NCBI RefSeq assembly: GCF_964237155.1
Contig: NZ_CAXSHH010000001.1
Coordinates: forward strand, 45,891-109,890
DNA length: 64,000 bases
Reading direction: 5' to 3'
Origin: an uncultured Sphingomonas sp.
GTDB lineage: Bacteria; Pseudomonadota; Alphaproteobacteria; Sphingomonadales; Sphingomonadaceae
Below, in pieces: positions 1 to 64,000 of this stretch. Positions within the stretch are counted from its first letter, which is position 1; the number at the start of each line of letters is the position of its first letter. Position numbers and translations under genes: made by a program. The notes under the pieces are model-generated. The model was not told the origin of the DNA and made no database searches. It saw nothing but the letters and a program-made list of their open reading frames with translations.

Positions 1-77
1 GCACTCGCCACCGCTTAATAAGCGTTCGAAGCCTCCGAACGCCCCCGCGCCCTGCCCGACCTTCGCTGAACCGCGGC

Positions 78-2324
78 TTAGCGGCCAAGGTTGGTCAACG
101 CCAGCGTCAACAGGAAGCTGTTACCCGCGCGCGCATCGCCTGTGGCACGGTAATTGCGTCGCCAGGTCAGGCCCAGGCGAAGGCAGTCGTCCTCGTATTC
201 GACGCCTAACCGGTGGCGGATCGGGTCGAAGCCGTCGGCGACGGACAACGAGTCCTCGTCGCGATCGGTCAGGTCGACGACCGCCGATCCGAAGGCGGAC
301 CAGAAACGCGTGACCTGAACGCGGCCCGCGACGCGCGCCTCCTCACGATCCTGCAGGTCCTCGGTCAACGGCGCGATGTCGCGGTTCAAACGGATATAAC
401 CGAGCAGGGCGTAGGTGGCGCGGGTGCCAATCGTCGCATCCACCTCGTTGCGCCGCACCCCGAACCCGTCCTTGTCGAGGCGGAAGCGGTGGGTGAGCGC
501 CACGAAATCGCGAAAGCGGACTTCCGTGCGACCGACGTAGTCGGAGAACCGGTCGCTGAGCCCGGTGCCGTCGAAGAATATGCTTTCGCGCCGGCTCAGG
601 CGGTAGCTCTGCCCCACGACCGCGTCGATCAAAACGCCCGGCAAGCCGGCGATCCATTGCACGCCGTAGGTCGCGCGGGGGGTGTCCTCGAACCGGTCGT
701 AGCCCGGGAAGCGGTTAAGCGAGAAAAGGTTGGAGTCCTCCAGATCGACCGCGCGCGAGTCCTCGTTGGGGATCGAGAAATTGGCTAGGCGCGGGCTGGC
801 GACGATCTGCAGGCGCGGGATCAGCCGCTGCGTGCCGCCCCACAACGGCCCGATAAACGGCCAGCGCACGTCCACCGCCAACGCCCCGATCGCGCGATGG
901 CTGAACCCCTCGGTGCCTCGATAGCTTTCGACCGCTGTGGAGAGGATGTCGTTCGTGTTGTACGCGTCGGCGCGGGCATAGGCCGTCAGCGTCACCTCCT
1001 GGCCCATCGTCGTCAGTCGCCGGAGATCCCACCGCAGCGACGCGAACGCCCGCTGCGTGTCCTGCCCATCTGGGCGGGTGAGCGCGAGCGTGTTGAACTG
1101 CGCCTCGAACCGGCCGCCGACCAGCCCGTCCTCGAAGCGGCGGCGATAGTCGATTTCGGGGAAGGCGATCGGCTGGAGGCCCTGGCGGTCGTTGACGCGC
1201 AAGGTCTGCACCGCCCAGCCGGTGATCGACAGGTAGCTGTTCGGATCGACGCGCTCGACCCGGACGGTGCTGCGCAATCGGTCGTCGCGCGAAAGCTCGT
1301 ACCTGCGCAGGAAGGTGCGGTCCGTGGTGACGCGGAGCGATCCGCTGACCGACCATTCGGGCGACAGCTGGTAGCGCGCTAAGCCGTCGATATAGCCGCG
1401 CAAGCCCATGCTCGTATCGCTTGGGCGCTGAACGGTCAGGTCGTCCGAGCGGCGGCTGGCGGTGACGTGGCCGCCGATGCGGAACGCGCCCCGGCTGTCG
1501 AGCTGGCGGTACTCCGCGCGCAGCATCGGCAGTACGCTGGAATAGACCGTCGGCGCGACGAGCAACCCGCGATTGGGCGCGAGGCGGAAGTAATAGGGCG
1601 CGGTGACATTGACCCCGTTCGCCCGGTTGTAGCCGAAATTAGGGTTCAGGAACCCATTGTCGCTGCCGCCGCCGACCGCGGTCGAAAAGCTGGGCAAGGG
1701 GAGAACGGGCAGTCCGAACAAATGGAAACCCGGCCGGGTGAAATAAACGCGCGAGCGGTCGGGGCGGTAGGCGATCCGCGCGGCGGTGACCTTCCAGGAC
1801 GGCTCCTTGGGGCAACCTTCCGCATCGATCACGGCGCACGGGGTATAGGCCGCGCGGTCGAGTAGATAGGTCCCGCTCTCCTGCCGCGTACCCTTATCGG
1901 CGGCCAGGCGCCCGCCCTGTTCCAGGACGACGAGCAGGTTGTCCACCACCCCGTCCTTCAACGTGTCGGTGAGCTCGATCGAGTCGCCATAAGCGACGTC
2001 GCCCGCCGGATTGGCGACCGCGACGCCGCCCGTCGCGACGACCTGGCCGGTGGTGCGGTTCCAGGTGACGCGGTCGGCGCGGAGCCGTTCGCCCTCGCGC
2101 GTCATGCGAACCTCGCCGGTCGCGGTTACGATCTCGCCCTCGGTATCATATTCGATCTGGCCGGCGCTGAAGCGGATCTGGTCGGCGGTGGGCGACGGCT
2201 CGGGCTTGGGTGCGACGACCGGCGGGTCGACTGGTCGATCCTGAAGGTCCTGCGCGACGGCGGGCATCGTCCCGAACAGCGCGAACGCCAGGACGGAGCC
2301 CGCCAGTAGGGTGGAACGCGGCAC
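78..2324 (-). CDS. lptD: LPS-assembly outer membrane protein LptD (OstA family)
   Basis: 748-aa ORF. Signal peptide MPRSTLLAGSVLAFALFGTMPAVAQ. OstA-like N-terminal region (FSAGQIEYDTEGEIVTATGEVRMTREGERLRADRVTWNRTTGQV) followed by a long beta-barrel-type C-terminal part. Divergent from pepA. Confidence 0.88.
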   Translation of the reverse strand: MPRSTLLAGSVLAFALFGTMPAVAQDLQDRPVDPPVVAPKPEPSPTADQIRFSAGQIEYDTEGEIVTATGEVRMTREGERLRADRVTWNRTTGQVVATGGVAVANPAGDVAYGDSIELTDTLKDGVVDNLLVVLEQGGRLAADKGTRQESGTYLLDRAAYTPCAVIDAEGCPKEPSWKVTAARIAYRPDRSRVYFTRPGFHLFGLPVLPLPSFSTAVGGGSDNGFLNPNFGYNRANGVNVTAPYYFRLAPNRGLLVAPTVYSSVLPMLRAEYRQLDSRGAFRIGGHVTASRRSDDLTVQRPSDTSMGLRGYIDGLARYQLSPEWSVSGSLRVTTDRTFLRRYELSRDDRLRSTVRVERVDPNSYLSITGWAVQTLRVNDRQGLQPIAFPEIDYRRRFEDGLVGGRFEAQFNTLALTRPDGQDTQRAFASLRWDLRRLTTMGQEVTLTAYARADAYNTNDILSTAVESYRGTEGFSHRAIGALAVDVRWPFIGPLWGGTQRLIPRLQIVASPRLANFSIPNEDSRAVDLEDSNLFSLNRFPGYDRFEDTPRATYGVQWIAGLPGVLIDAVVGQSYRLSRRESIFFDGTGLSDRFSDYVGRTEVRFRDFVALTHRFRLDKDGFGVRRNEVDATIGTRATYALLGYIRLNRDIAPLTEDLQDREEARVAGRVQVTRFWSAFGSAVVDLTDRDEDSLSVADGFDPIRHRLGVEYEDDCLRLGLTWRRNYRATGDARAGNSFLLTLALTNLGR

Positions 2325-2492
2325 GGACAGGAGATGGGACCTTTTACTTGGCTCCGGACGTCCGCCCCAAACGGACGCCTCGAACGGCCCCGTCTATCGC
2401 ATCCGGACAAGCGCATCGCAATCGCGCGCTTTGCGCGTCCGCGGCGCTGGCCTAGAGAACAGGCAACCATCACCGACGAGGCCTCAGCACCC

Positions 2493-3968
2493 GTGTCCAT
2501 CTCTATCCGGTTTCAGCCGACCTTTCCCGACGACGCGGCCGTCGTGATCCTGCCCGTCGAGAAGGACGGCCTGGACCGGGTCGCCTGGGGGGCGCGCGAC
2601 GCCCTGCGTCCGATCGCGAAGGGCGCGGCGGCTGCGAACCGCTTCGCCGGCGAGGCGGGTACGACGCTCGAACTGTTCGTCGGCGATCCTGTACGCCACG
2701 TCGTGCTCCTGGGCGTCGGCGGCGCGGACGAGCCCGATTGGGAGAAGGCGGGCGGGGCGCTCACCGCGCGGTTCCTGGCCTCTGGCGCGGCCGAGGTGGC
2801 CGTCGATCTGTCGGCGCTCGCCGCCGCACCTGCGCCGAGAGCGGTCGCCCGCTTCGCCGCGGCGACGGTGCAGCGCGGGTGGCAGCATCACGCCTACCGC
2901 ACGAAGCTTCCCGAGAAGGCGAGGCCGACGCTAACGGGCGTGACGATCGCGGGCGCGCCGGAGGGGACGCAGGACGCCTGGGCGCACCAATTCGCGGTGA
3001 CGGGCGGGCTGGAGCTGACCATGATGCTCGTCACCGAGCCGCCCAACGTCCTCTATCCCGAGACGTTCGTCGAGCGCGTCCGCGCCGACGTGGACGGGCT
3101 GGGGCTCGAGATCACCGTGCTGGACGAGGCGGCGATGGCCGAGCTCGGCATGGGGGCGCTGCTCGCCGTCAGCCAAGGATCCGCGCGCGGGGCGCAGGTG
3201 CTGGCGCTGAAATGGAACGGCGCGGGGGACAGCGATCCCGCGCTGGCGCTGGTGGGCAAGGGCGTGACGTTCGACACCGGCGGCATCTCGCTAAAGCCCG
3301 GGCCCGGCATGGAGGACATGAAGTGGGACATGGGCGGCGCGGGCGCGGTCGTCGGCGCGATGAAGGCGCTGGCGTCGCGCAAGGCCCGGGCGAACGTCAT
3401 CGGCGTGTGCGGCTTGGTCGAGAACATGCCCGACGGCGCCGCCTCGCGCCCGGGCGACGTGGTGACCTCCATGTCCGGCCAGACGATCGAGATCCTGAAC
3501 ACCGATGCGGAGGGACGGCTGGTGCTGGGCGACGTGCTGACCTGGGTCCAGCGCACGCACCGGCCGAAGACGGTCGTCGATCTCGCCACGCTGACGGGCG
3601 CGATGATCGTCAGCTTGGGCAACGAATATGGCGGCGTGTTCGCCAACGACGACCCGCTGGCCGAACAGCTGCTGGCGGCGGGCCTGGCGACGGGCGACAA
3701 GCTGTGGCGCTTCCCGCTCTCGCCCATCTACGACAAGATGATCGACAGCCCCATCGCCGACATGAAGAACATCGGCGGCAAGGGTGCGGGTTCAATCACC
3801 GCCGCGCAGTTCGTCCAGCGCTTCGTCGAGGAGGGCGTGCGCTGGGCGCACCTCGACATCGCCGGGATGGTCTGGTCGGACAAGGCAGGGGCGACGCACG
3901 ACAAGGGCGCGACCGGCTACGGCGTGCGGCTGCTCGACCGGTTCGTGGCGGACAATTTCGAGGGCTGA
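2493..3968 (+). CDS. pepA: Leucyl aminopeptidase (M17 family)
   Basis: M17 signatures VGKGVTFDTGGISLKP and NTDAEGRLVLGD. The ORF opens at 2334, but the first 53 codons are Arg-rich and atypical. The in-frame GTG at 2493 (VSISIRF...) is the more plausible start, though this is uncertain. Confidence 0.9.
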   Translation: MSISIRFQPTFPDDAAVVILPVEKDGLDRVAWGARDALRPIAKGAAAANRFAGEAGTTLELFVGDPVRHVVLLGVGGADEPDWEKAGGALTARFLASGAAEVAVDLSALAAAPAPRAVARFAAATVQRGWQHHAYRTKLPEKARPTLTGVTIAGAPEGTQDAWAHQFAVTGGLELTMMLVTEPPNVLYPETFVERVRADVDGLGLEITVLDEAAMAELGMGALLAVSQGSARGAQVLALKWNGAGDSDPALALVGKGVTFDTGGISLKPGPGMEDMKWDMGGAGAVVGAMKALASRKARANVIGVCGLVENMPDGAASRPGDVVTSMSGQTIEILNTDAEGRLVLGDVLTWVQRTHRPKTVVDLATLTGAMIVSLGNEYGGVFANDDPLAEQLLAAGLATGDKLWRFPLSPIYDKMIDSPIADMKNIGGKGAGSITAAQFVQRFVEEGVRWAHLDIAGMVWSDKAGATHDKGATGYGVRLLDRFVADNFEG

Positions 3969-3981
3969 CGGACGGGCGGCG

Positions 3982-4422
3982 ATGCAGGTCGACTTCTACC
4001 ATCTCACCGCGCAGCCGCTGGATCGCGTCCTGCCGCGGATCGCGGAAAAGGTGCTCGCAGGCGGTGGCCGCCTGCTCGTCGTCGATCCGGACGAGGGGCG
4101 TCGTGAACGGCTGGACCGGCTGTTGTGGGAACATTCCCGCGAAAGCTTCCTGCCCCACGCGGTCGCGGGTGCGGGCGACGATGCCGCCCAACCGGTCCTG
4201 ATCGCGCCGGACCTGACGGCGGGCAACGCCGCCCGCAACGTGGCGCTCGTCGACGGCCGGTGGCGGGACGAGGCATTGGGCTTCGACCGGGCGTTCCTGT
4301 TCTTCGATGAGGAACGCGTCGGCGACGCGCGGATCGCCTGGAAAGAGTTGGCCGCGACGGAGGAGGTCCAACGCCGCTATTGGAAGCAGAACGAAGCGGG
4401 GAGGTGGCAGCAGGCGGCCTGA
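3982..4422 (+). CDS. holC: DNA polymerase III chi subunit
   Basis: 146-aa product starting MQVDFYHLTAQPLDRVLPRIAEKVL, a typical chi N-terminus. It lies directly downstream of pepA, which is the conserved pepA-holC pairing. The ATG at 3982 is in frame inside track ORF 3784..4422. Confidence 0.82.
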   Translation: MQVDFYHLTAQPLDRVLPRIAEKVLAGGGRLLVVDPDEGRRERLDRLLWEHSRESFLPHAVAGAGDDAAQPVLIAPDLTAGNAARNVALVDGRWRDEALGFDRAFLFFDEERVGDARIAWKELAATEEVQRRYWKQNEAGRWQQAA

Positions 4423-4499
4423 CGGTTGCGCCCTGAAGCTCCCCGCCCTAGGGCTCCGCGCGAATTCCGCACCGCATTATACAGGAGCCCGTGACCGCC

Positions 4500-4922
4500 A
4501 TGGCCGCGACCAGAACCTTCTCGATCATCAAGCCCGACGCCACCCGCCGCAACCTGACGGGCGCGGTGACCAGGATGCTGGAGGAGGCGGGCTTGCGCGT
4601 CGTCGCGTCCAAGCGCGTCCAACTGTCGCGCGACCAGGCGGAAGGGTTCTACGCCGTCCACCGCGAGCGCCCCTTCTTCGGCGACCTCGTCTCATTCATG
4701 ATCTCCGGACCCGTCGTCGTTCAGGTGCTCGAGGGCGAGGATGCGGTGCAGCGCAATCGCGACGTGATGGGCGCGACCAACCCCGCCAATGCGGAAGCGG
4801 GCACGATCCGCAAGGAATTGGCCGAGTCGATCGAGGCGAACTCGGTCCATGGCTCCGACTCCGAAGAGAACGCCGCGACCGAGATCGCCTACTTCTTCAA
4901 GCCGGAAGAGATCGTAGGCTAG
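4500..4922 (+). CDS. ndk: Nucleoside diphosphate kinase
   Basis: [11 protein letters not shown]-terminus and the NSVHGSDS active-site His motif. An alternative GTG start lies at 4491. Confidence 0.95.
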
Positions 4923-4935
4923 TAGGCCGGGGGCG

Positions 4936-5454
4936 ATGGAGTCGCGGGTGAGGCGAGCGGAGGCGGGCGACGAGGCCGCGCTCGCGCTGGTCGCGGCCGC
5001 CACCTTCCTGGAAACCTATGCGGGCGTGGTGTCTTGCGGCGACATACTCGCGCACCTTGCCGCCAAGTGCTCGGCCGACTTCTTCTCCGCGTGGATCGCG
5101 AGTGCCGATCATGTCGTGACGCTGACCGAGCATCCGGACGGTGCCGCCCCGCTCGGCTTCACCGCGCTCACTCCCCCCGACTTCCCCATCGCGTTCGGCC
5201 CCGAGACGATCGAGCTGCGCCGCATCTACGTCCTGACGAGCGCGCACGGGTCGGGGCTGGGTGCGGCGCTGCTGGACCGCGCCGTCGAAGACGCTCGCGC
5301 GCTTGGCCGGACCCGGCTCGCGCTCGGTGTATATCCCGGCAACGCCCGCGCCCGCGCCTTCTACGAGCGGCACGCCTTCCGCATCGTCGGTGAGCGCCGG
5401 TTCCAGGTCGGTTCGGCCTCGTTCACCGACCCGGTGTACGCTCGCGCCATCTAG
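4936..5454 (+). CDS. GNAT family N-acetyltransferase
   Basis: 172 aa. Acetyl-CoA binding-type segment RIYVLTSAHGSGLGAALLDRAVEDARALG and the C-terminal ARAFYERHAFRIVG motif typical of GNAT enzymes. Confidence 0.75.
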   Translation: MESRVRRAEAGDEAALALVAAATFLETYAGVVSCGDILAHLAAKCSADFFSAWIASADHVVTLTEHPDGAAPLGFTALTPPDFPIAFGPETIELRRIYVLTSAHGSGLGAALLDRAVEDARALGRTRLALGVYPGNARARAFYERHAFRIVGERRFQVGSASFTDPVYARAI

Positions 5455-5533
5455 CGAAAGCGGCTACCGATGACGGGCTCCCACGCCCACGGCGGCTGCA
5501 CCGCGATATAGCGGACCCGGGTTGGCGGATCGG

Positions 5534-6085
5534 TCATCGGTTCACGAACTCCGAAAGGATGCGCGGATAAAGCCGGTGCTCGGCGATCAGCACGCGCGCG
5601 GCGAGCGTGTCGGGCGTGTCGCCGGGGAGGATCGGCACTTTCGCGCTGCCGAGCACCTCACCGCCGTCGAGCTCCTCCGTGACGATATGGACCGAGCAGC
5701 CGCCCACGGTATCGCCCGCCGCGATCGCGCGAGCATGGGTATCCAGGCCCTTGTATTTCGGCAGCAGCGAAGGGTGGATGTTGACGATCCGTCCGCGCCA
5801 CGTGGCCACCAACGCGTCCGACAGCAGGCGCATATAGCCCGCCAACGCGATCACCTCGACGCCCGCCTCGCGTAATGCGCGGTCGAGCGCGGCTTCGTAG
5901 GCGAGCTTGCCAATCCCCTTCGGCGAAAGCGCGAAGGTCGACAGCTCGCGCTCCACCGCCCAGGCGAGTCCGGCGGCATCGGGCTTATCGGAGGCGACGA
6001 GCGCGACCTCGTAGCCCCGCGCCTGCTCCACAAGCGCCATCATGTTCGATCCCCGGCCGGACAGGAGAATGCCGACGCGCCTCAC
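5534..6085 (-). CDS. purN: Phosphoribosylglycinamide formyltransferase
   Basis: VGILLSGRGSNMMAL N-terminus and NIHPSLLPKYKGLDTH formyltransferase motif. GTG start. Downstream of purM on the same strand. Confidence 0.93.
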   Translation of the reverse strand: MRRVGILLSGRGSNMMALVEQARGYEVALVASDKPDAAGLAWAVERELSTFALSPKGIGKLAYEAALDRALREAGVEVIALAGYMRLLSDALVATWRGRIVNIHPSLLPKYKGLDTHARAIAAGDTVGGCSVHIVTEELDGGEVLGSAKVPILPGDTPDTLAARVLIAEHRLYPRILSEFVNR

Positions 6086-6086
6086 T

Positions 6087-6114
6087 TCTCCCCTCCCGCT
6101 TTGCGGGAGAGGAA
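6087..6114. repeat. Minimal hairpin form of repeat family B (CTCCCGC-loop-GCGGGAG core) in the purM-purN spacer
   Basis: The sequence TTCTCCCCTCCCGCTTTGCGGGAGAGGAA fills the 30-nt gap between the purM stop and the purN GTG. The minus-strand arm GGGAGGGGAGAA is also the only SD-like sequence for purN. Confidence 0.45.
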
Positions 6115-6115
6115 A

Positions 6116-7219
6116 TCACGCAACATGCGTCGCGGTCCAGTCGGCGCGGGCGCTCCATGTCTCGACCGATCCGCGCACGGTGCAGCCTCGCGCTCCGGCC
6201 TCGATGCGACCGATCGTGAACACCGTCTCGCCCGTGGCCTCCAGCGCCGCCGCGACGGACTTGGCCTCGTCGGCGCCGACGATCACCGCCATGCCGATCC
6301 CGCAGTTGAAGGTGAGCGCGAACTCCTCGGGCTCGATCGACCCCTGCGCTTGTAGAAACGCCATCAGCCGCGTCTGCGGCCAGGCGTCGGCATCGACCAG
6401 CGCATGTGTTCCCTCCGGCAGCACGCGGGGGATGTTCTCCAGCAATCCGCCGCCGGTGATGTGCGCCAAGCCCTTGATCCGACCCTTGCGCAAGAGGGGC
6501 AGCAGGCTTGCCACATAGATGCGCGTCGGCGCGAGCAGCGTGTCGATCAGCAGATGATCCTGGTCGACCGGCGACGGCCGCCCAAGCTTCCACGCCCGGT
6601 CGGCCGCGAGCCGCCGGACGAGCGAGTAGCCGTTCGAATGCACCCCCGACGAGGCGAGCCCGAGTATGACGTCGCCCGCTGCGATGTTCGAACCGGTTAA
6701 CAACCGGTCGCGCTCTACCGCGCCGACGCAAAAGCCGGCCAGGTCGTAGTCGCCGTCGGCGTACATGCCGGGCATCTCCGCCGTCTCGCCGCCGATCAAG
6801 GCGCAACCGGCTTGCCGGCACCCCTCCGCGATCGACGCGACCACCTGCTCGGCGACCCCGGCGTCGAGCTTGCCGCAGGCGTAATAGTCCAGGAGGAACA
6901 GCGGCTCGGCGCCCTGGACGAGCAGGTCGTTGACGCACATCGCGACCAGATCGATCCCTATGCCAGCATGCCGGTCCCACTCGGTCGCAAGCTTCAGCTT
7001 GGTCCCGACACCGTCGTTCGCCGCGACGAGCAGCGGATCGACGAACCCCGCCGCCTTCAAGTCGAACAGCCCGCCGAAGCCGCCGAGCTCCGCCTCCGCG
7101 CCGGGCCGCCGTGTCGCTCTGGCGAGCGGCCCGATCGCGCGCACCAGCGCGTTGCCGGCCGTGATCGAGACGCCCGCATCGGCGTAGGTGTAGGGGCTGT
7201 TATGCCGATCGCTGCTCAT
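6116..7219 (-). CDS. purM: Phosphoribosylformylglycinamidine cyclo-ligase (AIR synthase)
   Basis: YADAGVSI N-terminus and DGVGTKL motif. The likely start is the ATG at 7219 ([12 protein letters not shown]) inside track ORF 6116..7243. Confidence 0.95.
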
Positions 7220-7284
7220 GATCCGACCGCCTACCGAGAACACGCTTGGATTTCCACGCCCGCTTCGCCAAAAGGCGCGGCATC

Positions 7285-8538
7285 ATGGATCAGCCCCGCT
7301 CGACAGCGTTCCGTCTCGCCGGGGCGGCCGCACTGCTCGCCGCCGCGGGGGCCGGGATGGCGCAGATCGAGGGCGGCGACCGCGGCGTGGCGCCGATCGA
7401 CAGTTCGGGCGACTTCGAAGTGACCGGCATCGTCGTCGACGTGGCGGCGAAGACGCCCGACGCCGCGCGCTATGGCGGTTGGCGCGTCGCTCAGCGCAAG
7501 GCTTGGACCCAGCTCTCGAGCCGGCTCGGCGCGGGCGGGGCGGAGGTGTCCGACGGTACGCTCGACCAGCTGGTCTCCGCGATCGTCGTCGAGCGCGAGC
7601 AGATCGGCCCCACGCGCTACGTCGCGCGCCTGGGCGTGCTGTTCGATCGCGGCCGCGTCGGGTCGCTGCTCGGGATCGCCACCGGCGCGACGCGCTCGGC
7701 GCCGATGCTCGTCATCCCCGTCCAGTATTCGGGCGGCGTCGGCCAGGTATTCGAGGCGCGCACGCAGTGGCAACAGGCGTGGGCGCGATACCGGACGGGC
7801 AACAGCATCATCGATTATGTCCGTCCCGCCGGGACGGGCGCGGACCCGCTGGTGCTGAGCGCCGGCCAGGTCAGCCGGCCGGGGCGGCGCTGGTGGCGCG
7901 CGATCATCGATCAATACGGCGCGTCCGACGTCGTGATCCCGGTCGTACGCCTATATCGCCAATATCCCGGAGGCCCCATCGTCGGCGCGTTCCAGGCGCG
8001 CTGGGGCCCCGACAACCGATATCTGGGCAGCTTTTCGCTTCGGGTCGGCGGCGAGGCCGGGTTGCCCCAGCTCCTCGATGCGGGCGTTGCGCGCGTGGAC
8101 CAGCTCTATCAGGGAGCGCTCAGGAGCGGGGTGCTCCGCGCCGATCCGACATTGCTACCGCCACCTAGCCCCACGCCGATTTCGACGCCGAACGCCGTGC
8201 TCGACACGGTAATCCGGTCGCTGCCCGCCGATGGCTCCTCGCTGGCCGGGGCGGCGATCGCGGTCAACGTGCAATTCGAGACGCCCGACGCGGCCGCGGT
8301 CGCCGCGACGGAGGCGGCGGTGCGCGGGCTGGTCGGCGTGCGCTCGGCGACGACGACCAGCCTGGCGCTGGGCGGCGTGTCGCTCATGCGCGTCTTCTAC
8401 GACGGCGATCCGGCCGGGCTCGCCTCGTCGCTCGCGGCGCGGGGGTTCCAGATTTCGGGCGGCGGCCAGTCGCTCCGCATCGGGCGCGCCGCGCCCGCGC
8501 CGGCTCCCCCCCCGACCGCGCTGCCTCCCCCGGAATGA
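7285..8538 (+). CDS. Conserved hypothetical secreted protein (function unknown)
   Basis: 417 aa from the in-frame ATG at 7285. It has a signal-like segment AFRLAGAAALLAAAGAGMAQ. GC3-rich coding signal. The stop overlaps the hdaA start (ATGA). I recognise no catalytic motif. Confidence 0.6.
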   Translation: MDQPRSTAFRLAGAAALLAAAGAGMAQIEGGDRGVAPIDSSGDFEVTGIVVDVAAKTPDAARYGGWRVAQRKAWTQLSSRLGAGGAEVSDGTLDQLVSAIVVEREQIGPTRYVARLGVLFDRGRVGSLLGIATGATRSAPMLVIPVQYSGGVGQVFEARTQWQQAWARYRTGNSIIDYVRPAGTGADPLVLSAGQVSRPGRRWWRAIIDQYGASDVVIPVVRLYRQYPGGPIVGAFQARWGPDNRYLGSFSLRVGGEAGLPQLLDAGVARVDQLYQGALRSGVLRADPTLLPPPSPTPISTPNAVLDTVIRSLPADGSSLAGAAIAVNVQFETPDAAAVAATEAAVRGLVGVRSATTTSLALGGVSLMRVFYDGDPAGLASSLAARGFQISGGGQSLRIGRAAPAPAPPPTALPPPE

Positions 8539-9158
8539 GCCAGCTCGCACTGCCGCTCGCCTGGCCGGTGGATCCTGGGAGCGATACTTACCTGATCGGC
8601 CCGTCCAACGAACGGGCGGTACGCCAGCTCGAACGGCCCGCCGAATGGCCCGTCCGCACCGCGCTCTTGGTCGGCCCGCGTAAGTCCGGTCGCAGCTTGC
8701 TGGCGCGCATCTTTGCGGGAAAAAACGGCGGGATCATCATCGATGACGCTGAACGCGTGGCCGAGCCGACGCTGTTCCACGCATGGAACAGCGCACAGGA
8801 GAGTGGAACGCCGCTGCTCCTCGTCGCCGAGCGGTATCCGTCCGCCTGGGGGTTAGCACTTCCGGACCTCCGCTCCCGCCTGGCCGCCAGCCCCGTTGCG
8901 GAGATCGGCGCGCCCGACGACGCGCTGTTCCGCGCGCTGCTCGAGCGGCAGCTCGCACATCGAGGGCTGGACGCGCGGCCCGATCTGGTCGACTGGCTCG
9001 CGCGCAGGATCGAGCGCAGCCATCTCGCCGCGTTGCGCGCCGTCGATGCGCTCGATGCGTACGCGATGGAACGCCGTCGCGGGCTGTCCATTCCTTTCGC
9101 ACGTACTAGCTTGTTCGAGGCCGGGCTGCTGAGCCCGGTGGAGCCCGACCCGTCATGA
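8535..9158 (+). CDS. hdaA: DnaA regulatory inactivator HdaA (Hda homolog)
   Basis: N-terminal beta-clamp-binding-type motif QLALPL. Degenerate AAA+ Walker A region [11 protein letters not shown]. About 207 aa. The position next to ppk matches what is reported for Caulobacter hdaA-ppk1. Confidence 0.8.
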
Positions 9159-11320
9159 ACCGACCCGCGCACCTTAGCCGTCTTGCGGATGCCGACGACG
9201 ATCCTTTCGCGGCGACGCCCACCGGCCGCTATTTCAACCGCGAGCTGTCCTGGCTCGCCTTTAATCGTCGCGTGCTCGAGGAGGCATGCAATCGCGCGCA
9301 CCCGCTGCTCGAGCGCCTGCGCTTCCTGTCGATATCGGGCTCGAACCTCGACGAGTTCTTCATGGTCCGCGTGGCGGGGCTGAAAGGGCAACAGCTCCAG
9401 GATGTCGAACGGTTGTCCGCCGACGGCATGACGCCCGCGCAGCAACTGACCGCCGTCATCGCTGAGGCCGACGCGCTGATGGCCTCGCAGCAATCCGTTT
9501 GGCGCGATCTTCGCCGGGAGCTTGGCGAGGCTGACATCGACGTGCTCGGCAGCCGCGGGATCGACGACGAGGCCGCGGTCTGGCTCGAACAGCATTTCCT
9601 GCGCCAGATCTTCCCGATCCTGACGCCGCAGGCGCTCGATCCCGCGCATCCGTTCCCGTTCATGCCCAATCGCGGCTTGGCGCTGATGTTCGACCTTGTT
9701 CGCGACTCGGACGACGAACCCATTCGCGAACTCGTCATGCTTCCCGCGACGATGCCGCGCTTCGTCCGGCTGCCGGGCGAGTCCGCGCGCTACGTGGCCA
9801 TCGAGTCGCTGGTGAAGCGTTTCTCCGCGCTGCTCTTTCCCGGCTACGCGGTGCGCGGCGCGGCCGAGTTCCGCGTGCTGCGCGATAGCGACATCGAAAT
9901 CGAGGAGGAGGCGGAGGACCTCGTCCGCTATTTCGCCAACGCCATCAAGCGCCGCCGCCGCGGCCGCGTCATCCGGCTGGAACTGGAGACCGGCATGGCC
10001 GAAGAGCTCGCCTCCATCCTCAAGACCGAACTCGGCGGCGGCGGGACGATCATCACCGAATCGGGATCGTTCCTGGGACTGAACGATCTCGACGCGCTGG
10101 TCGAAGAGGATCGGCCCGACCTGAAATGGCCCGCATTCACCCCGCGCTTTCCCGAACGCATCCGCGAATTCTCCGGCGATTGCTTCGCGGCGATCCGGTC
10201 CAAGGACATACTGGTCCATCACCCCTACGAGACGTTCGAAGTGGTGATCGCCTTCCTCAAGCAAGCCGCCGCCGACCCGGATGTGGTCGCTATCAAGCAA
10301 ACGCTCTATCGCGCGGGCAAGCAGTCGGCGATCATCAACGCCCTCATCGCCGCCGCCGAGGCCGGCAAGTCGGTGACCGCGATCGTCGAGTTGAAGGCTC
10401 GCTTCGACGAGGAGCAAAACCTCTATTGGGCGTCCGCGCTCGAACGCGCCGGCGTCCAGGTCGTGTACGGCTTCATCGATTGGAAGACGCACGCCAAGGT
10501 GTCGATGGTGGTCCGGCGAGAAGGCGGCGAGTTCCGCACCTACTGCCATTTCGGGACGGGCAACTACCACCCGGTCACCGCGCGCATCTACACCGACCTC
10601 AGCTTCTTCACCGCCGATCCGGACCTTGGGCAGGACGCGGCGCAGATGTTCAACTACATCACCGGTTACGTCGAGCCGCGCGCGCTCCACCGCCTCGCCC
10701 TCTCGCCGCGCGACCTGCGCCCGCGTCTTGTCGACCTGATCGACGCCGAGATCGCCCACGCTCGTGCCGGCCGTCCCGCGGGCATCTGGGTCAAGGTCAA
10801 CTCGCTCGTCGATCCCGAACTGATTGAGAAATTGTATGAGGCGAGCGGGGCGGGCGTCGAGATCGACCTGGTCGTGCGCGGCATTTGCTGCCTGCGTCCG
10901 GGCGTACCGGGCATGTCGGACCGCATCTACGTCAAGTCGATCGTCGGCCGGTTCCTGGAGCATAGCCGCGTATGGGTCTTTGGCAGCGGCGAGGCGCTGC
11001 CGGGGGACAGCGCCAAGGTGTTCATCTCGTCGGCGGACTGGATGCCGCGTAATTTCGATCGCCGCGTCGAATACATGCTGCCGATCGTCAACGAGACCGT
11101 CCACGACCAGATCCTCGACCAGGTGATGGTCGCCAATCTCATTGACAACGAGCAAAGCTGGGTGCTCGGCCCGGAGGGCGACTATACCCGTGTCGAGAAG
11201 GGGGAGCGGCCGTTCAACCTCCACCGCTACTTCATGACCAACCCGTCATTGTCGGGACGCGGCGCGGCGCTCGGCGCGAGCGATGGGGTGCCCACGCTGT
11301 CGCTCCGGCGCAGGCGTTGA
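9155..11320 (+). CDS. ppk: Polyphosphate kinase 1
   Basis: 721 aa. [20 protein letters not shown]-terminus, [19 protein letters not shown], and two PLD-like HKD-type segments ([11 protein letters not shown] and [10 protein letters not shown]). Confidence 0.96.
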
Positions 11321-12828
11321 GCAGGATCGGGAACGGGACGACCCCGGCGAGCCGTGCGCCGTCCGCGATCGAGCCGCGCCCGCGGACCGCGATCATCGAT
11401 ATCGGCTCCAACTCGATCCGCCTCGTCGTCTATCAGGGTCCCGCGCGTCTTCCCGCCATCCTGTTCAACGAGAAGGTGATGGCGGGCCTGGGCCGCGGGT
11501 TCGCCGCCACCGGCGCCATCGAGCCAGCCGCGCTACGCAAGGCGCACACCGCATTGGCCCGCTTCGCCGCGATCGCGCGGGTGATGGAGGTCGAACGGCT
11601 CCGCACCGTCGCCACCGCCGCCGTCCGCGACGCGTCGAACGGCGGCGAGTTGATCGCCCAGGCCGAGCTGCTCGGCCTCCATGTCGAGATCCTGCCCGGC
11701 GAGCAGGAGGCATTGGCGGCGGGCGAGGGCGTGCTGTCGGGCATTCCGGACGCCGACGGCATCGTCGGGGACTTGGGCGGCGGCAGCCTGGAACTGGTCC
11801 GCGTCGGGCGCGGGCGGGTCGGCGAGCGCGTCTCGCTCCCGCTCGGCGTACTCCGCATCGCCAGGCTTCGCGAATGGGGCCCGGTAGCCTTCGAGCACAA
11901 GGTTGCCGCGATGGTCGAGGGCGCGGGCTGGGGCGGGAAAGGGCGCGATCTGCCCCTCTACCTCGTCGGCGGCTCGTGGCGCGCGCTGGCCAAATTCGAT
12001 ATGGCGCTGACCGAGTACCCGCTTCCGGTCATTCACCAATATGTCCTATCCGCAGCGCGCGTCGCCGAGTTGGAAGGCGTCATCGCGCCCCTGCCGCGTC
12101 CCCGGCTGCGCGAGATCGCCGGCGTCAACTCGACCCGCGCGGGCCTGCTCGGCGATGCCGCCGCGCTGCTCTCCGTGTTGCTGCGCGGGCTTGGCGCGAC
12201 GACCACGATCGTCTCCTCATTCGGCCTGCGCGAGGGCCTCCTCCACGGCGCGCTCGATCCGGCGACGCGCGCGCAGGACCCGCTGATCGTCGGCGCTCGC
12301 GAGGAAGGTCGCCTGCTCGGCCGCTTTCCCGAGCATGGCGACCTCCTCGACCGCTGGATCGCGCCGCTGTTCGCCGCGACGCCCGGCGACGGAGCGCGCC
12401 TGCGTCACGCCGCGTGCTTGCTCGCCGACGTCGGCTGGCACGCCAATCCCGATTTCCGCGCGGAACGCGGGATCGAGACCGCGCTGCACGGCTCCTGGGT
12501 GGCGATCGACGGCGCGGGCCGCGCGATCCTCGCGCAATGCCTCGCCACCGCGCTCGCCGGCGGCGTTGCGACGCCCGAGCCGCTGGATCGCCTCGCGACC
12601 GCCCCCCGGCTCAGGGAGGCGATCGCCTGGGGCCTCGCGATCCGCCTCGGTCAACGCCTGAGCGGCGGCGTCGCGGGACCGCTGGACCGGTCGCGTCTGG
12701 TGGACGACGGCGCGGCGCTCACGCTCCACCTCGCTCCCGCCGACCGCGCGCTCTACGGCGAGGCGGTCGAGAAACGCCACGCCGCGCTCGCCGCGTTCCT
12801 CGATCGAGCGCCGCTGCTGGCGGTCTAG
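11317..12828 (+). CDS. ppx: Exopolyphosphatase (Ppx/GppA family)
   Basis: [14 protein letters not shown] actin-like ATPase motif, DLGGGSLEL, 503 aa. 4-nt start/stop overlap with ppk. Confidence 0.9.
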
Positions 12829-13997
12829 ACCGCCTCCGCCCGCGTCATCTTCAGCTTGCCGTTCACCACCGCGAACGCCAACCGCCCCTCCACCAGATCG
12901 AGCGCGTCGCGCCCGAACTGGTCGAACCGCCACCCCTCCAGCATCGCCAGTCCGTCGCGTTGCCCCGCCGCCAACGCCTCCAGCTCGTCGCTCCGCGCCA
13001 GCAGCTTGGACGCGACGTCGATGTCGCGCGACCGGATCTTGAGCAGCAGCTTCAGCAGATCGGCGACGAGCGACCCCTCCTTGCCGAGTCCCGGCTTGCG
13101 GTCGTCGCGCGGCGGCATCTCCGCGTCGGGGAGCGGTCGCGCGCCCTCGATCGCCGCCATCAACCGCGCGCCGATATCGTTATGCGCCCAGGCCGGCGAT
13201 AGCCCGCGCACCTTGGCCAGATCCGCCTGCCGCTTGGGCGCATGTCCCGCCAAGTCGGCCAGGGTCTCGTCCTTCACGATACGGCCGCGCGGCAGGTCCT
13301 TCCCCCGCGCCTCCAGCTCGCGGAACCGCGCGATCGCCTTCAACCGCCCCAGCACGTCCGCCTTGCGGCTGTTCACCCGCACCCGCTTCCAGGCGAGATC
13401 GGGATCGTTCTCATAGTGGGCCGGGTCCGCCAGCCGCTCCATCTCCTGATCGAGCCATCCGCCGCGCCCGGTCTTCCTGAGCCGTTCCAGCATCTTCGGG
13501 AATATGGCCGAAAGGTGCGTCACATCGCCGATCGCATAATCGACCTGCCTTTCGTCGAGCGGTCGCCGGGCCCAGTCGGTGAAGCGCGCGCCCTTGTCGA
13601 TCTGCACGCCCAGCCAGCTATCGACCAGGTTGGAATATCCGATCTGCTCCCCCTGACCCAGCGCCATCGCCGCCACCTGCGTGTCGAACAGCGGATGCGG
13701 CGTCTTGCCCGTCAAATTATAGACGATCTCGATATCCTGCCCGCCCGCATGGAAGACCTTCAGCACGTCCTCGTTGTCGGTCATCAGATCGAGCAGCGGT
13801 TTCAGATCGATGCCGGGCGCCATCGGATCGACCGCCGCGGCCTCCTCCTCGTTGGCGACCTGGATCAGGCACAGTTCGGGCCAGAAGGTCGACTCGCGCA
13901 TGAACTCGGTGTCGACGGTGACGAACGGCGACGCGGCGAGGCGGACGCAAAGGTTGGCGAGCGTCGCGCTGTCGGTGATGAGCGGGTGTACGTGCAT
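12825..13997 (-). CDS. rnd: Ribonuclease D
   Basis: DEDD exonuclease motifs (VTVDTEFMRESTFWPELCLIQV, FHAGGQDIEIV, YAIGDVTHL) plus an HRDC-type C-terminal half. 390 aa. Confidence 0.92.
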   Translation of the reverse strand: MHVHPLITDSATLANLCVRLAASPFVTVDTEFMRESTFWPELCLIQVANEEEAAAVDPMAPGIDLKPLLDLMTDNEDVLKVFHAGGQDIEIVYNLTGKTPHPLFDTQVAAMALGQGEQIGYSNLVDSWLGVQIDKGARFTDWARRPLDERQVDYAIGDVTHLSAIFPKMLERLRKTGRGGWLDQEMERLADPAHYENDPDLAWKRVRVNSRKADVLGRLKAIARFRELEARGKDLPRGRIVKDETLADLAGHAPKRQADLAKVRGLSPAWAHNDIGARLMAAIEGARPLPDAEMPPRDDRKPGLGKEGSLVADLLKLLLKIRSRDIDVASKLLARSDELEALAAGQRDGLAMLEGWRFDQFGRDALDLVEGRLAFAVVNGKLKMTRAEAV

Positions 13998-14063
13998 CGG
14001 CCGTCACTAGCGCGGGTGCGCCGGGTTGACAAAGGAGGGTGGGACGGACGCCTGGCCTATCTT

Positions 14064-14150
14064 CCGTCACCCCGGGCTTGACCCGGGGTCCCGCTTTGTC
14101 CAGCCGCCGCGTCTACAGAAGCGGGACCCCGGCTCAAGGCCGGGGTGACG
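14064..14150. repeat. Repeat family A, copy A1 (three-hairpin palindromic element)
   Basis: CCGTCACCCCGGGCTTGACCCGGGGTCCCGCTTT...AGAAGCGGGACCCCGGCTCAAGGCCGGGGTGACG. Two terminal hairpins sit in inverted orientation around a central stem. It lies in the rnd/aspS divergent intergenic region. The same family occurs at 17557, 46194 and (half copy) 30013. Confidence 0.8.
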
Positions 14151-14166
14151 AGAAGAGAGAAGATAC

Positions 14167-15948
14167 ATGCACGCCTACCGCACCCACACTTGCGCCGCGC
14201 TCTCGACCAGCAACGTCAGCGAGACCGTTCGCCTGTCCGGGTGGGTCCACCGCAAGCGCGATCACGGCGGCGTGCTGTTCGTCGACCTGCGCGACCATTA
14301 CGGCATCACCCAGATCGTCGCCGACGGCGACTCCCCCGCGCTCGCCGCGCTCGAGCAGGTGCGCGTCGAGTCCGTCCTCACGATCGACGGCGTCGTGAAG
14401 AGCCGCTCGGAGGCGACGGTCAACACCGCGCTCGCGACCGGCGCGATCGAGGTGTTCGCGCAAGGGGCAACCGTCCAGTCCGCCGCGCAGGAGCTGCCCA
14501 TGCCCGTCGCGGGCGAGGCCGAATACCCCGAGGACATTCGCCTGCGCTATCGCTTCCTCGATCTCCGCCGCGAGCGCCTCCACGCCAACATCATGCTTCG
14601 CTCGCAGGTGATCGCCAGCATCCGCAACCGGATGATCGCCCAGGGTTTCACCGAGTTCCAGACGCCGATCCTGACCGCCTCCTCGCCGGAGGGCGCGCGC
14701 GATTATCTCGTCCCCAGCCGCGTCCATCCGGGCAAGTTCTATGCGCTCCCCCAGGCGCCACAGATGTTCAAGCAGTTGCTGATGGTGGCGGGTTTCGACC
14801 GGTACTTCCAGATCGCGCCGTGCTTCCGCGACGAGGACGCGCGGGCGGATCGATCGCCCGGCGAGTTCTACCAGCTCGATTTCGAAATGAGCTTTGTCAC
14901 GCAGGAGGACGTGTTCCAGGCGATCGAACCCGTGCTCCACGGCCTGTTCGCCGAGTTCGCCGACTGGCAGGGCAGGGGGCGGCAGGTATCCGCACTCCCG
15001 TTCCCGCGCATCCCGTACCGTGAGTCGATGCTGAAATATGGCAACGACAAGCCCGACCTGCGCAACCCGCTCGTCATCACCGACGTGTCCGACCATTTCC
15101 GCGGCTCCGGCTTCGGCCGGTTCGCGACGATCGTCGAGGGCGGCGACGTGGTCCGCGCCATCCCCGCGCCGAATACGGCCGACCGGAGCCGCAAGTTCTT
15201 CGACGACATGAACGGGTGGGCGCAAGCCGAGGGCTTTGCGGGCCTCGGCTACGCGACGCGCAAAGGCGGCGAGTGGGGCGGCCCGATCGCCAAGAACCAC
15301 GGCGAGGAGGGCATGGCCAGGATCGCCGAGGCGATCGGGCTCGGGCCCGACGATGGCGTGTTCTTCGCGGCGGGCAAGAAGGCGCATGCGGCCAAGCTCG
15401 CCGGTCTGGCGCGTACCCGGGTGGGCGAGCAGCTCAACCTGATCGACCCGAACCGCTTCGAGTTCTGCTGGATCGTCGACTTTCCGATGTTCGAATGGGA
15501 TGAGGATACCAAGAAGGTGGATTTTAGCCACAATCCCTTCTCGATGCCGCAGGGCGAGTTGGAGGCGCTTGAGACGAAGGACCCGCTCGACATCCTCGCT
15601 TACCAGTACGACATCGTCTGCAACGGCGTCGAGCTGTCGTCCGGCGCGATCCGGAACCACCGGCCCGAGATCATGTACAAGGCGTTCGAGATCGCGGGCT
15701 ACAGTCAGGCCGACGTCGACCGCGGTTTCGCGGGCATGATCAACGCGTTCAAGTTCGGCGCCCCCCCGCACGGCGGCTCCGCGCCCGGCATCGACCGGAT
15801 AGTGATGCTGCTGGCGGGCGAGCCCAACATCCGCGAGGTCGTGCTGTTTCCGATGAACCAGCGCGCCGAGGATCTGATGATGGGCGCGCCGGGGCCGGTC
15901 TCGGCGATGCAGCTGCGCGAACTGAACCTGCGGAGCACGGCGGAGTGA
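14167..15948 (+). CDS. aspS: Aspartate--tRNA ligase
   Basis: 593 aa. Class II motifs [24 protein letters not shown] and [14 protein letters not shown]. The presence of gatCAB in the window suggests a non-discriminating type (inference). Confidence 0.97.
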
Positions 15949-15954
15949 CTTTCT

Positions 15955-16080
15955 AAAGCCCCTCCTCTTCAGAGGAGGGGTTGGGGGAGGAGCAGGCTGG
16001 TTGTGAGTGGGGTCAGCCGGTACCTACTCGGTGAGGGCGTTCTCCTCCCCAAACCCCTCCTCTAAAGAGGAGGGGCTTTT
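15955..16080. repeat. Repeat family B, copy B2 (126-bp nested palindrome)
   Basis: AAAGCCCCTCCTCTTCAGAGGAGGGGTTGGGGGAGGAG ... CTCCTCCCCAAACCCCTCCTCTAAAGAGGAGGGGCTTTT. It fills the gap between convergent aspS and glpD. Its right arm contains the last 5 codons and the stop of glpD. Confidence 0.8.
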
Positions 16081-17537
16081 ATCGCCCACCACACTTCGAA
16101 CCGCGCCCGCTCGGCCGGCGTCAGATGCAGCCCCAGTTTGCTCCGTCGCGCCAGCACGTCCTCCGGCGTCCGCGCCCATTCCCGCTCCCGCATCCAGCGC
16201 GCCTCCACTTCGGTCAGCCCCGCGCCAAACGCCTCGCCCATGCCCGCCTCGTCTCCGACCCCGGCGAGCAGATCGCGGAGCATCGACCCGTAGGCCCGCG
16301 TCATCCGTTCCGACCGCGCGTCGCCCAGGAACGGCCAGCGGGTCCGCACCTCGGCTAGGTACTCGTCGAACGGTCCGATATCGCCGCCGGGAAACTTCCG
16401 CTCACGCGTGACTCGTGCCGCCTTGCGCCCCAGCGCGGGCGCGAGCTTGCCGATCGCCTCCTCGCCCAAGTGACGCGCGGTGGTGATCTTGCCGCCGAAC
16501 ACCGACAGCAGCGCCGGGCCGGTCTGGTCGAGCTCCAGCACGTAATCGCGCGTCACCTCGCGCGCCTCGCTCGCCCCGTCGTCGTACAAGGGCCGCACCC
16601 CCGACCAGGTGCTCGTCACGTCGGCGGGCGTGACTTGCCGTGTGAAATGCGCGTTCGCGGCCTCGCACAGATAGGCGATCTCCCCGTCGTCGATCACCGC
16701 GTCCTCGGGTCGCTCGACGGGCACGTCGGTGGTGCCGATCTCCGTCCCGCCCTCATACGGGATGGCGAAAACGATCCGGCGGTCAGGCTGTTGGAGGATG
16801 TAGGCGTGATCGCCCTCATACAGCCGCGGCACGACGATGTGGCTGCCCTTGACCAACCGGACGCCTGCGCCGGCGTTGACGCTCAGCCGCCCCAGCAGCT
16901 CCGCCACCCACGGCCCCGCCGCGTTGACCAGCGCCCGCGCGCGCACCTCGCGCCCGTCCGATAGCCGCGCCGCCCACACGCCGTCCTCGCGCCGGGCGCT
17001 GTCCAGCGCGGTGCGGGTCAGCACCTCCGCGCCGTCCGCGGCCGCGTCGACCGCGTTCAGCAGCGTCAACCGCGCGTCGTCGACATACGCGTCCGAATAG
17101 ACGAACCCCCGCCGCCCGTCCTTCAGCGGCGCGGTATAGGCCGTGTCGGTGCGCTTGAGTCCGCGCGACCGCGCCAGCGTCGATCGCCCGCCCAGCCGGT
17201 CGTACAGCAGCAGCCCGGCGCGCACCAACCACCAGGGCCGGACCGCGTTCGCATGCGGCAGCACGAAGCGCATCGGCCGGATCAGGTGCGGGCCCGCCTT
17301 CACCAGCCGCTCGCGCTCGCCCAGCGCATGCGCGACGAGGCGGAAGTCGTAATATTCAAGGTAGCGCAGCCCGCCATGGATCAGCTTGGTCGAGGCCGAT
17401 GAGGTGTGCTGCGCCAGATCGTCGCGCTCGACCAGCAGCACCGACCAGCCGTTCAACGCCGCCTCGCGCGCGATCGCGCAGCCGTTGATCCCGCCGCCGA
17501 CGATGAGGAGGTCGTAGGTTTGCGCCACGCCCTCCAC
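16062..17537 (-). CDS. glpD: FAD-dependent glycerol-3-phosphate dehydrogenase
   Basis: YDLLIVGGGINGCAIAREAALNG dinucleotide-binding N-terminus, GGKITTARHLGE, 491 aa, GTG start. Confidence 0.92.
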   Translation of the reverse strand: MEGVAQTYDLLIVGGGINGCAIAREAALNGWSVLLVERDDLAQHTSSASTKLIHGGLRYLEYYDFRLVAHALGERERLVKAGPHLIRPMRFVLPHANAVRPWWLVRAGLLLYDRLGGRSTLARSRGLKRTDTAYTAPLKDGRRGFVYSDAYVDDARLTLLNAVDAAADGAEVLTRTALDSARREDGVWAARLSDGREVRARALVNAAGPWVAELLGRLSVNAGAGVRLVKGSHIVVPRLYEGDHAYILQQPDRRIVFAIPYEGGTEIGTTDVPVERPEDAVIDDGEIAYLCEAANAHFTRQVTPADVTSTWSGVRPLYDDGASEAREVTRDYVLELDQTGPALLSVFGGKITTARHLGEEAIGKLAPALGRKAARVTRERKFPGGDIGPFDEYLAEVRTRWPFLGDARSERMTRAYGSMLRDLLAGVGDEAGMGEAFGAGLTEVEARWMREREWARTPEDVLARRSKLGLHLTPAERARFEVWWAIKAPPL

Positions 17538-17556
17538 CTACCTGCTGTTTCTTCTT

Positions 17557-17633
17557 CCGTCATGCCGGACTTGATCCGGCATCCCGCTTCTTCGGGCCGA
17601 GAAGCGGGACCCCGGCTCAAGGCCGGGGTGACG
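17557..17633. repeat. Repeat family A, copy A2
   Basis: CCGTCATGCCGGACTTGATCCGGCATCCCGCTTCTTCGGGCCGAGAAGCGGGACCCCGGCTCAAGGCCGGGGTGACGG in the glpD/rnr divergent intergenic region. Its right arm is identical to the A1 right arm. Confidence 0.8.
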
Positions 17634-17662
17634 GGGGGAGTGCTTGCACCTATCTTCAACCG

Positions 17663-19888
17663 ATGCCCAGAAACGTGACACCTGGCCTTCCCACGCGCCA
17701 GCAAGTGCTCGACTTCATCGCCTCCACCGACGAGCCCGCGGGCAAGCGCGAGATCGCGCGCGCCTTCGGCCTCTCCGCGCAGGACAAGATCGTGCTCAAG
17801 GCGTTGCTTCACGACATGGCCGACGAGGGACTGATCGACTCCGCCCCCGGCCGCGCGTTCCACAAGATGGGTGGGCTGCCCAAGGTCACCGTGCTCCGCG
17901 TCGCCGATGTCGACGATGGCGGCAATGTCTGGGCGGTCCCCGAACATTGGGAGGCGGAAACCCCGCCGCCGCGCCTGCGCGTCCGCGAGCGCAAGCGAGG
18001 CCAGCTCGGCATCGGCGAGCGCGTCCTCGCCCGGACGGAGGAGGCGGGCTCGGGCTGGATCGCGCATCCCCTGAAGACGCTCGCCAAAGCGTCCGAACAG
18101 GTGCTCGGCGTCCTGCGTGCCGACGGCGACCGCTTCTGGCTCACCGGTGTCGAGAAGAAGGAACGACGCGAGTTCGCAGTGTCCGACACCGGCGGCGCGG
18201 CGGCGGGCGACCTGGTGCTCGCCGAGAAGACCGGTCGTTCACCGCGCATCACCGTGCGCGTGACCGAGCGATTGGGCGATCCTTTCGCCCCACGCTCTTT
18301 CTCGCTGATCGCGATCCACAAGCACGGCATCCCCGATCATTTCGCAGACGAAACGATCGCCGAGGCTGAGGAGGCGGCGACCCTCGACATAGGTCAGGAT
18401 CGTCAGGATCTCCGCCACCTGCCCATCGTCGCGATCGACCCCGTCGACGCCCGCGACCACGACGACGCGGTCTGGGCCACGCCTGACGACGACCCGGCCA
18501 ACGCGGGCGGCTGGAAGGCGATCGTCGCCATCGCCGACGTGTCCTTCTACGTCCGCCCCGGCTCCGAGATCGACCGCGAGGCGCGCCGGCGCGGCAACTC
18601 GGTCTATTTCCCCGACCGGGTCGTGCCGATGCTGCCCGAGATCCTGTCGGCGCATGTCTGCTCGCTCGTCGAGGGCGAAGACCGGGCCGCGCTCGCCTGC
18701 CACCTGCAGGTGACGCCGAGCGGCACCCTGAAGTCATGGCGCTTCACCCGCGCCGTGCTCCGCATCGCCGCGAACCTTGCCTATGAGGAGGCGCAGGCCG
18801 CGATCGACGGCGAGCTCGTCCATCCGCTGACCGACACCGCGCTCCGTCCGCTGTGGGACTGCTGGCGTGCCCTGCTCGCCGCGCGCGAGAAGCGCGAGCC
18901 GCTCGATCTAGACCTGCCCGAACGTCGCGTGGTGTTAGACGAGAAGGGCCGGATCATGTCGGTCGCGCCGCGCGAGCGGCTCGACGCGCACCGGCTGATC
19001 GAGGATTACATGATCGCCGCCAACGTCGCCGCCGCCAAGGCGCTGGAGGCGAAGAAGTCGCCCGTCATGTACCGCGACCACGAACAGCCCAGCCGCGAGA
19101 AGCTGGTCGCGCTCAAGGACTATCTGGAGACGTTCGACATCCCCTTCACGCTGGGCCAGGTCGTCCTGCCCAAGACGTTCAATCGCATCCTGGACAAGGT
19201 GGGCGAGTCCGAGTTCCGCCCCCAGGTCATGGAACAGATCCTGCGCACGCAGACGCAGGCCTATTACGGCCCGGCCAACACGGGCCATTTCGGGCTGTCG
19301 CTGGGCAGCTACGCCCACTTTACCTCGCCCATCCGGCGCTATGCCGACCTGCTCGTCCACCGCTCGCTGGTGCGGGCATACAATCTCGGCGACGGCGCGT
19401 TGACCACCGGCGAGGCGGATGGGATGGAGCGGATCGGTCAGTCGATCAGCGGTTTCGAGCGCCGCGCGATGGAAGCCGAGCGTGACACGATCGACCGCTA
19501 CGTCGCCGCGTTCCTGTCGGAGCGCGTCGGTCAGACCGTCGAGGCGCGGATCACCGGCGTGCAGAATTACGGCTTCTTCGCCACGGTCGAGGGCGTCGGT
19601 GGCGACGGACTAATGCCCGTGCGCGATCTGGGCGGTGAGTACTTCCGCTTCGACGAGGCCGCGCGGACGCTGACCGGCGAGACGAGCGGCGAGCTCTACA
19701 CGCTTGGCCAACGGCTGGAGCTGCGCTTGGCGGAGGCGAACTCCATTTCGGGGGCGCTCCGCTTCGAATTGCCGACCGGCAAGGGAGCGGCGGCTCCGTC
19801 GGAAGCCGATCGCAGACGTGGCGGACCGCGCGTGCTCAAGCGGCGTGGACGTCCCGCCAACATCCGCCACCAGGGCGGGCGTCGGTGA
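17663..19888 (+). CDS. rnr: Ribonuclease R
   Basis: 741 aa. RNB catalytic region (IDPVDARDHDDAV, HFTSPIRRYADLLVHR), S1-like C-terminal part and a basic tail. Confidence 0.95.
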   Translation: MPRNVTPGLPTRQQVLDFIASTDEPAGKREIARAFGLSAQDKIVLKALLHDMADEGLIDSAPGRAFHKMGGLPKVTVLRVADVDDGGNVWAVPEHWEAETPPPRLRVRERKRGQLGIGERVLARTEEAGSGWIAHPLKTLAKASEQVLGVLRADGDRFWLTGVEKKERREFAVSDTGGAAAGDLVLAEKTGRSPRITVRVTERLGDPFAPRSFSLIAIHKHGIPDHFADETIAEAEEAATLDIGQDRQDLRHLPIVAIDPVDARDHDDAVWATPDDDPANAGGWKAIVAIADVSFYVRPGSEIDREARRRGNSVYFPDRVVPMLPEILSAHVCSLVEGEDRAALACHLQVTPSGTLKSWRFTRAVLRIAANLAYEEAQAAIDGELVHPLTDTALRPLWDCWRALLAAREKREPLDLDLPERRVVLDEKGRIMSVAPRERLDAHRLIEDYMIAANVAAAKALEAKKSPVMYRDHEQPSREKLVALKDYLETFDIPFTLGQVVLPKTFNRILDKVGESEFRPQVMEQILRTQTQAYYGPANTGHFGLSLGSYAHFTSPIRRYADLLVHRSLVRAYNLGDGALTTGEADGMERIGQSISGFERRAMEAERDTIDRYVAAFLSERVGQTVEARITGVQNYGFFATVEGVGGDGLMPVRDLGGEYFRFDEAARTLTGETSGELYTLGQRLELRLAEANSISGALRFELPTGKGAAAPSEADRRRGGPRVLKRRGRPANIRHQGGRR

Positions 19889-20030
19889 GCAGGCTGGTTC
19901 GACCGGACGCATGATCGTCCGCGCGGCGGTCGGGTCGCCGCAGCCATCTCGCCCGCGATCCTGTAGCGGCCGTCCCCGTCGAGCGTGGTGCACCACCGTT
20001 CCATGTGATTTCATCAAGGAGGAGCTAGCC

Positions 20031-20333
20031 ATGGCCGGACAGATCATCCCCGTCCTAATCGCCCGCGCCCGCCATCGAATGGTCGCTGATCTGAAGAGTC
20101 GGGGCGCGACCTCGCCTGACCGGGCCGTCGCGTACGATCCCGACGACCACTCGATCAACCGGCGGGTCTTTGCGCGGATGCGCGATGACGGCGTAGTGGT
20201 CGAGACCGCGCCGGGCCGCTATCATCTGAACGAGGCAGGGCTGGACGCCTTTCATGCGTCGCGCCGACGTCGGGGGGCCTTGATCGCGGGCGTCGCCGCC
20301 GTCATCGCGGGCCTGATCGCGGCCGGGGGCTGA
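20031..20333 (+). CDS. Hypothetical tail-anchored small protein (100 aa)
   Basis: ATG at 20031 preceded by AAGGAGGA. C-terminal hydrophobic anchor ALIAGVAAVIAGLIAAGG. In frame inside track ORF 19704..20333, whose upstream part overlaps rnr. Confidence 0.45.
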   Translation: MAGQIIPVLIARARHRMVADLKSRGATSPDRAVAYDPDDHSINRRVFARMRDDGVVVETAPGRYHLNEAGLDAFHASRRRRGALIAGVAAVIAGLIAAGG

Positions 20334-21001
20334 TCAACCGACCGTGAAGGTCAGCCCCGCCTTGGCCTGAAGCCGGTCGCGCAGCTCGGGGCTCATCAGC
20401 GCGCCCTGCGTCCACACGCCACCCTCACCCTCGACGTCCTGGACGAGGCACAAAGCCGCCTCCGCGATCATCTTGGAAGTCGAGCCATAGCCGGGGTCGC
20501 GGTCGCCCGTGACCACCGCGTCGACGCGCGTGCCGTCGGGCATCAGGCCCGCGAACAGCAGGTCGTAATGGCCGGCGTCGCGCTCCGCCTTGGACGGACC
20601 CTCGCCGGGCTTGGGGCCTTTGTCGCCCGCGAACGGGTTGAGCTTGGCGATCGCCTCGGCCGCGGCCTTGCCCATGTCACCGAGTCCGGCGATCATCATC
20701 TCGTCATAGGGGAAATCCGCGCCGTAGCGGTGGCCGAGCAGGAACTTGGTGCGGTGGATATGACGGTCGTCCGCTCGATCGTCGCGCGGATCGAGGCGGG
20801 GTCGTCCGCGTCGGCGACGACGAGCGGCGTGTCGCCGGGCGCGCCGATCAGGTCCGGCGCCTCTTCCAGCTTGGCCAGCGAGCGCCCCGCCATGGCCCAG
20901 CGTGGGCGCTCTGGGCCGGCGTAGGTCCGAGCCAGATAGTCCGCGACGAGCCGCCCGGTGAAGCCGGTCGCGCCGTACACGATGACGTCGAAATCCTTCA
21001 T
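20334..21001 (-). pseudogene. Saccharopine dehydrogenase-like (trans-acting enoyl reductase family) gene remnant with internal deletion plus frameshift
   Basis: The N-terminal 80-odd codons (MKDFDVIVYGATGFTGRLVADYL...LVVADADDPASIRATIERTTVIST) are in one frame. The C-terminal roughly 140 codons (IHRTKFLLGHRYGADFPYDEMM...GHYDLLFAG...GYGSTSKMIAEAALCL...) are in another frame. The frames meet near 20756-20764. Full-length family members are about 390-420 aa, so roughly 160 central codons are missing. Confidence 0.7.
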
Positions 21002-21033
21002 GTTCTGCTCCCGCGTGCGGGAGGGGGAATAGA

Positions 21034-22815
21034 TCAGGCCGCCTCGCTGAATTGCAGGTTGGCCAGCCGCGCATATAGCGCCGGGCGCGCCATGAGCTGG
21101 GCGTGGCTGCCCTCCTCGACGATGCGGCCCTCGTTCATCACCACGATGCGTTCGGCGGCGCGCACGGTCGCGAGACGGTGGGCGATGACGAGCGTGGTGC
21201 GGTTCGCCATCAGCCGTTCCAGCGCCTGCTGGACCAGCTGCTCCGACTCGGCGTCGAGCGCGCTGGTCGCCTCGTCGAGGAGGAGGATGGGGGCGTCGCG
21301 GAGCAGCGCGCGGGCGATCGTCACGCGCTGGCGCTGGCCACCCGACAAGCGAGCGCCGCCCTCGCCCAGGAAGGTATCGAGTCGGTCGGGTAGCGCGCGG
21401 AGGAACTCGGCGGCGTTGGCGGCCTCGGCGGCGGCCCACAGCTCGTCGTCGCCCGCGTCCCAGCGTCCGTAGCGGAGGTTGTCGCGCGCCGACGCGCCGA
21501 AGATCACGGTCTCCTGCGGGACCATGGCGATGCGCGCGCGGACATCGGCGGGATCGGCGTCGGTCAACGGCACGCCGTCGATCAGCACGCGGCCGGCGTC
21601 GGGATCGTAGAAGCGCTGGGCGAGCTGGAACAAGGTCGTCTTGCCCGCGCCAGAGGGGCCGACGACGGCCACGGTCTCGCCCGGCTTCACGTCGAGAGTG
21701 AAGCCGTTGAGCGCCGCCGTCTCGCGCCTGGTCGGATAGTGGAAATGGACCGCATCGAACCGCAGCGCGCCGCGGGCGGGCTCGGGCAGCGTGATCGGCC
21801 GCGCGGGCGGCGCGATCTCGGGTTGTTCGGCGAGCAGTTCGGCGAGGCGCGCGGCCGCGCCGCTCGCGCGCAGCAGGTCGCCCCAGACCTCGGTCAGCGC
21901 GCCGAACGAGCCGGTGACGATCCCGGCGGTGAGCACAAAGGCGGTGAGCGAACCGCCGGAGAAGCGGCCGGTCGCGACGTCCTGGACGGCGATCCACATG
22001 ATCCAGACGACGCCGCCGAACAGCAGCCCGATCGCGATCGCGGTCATCACCGCGCGAAGCAGGAACCGGCGCCGGGCGCTGGCGAAGCCGCGGCCGACCG
22101 CCTCCTCGAACCGGTCGGCCTCGCGCCGTTCCTGGCCGAACGCCTGGACGATCTTCATCGCGCCGAGCGTCTCGACCGCCATCGACCCGATATCGGCGAG
22201 CCGGTCCTGGCTGTCCTTGGAATAATCGCGGACGCGGCGGCCCAGCACGACGATAGGCAGGATCAGCACCGGGATGCCGAGCAGGAGCGCGCCCGCGAGC
22301 TTGGGCGCGAGCGCGAACAGGTAGATCACGCCGCCGACGCCGATCACGAGGTTGCGGAGCGCGATGGAGACGGTCGAGCCGACCACCTGCTCAATGATCG
22401 CCGTGTCCGCGGTCAGGCGGCTGGCGATCTCCGACGGGCGGTTCTCCTCGAAATAGCGCGGGGCGAGGCGGAGCAGGTTGCGGTGCACGTCGGCGCGGAT
22501 ATCGGCGACGGTGCGCTCGCCGAGCCAGGACACGAAATAGAAGCGGACCGCCGTCGCCAGCGCGAGCACCACGACGACGCCGATCAGTCCCTCGAAGTAC
22601 GGCGCGATGCGCTCCGGGTCGGCGCCGGCGGCGAAGCCGTTATCGACGACTTGCTTGAAGGTGTAGGGGATGAACAGCGTCGCCCCTGCGGCGATCGCGA
22701 GCGCGACGAGCGCGGCGGCGATTTGGAGCGGGTAGCGCGTGGCGTAGCGCCAGACCGTGGCGAGGTTGCCCAGCCGACGGCGGGGTTCGCGTGGCGTGCT
22801 GGCTTTTTCCGACAT
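21034..22815 (-). CDS. ABC transporter, fused permease/ATP-binding protein (ABCB/MsbA-like exporter)
   Basis: 593 aa. Six-TM N-terminal half, Walker A GPSGAGKTT, signature LSGGQRQR, Walker B ILLLDEATSALD. Confidence 0.9.
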   Translation of the reverse strand: MSEKASTPREPRRRLGNLATVWRYATRYPLQIAAALVALAIAAGATLFIPYTFKQVVDNGFAAGADPERIAPYFEGLIGVVVVLALATAVRFYFVSWLGERTVADIRADVHRNLLRLAPRYFEENRPSEIASRLTADTAIIEQVVGSTVSIALRNLVIGVGGVIYLFALAPKLAGALLLGIPVLILPIVVLGRRVRDYSKDSQDRLADIGSMAVETLGAMKIVQAFGQERREADRFEEAVGRGFASARRRFLLRAVMTAIAIGLLFGGVVWIMWIAVQDVATGRFSGGSLTAFVLTAGIVTGSFGALTEVWGDLLRASGAAARLAELLAEQPEIAPPARPITLPEPARGALRFDAVHFHYPTRRETAALNGFTLDVKPGETVAVVGPSGAGKTTLFQLAQRFYDPDAGRVLIDGVPLTDADPADVRARIAMVPQETVIFGASARDNLRYGRWDAGDDELWAAAEAANAAEFLRALPDRLDTFLGEGGARLSGGQRQRVTIARALLRDAPILLLDEATSALDAESEQLVQQALERLMANRTTLVIAHRLATVRAAERIVVMNEGRIVEEGSHAQLMARPALYARLANLQFSEAA

Positions 22816-22931
22816 GCCCCGCGCCTAGCAGGGTGAGCAGGAGGGCTCAACGCCGCGCCGGCTCCGCCCATTGCCCGGCGCGACATTTGCGTTACCGGTT
22901 CCGCAACCCATCTTGGGCCAAAGGATCATGG

Positions 22932-24137
22932 ATGCTTTACAACGCATACGAGATGCAGCGTTCGCTGATGACCACCGCCGGGATGATGGCGGGCTGGGGC
23001 GCGGAGATGTGGCGTCATCCCGCCTATCTGGGCGGCGGTGACGTGCTGGCTTCGGCGCTGGAAGTGTTCGCGCACACGGCGGAGCCGCGCGGCAAGCCCG
23101 AATTTGGGCTGGATCGTATCACGGTCGACGGACGCGAGGTGGCGGTAACCGAGGAGATCGTACTCCGCAAGCCGTTTGGTCAGCTGAAGCGGTTTCGCCG
23201 TGAGGGCGTGGAGGGGGCGCCCAAGCTGTTGATCGTCGCGCCGATGTCGGGCCATTATGCGACCCTGCTTCGCGGCACCGTGGCGCGCATGCTCCAGAGC
23301 GCGGACGTGTACGTCACGGATTGGCGCGACGCGAAGCTCGTACCCTTGACGGATGGCCGTTTCGACCTCGACGACTATATCGATTACTTGATCGAGTTCA
23401 TGGGGGCGATTGGGCCGGGCGCGCACATGCTCGCCGTCTGCCAGCCGTCCGTCCCCTGCCTCGCGGCTGCGGCGCTGATGAGCGCCGACGCGCATCCGTG
23501 TCGGCCGAGGACGTTGACGATGATGGGCGGGCCGATCGACACGCGCGAGGCTCCGACGTCCGTCAACACGCTCGCCACGGAGCGTCCGCACGCTTGGTTC
23601 GAGCAGAACGTGATCGCGACCGTGCCGTCCGGTCATCCGGGCGCGGGACGACGCGTCTATCCGGGCTTCCTGCAACTCGCCGGGTTCATGTCGATGAATC
23701 TTGGGGATCACATGCTGAGCCATTTCGAAATGTATAAGCACTTGGTCCGCGGCGATGGTGAGAGCGCGGACGCGAGCAAGGCGTTCTACGACGAGTACCG
23801 CTCGGTATGCGACATGACCGCCGAGTTCTACCTTCAGACGATCGATGTGGTGTTCCAGTCCCACGCGCTGCCAAAAGGTGAGATGATGCATCGCGGCCGG
23901 CCGGTAAATGTCGGCGCCATCACCGACGTGGCGCTACTGGCGATCGAGGGTGAGCGCGACGACATTTCCGGGTTGGGACAGACCAAATCGGCGCTGACGC
24001 TGGCGACGAGCCTGTCGGATGATCGCAAGCGTTATCTGATGGCGGAGGGCGCCGGTCACTATGGGATCTTCAACGGTTCACGCTGGCGCGACAAGATCGC
24101 GCCGGTAGTCGAGGATTGGATGAAGATACACGGTTGA
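22932..24137 (+). CDS. phaZ: Intracellular polyhydroxyalkanoate (PHB) depolymerase
   Basis: 401 aa from the ATG at 22932. The MLYNAYEMQRSLM N-terminus is characteristic of the intracellular PhaZ family. Thiolase and MaoC genes lie nearby. Confidence 0.85.
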   Translation: MLYNAYEMQRSLMTTAGMMAGWGAEMWRHPAYLGGGDVLASALEVFAHTAEPRGKPEFGLDRITVDGREVAVTEEIVLRKPFGQLKRFRREGVEGAPKLLIVAPMSGHYATLLRGTVARMLQSADVYVTDWRDAKLVPLTDGRFDLDDYIDYLIEFMGAIGPGAHMLAVCQPSVPCLAAAALMSADAHPCRPRTLTMMGGPIDTREAPTSVNTLATERPHAWFEQNVIATVPSGHPGAGRRVYPGFLQLAGFMSMNLGDHMLSHFEMYKHLVRGDGESADASKAFYDEYRSVCDMTAEFYLQTIDVVFQSHALPKGEMMHRGRPVNVGAITDVALLAIEGERDDISGLGQTKSALTLATSLSDDRKRYLMAEGAGHYGIFNGSRWRDKIAPVVEDWMKIHG

Positions 24138-24140
24138 TCG

Positions 24141-24170
24141 ATCGAGGGGCGGCCCCGGCCGCCCCTCGAT
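24141..24170. terminator. Perfect 30-nt palindrome between convergent phaZ and the stress-protein gene (bidirectional terminator candidate)
   Basis: ATCGAGGGGCGGCC-CC-GGCCGCCCCTCGAT forms 14-nt perfect arms. There is no U-tract on either side. Confidence 0.5.
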
Positions 24171-24175
24171 CAGGC

Positions 24176-24652
24176 TTACGCGATGGAATCGACCTTCGCA
24201 TGGCTCGACGACTCGTTCGAGGTGATCGAACCACCGAACAACATCTTCACGCGACCGCTGAGCGAGATATCGGTTTCCCACAACTCGGCCGAATCCACGT
24301 CGAACCGTAGCAGCGTCGCGTCCGCCTTGCCGTTCGGGAACCAAGCCTCGATGCGGTTGTCCCAGAGCTTGTCGATCTGGACGGGATCGTTGTCCTGGCT
24401 GACGGTGCCCTTCAGGCACGCGAAGAAATCGTGACCTTTGCCGACGAACTGCACCATGGCGTCACCGCCCTTGACCGCGCGGTTGTCCTTGCCCGCGAAC
24501 ACGAACAACGCGTTGGGTTGATCGTCATCGATCTTGACGTTCATCGGCTCCGAATGCTCGCCGTTCATCAGGCCGAGCATGATGAAAGGGCTTTCCTTCA
24601 CCTTGGCGATGAACTTGGCGGCGATCTCCTGCGGGCTGTCGTGGTCGGCCAT
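24176..24652 (-). CDS. Pyridoxamine 5'-phosphate oxidase-like protein, general stress protein 26 family
   Basis: 158 aa from the ATG at 24652 (MADHDSPQEIAAKF...). The pattern SPFIMLGL...EPMNV...NALFVFAGKDNRAVKG is typical of the COG3871/GSP26 fold. Confidence 0.72.
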   Translation of the reverse strand: MADHDSPQEIAAKFIAKVKESPFIMLGLMNGEHSEPMNVKIDDDQPNALFVFAGKDNRAVKGGDAMVQFVGKGHDFFACLKGTVSQDNDPVQIDKLWDNRIEAWFPNGKADATLLRFDVDSAELWETDISLSGRVKMLFGGSITSNESSSHAKVDSIA

Positions 24653-24778
24653 GCGTGTGCTCCCTTTATGATCGGTTCGGGTGGAGAACGACGCGGGCCG
24701 GGGTTGGTTGCGCGGGTCGGGCGCGGGCGGCATGAGCAGCGACGGCGGCAATCAAGCCGTCGCACAAGGAGGTGTTGA

Positions 24779-24871
24779 ATGACGTTGACCGACTTGTGCC
24801 TGATCTTGGGCGTACTCTTCGCCTTTGGGACCTTGGTCCTGAAGGTCATCGAGGTGGCGCGCAACAGGTAG
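24779..24871 (+). CDS. Candidate small hydrophobic peptide (30 aa), type-I-toxin / holin-like architecture
   Basis: MTLTDLCLILGVLFAFGTLVLKVIEVARNR has one TM helix and a basic tail. AAGGAGG lies 6 nt upstream of the ATG. It is too short to appear in the ORF track. The codon usage (4 TTG, GTA, TTT) is atypical for this genome. Confidence 0.4.
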   Translation: MTLTDLCLILGVLFAFGTLVLKVIEVARNR

Positions 24872-25017
24872 GGTGCCGGGCGGGGCTCGGGCTGACACTC
24901 GGGTCCCGAATGATTGAGCCCCGGACGCTGACACGACCGGGGCTCACAAGGAGGCGGGAATGACACCGCCCGCGATTTGTATATCGATTAGCCGTTACGT
25001 TTTCAATATCGCGGGCG

Positions 25018-26193
25018 TCACAGCACCTCGAACAGCCCGGCCGCGCCCATGCCGCCGCCGACGCACATCGTCACCACGACGTGCTTGGCCCCGCGGCGCT
25101 TGCCCTCGATCAGCGCGTGGCCGGTCATGCGGGCGCCGCTCATGCCGTAGGGGTGTCCGACCGAGATCGCGCCGCCGTTGACATTCAGGAGCTCGTCGGG
25201 GATGCCGAGCTTGTCGCGGCAATAGAGCACCTGCACCGCGAAGGCCTCGTTCAGCTCCCACAGGCCAATATCGTCCATCTTGCGGCCGAAACGCTCGAGC
25301 AGCTTGGGAATCGCGAAGACGGGGCCGATGCCCATCTCGTCGGGGGCGGTGCCGGCGACGGCCATGCCGATATAACGGCCGAGCGGGCTCAGGCCGCGAG
25401 CGGATGCGACCGATTCCTCCATCAGCACGGCGGCGGAGGCTCCGTCGGAGAGCTGGCTGGCATTGCCGGCGGTGATCGTGCCGTCGGGGAGTACCGCCTT
25501 CAATGACTTCAGGCCCTCCAGCGTGGTGTCGGCGCGGTTGCCTTCGTCCTTGGCGAGGGTGATTACTTTGTGGGTTACCTCTTTGGTATCCTTGTTCACG
25601 AGGGCCATGGTGGCGGTGACGGGGACGATCTCGTCGTCGAACTTGCCCGCGGCCTGCGCGGCGGCGGTGCGCTGCTGCGAGCGGAGGCCGTACTCGTCCA
25701 TCGCGTCGCGGTCGACGCCGTAGCGCTTGGCGACGATCTCGGCGGTCTGGAGCATGGGCATGTAGATGTCGGCGTGCATCGCGAGCAGCTCGGGATCGGG
25801 AGCGACGCGCATCTGCGGGGTCTGGACGAGGCTGATCGAGTCGACGCCGCCGCCGATCGTCACGTCCATATGGTCGACAACGATCTGCTTGGCGGCGGTG
25901 GCGATCGCCATCAGGCCCGACGCGCACTGGCGGTCGAGCGACATGCCGGACACGGTCGTCGGGAGGCCGGCGCGGAGCAGCGAGGTGCGGGCGATGTTGC
26001 CGGCCTGGTGGCCCTGCTGGAGCGCGGAGCCGAAGACGACGTCCTGCACCTCCGCGCCGTCGATGCCGGCGCGATCGACGGCGGCCTTGATCGCGTGGGA
26101 GGCGAGGGTCGGGGAGGGCAGGTTGTTGAAGGCGCCGCGATAGGCGCGGCCGATGGGGGTGCGGGCGGTGGAGACGATGACGGCGGAGCGCAT
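25018..26193 (-). CDS. Acetyl-CoA C-acetyltransferase (thiolase II)
   Basis: 391 aa. Active-site Cys region [13 protein letters not shown] and the C-terminal [19 protein letters not shown] and [14 protein letters not shown] thiolase signatures. Confidence 0.95.
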
Positions 26194-26209
26194 GGTTTTC
26201 TTCCTTTTG

Positions 26210-26305
26210 CTCCCCTTCCGCTTGGCGGGAGGGGTTGGGGGAGGGTGTGTGCGGAGGTGGGCATGACAGGCCCTCCCCCGACCCCTCCCGCAAGCGGGAG
26301 GGGAG
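26210..26305. repeat. Repeat family B, copy B3
   Basis: CTCCCCTTCCGCTTGGCGGGAGGGGTTGGGGGAGGG-(spacer)-CCCTCCCCCGACCCCTCCCGCAAGCGGGAGGGGAG. It lies between the maoC stop and the thiolase start, which are co-directional on the minus strand. Confidence 0.8.
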
Positions 26306-26311
26306 AAGACA

Positions 26312-26770
26312 TCAGACGAAGACCTGGGCGATCCATTCGGCGATGAGGGCGGGCTTGTCCGCGCCCTCGACCTCGACGGTGAACTCGTTGGATTGTTGGA
26401 ACTGGCCGGGCTTTTTCTCGTCGAAGCTTAACAGTTTGAAGCGGCCTCTTACCTTCGCGCCCGAACGGACGGGGGTGATGAAGCGGACCTTGTTGCCGCC
26501 GTAGTTGACGCCCATCCGAGCCCCCGCGAGTCGCGGCGCATCCGGAACCTTGGAGGAGAGGAGCGGCATCAGTGACAGGGTCAGGAACCCGTGCGCGATC
26601 GTGCCGCCGAAGGGGGTCATGGCGGCGGCCGCCGGATCGACATGGATGAACTGGTGATCGCCCGTCGCGTCGGCGAACTTGTCGATCATGCCTTGCGTGA
26701 CCTCGACCCAGTCGGACACGGTCTCGGTGCCGATGCGGGCGGTCATCTCGGCGGGCGTGTATGTCGCCAC
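26312..26770 (-). CDS. MaoC-like (R)-specific enoyl-CoA hydratase / dehydratase
   Basis: Hot-dog fold motif [32 protein letters not shown]. Start is either the GTG at 26770 or the ATG at 26746. The upstream part of track ORF 26312..26884 is unlikely to be coding. Confidence 0.85.
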
Positions 26771-26868
26771 GGGGTCCCCATCTGTTTGGTTCGGCGCTAA
26801 GCGCGGCGTGGAACCTCTAGGCCGCGCGGAGCCGTTTCCGCAAGCCTCACCCGACCGGAAGCACGAAG

Positions 26869-29800
26869 ATGGCCACCACCGCACCCGCCGACGCCCGCGC
26901 CACCATGCGCGGGTTGCACCGCGCGCCCGAACCCGATGTTCTAAAGCCGTTGCTGGAGCGGGCGCGGCTGGGCGCCGAGGCGCGCGAGCGGGTGATGGGA
27001 ACGGCGCGGGGAATGCTGGTCGACCTGCGCGCGGCTCAGGCCAAGGGATGGGTGAACCGGTTCCTGCAGCAATACCGGCTGAACTCGTCGGAAGGCGTCG
27101 CGCTGCTGAGCCTGGCGGAGGCGTTCCTGCGCGTCCCCGATCCGGAAACGGCCGACCTGCTGATCGCGGACAAGATCGGCGACGCGGATTGGCGAGCGCA
27201 TACGGGCAAGTCGAGTTCGGCGCTGGTCAACTCGGCGACCTGGGGACTGGTGGTCGGGCGCGCGCTGGTCGGGGAAGGGGAGACGGGCCCGCTCCGCCGG
27301 CTGATGAACCGGGCGGGCGAGCCGTTCGTGCGGCAGGCGGTTGGCGTGGCGATGAAGATGATGGGCGAGATCTTCGTCATGGGCCGGACGATCGAGGAAG
27401 CATCGAAGCGGATGCGGCGGCCCGAGCACCGGGGCTTCACCGCCAGCTTCGACATGCTGGGCGAGGCGGCGCGGACGCGGGAGGATGCCGAGCGATACCT
27501 CGAGTCCTATGGCCGGGCGATCGACGCGGTCGGGCGCGAGGCGGGTTCGGGGCACTCGATCTCGGTCAAGCTGTCGGCGCTGCATCCGCGTTACGAGGTG
27601 GCGCGGTGGGACGAGTGCGTGCCCGAGCTGACCGCGATGCTGGAGATGCTGGCGGTGCGGGCGGCGGGGCTGGGCATCGCGTTGACGGTCGACGCCGAGG
27701 AGTCGGAGCGGCTGGAGATGAGCCTCGACATCATCGGATCGGTCGCGCGCTCGCCCAAGCTCAAGGGCTGGGACGGGTTCGGGATGGCGGTGCAGGCCTA
27801 CAGCAAGCGCGCGCGGCCGGTGATCGCCTGGGCGAACACGCTGGGGCGGCCGATGAACGTGCGGCTGGTCAAGGGCGCGTATTGGGATAGCGAAATCAAG
27901 CGGACGCAGGTCGAGGGGCTGGCGGACTACCCGCTGTTCACGCGAAAGGCTTCGACGGACGTGTCGTATCTGGCGGTCGCGCGCGACATGCTGGATGCGG
28001 AAAACATCCGGCCCGCCTTCGCGTCGCATAACGCGCTGACGGTGGCGACGATCGTGGAATGGGCGGGCAAGCCTGATGGTAGAAGAGGGGGCGACTTCGA
28101 ATTCCAGCGGCTGCATGGGATGGGCGAAGGGCTATATGAGCGGCTGGTCGCGGAGAACGGCTATCGGTGCCGCATATATGCGCCGGTCGGGGGGCACCGC
28201 GACCTGCTGGCGTATCTCGTGCGGCGGTTGCTGGAGAACGGGGCGAACTCGTCCTTCGTGCACCAGCTGGCGGACGAGGGGTTGAGCGAGGCGGACATCC
28301 TGGCCGATCCGGTCGTGCGGATCGCAGGGGTGGGGGGCACGCGGCATCCGTCGATCCCGCTGCCCGAGGCGCTGTTCGGGGCGGAGCGGCGGAACAGCGC
28401 GGGGTTGGATCTGAGCGACCGGGGGGTGCTGGAGCGGACGGTGGCGGTTACGTCTTCTCCCCTCCCGCTTGCGGGAGGGGTTGGGGGAGGGCAGGTCGCT
28501 GGCGAACGGCAGCTTGCGGGTGTAGGGGGCGGGCCCTCCCCCAGCCCCTCCCGCGAGCGGGAGGGGAGCGCTTCGTCAGCTGTCGGCGCGGCGATCGGAC
28601 GGGCCAGTGCAGCCTTTCCGGGCTGGTCCGCGACCTCGGTCGAGAAAAGGGCGGCGGTGCTCGATCGGCTGGCCGATCTGGTCGAGGCGCACCGGGACGA
28701 GCTGATGGCGCTGCTCGTGCACGAAGCGCGCAAGACGCTGGCCGATGCGATCGGGGAGGTGCGCGAGGCGGCCGATTTTTGTCGTTATTACGCCGCCGAG
28801 GCACGCGCGAAACTTCAGCCGGTCGAGCTGCCCGGGCCGACGGGGGAGCGGAACGTCCTGCGGCTGGAAGGTCGGGGCGTGTGGGCGACGATCGCGCCGT
28901 GGAACTTCCCGCTGGCGATCTTCCTGGGACAGACGGTGGCGGCGTTGGTGACGGGTAATGCCGTATGCGCGAAGCCCGCGCCGCAGACGCCCTTGACGGG
29001 TAAGCGCGCGGTGGAGTTGGCGTGGGAGGCGGGGGTGCCGCGCGACGTGCTCCAGTTCACGCCGGGCGGACCGGAAGTGGGGCAGGCGCTGACCGCCGAT
29101 CCGCGGATCGCGGGCGTCGCGTTCACCGGGTCGACCGCGACCGCCAAGCGGATCGCGCGGACTCTGGTGGAGGATGATGATCGCCCGATCGTGCCGCTGA
29201 TCGCGGAGACGGGCGGGATCAACTGCATGGTCGTCGATTCGACCGCGCTGCCGGAGCAGGTGGTGGCCGATGTCGTGACCTCGGCATTCCGGTCGGCGGG
29301 GCAGCGTTGCTCGGCGTTACGACTATTGCTGGTGCAGGAGGACGTGGCCGAGGGCGTGCTGCATATGCTGGCCGGGGCGATGGACACGCTGCGCGTCGGC
29401 GATCCGGGCGATCCGGCGACCGATGTGGGGCCGGTGATCGACCAGGCGGCGTATGATCGGCTGATGGGCTACCGCGAGGAGGCGCGCGGGCGTTGGGTCA
29501 AGACGGTGGACGCGCCCGAGGATGGGCTGTTCGTGCCGCCAACGTTGATCCGGCTGGACCGGGTGGAGGAGCTGGACCGCGAGTGGTTCGGGCCGCTGCT
29601 GCATGTCGCGACGTGGAAGGCGGGGGCGTTGGAGGAGACGATCGCGCGGGTGAACGCCAAGGGGCATGGGCTGACGATGGGGCTGCACAGCCGGATCGCG
29701 CAGGCGGCGGAGCTGGTGGAAGCGACGGCGCGGGTCGGGAATCTGTATATCAATCGGTCGATGATCGGGGCGGTCGTAGGGTCGCAGCCTTTCGGGGGCG

Positions 29801-29940
29801 AGGGGTTGTCGGGGACCGGGCCGAAGGCGGGGGGACCGCACTATTTATACCGGTTCTGCCTGGAGCGGGCGGTGTCGGTGGATACGACCAGCGCGGGCGG
29901 GAACGCGACGTTGCTGTCGCTGGACGAGGGCGGGATCTGA
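26869..29940 (+). CDS. putA: Bifunctional proline dehydrogenase / L-glutamate gamma-semialdehyde dehydrogenase (short PutA without DNA-binding domain)
   Basis: 1023 aa. PRODH barrel half (SFDMLGEAART, VRLVKGAYWD, EFQRLHGMGE). ALDH half (FTGSTATAKRI, ETGGINCMVVDSTA, SAGQRCSALRLL). Confidence 0.96.
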   Translation: MATTAPADARATMRGLHRAPEPDVLKPLLERARLGAEARERVMGTARGMLVDLRAAQAKGWVNRFLQQYRLNSSEGVALLSLAEAFLRVPDPETADLLIADKIGDADWRAHTGKSSSALVNSATWGLVVGRALVGEGETGPLRRLMNRAGEPFVRQAVGVAMKMMGEIFVMGRTIEEASKRMRRPEHRGFTASFDMLGEAARTREDAERYLESYGRAIDAVGREAGSGHSISVKLSALHPRYEVARWDECVPELTAMLEMLAVRAAGLGIALTVDAEESERLEMSLDIIGSVARSPKLKGWDGFGMAVQAYSKRARPVIAWANTLGRPMNVRLVKGAYWDSEIKRTQVEGLADYPLFTRKASTDVSYLAVARDMLDAENIRPAFASHNALTVATIVEWAGKPDGRRGGDFEFQRLHGMGEGLYERLVAENGYRCRIYAPVGGHRDLLAYLVRRLLENGANSSFVHQLADEGLSEADILADPVVRIAGVGGTRHPSIPLPEALFGAERRNSAGLDLSDRGVLERTVAVTSSPLPLAGGVGGGQVAGERQLAGVGGGPSPSPSREREGSASSAVGAAIGRASAAFPGWSATSVEKRAAVLDRLADLVEAHRDELMALLVHEARKTLADAIGEVREAADFCRYYAAEARAKLQPVELPGPTGERNVLRLEGRGVWATIAPWNFPLAIFLGQTVAALVTGNAVCAKPAPQTPLTGKRAVELAWEAGVPRDVLQFTPGGPEVGQALTADPRIAGVAFTGSTATAKRIARTLVEDDDRPIVPLIAETGGINCMVVDSTALPEQVVADVVTSAFRSAGQRCSALRLLLVQEDVAEGVLHMLAGAMDTLRVGDPGDPATDVGPVIDQAAYDRLMGYREEARGRWVKTVDAPEDGLFVPPTLIRLDRVEELDREWFGPLLHVATWKAGALEETIARVNAKGHGLTMGLHSRIAQAAELVEATARVGNLYINRSMIGAVVGSQPFGGEGLSGTGPKAGGPHYLYRFCLERAVSVDTTSAGGNATLLSLDEGGI
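28457..28568. repeat. Repeat family B, copy B4, located inside the putA reading frame
   Basis: CTCCCCTCCCGCTTGCGGGAGGGGTTGGGGGAGGG-(spacer)-CCCTCCCCCAGCCCCTCCCGCGAGCGGGAGGGGAG. It is translated in frame as [38 protein letters not shown] (putA codons 530-567). Confidence 0.85.
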
Positions 29941-30012
29941 GGTTCGGAAAGGAAAGAGCCCCTCATCTTTAGGGAGTTGGGGAGGACAACGCCGGTTGCG
30001 TGTAGGAAGCAA

Positions 30013-30039
30013 GACGCCGGGTCGAGCCTGGGGTGACGG
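30013..30039. repeat. Repeat family A, solo right-arm copy (A4)
   Basis: GACGCCGGGTCGAGCCTGGGGTGACGG resembles the right-arm hairpin of A1-A3. It lies between convergent putA and topIB. Confidence 0.4.
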
Positions 30040-30069
30040 ATCGGGAGAGAGTCGGAGCCAGAGTGGCTT

Positions 30070-31107
30070 TCAAGCCGCCTCCATGGCTTCCTCGGCGACT
30101 TCTTCAATCACGGGGACGACGTCGCGTTCGAGGAAGTGGATCAGGCCGCGTTCGGTGCGGGTCAGGTATTTGGCGGTGCGCGGAAGTTTCAGCGCGGCGC
30201 GGAATTCACGTTGGCCCTCCTTCACAAGGTCGATGAGATGGGGGTGGACGTAGGAGCGGCGCGCCACGGCGGGGGTGTTGCCGAGTTTCTCGACGACGGG
30301 GGCGAGGAGCGTCTTGAGCGTCATGTCCTCGCGCGCCTCGGCCAGCGCCTCGAAGGCGATAAGGCTGGCGGCCCAGGTGCGGAAGTTCTTGGCGGTGAAA
30401 TCCTCGCCGGTCGCATCCTTGATGTAGGCGTTGACGTCCGACGAGCTGACCGGGTGGGCCGCGCCGTGCTCGTCGAGATAGCCGAACAGATGCTGGTCGG
30501 GGAGGTCCTGGCATTTCTTGACGACGCTCGACAGCGAGCGGTCGGTGATGCGGAGGGCGCGCATCTTGCCGGACTTGGCCTTGAACTGGAGTTTCAGCGT
30601 CGAGCCGCGCAGTTCGGCGTGCTTCTTGCGGAGCGTGGTCGCGCCGTAGGACTCGTTCGTCTTGACGTAGTCCTCGTTGCCGACGCGCAGGTTGCCGCGG
30701 TCGAGCAGGCGGACGACGGCGGCGACGGCGCGGTCCTTGGGCAGCGCGCGCATGGCGAGATCGGCCTCGACCTTGCGGCGGAGCTTGGGCAGCGCGCGGC
30801 CGAAGGCGGCGGTGCGTTCGTACTTGGCCGCCTCCTGCGCTTCGCGGAAGCCGGCGTGATAGCGGTACTGCTTGCGGCCCTTCTCGTCCCAGCCGACCGC
30901 CTGGATGTGGCCGTTCGCCTTCACGCAGAACCAGGCGTCCTTGTAGGCGGGGGGGAGGCCGATCTTGTTCAGGCGATCGATCTCGTCCGCGTCGGCGATC
31001 GGCCCGCCCTGGGGGTGGGTGTAGGCCCAACCATCCTCCAGTCTCTCGCGGGTGATGCCGGGGGTGCTGTCGTCGGTATAGACGATCTGGTCGGGGAGGG
31101 TGTTCAT
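30070..31107 (-). CDS. DNA topoisomerase IB (poxvirus-like bacterial TopIB)
   Basis: 345 aa. GITRERLEDGWAY N-terminal domain, GWDEKGRKQYRYH, LRVGNEDY, TLKLQFKAKSGK, TAKNFRTW, and a C-terminal SYVHP segment carrying the presumptive catalytic Tyr. Confidence 0.88.
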   Translation of the reverse strand: MNTLPDQIVYTDDSTPGITRERLEDGWAYTHPQGGPIADADEIDRLNKIGLPPAYKDAWFCVKANGHIQAVGWDEKGRKQYRYHAGFREAQEAAKYERTAAFGRALPKLRRKVEADLAMRALPKDRAVAAVVRLLDRGNLRVGNEDYVKTNESYGATTLRKKHAELRGSTLKLQFKAKSGKMRALRITDRSLSSVVKKCQDLPDQHLFGYLDEHGAAHPVSSSDVNAYIKDATGEDFTAKNFRTWAASLIAFEALAEAREDMTLKTLLAPVVEKLGNTPAVARRSYVHPHLIDLVKEGQREFRAALKLPRTAKYLTRTERGLIHFLERDVVPVIEEVAEEAMEAA

Positions 31108-31296
31108 GCCGTCGATGGAATGATCGGAACGGCTTTCGTGTTCCGGGGGCGTGTGGGACGGAAGCGGGCTTCGGCACGGAGGCGGCCGAGACGGGTGTCG
31201 AGGTCGATCGGGTGCCGACGAGCATGAACACGAACGGTTGAGGGGCGATGCCGACGAACGCCGCGCCGATCAGGCGCACCGCGTGCGCGCCCCTGA

Positions 31297-31599
31297 CTAG
31301 GCGTCGCGCAGCAGCAGCGCGTGGATCCGGATGGTCGTGGGACCGAGCCGTTCGACGACGAGATCGGCGACATGGTGCCCCCGGACAAGTAGGTCGGCGT
31401 CGGGCAGATCGGCGAGCCAGGCCGCGCCCGGATCGACCCGGCGCAGCTCGATCGAGACGCGTTCGCCCTCGAACGTGGCGCTGGCCCATGGTCGGCCGGT
31501 GGCGTCACCGATCGCGAAACCGCACCTTCGGTCGCGCGCATGCGCGACGAGCGCACGAGCGAGAAGCGCCGCCAAATCGCGGAAGGGACGCGCGGTCAA
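31297..31599 (-). CDS. Hypothetical protein (100 aa), apparently translationally coupled to the upstream 59-aa gene
   Basis: The TTG start at 31599 overlaps the TGA of the upstream gene (TTGA). The frame is GC3-rich. I recognise no motif. The longer track ORF (31297..31761) would overlap the better-supported small gene. Confidence 0.35.
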   Translation of the reverse strand: MTARPFRDLAALLARALVAHARDRRCGFAIGDATGRPWASATFEGERVSIELRRVDPGAAWLADLPDADLLVRGHHVADLVVERLGPTTIRIHALLLRDA

Positions 31600-31775
31600 T
31601 GGTTTTGCCGGGCGATGAAGGCCTTTACGCGCGCCTCGATCGACCGCCCCGGCCGGCGTCCGCGCGCTAGGTCGCCGACCAGCCGCGGATCGTTGACGGC
31701 GAGCCTGCCGAATTTCGTCGGCGGCGTTTCCGTCCGTCGGCAATAGGCCTTGATCTCCCATAACAGCGACATCAT
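31596..31775 (-). CDS. Small protein (59 aa), putative DNA-binding / Cro-like partner of the divergent S24 repressor
   Basis: MMSLLWEIKAYCRRTETPPTKFGRLAVNDPRLVGDLARGRRPGRSIEARVKAFIARQNH. GAGGAG lies 6 nt upstream of the ATG at 31775. The arrangement facing a repressor gene resembles a phage-type switch. Confidence 0.55.
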   Translation of the reverse strand: MMSLLWEIKAYCRRTETPPTKFGRLAVNDPRLVGDLARGRRPGRSIEARVKAFIARQNH

Positions 31776-31796
31776 GCGACTCCTCAGACCGACCGC

Positions 31797-31811
31797 GTTC
31801 CCGGTCTGTTC
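31797..31811. promoter_or_regulatory. Candidate alphaproteobacterial LexA (SOS) box, GTTC-N7-GTTC
   Basis: GTTCccggtctGTTC matches the direct-repeat consensus exactly. It lies in the divergent intergenic region 22-36 nt upstream of the 59-aa gene ATG. It overlaps a 7-bp inverted repeat CAGACCG(31785-31791)/CGGTCTG(31802-31808). Confidence 0.45.
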
Positions 31812-31859
31812 CGCAGAATCCAACTTGTCTAGGATATTTCCCAGAGGTAGGCCTGCGAT

Positions 31860-32489
31860 GTGTTGGAGGACGATCCGAGGACGGCGTTGATGCGCGCGTC
31901 GGCGGCGGGTGGGCTGAGCCTGGCGGCCTTGTCGGGCGCGATCAGGCGCAATCCGGCCTATCTGCACCAGTATGTCACGCGCGGCAGTCCGCGGCTGTTG
32001 GCGGAAGGTGATCGCCGGGTGCTGGCGGCGATGCTTGGCGTGTCGGAGGCGGCGCTCGGCGGGCCGGCCGACGGGCCAGTCGACGGGGATGCGTCGTTCG
32101 CGTTGCCGCGCCTCGACATCGAGGCGTCGGCGGGGCCGGGCGCCTACAACGACGGTGAACTGGTGCTCGGCATCGACGGGGTCGACGGGAAGCTGGCGCG
32201 CGCGTTGCGGTTGCGACCGGGTAAAGCGGGGTTGATCACGGTGCGCGGCGACTCGATGGAGCCGGGACTGCTCGACGGCGACCAGCTGATCGTCGATCTG
32301 ACGGATCGCGCGCCGGCCGCGACGGCACGCGTATACGTGATCCGGATCGAGGGCGCGATCATGGTCAAGCGGGTGGGCGCGGGCGAAGGCAGGCTGACCG
32401 CCGTCAGTGACAATCCGGCGGCGACGGTGCCGGTCGGGGAGATCGAGGTGGTTGGCCGGGTCGTATGGCGGATGGGGGCGCCGCGTTGA
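31860..32489 (+). CDS. S24 family peptidase / LexA-CI-like transcriptional repressor (not LexA itself)
   Basis: C-terminal S24 catalytic motifs RGDSMEPGL (Ser) and IMVKRVG (Lys). Possible Ala-Gly cleavage site in EASAGPG. N-terminal HTH-like LSLAALSGAIRRNPAYLHQYVTRG. The start may be the ATG at 31890, which has GAGGA upstream, rather than the GTG at 31860. Confidence 0.85.
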   Translation: MLEDDPRTALMRASAAGGLSLAALSGAIRRNPAYLHQYVTRGSPRLLAEGDRRVLAAMLGVSEAALGGPADGPVDGDASFALPRLDIEASAGPGAYNDGELVLGIDGVDGKLARALRLRPGKAGLITVRGDSMEPGLLDGDQLIVDLTDRAPAATARVYVIRIEGAIMVKRVGAGEGRLTAVSDNPAATVPVGEIEVVGRVVWRMGAPR

Positions 32490-32498
32490 ACTCGGCGG

Positions 32499-32669
32499 TC
32501 AGCGCGCCCGGTCGCGTAGCCAGATCACGACGGCCAGCGCCGCGCCGATCGCGACGCCGATGATGATCCCCAGCGTGGGTTGCTGGAGCGACACGCCGAT
32601 CACCGCGCCGAGGATCGTGCCGATCGCGACGAGGACGCCGCCAGCGGCGGAGGGGCGGGAGCGGGGCAT
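32499..32669 (-). CDS. Candidate small glycine-zipper membrane protein (56 aa)
   Basis: MPRSRPSAAGGVLVAIGTILGAVIGVSLQQPTLGIIIGVAIGAALAVVIWLRDRAR has two hydrophobic GxxxG-rich helices. Codons are GC3-rich. It is below the ORF-track size cut-off. Confidence 0.4.
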   Translation of the reverse strand: MPRSRPSAAGGVLVAIGTILGAVIGVSLQQPTLGIIIGVAIGAALAVVIWLRDRAR

Positions 32670-32966
32670 GGCGCGCCCCTGCCACGTCCTGCGCGGGGAC
32701 GCCAGCCGAAGGAAACCGGCTCGATCCTACATCAAGCCGGGCATTCGTAAGCGACCTTGCATGGCTGGCCCTAGCATCGCCGACAGCATGAACGCGCCAA
32801 TCGCGGATCGGGTCAGCGGCTTGTGCGGAGCATCCGCGGTCGGCGAGCGGACGTCAGGCCCCGGTCATGTCCTGGTCGGACGCGAGCGGGGTAAGCGCGA
32901 GCATGGCGGCGCGGTCGTACGACCAAGCGGATGGCGCCTGGACGGCCGCGAGCGCCAGCAGCAGGG

Positions 32967-34391
32967 TCATGCGGGCGCGCCGACGACCGTTTTCACCTCC
33001 ATGAAGTCGGTCAGGCCGTAGCGGCCGTTCTCGCGGCCGTTGCCCGATTGCTTGTAGCCGCCGAAGGGAGCGGCGATGTCGGGGCTCCAGGAGTTGATCG
33101 TGACCAGGCCGGCGCGGAGCTTAGGCGCGACGGCGGCGGCGCGGGCGGGGTCGCCGGAGATCGTCGCGGACAGGCCGTAGGGCGTGTCGTTGGCGATGCG
33201 GATCGCCTGCGCCTCGTCCGAGTAGGTCGTGATCGTCGCGACGGGGCCGAACACCTCCTCTTGCGCGATGCGCATGTCGGGTGTGACGTTGGCGAACAGG
33301 GTCGGGCGGACGTAATAGCCGGCGTTGCGGCCGTCGGGACGGCCTGTGCCGCCGGTGACAAGGGTCGCGCCCTCGTCGATCGCGGACTGGATCAGGCCCT
33401 GGATCTTGTCGAACTGCGCCTTGTTGACGACGGGGCCGATATGCTGGCCCAGCTCGGCGGGGTCGCCGACGGTCGTCTGCTCCATCATGCCCTTGATGAA
33501 CCGGGTGGCTTCGGCGACCTGGCTTTCATGGACGAGGAGGCGGGTGGGGGCGATGCAGCTCTGGCCCGAATTGGCGAGCACGCCGACGACCGTGCCGGGC
33601 AGCACGGTGGCCAGGTCCGCGCCCTCGAGCACCAGGTTCGCGGCCTTGCCGCCTAGTTCCTGGTGGACGCGCTTGACGGTGGGGGCGGCGGCCTGCGCGA
33701 CGGCGATGCCCGCGCGGGTGGAGCCGGTGAAGCTGACCATGTCGACATCGGGATGCGCGCACAGCGTCGCGCCGACGCCGGGGCCGTCGCCGTTGACCAG
33801 GTTGAACACGCCCGGGGGTACGCCCGCCGCGTCCATGATCTCGGCCAGGATGATCGCGCAGGTCGGCGCTTCCTCCGAGGGTTTCAGCACCATCGTGTCG
33901 CCGGCGGCGAGCGCGGGGGCGACCTTGGCGCAGATCTGGTTGAGCGGCCAGTTCCAGGGGGTAATCATCGCGACGACGCCGAGCGGTTCGTGGACGACCT
34001 TGGCGCGGCCGACCCGCTCCTCGAAGGTGAACTCGCCGAGCGCCTTCAGCGTGGCGGCGAAGTGACCGAGGCCGGTCGGAGCTTGCGCGGCGGTGGCGAG
34101 GCCCATCGGGGCACCCATTTCCTCGCTCATCGCCTTGGCGAGATCGGGGAGGCGTTTCTTGTATTCCTCGATGATACGGCCGAGCAGCTCGGAGCGTTCG
34201 GCGACGGTCGATTGTGACCAGTTCTCGAACGCGAGGCGGGCGGCGGCGACGGCGCGGTCGGCGTCGGCGGGGCTGCCGAGCGTGATCTCGGTGATCGGCT
34301 GCTCGGTCGAGGGGTCGATGACCTGGTAGGAGCGGCCGCCGTCGGAGGCGACCCACTTACCGTCGATGTAATGGTTCGGGTGGCTTTTCAT
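32967..34391 (-). CDS. NAD(P)+-dependent aldehyde dehydrogenase
   Basis: 474 aa. FTGSTRAG, the glutamate motif ELGGKA and the catalytic Cys segment NSGQSCIAPTR. Confidence 0.93.
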   Translation of the reverse strand: MKSHPNHYIDGKWVASDGGRSYQVIDPSTEQPITEITLGSPADADRAVAAARLAFENWSQSTVAERSELLGRIIEEYKKRLPDLAKAMSEEMGAPMGLATAAQAPTGLGHFAATLKALGEFTFEERVGRAKVVHEPLGVVAMITPWNWPLNQICAKVAPALAAGDTMVLKPSEEAPTCAIILAEIMDAAGVPPGVFNLVNGDGPGVGATLCAHPDVDMVSFTGSTRAGIAVAQAAAPTVKRVHQELGGKAANLVLEGADLATVLPGTVVGVLANSGQSCIAPTRLLVHESQVAEATRFIKGMMEQTTVGDPAELGQHIGPVVNKAQFDKIQGLIQSAIDEGATLVTGGTGRPDGRNAGYYVRPTLFANVTPDMRIAQEEVFGPVATITTYSDEAQAIRIANDTPYGLSATISGDPARAAAVAPKLRAGLVTINSWSPDIAAPFGGYKQSGNGRENGRYGLTDFMEVKTVVGAPA

Positions 34392-34473
34392 GGCGGCTCT
34401 CCGGGTCGGTCGGTTGCCGGATCAATGCGGCTGGGCGGGGTCGGTTGCAATCGGAAACGGTATGCGCGGACGC

Positions 34474-34500
34474 TTGACAGTGTAGTGTTACAACGTAACA
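34474..34500 (+). promoter_or_regulatory. Consensus -35 (TTGACA) followed by the perfect palindrome TGTTAC-AAC-GTAACA (candidate operator) in the aldH/tonB divergent region
   Basis: TTGACA lies at 34474-34479. TGTTACAACGTAACA at 34486-34500 occupies the spacer and -10 region, followed by the AT-rich TTATATATT. This is the most sigma70-like promoter I saw in the window. Confidence 0.4.
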
Positions 34501-34553
34501 TTATATATTCCCGGGGCGGTTGGGCCGCGTCGGGCGTGAGCAGGAGAGTAGCC

Positions 34554-35225
34554 ATGGCCTATGCCGACCAGAAGCGGAACCCGACCGTCGCGATCGGCTC
34601 CGTCGTCCTCGTCCATGTCGGGCTAGGCGCGGCGTTGCTGTCGGGGTTGGTCGTGAAGTTCGCGCCGCCTATCGACAAGACGTTCGAGGCGACCAATGTC
34701 GAGATCGCCCCGCCGCCCGACCCCGTCGAGACGCCGCCGCCGCCCCGCGACGAGATCGTCGTTCCGCGCACGACGACGCCGCCGATCCAGGCGCCGATCC
34801 CCGAAGTGCCGACGCCTACCCGCGTAGACCTTACCACCACGACCTTGCCAATACCGCCCGTACCGGGGCCCGGGCCGATCCGGATCGAGCCGCCGACGCC
34901 ACCCGTGCCGCCGACGCCAAGCGTGAACCTGTCGCGCGGCCTCCGCCCGAGTGGTGATCAGGGACGGTGGTTCCCGCAGGACAGCTACCCGCCCGCCGCC
35001 AGGCGTGCGGGCGCGGAGGGGCGGGTCAGCGTATCGGTCGACGTAGGCACGGATGGGCGCGTGATCGCCTGCCGCGTCACCTCGTCGAGCGGCAACGACG
35101 ACCTGGACAAGGCGACCTGCCGGCTGGCGACGCGCAACGGCCGGTTCGAGCCCGCGCGCGACGCGTCGGGGGCACCGACATCGTCGACCGCCGCGCTCCG
35201 CAACGTCCGCTGGACGCTGGAATAG
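34554..35225 (+). CDS. tonB: Energy transducer TonB
   Basis: N-terminal TM VAIGSVVLVHVGLGAALLSGLVV, a Pro-rich spacer (PPPDPVETPPPPRDEIVVP...) and a TonB C-terminal domain (YPPAARRAGAEGRVSVSVDVGTDGRV). The ATG at 34554 lies inside track ORF 34371..35225. Confidence 0.85.
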   Translation: MAYADQKRNPTVAIGSVVLVHVGLGAALLSGLVVKFAPPIDKTFEATNVEIAPPPDPVETPPPPRDEIVVPRTTTPPIQAPIPEVPTPTRVDLTTTTLPIPPVPGPGPIRIEPPTPPVPPTPSVNLSRGLRPSGDQGRWFPQDSYPPAARRAGAEGRVSVSVDVGTDGRVIACRVTSSSGNDDLDKATCRLATRNGRFEPARDASGAPTSSTAALRNVRWTLE

Positions 35226-35229
35226 CCGC

Positions 35230-35697
35230 TCAGGTCGCCGGCGATCCCGAGGTCAGCGCGTCGATCGCTCCCTGAAGGATGTAGGCGGCGGCCATCTTGT
35301 CGACGAGCTCGGCCCGCTTGGCGCGGCTGGCGTCCTGTTCGAGTAAGACGCGCGTCACCGCCTGAGTCGACCACCGCTCGTCCCATAGAAAGACGGGGCC
35401 GAGGTCCTCGACATTCTTCGCGAAGGCGCGGGTGGATTGCGAGCGAGGGGACTCGGTGCCGTCGAGGTTGATCGGCAGGCCGATCACCAGCCCGGCCACC
35501 GACTGCCCGCGCATGAGGTCGATCAGCGCGATCTTGTCCTTCTGGAACTTGGTGCGGCGGATCAGGATGGCAGGGCTGGCGAAGCTCCACCCCCCGTCGC
35601 AAAAAGCTGTGCCGATCGTCTTGGTGCCGACATCAAGCCCTAGCAGGCGGCCGCCTGGCACCGCTTCGAGGAACGCGGCGCGATCGGTGGTTATCAC
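35230..35697 (-). CDS. ruvX: Holliday junction resolvase-like protein RuvX (YqgF)
   Basis: 155 aa. [15 protein letters not shown]-terminus and [16 protein letters not shown], typical of YqgF. 4-nt overlap with the upstream gene. Confidence 0.92.
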
Positions 35698-36809
35698 CGT
35701 CCTGAGAAAGTCGCGAGCCGCCGCGCGGCGTCGGCGCGGACGTCGGCCCAGAACAGGCTGTAGTCATAGACATGATAGTTGTTGCCCGGCAGCACGTACT
35801 TGGTGAGGTTGGGTGGCTCGCCGATCAGCAGGAAGCCGCGCCCTTGGTCGCAGCGCGCGGGGATCGCGGCGGCGGCGATCGTGGCGGTGGACAGGTCCTC
35901 CGACGGAACCAGCGCGCCGCGATTGGCCGTCGCCGGAGCCGCGCCGTCCGCCGTGCCGGTGATCGGGTTGGTGCACACCATCGGCGTGCCGCGCCGGGGG
36001 CGGCCGTCGAAGCCGGTGGTGGCGTCGTAGGTATCGACGACCAGCGACGGGTCGGCGGGCTCCGCGAAGCTCTGCCACGACAGCAGGCAGCCGCTATCGG
36101 CGGCGGCGCGGCATTCGGGCAAGCCGAGCGCGGCGAGGTCGGTCGCGCGCGAGACGGGCCAGCCGACGACGTAGGCGGCGACCACGCGGCGGCGGAGCGC
36201 GGGGTCGCGGGCGACCTTCTCGCGCAGGAGCGTCGTCAGGTGGAGCGCGCCCTGGCTATGACCGGCTAGGATAAGGGGGCGTGCGCGGTCGACCTGGGCG
36301 AGGAACGCGTCGAATGCGGCGGCGACGTCGCGGTAGGCGAGGGCCAGCGCCCTTTGCGCATCGGCCTCGCTCGTCAGGAACGCGCCGAAGGTCGCCTGTC
36401 GGTAGCGGGGCGCGTAGATGTCGGCGACCTCGTTGAACGTGCTCGCCTGGCCGCGCACGAAGACGTTCGTGCGAAAGTTCGTCTCGCCGTCGCCCGTGAT
36501 CGTGCCGTTCCACGCGTCGCGCGAGACGTAGGAGGTCGGGTGGATGAAGAACATCGCGGCGGGGCGGGTCGTGCCCGGCCGGTAGCCTTCGGGAGTCCAC
36601 AGGGCCGGGTTGTTCGGCAGATCGGGGCGGGCGACCCACATGCCCGGGTCGTCATAGGCGCGCGCGGCGACGCGCGGCTGAGCGCGGAACGGCTCAGAGG
36701 GGACGAGCGCGGCGCGGATGATGTCGTTGCCGTACAGGCGGTAGGCGAAGGCGCCGGCGATCGCGAGCGCGACGAGGAACGCCACGACGTACAGGAACTT
36801 GCGGACCAT
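35694..36809 (-). CDS. DUF3089-like alpha/beta-hydrolase family protein
   Basis: N-terminal TM/signal anchor [18 protein letters not shown] and nucleophile-elbow motif [12 protein letters not shown]. The family assignment is from memory of DUF3089 features. The ATG at 36809 lies inside track ORF 35694..36845. Confidence 0.62.
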
Positions 36810-36875
36810 GCCGGGGCCCGTGCCCGAACGGACACGCGCTTGCAACGCCGCGACCTGCGCGGTAGCCGCCCGGTC

Positions 36876-37163
36876 ATGTCAGTCGACGAAGCAACCGTGA
36901 AACGCATCGCGAAGCTCGCCCGCATCGCGATCACCGACGAGGACGCGGCCAAGCTCGCGCCCGAGCTGGGCAACATCCTGGGCTGGATCGAGCAGCTGGG
37001 AGAGGTCGATACGAGCGGCGTCGAGCCGATGACGGCGGTGATCCCGAACACGCTCCGGCTGCGGGACGACGTGGTCACCGACGGGGGCGTCCGCGATGCG
37101 GTGCTCGCCAACGCGCCTCAGGCCGAGCATGGCTTCTTCACGGTTCCCAAGGTGATCGAGTAG
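36876..37163 (+). CDS. gatC: Asp/Glu-tRNA amidotransferase subunit C
   Basis: 95 aa. [41 protein letters not shown] is a canonical GatC. Confidence 0.93.
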
Positions 37164-38647
37164 TGAGCGACATCACCGATCTTGGCGTCGCGGCTCTGCG
37201 CGACGGGATTCGCCTGGGCTGGTTCTCGGCGCGCGAAGTTGTGGACGCGTTCATCGTGAAGGTGAGCCGCGCCAGGACGCTCAACGCGTTCCTGGTCGAG
37301 ACGCCCGACCACGCGATCGCCGCCGCCAAGGCTGCCGACGCCGCGCGGGCTGCCGGAGAGGTGCTCGCGCCGCTCGCGGGGGTGCCGCTCGGGATCAAGG
37401 ATCTGTTCTGCACGAAGGGTGTCGCGACCACAGCCGGGAGCCTGATCCTGGAAGGCTTCACGCCGCCCTACGAGTCGACGGTCACGCGAAACCTTTGGGA
37501 CGCGGGCGCGGGAATGCTCGGCAAGCTCAACATGGACCAGTTCGCGATGGGGTCGTCGAACGAGACCTCCGCGTTCGGCAACGTGCTGTCGCCGTGGCGG
37601 CGGTCGGACGGCGGCAACGCGACGCTTGCGCCTGGCGGGTCGTCGGGCGGGTCGGCGACGGCGGTGTCCGCTCGGCTATGCCCGGGTGCGACGGGCACCG
37701 ATACGGGCGGCTCCATCCGGCAGCCCGCGGCGTTCACCGGCATCGCTGGGATCAAGCCCACCTATGGCCGCTGCTCGCGCTGGGGGACGATCGCGTTCGC
37801 GTCGTCGCTCGACCAGGCGGGGCCGATGGCGCGCGACGTGCGCGATTGCGCGATCCTGCTGGAGGCGATGAGCGGGTTCGATCCCAAGGACGCGACCTCG
37901 CTCCAGCTCGACGTTTCGCGCTGGGAGGACGGGCTGTCGGCGAGCATGCGCGGCAAGCGCGTCGGCATCCCCAGGGAATACCGCGTTGATGACATGCCCG
38001 AGGAGATCGATGCGCTGTGGCGGGCCGGGATCGACTGGCTGCGCGACGCGGGCGCGGAGATCGTCGAGGTGTCGCTCCCGCATACCAAGTACGCGCTACC
38101 CGCTTATTACATCATCGCGCCTGCCGAGGCGTCGTCCAACCTCGCCCGCTATGACGGCGTGCGATACGGCCTGCGCGACCTGCCCGAGGGGGCGGGGCTG
38201 CAGGACATGTACGCCGCGACGCGCGCCGACGGCTTCGGGGCGGAGGTCAAGCGCCGGATCATGATCGGCACCTATGTGCTCTCGGCGGGTTTTTACGATG
38301 CCTATTACACCCAGGCGCAGAAGGTCAGGGCGTTGATCGCGCGCGATTTCGAGCAGGCGTTCGAGCGGTGCGACGTGCTCCTCACCCCGACCGCGCCATC
38401 GGCGGCGTTCGCGCTGGGCGAGAAGTCGGCCGACCCGATCGCGATGTACCTGAACGACGTCTTCACGGTGCCGTCGTCGCTGGCGGGGCTACCCGCCATG
38501 TCGGTGCCCGGCGGTCTCGACAAGCAGGGCCTGCCGCTCGGCCTGCAGATCATCGGCCGCGCGCTCGACGAGCAGGGCGTGCTGAACGCCGGGCTGGCGT
38601 TGGAGGAGCGAGCGGGATTCACGGCACGGCCAGACGCTTGGTGGTGA
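37163..38647 (+). CDS. gatA: Asp/Glu-tRNA amidotransferase subunit A
   Basis: 494 aa. Amidase signature [11 protein letters not shown] and [13 protein letters not shown]. Confidence 0.96.
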
Positions 38648-38687
38648 GACCCCGGCGATTGCGATAGAGCGGACGCGGAGGCCACTC

Positions 38688-38993
38688 ATGAACGTCCATG
38701 CACCAGTCGCAAACTTCGAGGTCGAGATGTCGGCCGACGGCGAAGTGTTGGTTCCCGAGCCGGTCAGGAAGGCGGCGGGCCTGATCCCTGGCGCGCGCCT
38801 CGTGATCGGCATCAACGACGACGGAGAAGTCGTGTTGTTGACACGCATACAGGCGCGGCGGCGCGGCGAGACGCCTGACGCGCGCAGCGAGCGCATCGCA
38901 GCTGCGCTTAGGGAGATCGGGGACGGTCGCTACTCCACCGGGCAGTCCACCGCGGAGGTGATGGCCGAGCTGCGCGGCGGGCGGCAAGGATGA
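38688..38993 (+). CDS. vapB: AbrB/MazE/SpoVT-type antitoxin (VapB-like)
   Basis: 101 aa. Swapped-hairpin-type N-terminus EVEMSADGEVLVPEPVRKAAGLIPGARLVIGINDDGEVVL. The stop overlaps the PIN gene start (ATGA). Confidence 0.72.
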   Translation: MNVHAPVANFEVEMSADGEVLVPEPVRKAAGLIPGARLVIGINDDGEVVLLTRIQARRRGETPDARSERIAAALREIGDGRYSTGQSTAEVMAELRGGRQG

Positions 38994-39403
38994 TCTTCGC
39001 CGATTGCAACATCATTATCGACGTTATCAATGTCGATGACGCGTGGTCCGACTGGTCGCGCGAGAAGCTGCGAGCGCTGTCCGAAGCCGGCCGGGAGGTG
39101 ATCATCAACAATGTCGTAGTCGCGGAGATCGCGTCGAACTTCCCATCGCTTGATCGGCTGGTCGCGGCGATGGATCAACTGGACATCGAGATCATAGCTC
39201 TCGACGACGAGGCGGCGTTCGCCGCCGGGCAAGCCTTCCGCTCCTATCGTCGCCAGCACCGCGAGCGCGACGCGATCCTTGCGGATTTCCTGATCGGTGC
39301 GCACGCCGAGCAGCTAGGCGCGGTGCTGCTGACGCGAGATGCGTCGCTGTACGCTCGCTACTTTCCTAATCTCCCCCTCATCACTCTGGACACGCCTTCA
39401 TGA
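38990..39403 (+). CDS. vapC: PIN-domain ribonuclease toxin VapC
   Basis: 137 aa. Acidic PIN residues are in the expected places (D5 in MIFADCN, E in VVVAEIAS, D in [11 protein letters not shown] in LLTRDASL). It is visibly AT-richer than its neighbours. The stop overlaps the gatB ATG. Confidence 0.82.
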
Positions 39404-40872
39404 CGACGAGCGATTACCGCATCCAGGGCGACACCGGTGAGTGGGAGGTCGTGGTCGGCCTGGAGGTCCATGCGCAGGTGACCTCCAACGCCAAGCTGTT
39501 CTCCGGCGCGGCGACGGCTTTCGGTGCGGAGCCGAACACGCAGGTGTCGCTGGTCGACGCGGCGATGCCGGGGATGTTGCCGGTGCCGAACCGCGAGTGC
39601 ATCCGCCAGGCGGTGCGGACCGGCATGGCGCTGGACGCCAAGATCAACCGATGGTCGCGGTTCGATCGGAAGAACTATTTCTACGCCGACCTGCCGCAGG
39701 GATATCAGATCAGCCAGCTCTACCATCCGCTCGTCGGCGAGGGCGCGGTCGAGATCGCGCTGGACGAGAAGGACCCGGACGGGGCGACCAAGACGATCGG
39801 CGTGGAACGCATCCATGTCGAGCAGGATGCGGGCAAGCTGATGCACGACCAGCATCCGACACGGTCGTACGTCGACCTGAACCGGTCGGGCGTGGCGTTG
39901 ATGGAGATCGTGTCGCGGCCCGACCTCGCGTCGCCGGCGGAGGCCGGAGCTTATCTGCGCAAGCTGCGGTCGGTGCTGCGCTATGTCGGGTCGTGCGACG
40001 GGAACATGGAGGAGGGGTCGATGCGCGCCGACGTCAACGTCAGCGTGCGCAGGACGGGCGAGCCGTTGGGGACGCGGACGGAGACCAAGAACGTCAACTC
40101 GGTCCGGTTCGTGATGGCGACGGTCGAGTTCGAGGCACGGCGGCAGGTCGAACTGCTGGAGGAGGGCGGCCAGGTCGTCCAGGAGACGCGGCTGTTCGAT
40201 CCCGATCGCGGCGCGACCCGGTCGATGCGGTCCAAGGAGGACGCGCACGATTACCGCTACTTCCCGGATCCCGACCTGTTGCCGCTCGAGCTGGACGACG
40301 CGTTCCTCGACGAGTGCCGCGCGTCGTTGCCCGAGCTGCCGGACACCAAGCGGCGGCGGTACGAGGCGGCGGGCGTCACGCCCTACAACGCCAACGTCTT
40401 GACCGCCGAGGTCGAGACGGCGCGCTGGTTCGACGCGCTGCTGGAGGCGGGCGCGGAGCCTCGGGCGGCGGCGAATTGGGTCGGGAGCGAGCTGTTCGGC
40501 GCGCTAGGCCGGCTGGGGCTGGGGATGGAGGCGAGCCCGGTGTCGCCGCGCCAGGCCGCGGAACTGCTCGGGCTGGTCGCGGACGGCACCCTGTCGGGCA
40601 GCCTGGCCAAACAGGTGTTCGAGGTGATGCTGGAAACGCGCCAGGACGCGGGCGCGGTGGTCGAGGAGCGCGGGCTGAGGCAGGTGACCGACACCGGCGC
40701 GATCGAGGCGGCCATCGCCGGGATCATGGCGACGAACGCTGAAAAGGTCGCGGATTACCGCGGCGGCAAGGACAAACTGTTCGGCTTCTTCGTCGGTCAG
40801 ACGATGAAGGCGATGGGCGGCAAGGCGAACCCGGGCGTGGTGAACGAGCTGCTGAAGAGGGCGCTGAGCTGA
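39400..40872 (+). CDS. gatB: Asp/Glu-tRNA amidotransferase subunit B
   Basis: 490 aa. [14 protein letters not shown]-terminus, [17 protein letters not shown], and a C-terminal YqeY-like tail. Confidence 0.96.
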
Positions 40873-40970
40873 GCGCGCCGAGACTGGCTTGCACCGCAGA
40901 ACTGATTTGTTAACCTACCGTTGGTTAGATGATTCGACCGGGGGGTCGGATCAGAGCCGGGGGGAAAGAC

Positions 40971-41732
40971 ATGAAGCGCGTGTTCGGTTGGTCGGTGGCT
41001 GTCGCCATGGTCATGGCGCCGACGGCGGCGATCGCCGGTCCGAAGCAGCTGACCGCGTCGGGTTACCAGTTGCCGTCCGACAAGCCCGTCTCGATCGTGC
41101 TGATGCGGCCCGACGTGCAGGTCGGCCAGCTGCAAGCGGGCGGCGCGATCGAGCCGAATGCCAACTGGACCAAGGCCGCGCGCGACAATCTGCTCGTCGC
41201 GATGGACGCGCACAGCAAGGCGCGCGGGCTGGGGATGACGGTGATGCCGGAACCGGAGGGCGAGGCGGGCAAGTTGGTCACCGACTATGAGGCGCTTCAC
41301 CGCGCCGTCGCGACGGCGATCCTGACGCACAAATATCAGGGCGCGAAGCTGCCGACCAAGAAGGATCGGTTCGACTGGATGCTCGGGCCGGGCGCGGGAG
41401 CGCTGGGCCAAGCGACGGGGGCCAATTACGCGTTGTTCTTCGTCGGGCGCGATAATTTCGCGACCGCCGGGCGCAAGGCGGCGCAGGTCGCGGGCATGTT
41501 GGGGTGCTTGGTCGGTTTTTGCGTGATCACGAAGGGCGGGCAGCACATCTATTACGCCTCGCTGGTCGAGCTTTCGACGGGCAATGTCGTCTGGTTCGAC
41601 CTGCTGCGCGGGTCGGAGGGCGATGTCCGCACGCCCGAGGGCGCGAAGGCGATGGTCGATGTCGTGATGGCGTCGCTGCCGACCAAGCCGGGGCAGGGTC
41701 CCGTCCAGACCGCCGCCGTCGCCGCGCGCTGA
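40971..41732 (+). CDS. Hypothetical secreted protein (253 aa)
   Basis: Signal peptide MKRVFGWSVAVAMVMAPTAAIAGP. GC3-rich frame. The M48 peptidase gene follows 8 nt downstream. I recognise no motif. Confidence 0.6.
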   Translation: MKRVFGWSVAVAMVMAPTAAIAGPKQLTASGYQLPSDKPVSIVLMRPDVQVGQLQAGGAIEPNANWTKAARDNLLVAMDAHSKARGLGMTVMPEPEGEAGKLVTDYEALHRAVATAILTHKYQGAKLPTKKDRFDWMLGPGAGALGQATGANYALFFVGRDNFATAGRKAAQVAGMLGCLVGFCVITKGGQHIYYASLVELSTGNVVWFDLLRGSEGDVRTPEGAKAMVDVVMASLPTKPGQGPVQTAAVAAR

Positions 41733-41740
41733 GCGGCGAC

Positions 41741-42916
41741 ATGCGCCCAACCAGCCTCGCACCGCTATGCTGGGCGCTGCTCGTCGCGGCGGCTCCGCAG
41801 GCCGCCCCCGCGCCATCGCAGGGCCGCGACGTAATCGTCATCGCGCCCTCGGGCGGGCCGGACGACAAGGACGAGCGCGGGCTGTGGATGCAGGCGGACG
41901 AGGCCGAGCGGCGGCTGAAGGCGTCGAACTTCGTCATCCGCGACGCTGCGCTGAACGAATATATCAGGTCGGTCCTGTGCCGCACCGTCGGTGACAAGGA
42001 GTGCGGAGCGACGCGCGTGTATGTGACGCGCACGCCCTATTTCAACGCGTCGATGATGCCCAACGGCGTGATGCAGGTCTGGTCGGGGTTGTTCCTGCGC
42101 GTCCGCGACGAGGCGCAGCTGGCGGCGGTGCTCGCGCATGAATACGCGCATTATAAGGAGCGGCACTCGCTCCGGCTGTTCCGCAACATCAAGAGCAAGA
42201 CGAACGCGGTCGCGTTCCTGTCGATCCTGCCCGTCGGCGGTCTGGCGGCGGGCGCGATCGGCGCGGCGCAGCTGGGGATGATCGGATCGGTCTTCGGCTT
42301 CTCGCGCGAGATGGAGCGCGACGCCGACGCGGCGTCGGTGACCGCGATGACGGCGGCGGGCTATGATCCCAACGCCGCGCCGGGCATCTGGCGGCAGATC
42401 AACGCCGAGGCGGAGGCGACCGCCGCCGCGCGCAAGCGGCGCAAGCGGTCGGAGGGCGGCATGTTCGCGAGCCATCCGCCGAGCGCGGAGCGGATCGCCG
42501 CGCTCGATGCACAGGCGGCGGGGCGGGCGGGCGAGCTGGGGGCGGATCGGTACCGCGCCGCGCTCGCGCCGTTCTGGGCGGACTTCATCGACGATCAGGT
42601 GAAGATCAACGATTTTGGGGGGACCGAGCTGTTGCTGGCGCAATTGGCGGGCGGCCGCTGGACGCCCGACCTGCTTTATGCGCGCGCCGAGTTGTACCGG
42701 GCGCGGGGTGCGGCGGGCGATTACGAGCGGGCCGTCGGGTTTTACGAGAGCGCGCTCGCCGCGGGCACCGCGCCCGCCGAAGCGCATCGCGGGCTGGGCC
42801 TGTGCTATTTGAGGGTCGGCCAGGCCGTTCGGGGCAAGGCGTCGATTGGGCGCTATCTGGAGATCAAGCCGGGCGCGAGCGACCGGGCGATGATGACCAT
42901 GTTGACGGGGGTATGA
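41741..42916 (+). CDS. M48 family metallopeptidase with C-terminal TPR-like region (BepA/YfgC-like architecture)
   Basis: Signal-like N-terminus. Zinc motif HEYAHYKERH. Downstream ERDAD and SHPPSAERI segments typical of M48. TPR-like C-terminus (AELYRARGAAGDYERAVGFYESAL...). Confidence 0.8.
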   Translation: MRPTSLAPLCWALLVAAAPQAAPAPSQGRDVIVIAPSGGPDDKDERGLWMQADEAERRLKASNFVIRDAALNEYIRSVLCRTVGDKECGATRVYVTRTPYFNASMMPNGVMQVWSGLFLRVRDEAQLAAVLAHEYAHYKERHSLRLFRNIKSKTNAVAFLSILPVGGLAAGAIGAAQLGMIGSVFGFSREMERDADAASVTAMTAAGYDPNAAPGIWRQINAEAEATAAARKRRKRSEGGMFASHPPSAERIAALDAQAAGRAGELGADRYRAALAPFWADFIDDQVKINDFGGTELLLAQLAGGRWTPDLLYARAELYRARGAAGDYERAVGFYESALAAGTAPAEAHRGLGLCYLRVGQAVRGKASIGRYLEIKPGASDRAMMTMLTGV

Positions 42917-43533
42917 CGATGACGGGGAAGAACAGGCTCGCGATCGCGGGTGCGTTGATGCTGGCGGCGGCGGGGCCGGCGATGGCGGGGTTCAAGCTGA
43001 TGCCGAAGGGGGTACCCGTCGCGGTGCGCTCGTCGACGCTGACGGTTACGCCCACGGTCGACTGGAATCGGCTCGGCTCGAAGGTCGGGCGCAACGCGGA
43101 GGCGTGGACGCTCGACGGACAATCGCTGAACGAGGTCACCTTCTATGCAGGCATCGGCGCGGGGCAGACACTATTTCGCGAGGTCGACAAGAAGAACAAG
43201 CCGCTGCCGAAATTCAGCGGGAAGATGCTCGCGCCCGAGATCGTCCAGCTGTTCGAGTCGAGCTACCGCGTGGCGGTGGGCACGCCGCTGTTCGGGATCG
43301 ACGAGGCTGGGCCGGCGACGTTCATGGGGCGTCCGGGCTTCCGCTTCCGATACAACTTCACCGTGCAGGACGAGGAGATCCGGCGCACGGGCGAGGCGAT
43401 GGGCGCGGTGGTCGACGGCAAGCTGTACATGATCGCCTTCGAAGCGCCGACACTGCATTATTTCGACCGCGACGTCGCGGCCTACCGCGCGTTAGCCGCG
43501 AGCGCCGCGCTAGGTGCCGCAGCGAAGAAATAA
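42913..43533 (+). CDS. Hypothetical secreted protein (206 aa)
   Basis: The start overlaps the M48 stop (ATGA). Signal peptide MTMTGKNRLAIAGALMLAAAGPAMAG. I recognise no motif. Confidence 0.6.
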   Translation: MTMTGKNRLAIAGALMLAAAGPAMAGFKLMPKGVPVAVRSSTLTVTPTVDWNRLGSKVGRNAEAWTLDGQSLNEVTFYAGIGAGQTLFREVDKKNKPLPKFSGKMLAPEIVQLFESSYRVAVGTPLFGIDEAGPATFMGRPGFRFRYNFTVQDEEIRRTGEAMGAVVDGKLYMIAFEAPTLHYFDRDVAAYRALAASAALGAAAKK

Positions 43534-43550
43534 GCGAGCCGGGCCGTGGC

Positions 43551-43754
43551 CTATTGCGCGTCGCGGTCCTGGTTCTTGACCTCGCCGCCGGTGCCCGCGA
43601 CCCCGGCATAGTCGCCGGTCCTGGTCATGGGGTCGGGTTCGTCGCCGCCTTCGCCGCGATCGACGGCGTCGGAGCGGGCCTGGACGACCTGCTCGATGTC
43701 GGAGCGGTCGTCGGCGTCGTTTCCGTCGTCGGGCGCGCGGTCGGTGTCGGTCAT
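43551..43754 (-). CDS. Small acidic low-complexity protein (67 aa)
   Basis: MTDTDRAPDDGNDADDRSDIEQVV... GC3-rich codons. AGGAAGGA SD upstream. It is the third gene of a co-directional trio. Confidence 0.5.
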   Translation of the reverse strand: MTDTDRAPDDGNDADDRSDIEQVVQARSDAVDRGEGGDEPDPMTRTGDYAGVAGTGGEVKNQDRDAQ

Positions 43755-43774
43755 GGTCGGTCCTTCCTGACGCC

Positions 43775-44107
43775 CTAGCGGCTGGTGCCGGCGAGGCCGC
43801 CGAAGCTGGCGGTCATGCCGTCGGTCGAGCCGATGTCGCCGGTGTCGTCCGCCTCGCGGTGGCGGACGCCGCTGGAGGCCGCCGTGGAAACTTGGGCGGC
43901 CGCGATCGGGGCGTCGCCGCCGGGGGCCGCTTCGCCCTCCTCGTCCGGGTCGCCGAACGGGTTCATGTCGCCCGGGTCGGGTTCGGCGCCGGGCATCGTC
44001 TCGCCCGGATCGCCGCCGACCTGCGCTGTGCCCTCGCCAGAACCCGCGCCAACACCATCATCGGCATCAGCGAACAGGTCGGGGCTCGTGTCGTCGATCT
44101 TCTCCAT
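43775..44107 (-). CDS. Small acidic low-complexity protein (110 aa)
   Basis: MEKIDDTSPDLFADADDGVGAGSGEG...GDMNPFGDPDEEGE. GAGGAGGGAAG SD upstream. GC3-rich. Confidence 0.5.
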   Translation of the reverse strand: MEKIDDTSPDLFADADDGVGAGSGEGTAQVGGDPGETMPGAEPDPGDMNPFGDPDEEGEAAPGGDAPIAAAQVSTAASSGVRHREADDTGDIGSTDGMTASFGGLAGTSR

Positions 44108-44118
44108 CGCTTCCCTCC

Positions 44119-44256
44119 TCAGAATTCGGGGGGCTGCGCCGTGCCCGGGTCGCTCGCGGGCATGCCCGGCGAGGGCTGGTCGAAGTCGGGGGCGGGGGGA
44201 TCGAACTCGGGCACGGGCGAGGGCGTGGGCGTTTCAGGTGGGGGCTGGGTGGCCAT
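44119..44256 (-). CDS. Small Pro/Asp-rich protein (45 aa)
   Basis: MATQPPPETPTPSPVPEFDPPAPDFDQPSPGMPASDPGTAQPPEF. AAGGAG lies 7 nt upstream. It ends 11 nt before the next gene's ATG. It is not in the ORF track because it is under 60 aa. Confidence 0.4.
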   Translation of the reverse strand: MATQPPPETPTPSPVPEFDPPAPDFDQPSPGMPASDPGTAQPPEF

Positions 44257-44317
44257 GGTCGGTGCTCCTTCTCCGCGCTACAACGCGCGCGGGGCGTCGC
44301 GGTTGCCTTTCCGGCGC

Positions 44318-44345
44318 TTGCCGAGCGGGTGGGCGTTGGTATAGG
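44318..44345 (+). promoter_or_regulatory. Possible sigma70-type promoter for tRNA-Leu (TTGCCG-N16-TATAGG)
   Basis: The hexamers lie 29-56 nt upstream of the mature tRNA 5' end. This is a pattern match only. Confidence 0.3.
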
Positions 44346-44373
44346 GCCGCGCGCTACGGCGGGTCCAATCTGT

Positions 44374-44458
44374 GCGGGCGTGGCGGAACTGGTAGACGCG
44401 CTTGGTTTAGGTCCAAGTATCGCAAGATGTGGGGGTTCGAGTCCCTTCGCCCGCACCA
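44374..44458 (+). tRNA. tRNA-Leu (anticodon TAG)
   Basis: Acceptor stem GCGGGCG/CGCCCGC. Anticodon arm CTTGG-TTTAGGT-CCAAG. Long variable arm (TATCGCAAGATGT). T-loop TTCGAGT. Encoded CCA. Confidence 0.93.
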
Positions 44459-44530
44459 GTCCCGCCCTGCGCGAGCGGCCGGGCCCCAAGAACGCTCCAG
44501 AACACCCCAGATGACACCGGAAGGCGCGAG

Positions 44531-46186
44531 ATGCAGACTGTCGAGACGTTGAACGAGGGCCTCCGCCGCGCCTATCGCCTGACCATCACCGCCGGCGACA
44601 TCGAGTCCCGTGTCGACGCCGAGTTGAAGCGCATGGCGCCGCAGATGAAGATGCCCGGCTTTCGCCCCGGCAAGGTCCCCGCCAACCTAGTGCGCAAGAT
44701 GCACGGCCCCGCGCTTATGCAGGACGCGCTGCAGGGATCGATCCAGCAGGGCGTCCAATCGCTCCTCGCGGACAAGCAGTTGCGCCCGGCGATGCAACCG
44801 TCGGTCGAGTTGGCGGAGGGGTTCGCGCCCGGCGGCGACGCGGAGGTGGTCGTCTCACTGGAGGTGCTGCCGCAGGTGCCCGCGCCCGCGATCGACGGGC
44901 TGAAGCTCGAGCGGCTGACGGTCGCGGTGCCCGACGAGGCTATCGACGCGCAGCTGCACAAATTCGCCGAGGGCCAGAAGAAGTGGGACGACGCCGGCGA
45001 CAAGGCGGCGGAGCAGGGCGACCTCGTCACCGTCGATTTCATTGGCAAGACGGCGGACGGCGTCGCGTTCGAGGGCGGCACGGGGACCGACATGGGCGTC
45101 GAGATCGGCGCGGGTCGGCTGATCCCCGGCTTCGAGGACCAAGTCGTCGGCGCGGTCGCGGGCGAGGAGCGGCGGATCGACGTGACGTTCCCGGCCGATT
45201 ATCAGGCCAAGGAGCTGGCGGGCAAGGAGGCTACCTTCGATCTGGTGGTCAAGTCGGTGAAGGTCGCGGGCGAGAGCGCGATCGACGAGGAGCTCGCCAA
45301 GAATCTGGGTCTGGAAAGCCTGGAGCAGCTGCGCGGGCTGGTGCGGGGCCAAGTCGAGCAGGAGCATAACGGCCTGACGCGAACCCACATGAAGCGCAAG
45401 TTGCTCGACCAACTCGCCGAGGGTCACGATTTCGAGGTGCCGCCGTCGATGGTGGAGGCCGAGTTCGACCAGATCTGGCGTCAGCTGGAGCACGAGACGA
45501 CGCACGAGGCCGACCCGGAAGCCGCGCGCGCGGAGATGGAGTCCGAGCGCGACGATTACCGCCGCATCGCCGAGCGCCGCGTGCGGCTGGGGCTGCTGTT
45601 GTCCGAGATCGGCCAGGCGAACGGCGTTGAGATCACGAGCCAAGAGATGAACCGGCTGGTCGCGCAGGCTGCTCAGCAATACGGCCCGGAACAGCGTCAG
45701 CAGTTCATCAAGTATATTCAGCAGGAACCGATGGCGGCCGCGCAGCTCCGTGCGCCCTTGTACGAGGACAAGGTCGTCGATTTCCTGTTCGAGCGCGCCG
45801 AGATCACCGACCGCGAGGCGACGCGCGAGGAGTTGGAGGCGGCGATCGAGAGCGAGGACGGCTTCGCGACGGGTACGCACGTCCACCATCACGACGACGA
45901 TCACGGGCATGACCACGCGCATGATCAGGTCGGCGGCGAGGATCACGGGGCCGAGATCGTGAGCGCCTACGAGGAAGCGACGCCAGTCGTAACCGAGCAG
46001 CCCGCGGCCGCCCCGGCCAAAAATCCTCGCGCGAAGAAGGGCGCGCCGCTCTCGGCCGAGACGCAGGTCCTGGAGTCGAGCCCGGTCGCGGCCGAAGCCG
46101 CCGAGGGTGCCACAGCCGAGGACGATGTCGCGCCCGCCGCAAAGAAGCCGCGTGCGCCGCGCAAGCCGAAGGTCGCGGAAGCTTAA
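44531..46186 (+). CDS. tig: Trigger factor with a roughly 100-aa His-rich / Lys-rich C-terminal extension
   Basis: Ribosome-binding N-terminus with the GFRPGKVP signature, an FKBP-type PPIase middle (DFIGKTADGVAFEGGTG) and a C-terminal arm domain. The ATG at 44531 lies inside track ORF 44429..46186. Confidence 0.95.
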   Translation: MQTVETLNEGLRRAYRLTITAGDIESRVDAELKRMAPQMKMPGFRPGKVPANLVRKMHGPALMQDALQGSIQQGVQSLLADKQLRPAMQPSVELAEGFAPGGDAEVVVSLEVLPQVPAPAIDGLKLERLTVAVPDEAIDAQLHKFAEGQKKWDDAGDKAAEQGDLVTVDFIGKTADGVAFEGGTGTDMGVEIGAGRLIPGFEDQVVGAVAGEERRIDVTFPADYQAKELAGKEATFDLVVKSVKVAGESAIDEELAKNLGLESLEQLRGLVRGQVEQEHNGLTRTHMKRKLLDQLAEGHDFEVPPSMVEAEFDQIWRQLEHETTHEADPEAARAEMESERDDYRRIAERRVRLGLLLSEIGQANGVEITSQEMNRLVAQAAQQYGPEQRQQFIKYIQQEPMAAAQLRAPLYEDKVVDFLFERAEITDREATREELEAAIESEDGFATGTHVHHHDDDHGHDHAHDQVGGEDHGAEIVSAYEEATPVVTEQPAAAPAKNPRAKKGAPLSAETQVLESSPVAAEAAEGATAEDDVAPAAKKPRAPRKPKVAEA

Positions 46187-46193
46187 GCTCTCT

Positions 46194-46291
46194 CCGTCAT
46201 GCCGGGCTTGTTCCGGCATCCATCGTTGAGCGTACTCGGCCAGGCGCGGGTTCGAACCGCGATGGACCCCGGAACAAGTCCGGGGTGACGG
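46194..46291. repeat. Repeat family A, copy A3 (variant with a T-arm-like central hairpin)
   Basis: CCGTCATGCCGGGCTTGTTCCGGCATCC ... GCGCGGGTTCGAACCGCG ... GGACCCCGGAACAAGTCCGGGGTGACGG. It lies between the tig stop and the glycosyltransferase start. Confidence 0.75.
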
Positions 46292-46301
46292 AGAAGGGTG
46301 A

Positions 46302-47240
46302 GTGGCAGTGACCGAACCGCGCATCGCCGTGCTGCTGCCCTGCTATAACGAGGAGGCGGTGATCGCGCGGACGATCGCCGGCTTTCGCACCGCGCTGCCG
46401 GGCGCGACGGTGTACGTGTACGACAACAACAGCCGCGATCGGACGATCCAGGTCGCGCGCGCGGCGGGTGCGGTCGTCCGCTCCGAGCGCATCCAGGGCA
46501 AGGGCGCCGTGGTCAGGCGGATGTTCGCCGACATCGACGCCGACGTGTACGTCATGGCCGACGGCGATGCGACCTACGACGCCGCCTCCGCGTCCAAATT
46601 GGTCGACAGCCTGATTGACGAACAACTCGACATGATCGTCGGCAGCCGGATCGGCGAGGGGGCAGCCGCGTATCGGCGTGGGCACCGGTTCGGGAACGCG
46701 TTGCTGACGGGTATGCTCGCGCGGCTGTTTGGGCGGAGCTTCACCGACATCCTGTCGGGCTACCGCGTCTTCTCGCGTCGGTTCGTGAAGAGCTTTCCCT
46801 CGCTATCGGCGGGGTTCGAGATCGAGACGGAAATCAGCGTCCACGCGCTCGAGCTGAAGATGCCGTGCGCCGAGATCGAGACGCCGTACTTCGCGCGGCC
46901 GGAGGGCTCCGAGTCGAAACTCAGCACCTATCGCGACGGCTGGCGCATATTGTCGACAATCGCGACGCTGTACCGCATCGAGCGGCCGCTATGGTTCTTC
47001 GGCACTCTCGCCGTGCTGTTGATGGCGGTAGCGGTCGCGCTCGCGGTCCCGCTCGGGATCACCTATGCCGAGACCGGGCTCGTGCCGCGCTTCCCGACCG
47101 CGATCGGGGTGACGGGGCTCATCATCCTCGCCGCGCTCAACCTGTTCGCGGGGCTGATTCTCGACACGGTGGTGCGCGGTCGGCGCGAGGTGCGGCGGCT
47201 CGCATACCTGACCTATCCAGCGCCCGGTCGCGGGGCTTGA
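46302..47240 (+). CDS. Family 2 glycosyltransferase, polyprenyl-phosphate glycosyltransferase type (GtrB/ArnC/DPM1-like)
   Basis: [12 protein letters not shown]-terminus, YDNNSRDRT, a DGD (DxD) motif in MADGDATYD, and two C-terminal TM helices. 312 aa. GTG start. Confidence 0.82.
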
Positions 47241-47296
47241 ACTCCCTCGCGGCCCGCGCGATGTATGTGTTCGTCCCGACATCAGAGAGTCTCCAC

Positions 47297-47986
47297 ATGC
47301 ATAATCCGTTCGAGTCCGGCGATTTCGCGAGCCCGTTGGCGTCCGCCGGCGTCGGCTTGGCGCAGACCCAGGCCGGGCTCGTCCCCATCGTCATCGAACA
47401 GTCGAACCGCGGCGAGCGGTCGTTCGACATCTTCTCGCGCCTGCTGCGCGAGCGGATCGTGTTCGTGACGGGCGGCGTGGAGGACGGCATGGCCTCGCTC
47501 ATCACCGCGCAGTTGCTGTTCCTCGAATCGGAGAATCCGAAGAAGGACATCTTCATGTACATCAACTCGCCGGGCGGCGTGGTGACGGCGGGCATGGCGA
47601 TACACGACACCATGCAATATATCCGCCCGCGCGTGGGCACGGTGTGCATCGGCCAAGCCGCGTCGATGGGGTCGTTCCTGCTCGCGTCGGGCGAGAAGGG
47701 AATGCGCGTTGCGCTGACCAATTCGCGCATCATGATCCACCAGCCGTCCGGCGGCGCACAGGGCATGGCGTCCGACATCGAGATCCAGGCGCGCGAAATC
47801 CTGCGTATCCGCGCCCGGATGAACGAGCTCTATTCGCAGTATACCGGCCAGCCAATCGAGGAGATCGAGCGCCGCATGGACCGCGATACGTTCCTGCAGG
47901 CTGACGAGGCCAAGGCGTTCGGCCTGATCGACGAGGTGTTCGACAAGCGTCCGCAGCCGACCGAGGATATGGCCGCGGCGGCCTAG
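47297..47986 (+). CDS. clpP: ATP-dependent Clp protease proteolytic subunit
   Basis: Catalytic Ser GQAASMGS, His in [17 protein letters not shown]. The ATG at 47297 lies inside track ORF 46865..47986. Confidence 0.97.
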
Positions 47987-48099
47987 GCGGAGAGTTTACC
48001 GCCGCTTGGGCGTATTTCGTTTGTGTGTCGGGGGAGCGGCGTTACATTGCCGTTCCCGATAGCGAAGCGCGTGTTTCCGAGCGCGCCAGAGGTGATTCA

Positions 48100-49365
<1,266 letters not shown>

Positions 49366-49481
49366 GGGATCGCCGCCGTGCGCCGGTCAGGGCGGGCGTG
49401 ACGTAGGTCGTGTCCGCCCTTTTGGCGTGCGGGACCGGGTACACGGGCGGAACCGCCGCGAGCGCCGCGCGTCCACCAGCG

Positions 49482-49691
49482 GTGATCGTTCGTCTCCTCC
49501 TCGCCTCCGCGATGCTCCTTACCTCCGACTCCGCCTGGGCTTGCACGCTTTGCCATGGCGACACGGCCGAGCAGGTTCGTGCGACGCTGTTCGGGCCGGA
49601 CTTGCTGCTCAACGCCACGTTCGCGCTCGCGCCGGTGCCGGTCTTGTTCGCCGCGATCTGGCTGGTGCCCGAAGCGCGCCGTGATCGCTGA
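49482..49691 (+). CDS. Candidate small membrane protein with CXXCH motif (about 69 aa)
   Basis: VIVRLLLASAMLLTSDSAWA-CTLCH-GDTAEQVRATLFGPD-LLLNATFALAPVPVLFAAIWLVP-EARRDR. That is a signal/TM segment, a short loop with a CXXCH heme-c-type motif, and a second TM. The track ORF starts at 49410, so the start is uncertain. The end overlaps the DUF2243 start by 11 nt. Confidence 0.4.
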   Translation: MIVRLLLASAMLLTSDSAWACTLCHGDTAEQVRATLFGPDLLLNATFALAPVPVLFAAIWLVPEARRDR

Positions 49692-50139
49692 CGCGCGCCG
49701 CGCGGTGGTGCGCGCCGGGGTGGCGATCGGCATCGGGATGGGCGGCTTCGTGGACGGCATTCTGTTCCATCAAATCCTGCAGATCCACAACATGCTCTCC
49801 GCGCGCATCCCGCCCGACACGCTCGTCGGGGCGAAGGTGAACATGGTGTGGGACGGCGTCTTCCACGCCTTCGTCTGGGGCGTGACCGCGCTCGGCGTCG
49901 CGTTGCTCTGGCGCGCGCGGGGCGGGAGCGCGCGGGTGCCCGGCCGCATGTTCGGCGGCGCGTTGTTGCTCGGCTGGGGGTCGTTCAACTTAATCGAAGG
50001 CGTGATCGACCACCACCTGCTCGCGCTGCATCACGTCGTCGAGCGGCTAGGGCCGTCGGTGTGGGACTGGGTGTTCCTGGTCTCGGGCGTTGCCCTTGCC
50101 GCGACCGGGTGGATGCTGACGCGCCAAATCGACAGTTAG
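49681..50139 (+). CDS. DUF2243-like integral membrane protein
   Basis: 152 aa with four hydrophobic segments. His-rich motifs GGFVDGILFHQILQIHNMLS and IEGVIDHHLLALHHV as I remember them for DUF2243. The GTG at 49681 lies inside track ORF 49555..50139. Confidence 0.62.
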   Translation: MIADARRAVVRAGVAIGIGMGGFVDGILFHQILQIHNMLSARIPPDTLVGAKVNMVWDGVFHAFVWGVTALGVALLWRARGGSARVPGRMFGGALLLGWGSFNLIEGVIDHHLLALHHVVERLGPSVWDWVFLVSGVALAATGWMLTRQIDS

Positions 50140-51821
50140 CGACGGCTCCGCATCGCTTCGACCGCCTGCAACCGGCGCAGGACGCGGGCGTTCGGGTCGA
50201 CGATGACGTGCGCGCCCGGCGGTACGGCGACCCGGCCCCGACCGCCAGTCATCGCCACCGGCTCTACTCGATCTTCGATCTGCACCTCGATCGGCATCGG
50301 AAACGCGCCGCCACCGGGCAATCGCCACTCAAGCAGCAGCGTCGCGCCCTCGCGTCGTTGCACCAACTCGGGCAACTTGGCCGCGCGTAGATAAGCGTCG
50401 AAGAACCACCGGTAATCGCGCCCCGTCGCGTCGCGGACATATCCCTCGAACTCGCGCGTGGTGCCGAAGCGCGGGCGGAAGTTGCCCGGCTTCGGATCGG
50501 GGCGGCCATAGACCAGCCGCCGGGTCGCCTTGAAGAACGCCCTATCGCCGATCAGCCCGCGCAGGGTGTGGAGCATCCACGACGCTTTGAAGTAGATATC
50601 GCTCCCCGGCCCGCCCTTGCTGGTCTCGTACACTTCCTCGGAAGTGCGGACGCGACCGCTGACGATCGGCGCGTCGTTCAGGATACGCTGACGCTGGATA
50701 TCCATCATCGCGGCGTAGCGCGCCTCGCCCTCGCGCCAGCGGCCGTAGAGCGGCTGCATGTAGGTCGCGAAGCCCTCATGCAGCCAGAAATCGTCCCAGT
50801 CGGCGGCGGTGAGCTGGTTGGCGAACCATTCGTGGGCGAGTTCGTGGTGGAACAACCAGTCGAAACCCTCGACCGCTTTCTTGTAGTCGTTCCCGTAAGC
50901 GTTGATCGTTTGATGCTCCATGCCGAGATGCGGTGTCTCGACGACGCCCAGCTTTTCGTCCGCGAAGGGATAGGGGCCGATCACCGTCTCGAAGAAGTCG
51001 AGCGTCGGCGCGAACTCGGCGAACAGGCCTTCGGCCTGCGCCCGCTTGGCCGGGAGATGCCAGAAGTGAAGCGGAACGGTGTTCCCGTAACGGCTGCGGT
51101 AAGGGGCGCTCAGTTCCTGATACGGACCGATATTAAGCGCGATGCCGTAGGTGTTGGGATTCCTGACTCGCCAGTTCCAACGGGTCCGCCCGTCCGATAA
51201 CTTATCCACTCCGAGCAGCTTGCCGTTTGACGGGACCGAAAGCCCGGCGGGCACGGTCAGGTGGAGCGTGACGACCAACGGCTCGGCGGTCGGGTAGTCG
51301 AGGCAGGGCCAGAACAGGTCGCAGCCGTACCCTTGCGTGGTGGTCGCGAACCAGGTCTCGCCCTTGGGCGTCGTCGACCAGACCACGCCGTCGTCCCACG
51401 GCGCGCGAACCGCGACGTGCGGCGTGCCGCCATAGATGATCCGGGTGGTGAAGGCGCGCCCCGCCGCGACCGGGCGGGGGAGGGTTACCCGCAGCTGTCC
51501 GTCCGGGTTCGACCAGCCGCCGGGCGCGAGTGCCGCGCCGTCGATCGCAACCGCGCTCACGGGAAGATTGCGATTCAGGTCGATCCGTAGCTCCCGCAAC
51601 TCCGCCCGCGCGGTGAAGCTCAGCGTCGCCACCCCGGCCAGCGCCCTGGTCGCGGGCAGCAGCTCGATCGCGAGGTCGGCCGCGTCGAAGCGCAACTTGG
51701 CCTGTTCGGGATCGACCGCGCCGCCCGACCGCTTGGTCTGCTCGGTCAGCGGCGGCTCGCCCTTCTTCGGTGGGATGTCGGCGGCAAGGAGCGTGAGGGG
51801 GAGCAGGAGCGGCGTCATCAT
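50136..51821 (-). CDS. M1 family metallopeptidase (aminopeptidase N-like), secreted
   Basis: Gluzincin motif HELAHEWF plus downstream WLHEGFATY. GMEHQT (GxMEN-like) exopeptidase motif. Signal peptide from MMTPLLLPLTLLAA (ATG 51821). Confidence 0.88.
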   Translation of the reverse strand: MMTPLLLPLTLLAADIPPKKGEPPLTEQTKRSGGAVDPEQAKLRFDAADLAIELLPATRALAGVATLSFTARAELRELRIDLNRNLPVSAVAIDGAALAPGGWSNPDGQLRVTLPRPVAAGRAFTTRIIYGGTPHVAVRAPWDDGVVWSTTPKGETWFATTTQGYGCDLFWPCLDYPTAEPLVVTLHLTVPAGLSVPSNGKLLGVDKLSDGRTRWNWRVRNPNTYGIALNIGPYQELSAPYRSRYGNTVPLHFWHLPAKRAQAEGLFAEFAPTLDFFETVIGPYPFADEKLGVVETPHLGMEHQTINAYGNDYKKAVEGFDWLFHHELAHEWFANQLTAADWDDFWLHEGFATYMQPLYGRWREGEARYAAMMDIQRQRILNDAPIVSGRVRTSEEVYETSKGGPGSDIYFKASWMLHTLRGLIGDRAFFKATRRLVYGRPDPKPGNFRPRFGTTREFEGYVRDATGRDYRWFFDAYLRAAKLPELVQRREGATLLLEWRLPGGGAFPMPIEVQIEDRVEPVAMTGGRGRVAVPPGAHVIVDPNARVLRRLQAVEAMRSRR

Positions 51822-51859
51822 CCATCTGTCGCATAGCCGGACGACCGGCGGAACACGCG

Positions 51860-51890
51860 ATTGATGACGGTCCCGAGACGTCCCATATGT
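51860..51890 (+). promoter_or_regulatory. Candidate RpoH (sigma32)-type heat-shock promoter upstream of lon
   Basis: ATTGATG-N15-CCCATATGT compared with the sigma32 consensus CTTGAAA-N13-17-CCCCATNT. It lies 39-69 nt upstream of the lon ATG. Confidence 0.4.
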
Positions 51891-51928
51891 CAAGGGCAAG
51901 GGTGCCGTACGGCCCCGTCGGAGTGTTC

Positions 51929-54355
<2,427 letters not shown>

Positions 54356-54375
54356 GGCACACCAAAGCCGCGACT

Positions 54376-54411
54376 CGCCGCCGTTCACCCCGAACGGCGG
54401 CGGTTTCGTTT
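54376..54411 (+). terminator. Rho-independent terminator after lon
   Basis: 11-bp perfect stem CGCCGCCGTTC/GAACGGCGGCG with a 5-nt loop, followed by GTTTCGTTT. Confidence 0.65.
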
Positions 54412-54501
54412 GACACCATGGGGAGCCCCCGGCTTATTGACCCCTCGCGGCCGGGAATGCGACCCTCGATCGCAATCAATTTCGCAGGGGATTTTCGGGG
54501 T

Positions 54502-54774
54502 ATGAACAAGCAGGAATTGATCGCGACCGTGGCCGATACGTCGGGGTTGACGAAGGGTGACGCGGTAAAGGCGGTCGAATCGGTGTTCGACGCGATCTCG
54601 GGCGCGCTCAAGAAAGGCGACGAAGTGCGGTTGGTCGGTTTCGGCACCTTCACCGTTTCCAAGCGCAAGGCGTCCACCGGGCGCAACCCGCGCACGGGCG
54701 AACCGATGAGCATTAAGGCGTCGACCCAGCCCAAGTTCAAGGCGGGCAAGGGCCTGAAGGACTCGGTCAACTAG
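54502..54774 (+). CDS. hupB: DNA-binding protein HU-beta
   Basis: 90 aa. MNKQELIATVADTSGLTKGDAVKAVESVFDAI and RNPRTGEPMSIKAS arm motif. Confidence 0.95.
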   Translation: MNKQELIATVADTSGLTKGDAVKAVESVFDAISGALKKGDEVRLVGFGTFTVSKRKASTGRNPRTGEPMSIKASTQPKFKAGKGLKDSVN

Positions 54775-54828
54775 AAGCTGGACAGGCGGGGGGGCCGCGT
54801 TTAGACGCGCCGCTTCCGAACGGGTTTC

Positions 54829-54903
54829 GGGCGCGTAGCTCAGCGGTAGAGCACACCCTTCACACGGGTGGGGTCACAGGTTCAATCCCTGTCGCGCCCA
54901 CCA
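54829..54903 (+). tRNA. tRNA-Val (anticodon CAC)
   Basis: GGGCGCG acceptor stem, D-arm GCTCAGCGGTAGAGC, anticodon arm CACCC-TTCACAC-GGGTG, T-arm ACAGG-TTCAATC-CCTGT, encoded CCA. Confidence 0.95.
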
Positions 54904-54910
54904 AGACAGG

Positions 54911-54942
54911 CCCGCCGGTCGCAAGATCGGCGGGTCGTTTCG
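54911..54942 (+). terminator. Terminator-like hairpin after tRNA-Val
   Basis: CCCGCCGGTC-GCAA-GATCGGCGGG (GNRA-type loop, one wobble) followed by TCGTTTCGT. Confidence 0.55.
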
Positions 54943-55317
54943 TGTCCATTGAATGCGTTATCGCCCCGCCGGTATGCGGCCGGCGGGGCGCGGAACAGGA
55001 CACCCGGGCCGGGCGCGGCGGGGCTCCAACAAATCCAACGCACGGCCGAATCAAAGGATTCGTGGAGGACGGCGAGGAATGGCGCAGCTCATGACGCCGG
55101 CGGCCGAGGTTTGAAGGCCATGCCTGGCGAGCGACCGATCCGCCCTTCCGATCGTTCGCCGTCACACATTCGTAATCGTCCGGTCACATCCAAGACGCCG
55201 AAAGGACCCGGACCCGTCATGCGACTGTCCTAACCGGGCCGCTGAGGTCGGTGGGTAAGCCCATGTCGATCCCGGGCGACCGCCCGTACGCTAACGATCG
55301 ACCGGGGAGTTATTTCA

Positions 55318-56937
55318 ATGGCCAGCTTCAAGCGGATCAACCGCATTCTTCTGGCGGGCACCGCCTGCCTCGCGCTCGCGTCGTGCGACGGATCGGACAG
55401 CGTCGCCTCGCCGGGCGAAGGCGTGCTGGTCGTGCCGGCCACTCCGGCCCCCGCACCCTCGCCGACCGCGAGTCCGACGCCGACGAGCGGCCCGGCCGCC
55501 TCGTGTCCGGCGGGGACCGAGTCGGTCGGCACGATCGCCAATACGTACCGCAGCTGTCGGCTGCCGTCGTCGATCACCGGCGCGCTGTCGTTGCCGCGCG
55601 CGACCGGCGTGGCGTACGAGCTGAACGGACGCGTCGATGTGGGCGTCGACGTCGGGGGCGCCGGAACCACGGTCGGCGGAACTAGCGGGACGCTGACGAT
55701 CGCTCCGGGCGCGGTGGTCTACGCGAACACGACCAACACCGATAACGACTTCCTGGTCGTCAATCGCGGGTCGCGGATGGTCGCCGAGGGAACGGAGGCG
55801 CTTCCGATCATATTCACCGCGCAACAGAACCTGGCCGGAACCGTGACCGACGAGAGCCAGGGATTGTGGGGCGGCATCATCATGGCCGGCCGCGCGCCCA
55901 TCTCGAATTGCCTGGGTTCCGGTATCGTCGGCGGTACCGCCCAATGCGAGAATCTGGTCGAAGGCACGACCACCGCGCTTTACGGCGGCGCGACGCCGAC
56001 CGACAATTCCGGGATCGTCCGCTACGTTCAGATCCGGTATTCGGGAACGATCATCAGCCCCAACAACGAACTCCAGGGCCTGACGCTGGCGGGGACCGGG
56101 TCGGGCACCACGATCGACCGAGTTCAAGTGCACAACAGTTCGGACGACGGGGTCGAGATCTTCGGCGGGCGCACGAACCTCCGCTATCTGGCGCTGACCG
56201 GCGCGGACGACGACGGGTTGGACACCGACGTGGGTTGGCAGGGCTTCGCGCAGTTCGTGCTCGCCATCCAGCGTCCCAACAACACGACCGGCGACAATTT
56301 CTCGACGGAGATCGATTCGAACAACGCCGAGGACGCGTTGCCGCGTCAGCGCTACAATCTGGCGAACTTCACCTTCGTGTCGACGTCGACGGCGACCACC
56401 GCCGCCATTCGCCTACGCGGCGGCGCGGATGCGCGGTTCGTGAACGGGTTGGTGACGGCGCCGCGCGCGTGCTTGAACATCGTTGCGGGCACCACGGACA
56501 ATGGCGGAAAGTCGACGATCCGGCCCGCGAACGCCGCCGTCGACGATCAGGGCCCGCCCATCTTCAACTCGGTGCTGTTCAACTGTGCGACCCCGTTTAC
56601 CTCGCTTGGAGACGACGGCCGGACGCTAGTCGTAAATAGTGTCACGGTCACGGAGGACGAACAACGCGCCGTCTTCACCGCGACGCCGAGCTCGGGCAAC
56701 AACGAGGCGGCGGGCGTGATCCTCAACGGCTTCCTGCCCACCGGTGCCGCGCTGACGGCGGCGGCGTTCAACGCGGCCACGTTGAACCCGACGGGTACGT
56801 CGTTCCTGGTCTCCACCAACTTCCTGGGAGCCGTGAACGGGGCCAACGACACCAGCTTCCAGCGCTGGACCTGCAACTCCAACCGCGCGAATTTCGGCCC
56901 GAACAGCACCAACTGCACGGCCGCGCCCGCGACCTGA
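55318..56937 (+). CDS. Hypothetical lipoprotein, probable accessory protein of the downstream TonB-dependent receptor
   Basis: Lipobox LALASC. 539 aa. Repetitive Gly/Thr/Asn-rich beta-strand-like segments (VHNSSDDGVEIFGGRTNLRYLALTGADDDGLDTDVGWQG) suggest a parallel beta-helix. Only a 61-nt gap separates it from the receptor gene. Confidence 0.65.
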   Translation: MASFKRINRILLAGTACLALASCDGSDSVASPGEGVLVVPATPAPAPSPTASPTPTSGPAASCPAGTESVGTIANTYRSCRLPSSITGALSLPRATGVAYELNGRVDVGVDVGGAGTTVGGTSGTLTIAPGAVVYANTTNTDNDFLVVNRGSRMVAEGTEALPIIFTAQQNLAGTVTDESQGLWGGIIMAGRAPISNCLGSGIVGGTAQCENLVEGTTTALYGGATPTDNSGIVRYVQIRYSGTIISPNNELQGLTLAGTGSGTTIDRVQVHNSSDDGVEIFGGRTNLRYLALTGADDDGLDTDVGWQGFAQFVLAIQRPNNTTGDNFSTEIDSNNAEDALPRQRYNLANFTFVSTSTATTAAIRLRGGADARFVNGLVTAPRACLNIVAGTTDNGGKSTIRPANAAVDDQGPPIFNSVLFNCATPFTSLGDDGRTLVVNSVTVTEDEQRAVFTATPSSGNNEAAGVILNGFLPTGAALTAAAFNAATLNPTGTSFLVSTNFLGAVNGANDTSFQRWTCNSNRANFGPNSTNCTAAPAT

Positions 56938-56998
56938 CCGGCATCGGCGGGCGACCGAGGGGGTCGCCCGCCCACTCATTCCAGCGTCCGGGGCAGCC

Positions 56999-59749
56999 AT
57001 GAAGACGACCACGATCCTATCCGTTCTCCTCGCCAGCACCGCGCTCGCGCCCGCCGCCGCCTGGGGGCAGGCGTCCGGTGGGACCGCCGCGCCGACCAAC
57101 AGCGGCGGCGTCGGCAGCACCCCCACCGGCATGGGGGACCAGACGAGCGCGCCCGGCGGGCAGGCGCTCCAGCCGTCGGCGGGCGATACCGCTCCGGCGG
57201 AGGAGCAGGTCGAGATTTCCGGTCCAGGCGGCGCGGCGCCGGCCGAAGAGGTGGTCGTCACCGGATCGCGCATCCCCAACGTCCAACGGCGCTCGGCCGA
57301 AGTGGTCAGCGTCCTATCGACCGCCGACATCGCTCGGACGGGCGAGGGCGACATCGCGGGCGCGCTCAGCCGCGTGACCGGGTTGTCGCTGGTCGGCAAC
57401 GGCTTCGTCTATGTCCGCGGTCTCGGCGATCGTTATTCGTCGTCGCTCCTCAACGGTTCGCCGTTGCCGAGCCCCGAGCCGCTGCGCCGCGTCGTGCCTC
57501 TCGACATCTTTCCGACCAACGTCACCGCGTCGGCGGTCGTCCAGAAGACCTATTCGGTCAATTATCCGGCCGAGTTCGGCGGCGGCGTCATCAACCTGAC
57601 CACGCGCGCCGTGCCGGACGAGAGCTTCCTGCAGATCGGCGGTTCGATCGGGGCCGACACGGTCACGACGAGCGAGGTCGGCTATGTCTATGACGGCGGC
57701 GATCACGACTGGACCGGTTTCGACAGCGGCACCCGGAAGGTGCCGAACTTCATCAAGGCGGCGGGCAGCGGCGGGCGCGATGTCGGCACGGCCGATGCGA
57801 TCAATCTTAACAATGCGCAAACGTCGTTGCTTCTGCAGAACAATCAGCTGCCGGCCAATTATTCGTACGAGGTCAGCCTCGGGTCGTCGGTAGATGTCGG
57901 ATCGGTCCGTCTGGGCGTGATCGGCGCGGCCGGCTTGTCGAACGGGTGGCGTACCCGGTCGATCCGGCAACAGGTGGCCACCGACGCCGCCGGCGGCTTG
58001 GAGAGCGACTTCCAGACGGGTCTCACCGACAACCGAGCGTTGGTGAACGGCTTGCTCGGTTTCGGGGCCGAGTTCGGCGACAACCGCATCCGGTGGACCA
58101 ATCTTTATATCCACGACACGCTGAAGCAAGGTCGGCTGGCGCGCGGATCGACGAGCAATTTGGGGTTGGGCGATCCGAACGTCGGCCGGCAGCCGTTGCT
58201 CGATCAGGCGACGCGCTGGTTCGAGCGCGAGCTGATCGACACCCAGCTCGTCGGCGAGTTCAAGATCGGTGCGGTTTCGCTCGACGCGCGCGGCGCGTAC
58301 GCCAAGACGCGGCGCGACAGCCCTTATGAGCGGTCGTTCCGATACGAATTCCGCTCGGCGGTCGACGACTACGTAAACGTCCTCAGCGGCAATTCGTTCG
58401 CCGAGCTCGACTTCAGCGAGCTCGACGAAAGGCTCTATACCGGCCAAGCGAACCTTAGCTGGGCGGTGCCGTTCGATACGCCTTTTAATTTGTCCGCCGG
58501 ATATTTCTACAGCGACACCGCACGGACGTCGTCGCGCTTCGACTTTCGCTTCTTCGGCCGGAACCGTCAGGCCTTGGACGAAACGTTCGCGCAGCTCCGC
58601 CCGGATTTCCTGTTGTCGGATTTCAACGTCCAGACCAACGGCATCACTCTGGTCAACGAGTCCACCTCGCAGGGGTCGGCGGCCTATGACGCGTCGCTGA
58701 AGATCAACGCCGGCTATGCGCAGGTCGAAGGCGAGATCACCTCGAAATTGCGCGCGCAGGTAGGCGTGCGGTACGAGACGGCCAAGCAAAGCGTCGTGCC
58801 GATCGGCGCCTTCGTCGGCACCCGGTTGAACAACGACTATTTCCTGCCGGCGGTGACGCTCACCTACAACCTCGCCGACGACATGCAGGTCCGTGGCCAC
58901 CTCTCCAAGACGCTCGCACGTCCGCAATTCCGCGAACTCGCGCCGCAGCTATATCAGGATTTCGAGTCGGACCGGTTGTTCTTCGGCAACCCGCTGCTCG
59001 TCGACTCGGAACTCTACAACGCCGAGCTCCGGTACGAATGGTTCTTCGCGCGCGATCAGCGCTTCGGCGCGTCGGGCTTCTACAAGCGGATCGACAAGCC
59101 CGTCGAGGCGGTCGCCTTCTTCGGCGGCGGCGACCGGCTCCAGACCGGGTTCGCCAACGCGCCGCAGGCGACGCTTTACGGCGGCGAGGCGGAGCTCCAG
59201 AAGTTCGTGCCGCTGAGCGGGCTCGGCTACGACTTCCTCGCGACGCGCCGGTTGGTGGCGATCGCCAACTACACCTACACCAAGTCGGAACTGAAGGTCG
59301 GTGGTGAGTTGATCCCGGACGTCGTCCAATCGACGAACCAGGTCCGCACCATCGCCGCCAGCACGCTGTTCCGCGACGGCGCCGCGCTGACGGGCCAGTC
59401 CGAGCACCTCGTCAACCTGCAGCTCGGGCTGGAGGACACGACCAAGCTGTCGCAGTTGACGGTGTTGTTCACCTACGCCAGCAATCGAGCGACCAACCGG
59501 GGCCCGGTCCAGTCCGGCGTACGGTTACCCGACCTGATCGAGCGGCCCGGCATCCGGCTCGATTTCGTCGCGCGTCAAGGGATCCGGCTGCCCTATGTGG
59601 ACAAGCAGATCGACCTGAAGTTCGAGGCGCGCAACCTGACCGGGACCGGCTACCGTGAGTTCCAGACGTTCGACAACGGCCAGCAGGTCGACAACAACCG
59701 CTACCGCCTGGGCCGAATCTTTTCGCTGGGCGCGAGCGTCACGCTCTGA
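56999..59749 (+). CDS. TonB-dependent outer membrane receptor
   Basis: 916 aa. Signal peptide, low-complexity N-extension, plug region (VVVTGSRIP..., SLVGNGFVYVRGLGDRYSSSLLNGSPLPS) and a long beta-barrel. Confidence 0.93.
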   Translation: MKTTTILSVLLASTALAPAAAWGQASGGTAAPTNSGGVGSTPTGMGDQTSAPGGQALQPSAGDTAPAEEQVEISGPGGAAPAEEVVVTGSRIPNVQRRSAEVVSVLSTADIARTGEGDIAGALSRVTGLSLVGNGFVYVRGLGDRYSSSLLNGSPLPSPEPLRRVVPLDIFPTNVTASAVVQKTYSVNYPAEFGGGVINLTTRAVPDESFLQIGGSIGADTVTTSEVGYVYDGGDHDWTGFDSGTRKVPNFIKAAGSGGRDVGTADAINLNNAQTSLLLQNNQLPANYSYEVSLGSSVDVGSVRLGVIGAAGLSNGWRTRSIRQQVATDAAGGLESDFQTGLTDNRALVNGLLGFGAEFGDNRIRWTNLYIHDTLKQGRLARGSTSNLGLGDPNVGRQPLLDQATRWFERELIDTQLVGEFKIGAVSLDARGAYAKTRRDSPYERSFRYEFRSAVDDYVNVLSGNSFAELDFSELDERLYTGQANLSWAVPFDTPFNLSAGYFYSDTARTSSRFDFRFFGRNRQALDETFAQLRPDFLLSDFNVQTNGITLVNESTSQGSAAYDASLKINAGYAQVEGEITSKLRAQVGVRYETAKQSVVPIGAFVGTRLNNDYFLPAVTLTYNLADDMQVRGHLSKTLARPQFRELAPQLYQDFESDRLFFGNPLLVDSELYNAELRYEWFFARDQRFGASGFYKRIDKPVEAVAFFGGGDRLQTGFANAPQATLYGGEAELQKFVPLSGLGYDFLATRRLVAIANYTYTKSELKVGGELIPDVVQSTNQVRTIAASTLFRDGAALTGQSEHLVNLQLGLEDTTKLSQLTVLFTYASNRATNRGPVQSGVRLPDLIERPGIRLDFVARQGIRLPYVDKQIDLKFEARNLTGTGYREFQTFDNGQQVDNNRYRLGRIFSLGASVTL

Positions 59750-59752
59750 CGT

Positions 59753-59790
59753 CGTCCATCCTCTCCCGCGAAGGCGGGAGAGGATGGACG
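59753..59790. terminator. Perfect 17-bp stem / GAAG loop hairpin between the convergent receptor and oxygenase genes (family-B-like core)
   Basis: CGTCCATCCTCTCCCGC-GAAG-GCGGGAGAGGATGGACG. There is no U-tract, so it is a bidirectional terminator candidate. Confidence 0.6.
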
Positions 59791-59791
59791 C

Positions 59792-60448
59792 TCATGCCCA
59801 AGGGCCCTCGCGGAACCACTTGGTCACGACGTATTTGATCCCGGCGCGCACCTTCATCCCCTGATGCAGGGTCGCGGGGTTCAGGCTCCCGTCGGCGCGG
59901 CGGTTGTTCCACGCCAGCAGCTTGCCCGTCTCGGGCGGCACGATCTTGTCGATCGCCTTGAACCGCGTCGCGCCGCCCGCCTCGGGTTCGTTCAGGTAGA
60001 TCATCACCGTCTAGGTCCGGTTGCCCGACGCCGCGCAATACCGGTCGTAATCGGCCCCGCTCGGCTCGAAATAATCGGTATGGCCCTTGAACTCCTGCCC
60101 GACCGCGTAGCGTTGCCCCTGGATCGGCTCGCCGTGGGCGGGGTCGAGCCCGGTCAGCGCCGCGATCCGCGCCTCGACTTCGGCGACCAGCGGATCGGCC
60201 CCGTCCAGGTCGCCCGTCTCGCTCGTCCGATACGACGCGTCGCCGTTCGGATCGGCGATCGTCGAGGGCCGCCGCACCGCGTCGATCCGCTCCGTCAACG
60301 CCGCGCACACGTCGGGTGCCAGGAACGCGCGCCTGATGAACAGCGTCAGTTTGGGGCTCGGTACCCGCTGCACGTTCCCTCGCGCGGACAGGTGCGCGAC
60401 GATGGGCTCCGACGGGTGGCCCGAGCCGAGGGGAAGGATCGCCGCCAT
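59792..60448 (-). pseudogene. 2OG-Fe(II) oxygenase (prolyl 4-hydroxylase-like) interrupted by one in-frame TAG
   Basis: Track ORFs 60011..60622 and 59792..60007 are in the same frame, separated only by TAG (60011-60013) and one Thr codon: ...GHTDYFEPSGADYDRYCAASGNRT*TVMIYLNEPEAGGATRF...LHQGMKV...KYVVTKW. The HxD motif lies upstream of the stop and the distal His and Lys/Arg lie downstream. The start (60448 or 60490) is uncertain. Confidence 0.72.
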
Positions 60449-60563
60449 GACGCCACCGTGCAACGACCGCCCGCCGCACCGCAAGATCATCGGCGCCCCC
60501 CTTTGACGCACCGCTGTAACATGGCACACGTAGCGCCGCCCTGGGGGTTGGATTAGACACTCG

Positions 60564-61385
60564 ATGCGATTGCAACTCGACGCGCGCGCGCGCCGCTGGC
60601 TGGGGCGGCTGCCCGTCGTCAACCTCTACTCGCTCGCCGAGCTGGTGCTGATGGCCGTGCTCGCCGCGCAGCTGGCCCGGCTGTTCTGGGCGATCGCGAC
60701 CCCCGTCGATCCCCTGGGCGAATGGCGTCCGGCCCCCGTCGTCATCCCCGGATCGCCCGTCGATACGCTCACCTCGTTCGACCCCTTCTTCCGGCTCAGC
60801 GGCGCGGCCGCCGGTCCCGCGGTCGTCACCTCGTTGCAATTGAAGCTGTTCGGCATCCGCATCGACGACGCGACCGGGCGCGGCGCGGCGATCGTCGCGG
60901 GACCCGACGGTCTCCAGCGCAGCATATCCGTCGGCGAGGAAGTGTCGCCCGGCGTCCGCCTGACCGCGGTCGCGTTCGACCATATCACGCTCGACCGCGG
61001 CGGGGCGAGCGAGGACCTGTTCCTCGATCAGTCGACCCAGGTCACGCCCGTCCAGCCGAGCGCGCCCGCGACCGCCGGCGGCGCGCCCGGTCCCGCGGGC
61101 GTTCCCGTCGCTAGCCTGCGCCAGGAGGTCGGTTTCATCCCGCGCATCGACGCGGGGCGGGTGAGCGGCCTCGTCCTCCGATCGCAAGGTACCGGCGCGG
61201 TGTTCGCGCAGGCGGGGCTCCAGAACGGCGACGTGCTCGTCTCGATCGCGGGGCGTCCGGTGACCGGCCCCGACGACATCGACCGGGTCGCGCGCGATTT
61301 CGCGAATGGCGGCAACCTTCCCATCAGCGTCGAGCGCGGCGGCCAGACGCTGCCCCTCGCCATCACGATCGCCCCGCCGCAATGA
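60564..61385 (+). CDS. gspC: Type II secretion system protein C
   Basis: N-terminal TM LAELVLMAVLAAQLARLFWAI. C-terminal PDZ-like segment (GLVLRSQGTGAVFAQAGLQNGDVLVSIAGRPV). Directly upstream of gspD and overlapping it. Confidence 0.78.
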   Translation: MRLQLDARARRWLGRLPVVNLYSLAELVLMAVLAAQLARLFWAIATPVDPLGEWRPAPVVIPGSPVDTLTSFDPFFRLSGAAAGPAVVTSLQLKLFGIRIDDATGRGAAIVAGPDGLQRSISVGEEVSPGVRLTAVAFDHITLDRGGASEDLFLDQSTQVTPVQPSAPATAGGAPGPAGVPVASLRQEVGFIPRIDAGRVSGLVLRSQGTGAVFAQAGLQNGDVLVSIAGRPVTGPDDIDRVARDFANGGNLPISVERGGQTLPLAITIAPPQ

Positions 61386-63586
61386 CCAACCTCCGCCTAC
61401 CGTTCCTCGCCATAGCGCTCGCGGCGGCCACTCAGCTGACGGCCCAAACGACCCTGAACGTCCGCGACGCCGACATCCGCGCCTTCATCGCCGATGCCGC
61501 CAAGGTGACGGGCCGCACCTTCATCATCGACAGCCGGGTGCAGGGCAAGGTGACCGTCGTCACCGACCGCCCGCTGTCGCGCACCGAGTATCTCGAGGTG
61601 TTCCTGTCGACGCTGCGGTCGAACAGCTTGATCGCGGTGCCGACCGGCAACGGCGCGTTCCGCGTCCAGCCGCTCGACGGTGCGGCGACCCAGCCCACGC
61701 GGGTGGGTTCCGCGGGCGCGTCGCGCAACGCCTTCGTGACCGAGATCGTCCGACTACGCTCGATCGACGCGCAGTCCGCGCTCGACACGGTGCGCCCGCT
61801 CGTAAGCCAGCAGGGATCGGTCACCGCCAACCGCGCGGGCAACTCGATCGTGCTCGTCGATTTCGCCGACAACATCCGCCGCATCCGCGAGGTGCTGCGC
61901 CGGGTGGACACCGACAACGCCTCGACCCGCGTCGTCACGCTCCGGAACGCGGGCGCGCGCGAGATCGCCGTCGCGCTGCAGGCGTTGGGGCAGGCGGGCG
62001 CCCAAGGGGGAGCGCAGGGCGCGCAGTCCGCCTCGGTCGTCGCGGTCGAGAGCGCCAACTCGATCGCGCTCAGGGGCGACGCGCCCACCGTCGCGCGCCT
62101 CGCCGCGATCGCCGCCGAGCTCGACCGCAAGGCGCGCAACGGGACCGAGATCAAGGTCGTGTTCCTCCAGAACGCCGACGCCGAACAGCTCCTGCCCGTC
62201 CTCCAGCAGCTCGTCGGCCAGACCCCCGACCAGCCGACGCAACAGACGCTCGGCCGCGGCAATTTCAGTGGCGGCGGGACCGGCGGCGCGAACAACAGCG
62301 CGGGCGTAGCGCCCTCATCACCACCGCCGGTCCAAGCCTCGTCCGGCGGCGGAGGCGGTGGCCAGACCGGGGCCGAGCCCGCCATCTCGACGCAAGGGGG
62401 GCGCACCGCCGCCGTCGTCACGCGCTTCGCCGGCGCGAACGCGATCGTCATCGCCGCGCCGGCCGACATCCAGCGCCAGCTGAACGAGGTCATCAGCCAG
62501 CTCGACACCCGGCGCGAGCAGGTGCTGGTCGAGGCGATCATCGCCGAGGTGTCGGACGCGACCGCCCAGCGGCTTGGCGCGCAATTCCTGCTCGGCAACC
62601 TGTCGGGCGGCGCGTTCGCGGCGTCGACCTACGCCAACACCGCGCCCAACATCCTGACCATCGCCGGCGCGATCGGCGCGCGCGAACTGGGCACTCAGAC
62701 GACGACGATCAACGGGAATAACGTGATCACGGGCACAAACAACGCTGCGAGCGATCAGCTGGCGCAGACGGCGATCCAGTCGATCCTAGGCACCAGCGGC
62801 GGCTTCGCCGGGTTCGGCGGTGCGGTCGGCGACACGATCTTCGGGGCGATCATCAACGCGGTGAAGAGCGACACCGCCTCCAACCTGCTCCAGGCGCCAC
62901 ATCTTCTCACGCTCGACAATCAGCAGGCGTCGATCCTGGTCGGGCAGGAGATTCCCATCACGACCGGACAGGCCTTGAGCAACAATTTCGACAACGCGTT
63001 CCGGACGGTGCAGCGCGAGAATGTTGGTATCCAGCTCGATGTCCGGCCGCAGGTGAACGCCAGCGGCGTGATCAAGCTGCAAGTCCGCCAGGAGATCAGC
63101 TCGATCGCCGGACCCGTCTCCGCCGACAATTCGGAGCTGATCCTCAACAAGCGGGCAATCGAGAACACCTTCACCGTTGATGACGGCCAGATTGCGGTGA
63201 TCGGCGGCCTGTTGTCCGACGAGGAGCGCCGCACGATCGAGAAGATCCCGTTCCTGGGCGACCTGCCGGGCATCGGCGGGCTGTTCCGTTCGAAGGCGCG
63301 ATCGCGGACCAAGACCAACCTGATGGTGTTCATCCGCCCGACGATCCTGCGCACCGCCGCCGACAGCCGCCGCATGACCGAACAGCGTTACGGCTATCTC
63401 CGCCAGCTCCAGGGCTATGCGATCCCGAACGCCGAGCCCTCGATCGACCAGCTGGTGCGCGATTACATGGGCGCGGCGCCCCCGATCCCGTCCGCGCCGA
63501 GCCCGGGCAACGTCGAGGACCCGAACATCGCCGCGCCGGTGCAGCTTCGATCGACGACGACCACCAGGCGGGTGCGGACGCGGTGA
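61382..63586 (+). CDS. gspD: Type II secretion system secretin
   Basis: 734 aa. N0-N3 domains and a secretin C-domain (IPFLGDLPGIGGLFRSKARSRTKTNLMVFIRPTIL). Confidence 0.95.
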   Translation: MTNLRLPFLAIALAAATQLTAQTTLNVRDADIRAFIADAAKVTGRTFIIDSRVQGKVTVVTDRPLSRTEYLEVFLSTLRSNSLIAVPTGNGAFRVQPLDGAATQPTRVGSAGASRNAFVTEIVRLRSIDAQSALDTVRPLVSQQGSVTANRAGNSIVLVDFADNIRRIREVLRRVDTDNASTRVVTLRNAGAREIAVALQALGQAGAQGGAQGAQSASVVAVESANSIALRGDAPTVARLAAIAAELDRKARNGTEIKVVFLQNADAEQLLPVLQQLVGQTPDQPTQQTLGRGNFSGGGTGGANNSAGVAPSSPPPVQASSGGGGGGQTGAEPAISTQGGRTAAVVTRFAGANAIVIAAPADIQRQLNEVISQLDTRREQVLVEAIIAEVSDATAQRLGAQFLLGNLSGGAFAASTYANTAPNILTIAGAIGARELGTQTTTINGNNVITGTNNAASDQLAQTAIQSILGTSGGFAGFGGAVGDTIFGAIINAVKSDTASNLLQAPHLLTLDNQQASILVGQEIPITTGQALSNNFDNAFRTVQRENVGIQLDVRPQVNASGVIKLQVRQEISSIAGPVSADNSELILNKRAIENTFTVDDGQIAVIGGLLSDEERRTIEKIPFLGDLPGIGGLFRSKARSRTKTNLMVFIRPTILRTAADSRRMTEQRYGYLRQLQGYAIPNAEPSIDQLVRDYMGAAPPIPSAPSPGNVEDPNIAAPVQLRSTTTTRRVRTR

Positions 63587-63638
63587 GCGACCGGTTTGAC
63601 GGCTTCGCGCGACGCCTGCGCGGGAGTATGGAGGCGGC

Positions 63639-64000
63639 GTGACCGAGCCGCGCTCCCCGCCGACGACCGCCGCGCCCGACGGCGCGCTCGCGTTCGGCGA
63701 CGCGGCGACCGAGCGCGACGTGCTGATCCGCCGCGGCGGCGACGACGGCGACGAAGCGCTGGCCATCCTCCACGCCGCCCATGCGACCGAGGCGGACGCG
63801 CTAGAACTCGCCGCCGATACCGTGGCCACCGACCGCGTGGTCGCCGCGCCTTCGGTCGCGCCGATCGTTCCGGTCCCGGCGATCCCGTATCTGTTCGCTC
63901 GCCGCTTCGGCACCGTGCTGCGTCACACGGGAGTCGACGGCCCGCTCACGATCGGCCTGCGCGAGGGTGCGGACCCGCGCGCGCTGATCGAGCTCCGCCG
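63639..64000 (+). CDS. gspE: Type II secretion ATPase GspE, 5' fragment (runs off the window)
   Basis: Open frame from the GTG at 63639 to the window end. It contains the N1-domain-like segment IPYLFARRFGTVLRH...LTIGLREGADPRALIELR. Position after gspC-gspD. The start codon is uncertain. Confidence 0.65.
   Translation, partial: MTEPRSPPTTAAPDGALAFGDAATERDVLIRRGGDDGDEALAILHAAHATEADALELAADTVATDRVVAAPSVAPIVPVPAIPYLFARRFGTVLRHTGVDGPLTIGLREGADPRALIELR

Follow-up and report, generated by a model that had tools for sequence, protein, structure and literature searches.

A GC-rich palindromic repeat read in frame at the interdomain junction of Sphingomonas PutA, a loop occupied many times by REP-like elements

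In-frame palindromic repeats are usually seen as a curiosity of Rickettsia. Ogata et al. in 2000 and Claverie & Ogata in 2003 reportedly described Rickettsia palindromic elements (RPEs) lying in frame within protein-coding genes. A later review covers these elements (PMC10969869), and precedents for intragenic REPs as well as RPEs are found in the literature (PMC3733652, PMC10969869). GTAG- and CGTC-tagged REPs, most of them intergenic and a smaller number within known genes, were described by Di Nocera et al. 2013 (PMC3733652) in hosts that include Sphingomonas wittichii, Sphingopyxis alaskensis, and Erythrobacter litoralis; in that work, recB of two Xanthomonas species carries different REPs at about the same site, and REPs are known targets of other mobile DNA. 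REPINs, which are mobilised by RAYT transposases, were described as extragenic (Bertels & Rainey 2011, PMC3116915), and ERIC/RU and similar intragenic MITEs carry open reading frames (Delihas 2007, PMC2759123).

Here we report an analysis of a palindromic element within the putA gene of an uncultured Sphingomonas sp., located in a 64,000-nt stretch of contig NZ_CAXSHH010000001.1 (the window), and a comparison of the same site in 83 Sphingomonas putA loci (labelled L001 and so on) and the crystallised BjPutA. The putA gene (26869..29940, plus strand) encodes a type-A bifunctional proline dehydrogenase / glutamate-semialdehyde dehydrogenase of 1023 aa, in which Pfam detects the PRODH, Pro_dh-DNA_bdg, Pro_dh (179-466), and Aldedh (569-998) domains. 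An earlier note, made from the sequence alone, had described in this frame a nested palindrome of about 112 nt that is read without a stop as codons 530-567 of 1023 and lies between the proline dehydrogenase and aldehyde dehydrogenase halves; the coordinates, the arms and hairpins, the stop-free reading of the ORF at 26869-29940, and the position between the two Pfam domains were all confirmed.

The element, a member of what we call the A family, occupies positions 28457..28568 of the plus strand (PutA residues ~530-567) and consists of two 36-nt arms that are 94% complementary and 40 nt apart. The left arm (28457..28492) runs from the hairpin CCCCTCCCGC-TT-GCGGGAGGGG (28459-28480) through TT to GGGGGAGGGC, the right arm (28533..28568) runs from GCCCTCCCCC through AG to the hairpin CCCCTCCCGC-GA-GCGGGAGGGG (28545-28566), and a non-conserved central spacer of 40 nt (28493..28532) lies between them. 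Each arm contains one perfect 10+2+10 hairpin of the 22-nt unit CCCCTCCCGC-NN-GCGGGAGGGG, with 10-bp stems free of mismatches; the two units are 86 nt apart in inverted register, and the inner stem GGGGGAGGGC/GCCCTCCCCC lengthens the pairing. The predicted RNA fold of the 146-nt stretch including the element (28440-28585) reaches -117 kcal/mol (z = -10.0), and none of 200 dinucleotide shuffles was as stable. The translation of the element, SPLPLAGG...REREGS, corresponds exactly to residues 530-567 inside the intact ORF. The copy in the window is free of stops in five of the six frames, whereas typical family members are so in three or four, which makes its read-through easy. The 38-aa insert peptide, a short and low-complexity query, gave two weak matches among 1.84 billion representative proteins, and in an Rfam scan over the whole window two tRNAs alone reached the gathering threshold, the element being unmatched.

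The alignment of BjPutA (3haz/4q73) with the window PutA (E = 1e-277) consists of two segments, 22-525 and 572-1018, and breaks exactly at the insert. In the AlphaFold model, which is of middling quality (mean pLDDT 66, several real domains being low too), residues 534-565 form a coil with pLDDT < 50 between helices 518-529 and 562-588, and the Gly/Pro/Ser-rich insert peptide is probably disordered. Across the genus, the linker varies from 9 to 64 aa and is the sole strongly length-variable region of PutA; the other indel blocks do not exceed 5 aa, leaving aside a single block of 12 aa and the alignment's N-terminal end. The proposal of the earlier note that a REP/MITE-like repeat has entered the interdomain junction and is tolerated there in frame is supported, and there are element-free orthologues collinear with BjPutA. 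Its prediction of a clean gap of about 38 aa in such orthologues held only in part: element-free orthologues do exist, but they carry ~12-17 native residues at the position of the insert (e.g. EPHSDMIARTIEMPAD), and the window PutA is 25 aa longer than they are between two anchor motifs. The element took the place of a native segment and was not simply added.

In the window, the hairpin motif was found four times versus 0.00 expected from shuffles, and the arm motif GGAGGGGTTGGGGGAGG nine times versus 0.29 expected; six of these nine matches (0-1 mismatch) are both arms of three full copies. A chance origin of the repeat matches is ruled out by these shuffle expectations of 0-0.3. The family is represented in the window by three full copies and one solo hairpin with two mismatches (21005..21026), the latter in a short spacer with a minus-strand gene on either side. 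The two full copies outside putA had already been assigned to the same family, and both indeed belong to it. One of them (26210..26305), a close copy, lies in the spacer that separates two minus-strand genes, for a MaoC-like dehydratase and a thiolase; in 28 of 79 related loci this spacer contains a long palindrome, and six orthologous copies in it are strongly conserved. The other one (15955..16080), downstream of the ORF 14167-15948, is a sub-family variant with the hairpins CCCCTCCTCT..AGAGGAGGGG, in which the stems differ from those of the putA element by paired changes and the right hairpin is terminator-like (16054-16075, then CTTTTAT). Using a palindromic motif search of putA-locus DNA, we collected 55 full A-type elements in 1.7 Mb of Sphingomonas DNA around putA, flanked as GCT/CCCC...GGGG/AGC or AAG/CCCC...GGGG/CTT, and of the 248 long palindromes of whatever sequence that a separate scan detected, 177 lay outside genes. 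These data support the A family as a real repeat family that is probably mostly intergenic. The spacer after the putA stop codon is also often occupied by a palindrome, like the MaoC-thiolase spacer.

The linker is empty in 30 of the 83 loci, where it is 48-55 aa long, unstructured (fold z about 0), and collinear with BjPutA. Fitch reconstruction gives an empty root and, on this sequence comparison, the short non-palindromic linker is ancestral; an ancestral palindromic linker is ruled out by the short, non-palindromic linkers of BjPutA and the 30 species. Occupancy of the site amounts to 36/83 by a strict stem criterion and 53/83 by linker type, and equals or exceeds that of the busiest intergenic spacers nearby. 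GC-rich palindromes of at least eight peptide/DNA types occur there, with start points that agree to within ~1 codon and cover codon phases 0, 1, and 2; under parsimony, the minimum is 36 state changes and 13 changes between empty and filled. Boundary calling by minimum free energy was noisy, with predicted stems running into the flanks, and clean cases alone were used. The A family itself occurs at the site in two frames, giving PLPLAGG... in the window and SPSRLREG... in L003, and the closest relatives, L002 and L004, have CGTC-type palindromes there, the CGTC sequence being carried by the elements of L002 and L036. The frames in use yield Gly/Pro/Ser or Arg/Glu peptides, and no case of the Cys/Trp-rich third frame was seen at this site.

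The history of the site includes nested copies (L029, L058), a different A sub-family copy in L007 at the exact position of its clade's orthologous copy, gains in L030, L041, and L042 as opposed to native non-palindromic sequence in the sister loci L064 and L045, and common decayed copies or deletion footprints (L033, L019, L024). Nearly all filled lineages have lost the native 10-13 residues, which persist in L002, L004, and L005, three loci that resemble intermediates; several linkers of the type 'other' are short, at 58-62 aa. Filled and empty states were compared at the MaoC-thiolase spacer, the sister-species putA linker, and a convergent-gene spacer; either the sequences had diverged too far or a different palindrome occupied the 'empty' site, and no transposase, element ends or target-site duplication could be defined at these three sites. 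Two metagenome scans with the putA left-flank sequence for strain-level presence/absence variants returned no matches. A like pattern of palindrome filling was found, in other species, in a loop of the RNB domain of RNase R, encoded 9.5 kb upstream, with a CGTC-carrying element in L014, an element-in-element insertion in L053, and decayed copies or deletion footprints in L009 and L023.

In eight orthologous copies of the putA element, 7 of 74 arm sites are variable versus 304 of 564 four-fold synonymous sites (p = 3e-14), so that the arms evolve about five-fold more slowly than synonymous sites. The spacer (31 of 69 variable) does not differ significantly from the four-fold sites, as expected at the neutral rate. 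Since the arms are far below the synonymous rate and the spacer is neutral, it is the DNA that is conserved and not the peptide. Conservation of the insert at the protein level is ruled out, since the same DNA is translated in two frames and the conservation of the arms extends to synonymous positions. This five-fold slowing of the arms is not what is predicted for strictly neutral junk.

Our main reading, to which we assign a probability of about 0.72, is that a REP-like selfish element is tolerated in a permissive PutA loop and that its peptide has no specific role. The element would be a copy of a GC-rich, non-autonomous, REP/REPIN-like family of Sphingomonas palindromic repeats, built of two inverted 22-nt hairpin units and an inner stem around a variable spacer. 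It entered where the proline dehydrogenase part adjoins the first aldehyde dehydrogenase helix, with the replacement of ~12 native residues, and it would survive because it is stop-free, keeps the frame by its net length, encodes a Gly/Pro/Ser-rich and probably disordered peptide, and lies in the sole length-tolerant place of the protein. The conserved entity is the palindrome as nucleic acid, and the PutA site would behave as an intergenic spacer embedded in a fused gene; across the genus, different repeat families have repeatedly settled in it, overwritten one another, and been lost in part. We can only infer the mobility mechanism of the element, and we would expect the insert to be neutral for PutA function and the insertions to be localised by selection on permissiveness, not by targeting. 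The loss of the native segment in almost every filled lineage is not explained by simple transposition, and the high occupancy of one loop could mean targeting or benefit as opposed to passive tolerance.

The slow arms and neutral spacer of the eight orthologous copies would also suit a hairpin that is kept in putA for a nucleic-acid function, either as an mRNA structure (a ribosome pause separating the folding of the enzyme halves, an RNase barrier, or an attenuator) or as a DNA site for a host factor. REPs of E. coli bind gyrase and IHF. Any stable palindrome would suffice for such a function, which would account for unrelated families converging on a site as occupied as the busiest nearby spacers, and both the very stable fold and the similar conservation of the intergenic copy 2.2 kb upstream agree with it. 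We nevertheless hold this explanation to be unlikely, given that 30 of 83 species do without an insert and that decayed copies and deletion footprints are common in both PutA and RNase R; moreover, ribosomes unwind a translated hairpin, and a stop-less truncated mRNA would be costly. A terminator scan gave no terminator-like match at 28457-28568, where the right flank, AGCGCTTCGTC, has no T-run, and the stem mismatches (42 G.U versus 33 A.C) show no bias towards G.U wobble pairs on the mRNA strand. The roles of internal attenuator, RNase barrier, or pause site suggested in the earlier note are left unsupported by these results and by the occurrence of unrelated palindromes in different frames at the site, although the conservation of the arms at the DNA or RNA level leaves such roles some probability. 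The wider proposal that the palindromes are actively maintained by selection at the nucleic-acid level, with the PutA junction and the RNase R loop serving as functional 'intergenic-like' stations, is tentative and in our view rather unlikely. It would explain both the one-codon convergence of unrelated families and the ~five-fold slower arms; if true, Sphingomonas would need some stable hairpin at both loops, supplied by any repeat family, with possible uses as a site for a DNA-binding host factor, in supercoil management, or in the co-translational separation of the enzyme halves.

Two other explanations concern the persistence and the location of the inserts. A first insertion may have allowed the loss of the native strand, making a Gly/Pro-rich peptide of adequate length a needed filler between helix 518-529 and the first aldehyde dehydrogenase helix, so that the site stays filled as the identity of the filler turns over. 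The missing native residues of nearly all filled lineages and the intermediate-like L002, L004, and L005 fit such a ratchet, as do the failure of any filled lineage to regain the native sequence, short remnants being seen instead (L033, L019), and the use of Gly/Pro/Ser or Arg/Glu frames without the Cys/Trp-rich one. However, it leaves the conservation of arms at synonymous positions unexplained, the 58-62-aa 'other' linkers demonstrate a filler able to shrink strongly, and it accounts for persistence alone, which makes it a distinctly improbable replacement for the tolerated selfish element, with which it is compatible. We give hardly any credence to a mutational hot spot, in which the insertions would be localised not by protein tolerance but by a target preference, for example for sites that already contain a palindrome, or by short-range hops of the copy lying 2.2 kb upstream. 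Independent gains occurred in L030, L041, and L042 where the sister loci are native and non-palindromic, the families have no common sequence and presumably depend on different enzymes, and the confinement of PutA length variation to the loop suffices to explain the localisation; these observations stand against the nested insertions in L029, L058, and RNase R of L053, the exact placement of the L007 copy, the frequent occupation of the MaoC-thiolase spacer and of the spacer after the putA stop codon, and the reported targeting of REPs by other mobile DNA (PMC3733652).

As a natural experiment, the locus is well resolved and belongs to a free-living genus that can be cultured; in it, one loop of an essential-fold, substrate-channelling enzyme exhibits its ancestral state and at least eight independent filled states, with the same DNA used in two frames. 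Selfish repeats here prove to be one of the main causes of length change in proteins that are rigid elsewhere, and the natural variation suggests that the loop could accept engineered insertions in type-A PutA. It is also a tractable system for the long-term conservation of repeat arms, bearing on the open issue of whether REP-like elements are parasites or useful genome parts. In the annotation of Sphingomonas proteins, segments of the kind PLPLAGGxGGG...PSPNPSREREG or PGEGRGP...DPGLRRGG should be treated as derived from repeats.

The comparison with Rickettsia made in the earlier note proved apt. Like the RPEs, the window element is a palindromic repeat of about 100-150 nt translated in frame in a conserved enzyme, stop-free and at a permissive place (here a predicted coil in an indel-tolerant loop); in both cases there are several families and tolerance at the protein surface is presumed. 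Moreover, CGTC-tagged REP dimers at the same PutA site in other Sphingomonas species encode a peptide, ...SREGGSPGS...LDSRFRGN, that matches the CGTC-1 type of the Rickettsia conorii intragenic repeats, SFPRKRES...LDSRFRGND, a resemblance limited to the B/B' elements of those other species. The A family, in contrast, is very GC-rich, has no sequence in common with RPEs, and resides in a free-living, high-GC host, and neither its sequence nor its peptides (PLPLAGG..., SRLREG...) are found in the list of R. conorii intragenic REPs and RPEs. The many-family recolonisation, turnover, nesting, and loss of native residues in the PutA loop also differ from the RPE accounts (PMC10969869, PMC3733652), which go gene by gene and describe no such turnover.

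The 22-nt unit corresponds to the generic REP, a GC-rich imperfect palindrome of 20-40 nt forming a stem-loop, and as with the REPs of PMC3733652, mostly head-to-head dimers that form larger hairpins, its short stem-loops (stem 9-10, loop 2-4) are paired head to head and fold into a larger structure. Unlike those REPs, the A family has no GTAG or CGTC tag at the unit end, the flank consensus across the 55 A-type copies being GCT/CCCC or AAG/CCCC, and the CGTC located 4 nt 5' of the window copy is part of the putA codons ACG TCT. REPINs similarly combine two inverted REP units and a spacer into one long hairpin and persist vertically over the long term with conserved arms, but the window element is intragenic and is without the GTAG tag usual for RAYT-associated REPs. 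It shares with ERIC/RU MITEs a small, non-autonomous inverted-repeat design whose sequence may be translated within a host protein, and it has terminal inverted repeats as MITEs do (36-nt arms, 94% complementary), yet it is a near-perfect palindrome through the whole arms and not in short terminal repeats alone. The GC-rich hairpin with a T-run that defines an intrinsic terminator is absent from the in-frame copy; the intergenic hairpin at 16054-16075 does score as terminator-like. The novelty suggested for in-frame insertion was overstated, as intragenic REPs had been catalogued in free-living bacteria (PMC3733652); neither putA nor the peptides of this family occur in that list, RNase R is likewise missing from its host genes, and recurrence on this scale at one codon is not described there. 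The putA locus of the window adds a clear new case to a known phenomenon and does not reveal a new mechanism.

The putA gene (26869-29940) is a 1023-aa ORF with the Pro_dh and Aldedh domains at residues 179-466 and 569-998. The palindromic element within it (28457-28568) consists of two 36-nt arms, 94% complementary, which flank a 40-nt gap. Each arm contains the perfect hairpin CCCCTCCCGC-NN-GCGGGAGGGG, adjoined by GGGGGAGGGC/GCCCTCCCCC after or before the hairpin. The RNA fold of 28440-28585, which contains the element, reaches -117 kcal/mol (z = -10), and 0 of 200 dinucleotide shuffles were as stable. We found the hairpin motif 4 times and the arm motif 9 times in the window, versus 0.00 and 0.29 expected, respectively. 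Thus, the nested palindrome described in the earlier note was borne out at 28457-28568, arms and hairpins included, and its translation as codons 530-567 of the 1023-codon putA held exactly. The element is free of stops in five of six frames; for strong palindromes of Sphingomonas loci, three or four stop-free frames are usual. Roughly one insertion in three into a tolerant loop should therefore be viable.

The proposed membership of two further window copies in the same repeat family, here termed the A family, was also confirmed. The copy in the MaoC-thiolase spacer (26210-26305) is a close one, and that at 15955-16080 represents a sub-family, whose stems differ by paired changes (CCCGC/GCGGG vs CCTCT/AGAGG). 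The right hairpin of the latter (16054-16075) is followed by CTTTTAT, has an intrinsic-terminator-like score, and lies directly downstream of the ORF 14167-15948. Copies of the sub-family with AAG...CTT ends may also serve as terminators. A solo A-family hairpin with two mismatches (21005-21026), possibly a remnant or a single-unit insertion, sits between two consecutive minus-strand genes, within the ~30 nt that separate the first gene's stop codon from the second gene's start. The Rfam scan of the window returned tRNAs only.

For comparison, we used 83 putA loci from Sphingomonas, the source genus, comprising the window, three loci chosen by protein identity, and 79 of 80 species representatives. 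The closest protein matches are 89-90% identical, and the closest species-representative genome 88%. In the alignment with the crystallised BjPutA (3haz), PutA residues 22-525 and 572-1018 are matched and the break falls at the insert. The insert-free protein P0003 of locus L001 (87% identity) can be aligned with BjPutA here without a break (TEPHSDMIARTIEMPADQ vs KAETGDLKPIADATPDQ). Between the anchors NSxGxDL and AFxxW, short linkers of 48-55 aa occur in 30 of the 83 loci; their DNA is no more structured than expected (z about 0), as opposed to z = -6 to -14 for filled linkers. These comparisons show that the element is an insertion and that the ancestral state is empty. The expectation of a clean gap of ~38 aa in genomes lacking the insertion was met only approximately: insert-free orthologues do exist, but the window PutA is longer than that of L001 by 25 aa between anchors, and the element has replaced ~12 native residues, rather than being simply added.

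The same linker site has received many different elements. In clean cases, the element begins 21-22 residues past the anchor Asn, with codon phases 0, 1 and 2 all used. The occupants include the A family (read as PLPLAGGxGGG...PSPNPSREREG), A-family DNA shifted by one base of register in locus L003 (SPSRLREGL...), the A' sub-family (PLPFRGGVGVG...PHPNPSPEGEG), a distinct palindrome CCCCGGCGAAGGCCGGGG... (PGEGRGP...DPGLRRGG), type B' (FPREGGGP...DPRLRGG), and at least three further families (C, D, E), as well as decayed remnants in L033, L019, and other loci. Elements within elements are found in L029 and L058, where linkers reach 103 and 100 aa between anchors. A further long palindrome is nested in resident A elements of L029 PutA (read ...NHAGGMVDPDGSGH...), L058 PutA, and L053 RNase R (...DHAGGMIDPALG...), and appears to be a family landing inside other repeats. 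When mapped on a neighbour-joining tree of PutA with the linker removed, linker states are dispersed: L002 and L004 (B) form the sister group of the window (A), and the empty L001 adjoins them. Fitch parsimony, which places the empty state at the root, requires at least 36 state changes (~49 with shuffled states); changes between empty and filled number at least 13. The copy in L007 (9436-9543) belongs to a different A sub-family, with inner stem GGGGGAGGGG not GGGGGTGGGC and an unrelated, shorter spacer, at a position and frame identical to the orthologous copy of its tight clade (L010, L013, L016, L018, L020), which suggests replacement or gene conversion via shared terminal hairpins.

Conservation was assessed in eight S. 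faeni-clade species sharing one orthologous putA-linker copy. Only 7 of 74 arm sites are variable, compared with 304 of 564 four-fold synonymous sites in the same genes (Fisher p = 3e-14), and the spacer (31/69) is not different from neutral. Given this arm conservation and the use of two reading frames, it is the nucleic-acid palindrome that is conserved, not the peptide. The MaoC-thiolase copy, 2.2 kb upstream, is likewise conserved in six genomes of this clade, where the element as a whole varies far less than synonymous sites do (arms 5/78, spacer 8/33, four-fold sites 284/563 variable); arm conservation is a property of the repeat family, not of putA. A shared T.G mismatch is preserved in these six copies. 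A long palindrome occupies this short spacer, which separates the MaoC-like dehydratase gene from that of thiolase, in 28 of 79 loci, about a third (e.g., L010:9332-9436). The conservation of the copy suggests a function in the intercistronic region of the operon.

RNase R harbours another in-frame hot spot, in a loop of its RNB domain. The RNase R gene (17663-19888, + strand) lies ~9.5 kb upstream of putA, and its RNB domain was confirmed by Pfam. The native loop DGxLxHPLTxTAL, between RIAANxAYExAQ and PLWxCW, is retained in 8 of 19 scored loci, including the window (18761-18865). In other loci, it contains the A family in frame 2 (L013:401-480, L017:609-688) or frame 1 (L058:1582-1689, L034:1720-1826), CGTC-type or other palindromes (L010, L014:492-572, L019:637-760, L053), or deletion footprints (L009, SPPVDARGD; L023; L033). 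Across 1.7 Mb of Sphingomonas loci, family-type palindromes inside genes were found at the PutA and RNase R sites only.

The tolerated insertion of the earlier note, here read as a selfish one, is well supported, and the feature is real. A nucleic-acid-level role of the palindrome is a minority hypothesis, kept alive by arm conservation. Stem mismatches of putA copies show no mRNA-strand G.U preference (42 G.U vs 33 A.C), and the in-frame copy has no T-run and is not terminator-like, whereas the intergenic hairpin 16054-16075 is; the suggested attenuator, RNase barrier or pause site therefore receives no positive support from these tests.

As to why this site recurs, PutA length variation across the genus is limited to the linker (9-64 aa), other indel blocks being at most 5 aa, except one of 12 aa and a ragged N-terminal alignment end. 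In the AlphaFold model, residues 534-565 form a coil with pLDDT below 50, preceded by helix 518-529 and followed by helix 562-588, the first of the aldehyde dehydrogenase. Since the quality of this model is no more than moderate (mean pLDDT 66), the call is supporting evidence rather than proof. An unbiased long-palindrome scan over the 83 loci singled out three positions: the putA linker (36/83), the MaoC-thiolase spacer (28/79), and the stretch directly after the putA stop codon (25/80). It found nothing at other places within putA; thus, the linker acts as intergenic spacers do, although it lies within a fused gene. The post-putA spacer, some 1.5 kb past the linker, is the third often-occupied site across the genus, and in the window it holds only a small terminator-like hairpin (29959-29975, - strand). 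By a rough estimate, abundant repeat flux and a selective filter suffice for recurrence at the linker; targeting of the repeats to the site, e.g., by insertion into resident palindromes, for which the element-within-element nests speak, is an unlikely alternative.

In-frame palindromic repeats are well documented as Rickettsia RPEs (PMC10969869). Intragenic GTAG/CGTC REPs are known from many free-living bacteria, including Sphingomonas wittichii, Sphingopyxis alaskensis, and Erythrobacter litoralis, and different REPs occupy roughly one site in recB of two Xanthomonas species (PMC3733652). The supplementary list of the latter study contains neither putA, RNase R, nor A-family peptides, and our full-text literature search found no paper on these repeats in Sphingomonas. 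A search of representative proteins with the insert peptide (38 aa) gave only two matches, and metagenome scans for the putA left-flank sequence gave none. The earlier analogy to Rickettsia reflects a partly real relationship: the B/B' elements that other species have at this PutA site bear the CGTC tag and encode the peptide type of R. conorii CGTC-1 dimers (SFPRKRES...LDSRFRGND). Palindromes in the putA linkers of L047, L077, L002, and L036 and at L014:492-572 start or end with CGTC and are read as ...SREGGSPGS...LDSRFRGN-type peptides, the type listed for R. conorii CGTC-1 intragenic dimers, which links high-GC Sphingomonas repeats to the AT-rich Rickettsia ones. Recurrent multi-family turnover at one codon genus-wide and DNA-level arm conservation make this a good comparative system. 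The A family of the window has the REP-dimer/REPIN architecture without the GTAG/CGTC tag. This REP-like, untagged family and its new host gene represent a known kind of phenomenon rather than a new mechanism.

Follow-up and report, generated by a model that had tools for sequence, protein, structure and literature searches.

How did a toxin-antitoxin (TA) pair come to lie inside the gatCAB operon of a Sphingomonas, does it still work, and has gatB come to depend on it? Chromosomal TA pairs are usually viewed as free-standing and mobile, and their use is debated. We examined these questions for an uncultured Sphingomonas sp. in which a vapBC pair separates gatA from gatB, using a 64,000-nucleotide stretch of DNA (contig NZ_CAXSHH010000001.1, positions 45,891–109,890), here called the window. 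Positions are those of the window unless stated otherwise.

Gene layout of the gatC-gatA-vapB-vapC-gatB locus

All five genes are read from the forward strand. The products of gatC (36876–37163, 95 aa), gatA (37163–38647, 494 aa) and gatB (39400–40872, 490 aa) each exceed the cut-off of an NCBIfam equivalog model (TIGR00135, 97.4 bits versus 47.1; TIGR00132, 545.8 versus 481.1; NF004015, 796 versus 628), which identifies the operon as gatCAB. Base 37163 is common to the gatC TAG (37161–37163) and the GTG start assigned to gatA; homologues of GatA from relatives align from residue 1–2. A 40-nt spacer (38648–38687) follows, with a GGAGG (38677–38681) 6 nt upstream of the vapB ATG that serves vapB. 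The spacer has neither the palindrome nor the promoter-like hexamers found in relatives. The antitoxin gene vapB (38688–38993, 101 aa) and the toxin gene vapC (38990–39403, 137 aa) are joined by an ATGA (38990–38993), and a second ATGA (39400–39403) holds both the TGA of vapC and the ATG of gatB, so that the toxin gene overlaps its neighbors at both ends. An earlier interpretation made from the letters of this DNA and their open reading frames (the sequence-only reading) had described the shared base, the 40-nt gap, the joined antitoxin and PIN toxin genes, and the vapC stop lying over the gatB start. Inspection of the sequence agrees on each point, and the last extends well beyond the window: vapC overlaps the gatB start in all 27 carriers from the genus and in 19 of the 20 gat-linked carriers from elsewhere in the family.

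VapC and its predicted complex with VapB

VapC matches the PIN-domain family PF01850 over profile positions 1–116 of 120 (38 bits versus a cut-off of 23.6). It scores 22.9 bits against the NCBIfam VapC equivalog NF047959, for which the cut-off is 80, and is thus a member of the superfamily outside that equivalog. When the VapC profile was compared with solved structures, 3zvk was the best match (E = 1.3e-6), with 6nkl, 7by2, 3tnd, 4chg, 6a7v and 6sd6 reaching E values up to 4.4e-4. Residues D5, D11, E46, D99, T115, R116 and D117 are invariant across 27 homologues. Four of these (D5, E46, D99 and D117), which we take to be the catalytic set of acidic residues, align with the solved VapC structures. 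In all 27 loci a cognate antitoxin gene lies directly upstream of vapC and overlaps it, the arrangement by which we recognize a VapC toxin; the overlap between vapB and vapC is 4 nt in every case. Neither protein matched a PADLOC defense-system model.

Eight close pairs of loci, drawn from lineages other than that of the window, gave dN/dS ratios of 0.05–0.30 for VapC and 0.02–0.24 for VapB. By this measure both genes are under purifying selection, and the module looks functional.

A model of the complex between the VapB and VapC of the window scored 0.74, versus 0.00 for the best of three controls. Of 157 solved complexes 116 attain that mark, as do 2 of 215 mismatched pairs, although VapBC is a textbook pair and the pass may come from likeness to complexes already solved. 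Between runs at least 83% of contacts are shared, with a partner pLDDT of 79 or more. The C-terminal half of VapB is placed over VapC, with residues 95–97 touching VapC residues 46, 98–99 and 117. In the window genome (G000), 14 matches to the PIN domain pass the Pfam cut-off. At E ≤ 0.001 the gat-embedded PIN protein is the only one in that genome matched by the window VapC; no close, potentially cross-neutralizing paralogue was therefore found with this query.

The gatA-gatB junction in Sphingomonas

A search with VapC found matches in 9 of 36 genomes of the same genus, all of them between gatA and gatB; 24 genomes belonging to other families in the order gave none. We then located gatA and gatB in 150 further Sphingomonas genomes. 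The two genes share a contig in 139, and 137 junctions were fetched (L019–L155, one genome being left out), which with the window makes a set of 138. Comparison of this junction in related genomes had been proposed by the sequence-only reading: vapBC is present in 27 of the 138, window included, and absent from 111. Elsewhere the two gat genes abut (23 junctions, as TAAnATG or GTGA) or are separated by gaps of 1–205 nt (47) or 270–616 nt (21), and 20 junctions hold other inserts of up to ~5 kb. In the 27 carriers the vapC stop overlaps the gatB ATG by 4 nt (ATGA, nine loci including the window) or by 8 nt (ATGnnTGA, 18 loci).

A Pfam scan of open reading frames in junctions occupied by something other than vapBC identified UPF0114 proteins (three loci), a hexapeptide transferase, FkbM and class I/SAM methyltransferases, glycosyltransferases of several families (GT1, GT2 and GT61) and Wzx-type flippases. 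With contents ranging from nothing to ~5 kb, the gatA-gatB junction is a hypervariable hotspot for accessory DNA in this genus. Several of these inserts are encoded on the other strand from gatA and gatB, so in those congeners gatB can be expressed without read-through from gatCA.

Shorter spacers have features of their own. Spacers of 70–110 nt in several genomes (L125–L134) are filled by long REP-like repeats of two kinds that form hairpins, for example ...CCGTTCGCCCTGAGCTTGTCGAAGGGC... and ...CGTCATCCC.GCGAAAGC.GGGATCTCGGG.... Many of the 120–190 nt spacers in L135–L152 resemble small open reading frames of ~45–60 codons that begin at or in the gatA stop and would encode a hydrophobic N terminus and a Lys/Arg-rich C terminus. 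One similar stretch lies upstream of vapBC in L066.

A search of the other junctions for relics of vapBC returned one clear case, L037 (genome G027), and one weak match (E = 0.004). L037 has an intact vapB and a vapC that is missing its first ~53 codons, and is apparently a remnant with an inactivated toxin.

Distribution in the Sphingomonadaceae

Scanned with the VapC alignment, named genomes yielded at least 587 relatives, spread over many phyla. Among the best 80 of these loci, 10 have gat flanks, and all 10 belong to Sphingomonadaceae, including Sphingomonas, Novosphingobium, Sphingobium and Stakelama (the Sphingomonas folli genome is the one that contributed L053). Stop and start overlap by 4 or 8 nt in seven of them and by 1 nt in another; the remaining two are a locus with a 1-nt gap and a frameshifted metagenome-assembled genome. 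In a sample of 250 other genomes from the family, the VapC subfamily (E ≤ 1e-15) was present in 21, representing 15 further genera. Counting Sphingomonas, this amounts to 16 of the 112 genera sampled. Each of these genomes has a single subfamily match. In 20 of the 21 the gene is preceded by gatA, and in 19 it overlaps the start of gatB. In L257 (G336), vapC is followed by a 236-aa methyltransferase-like open reading frame and then by the end of the contig, with no gatB in view. L261 (G293) has a free-standing member of the subfamily, with no gat genes within 1.5 kb.

In a VapC tree built by a quick search from 106 sequences and 136 columns, a single branch (SH-aLRT 79) separates the 37 gat-embedded proteins from 69 free-standing relatives of other phyla. 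One ancient insertion is the simplest reading of this branch, and the presence of vapBC between gatA and gatB most likely goes back to one old event in an ancestor of the Sphingomonadaceae.

Within the genus, presence of the pair is patchy when mapped on a tree of the flanking DNA, requiring 19 changes of state, at least eight of which are forced by well-supported branches; this tree is based on 600 nt, 56 of its 135 inner branches lack resolution, and the row for L072 (branch length 5.5), a faulty extraction, was disregarded. Identity between VapC proteins is uncorrelated with identity between flanks (Spearman 0.10; medians 0.44 versus 0.89), so repeated recombination across the conserved flanks is no less possible than vertical inheritance followed by losses. 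We stress that the carrier genomes are related rather than independent, that counts of carriers overstate the support they give, and that each sample was taken from a bigger group.

An operator-like palindrome upstream of vapB

A palindrome of the form GT[AG]TTAC-N(0-14)-GTAA[CT]AC lies 24–31 nt upstream of vapB in most carriers. It is exact in 20 of the 27 carriers and in none of the 111 non-carriers; in five loci it is degenerate or has swapped arms. The same pattern is present in 14 of 20 loci from the wider family. Its two types go with different forms of the VapB loop: GTATTAC..GTAATAC is paired with TVKGQVTIPK and GTGTTAC..GTAACAC with TSKGQVLIPK. In five loci (L051, L052, L057, L061 and L063) a longer vapB frame begins upstream. 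Alignment was used to settle on the downstream start; the longer frame would place the palindrome inside coding sequence.

The palindrome is accompanied by a promoter-like site. The -35 hexamer is usually TAGAC[AG], made of the TAG stop of gatA and the three bases that follow, and is 17–18 nt from a weak -10 within the palindrome. Consistent with this arrangement, gatA ends in TAG in 18 of the 27 carriers versus 12 of the 111 other junctions. A promoter-like score of 8 or more out of 12 was reached in 11 of the 27 carriers, compared with 0.9% of junctions lacking vapBC and 5.5% of shuffled sequences. This signal is suggestive only, since the genomes are related and the -10 hexamers match at only three or four of six positions; a consensus scanner would not accept them. 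Taken together, the palindrome looks like a VapB operator in the relatives, overlapping a weak promoter. As the -35 element there is made from the gatA stop, vapBC-gatB could be an autoregulated unit in those genomes.

The window does not share this arrangement. No exact palindrome is present anywhere in the 64 kb. In the spacer (38648–38687) no inverted repeat scores above 4, a noise-level value, and no promoter-like match exceeds 6 of 12. Repeats within 38500–39500 are limited to weak pairs at chance level, with no operator among them, and a consensus scan of 36300–41300 detected no sigma-70-like promoter and no terminator. The locus with the closest VapB, L062, has both the palindrome and the promoter-like site, so the loss appears to be specific to the lineage of the window. 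The sequence-only reading had raised a regulatory link in which VapB autoregulation feeds into gatB dosage. That idea is plausible for the relatives, given their operator-like palindrome, and finds no support in the window, which lacks the palindrome and has also lost the corresponding Lys, Gln and Lys of the VapB loop.

A broader version of this idea is that the pair has been domesticated as a regulator, with occupancy of the palindrome and coupling of vapC to gatB setting GatB dosage, and thus GatCAB activity, under stress. Several features are in keeping with it. In most carriers the palindrome and promoter-like site are directly upstream of vapB with the -35 on the gatA stop, the vapC-gatB coupling is kept throughout the family, both genes show purifying selection, and the VapC subfamily is essentially confined to the gat locus (one match per genome, 20 of 21 behind gatA). 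The pair is nevertheless missing from 111 of 138 Sphingomonas junctions, which means that there is no general need for it; the window has no operator; and nothing ties the target of VapC to tRNAAsn or tRNAGln. We regard domestication as unlikely, if not to be dismissed.

VapB of the window is divergent

The assignment of VapB as an AbrB/SpoVT/MazE-type antitoxin comes from homology to the VapB of L062, from alignment and from its predicted binding to VapC. The protein itself matched no Pfam family, PF04014 included, and its matches to AbrB-type NCBIfam models are weak, none reaching the cut-off (PrlF, E = 0.006; HgcC, E = 0.0005). Its counterpart in L062 is 50% identical (E = 4e-31) and passes PF04014 (29.4 bits versus 24.7), as do 23 of the 24 VapB proteins of relatives that were scanned (26 exist), the exception being L040. 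Compared with solved structures, the VapB family profile matches, through the N-terminal domain, 2glw (E = 2.9e-8) and SpoVT (E = 1.2e-3 and 4.4e-3). The 27 top-scoring structures in that comparison were TAL-effector repeats; these were rejected as an artifact in which numerous sub-threshold matches to one short motif, GL.P..V, are added together. With PF01850 matched by VapC and PF04014 by the homologues of VapB, the view that the two genes are a real pair of AbrB-type antitoxin and PIN toxin is upheld.

The loop expected to bind DNA is divergent. The family sequence TSKGQVLIPK is replaced in the window by SADGEVLVPE, which differs from the consensus by K17D, Q19E and K24E. The net charge of the N-terminal domain (-4) is the lowest of the 27. 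From what is known of the AbrB-type fold family, the Lys, Gln and Lys residues presumably contact DNA. They are missing in exactly two VapB proteins, those of the window and of L040 (G004), and these are the two loci without any palindrome. The combination of conserved loop and operator is therefore absent from the window. L040 has the non-consensus loop NLNGHVAIPD, yet its promoter-like match, TGGACG-17-TAAAAT (9 of 12), is the best of all. At the other end of the protein, the window VapB keeps M92 and R96.

Since it lacks a Pfam match, VapB might be decaying, and the whole module could be a remnant in this lineage, with VapC weak or inactive and the pair kept because gatB needs an upstream frame. 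This lineage has lost the operator-like palindrome, the promoter-like hexamers and the conserved residues of the VapB loop. VapC has a C terminus (TLDTPS) that departs from the near-invariant TPETDHG-type tail and a long end branch (0.46) in the VapC tree, and the congener L037 demonstrates a vapC truncated at its 5′ end. Against this, both frames are intact and both overlaps preserved, every invariant residue of VapC is kept (D5, E46, D99 and D117 among them), VapB retains M92 and R96, and the predicted complex scores far above its controls (0.74 versus 0.00). On balance decay is a decidedly unlikely account of the module.

Base composition and the age of the insertion

The sequence-only reading had described both inserted genes as visibly richer in AT than their neighbors and had taken this as a sign of horizontal acquisition. 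The first statement is correct for vapC, with a GC content of 0.606 (0.6th percentile among window tiles of equal size; window mean 0.683), but not for vapB, at an ordinary 0.676 (42nd percentile). GC at third codon positions is lower in both genes (0.76–0.81 versus 0.89–0.92 in the gat genes). The second statement, in the form of a recent acquisition, found no support. In all 27 carriers vapC is richer in AT than its flanks, so low GC is a property of the module and carries no date.

A recent arrival would mean that the gatA-gatB junction of this genome received a mobile vapBC cassette, with low GC marking it as foreign. Besides composition (0.606 versus 0.683 overall, and the difference at third positions), the divergence of the proteins could be read in this way: identity to other carriers is 36–49% for VapC of the window and 19–49% for its VapB, versus 77–93% for the flanks. 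Metagenome contigs also contained no close relative of the window VapC (0 of 452 pattern matches were confirmed). Yet 26 other Sphingomonas genomes and 15 other genera have the pair at the same site, in the same order and with the same overlaps, the gat-embedded VapC proteins form one clade, the compositional bias is common to 27 of 27 carriers, and no transposase, integrase or flanking repeat was found beside vapBC in the window. We consider a recent acquisition very improbable. A swap of one vapBC allele for another by recombination in gatA and gatB is possible.

Proposed dependence of gatB on the module

The genome has a single match for gatB. Although the assembly is 99.99% complete, it gave no match above cut-off for GlnRS (glnS, TIGR00440) or AsnRS (asnS, TIGR00457). 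GatCAB is thus probably the sole route to Gln-tRNAGln and Asn-tRNAAsn, and we infer that it is essential here. A frame of 599 codons at ~14206–15858 (G000:C1:60096–61748), ~22 kb upstream of the gat operon, gives sub-threshold matches to the AsnRS model. It most likely encodes the AspRS that feeds GatCAB.

With neither promoter nor terminator detected from gatC to gatB in the window, the proposal of the sequence-only reading that gatB depends on transcription and translation passing through vapBC fits the sequence. In a search of sequencing runs for this DNA, the one DNA run that matched (share 0.84) was a lichen metagenome and may be its source; for RNA runs the share of sequence words was just 0.05. 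It is quite probable, in our judgment, that the locus holds a genuine VapBC module derived from one old insertion between gatA and gatB, carried in a gatCA-vapBC-gatB polycistron and translationally coupled to gatB, which in the window has lost autoregulation. The module would be of type II, with an AbrB/SpoVT-fold antitoxin and a PIN-domain RNase as toxin. In the window genome a single polycistron would run from gatC through gatA, vapB and vapC to gatB. Translation of vapB would hand over to vapC at the first ATGA, and ribosomes terminating at vapC would re-initiate at gatB through the second, gatB having no strong Shine-Dalgarno sequence here. Such a handover would tie GatB synthesis to ribosomes that finish vapC. 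VapB is predicted to neutralize VapC by wrapping the C-terminal half of the antitoxin over the PIN active site. In most carriers VapB would also repress through the palindrome; in the window it would not, and read-through from the gatC promoter would be the sole source of expression for the module and gatB. Thus vapBC and gatB of the window probably depend on gatC read-through with no TA autoregulation.

The sequence-only reading had also suggested an addiction-type stabilization of gatB. We reject TA addiction of the gat operon as the main reading: presence is patchy (19 changes, at least eight forced), congeners carry opposite-strand inserts at the same place, and an essential chromosomal operon needs no stabilizer. 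Protection in the other direction is more likely. Imprecise loss of vapC would harm initiation at gatB, so the essential gene would shelter the TA pair from imprecise deletion, more than the reverse.

The most far-reaching reading of the locus is that VapBC serves as promoter, operator and translational gate of gatB in the Sphingomonadaceae. Turnover of VapB under stress would then tune GatCAB and with it Asn/Gln mistranslation, the toxin may strike the tRNAs that GatCAB serves, and the window lineage would have dropped the transcriptional half of the device. We offer this as a speculation with a small chance of being right.

Relation to known systems and significance

The closest solved relative, by the VapC profile, is VapBC2 of Rickettsia felis (3zvk), which also combines an AbrB-type VapB with a PIN VapC in an antitoxin-first bicistron. 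We take that structure to include operator DNA. VapBC2 is free-standing, whereas the pair in the window lies within gatCAB, has its stop over the gatB start, and lacks both the operator and the basic residues of the loop. VapC/MvpT of Shigella and Salmonella (3tnd and 6sd6), a tRNA(fMet)-specific endonuclease, belongs to the same PIN superfamily and has the same acidic residues (E = 1.9e-4 and 4.4e-4). The relation is distant, and the Shigella module is plasmid-borne, unlike the chromosomal, operon-embedded module described here. The VapB family profile matches the swapped-hairpin DNA-binding domain of SpoVT/AbrB (2ro5, 2w1t and 2glw), but VapB of the window reaches no Pfam model on its own and has Asp, Glu and Glu in place of the Lys, Gln and Lys of the family.

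The sharing of a transcription unit between a TA pair and a housekeeping gene has a precedent in E. coli, where mazEF lies downstream of relA at the end of the unit. In the window the toxin gene is followed, and overlapped, by an essential gene. A full-text literature search, seen as listings and the openings of abstracts, returned no description of a TA pair inside gatCAB. The parts of the system are ordinary. What is new is the conserved embedding, the probable coupling of an essential gene to a toxin, and the fusion of an operator-like site to the stop of the gene upstream.

Our analysis identifies the gatA-gatB junction of Sphingomonas as a hotspot for accessory DNA, and at this site one VapBC lineage keeps its place in an essential translation-fidelity operon across at least 16 of the genera sampled. 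The essential gene starts within the stop codon of the toxin gene, and in most carriers an operator-like site is joined to the end of the preceding gene. The locus offers a natural test system, and its cultured carriers include Sphingomonas folli, S. populi and Sphingobium sp. AP50. It opens the questions of whether a TA pair may control a housekeeping gene, whether embedding in an essential operon would act as a shield against deletion, and what the loss of autoregulation would mean for a lineage such as that of the window.
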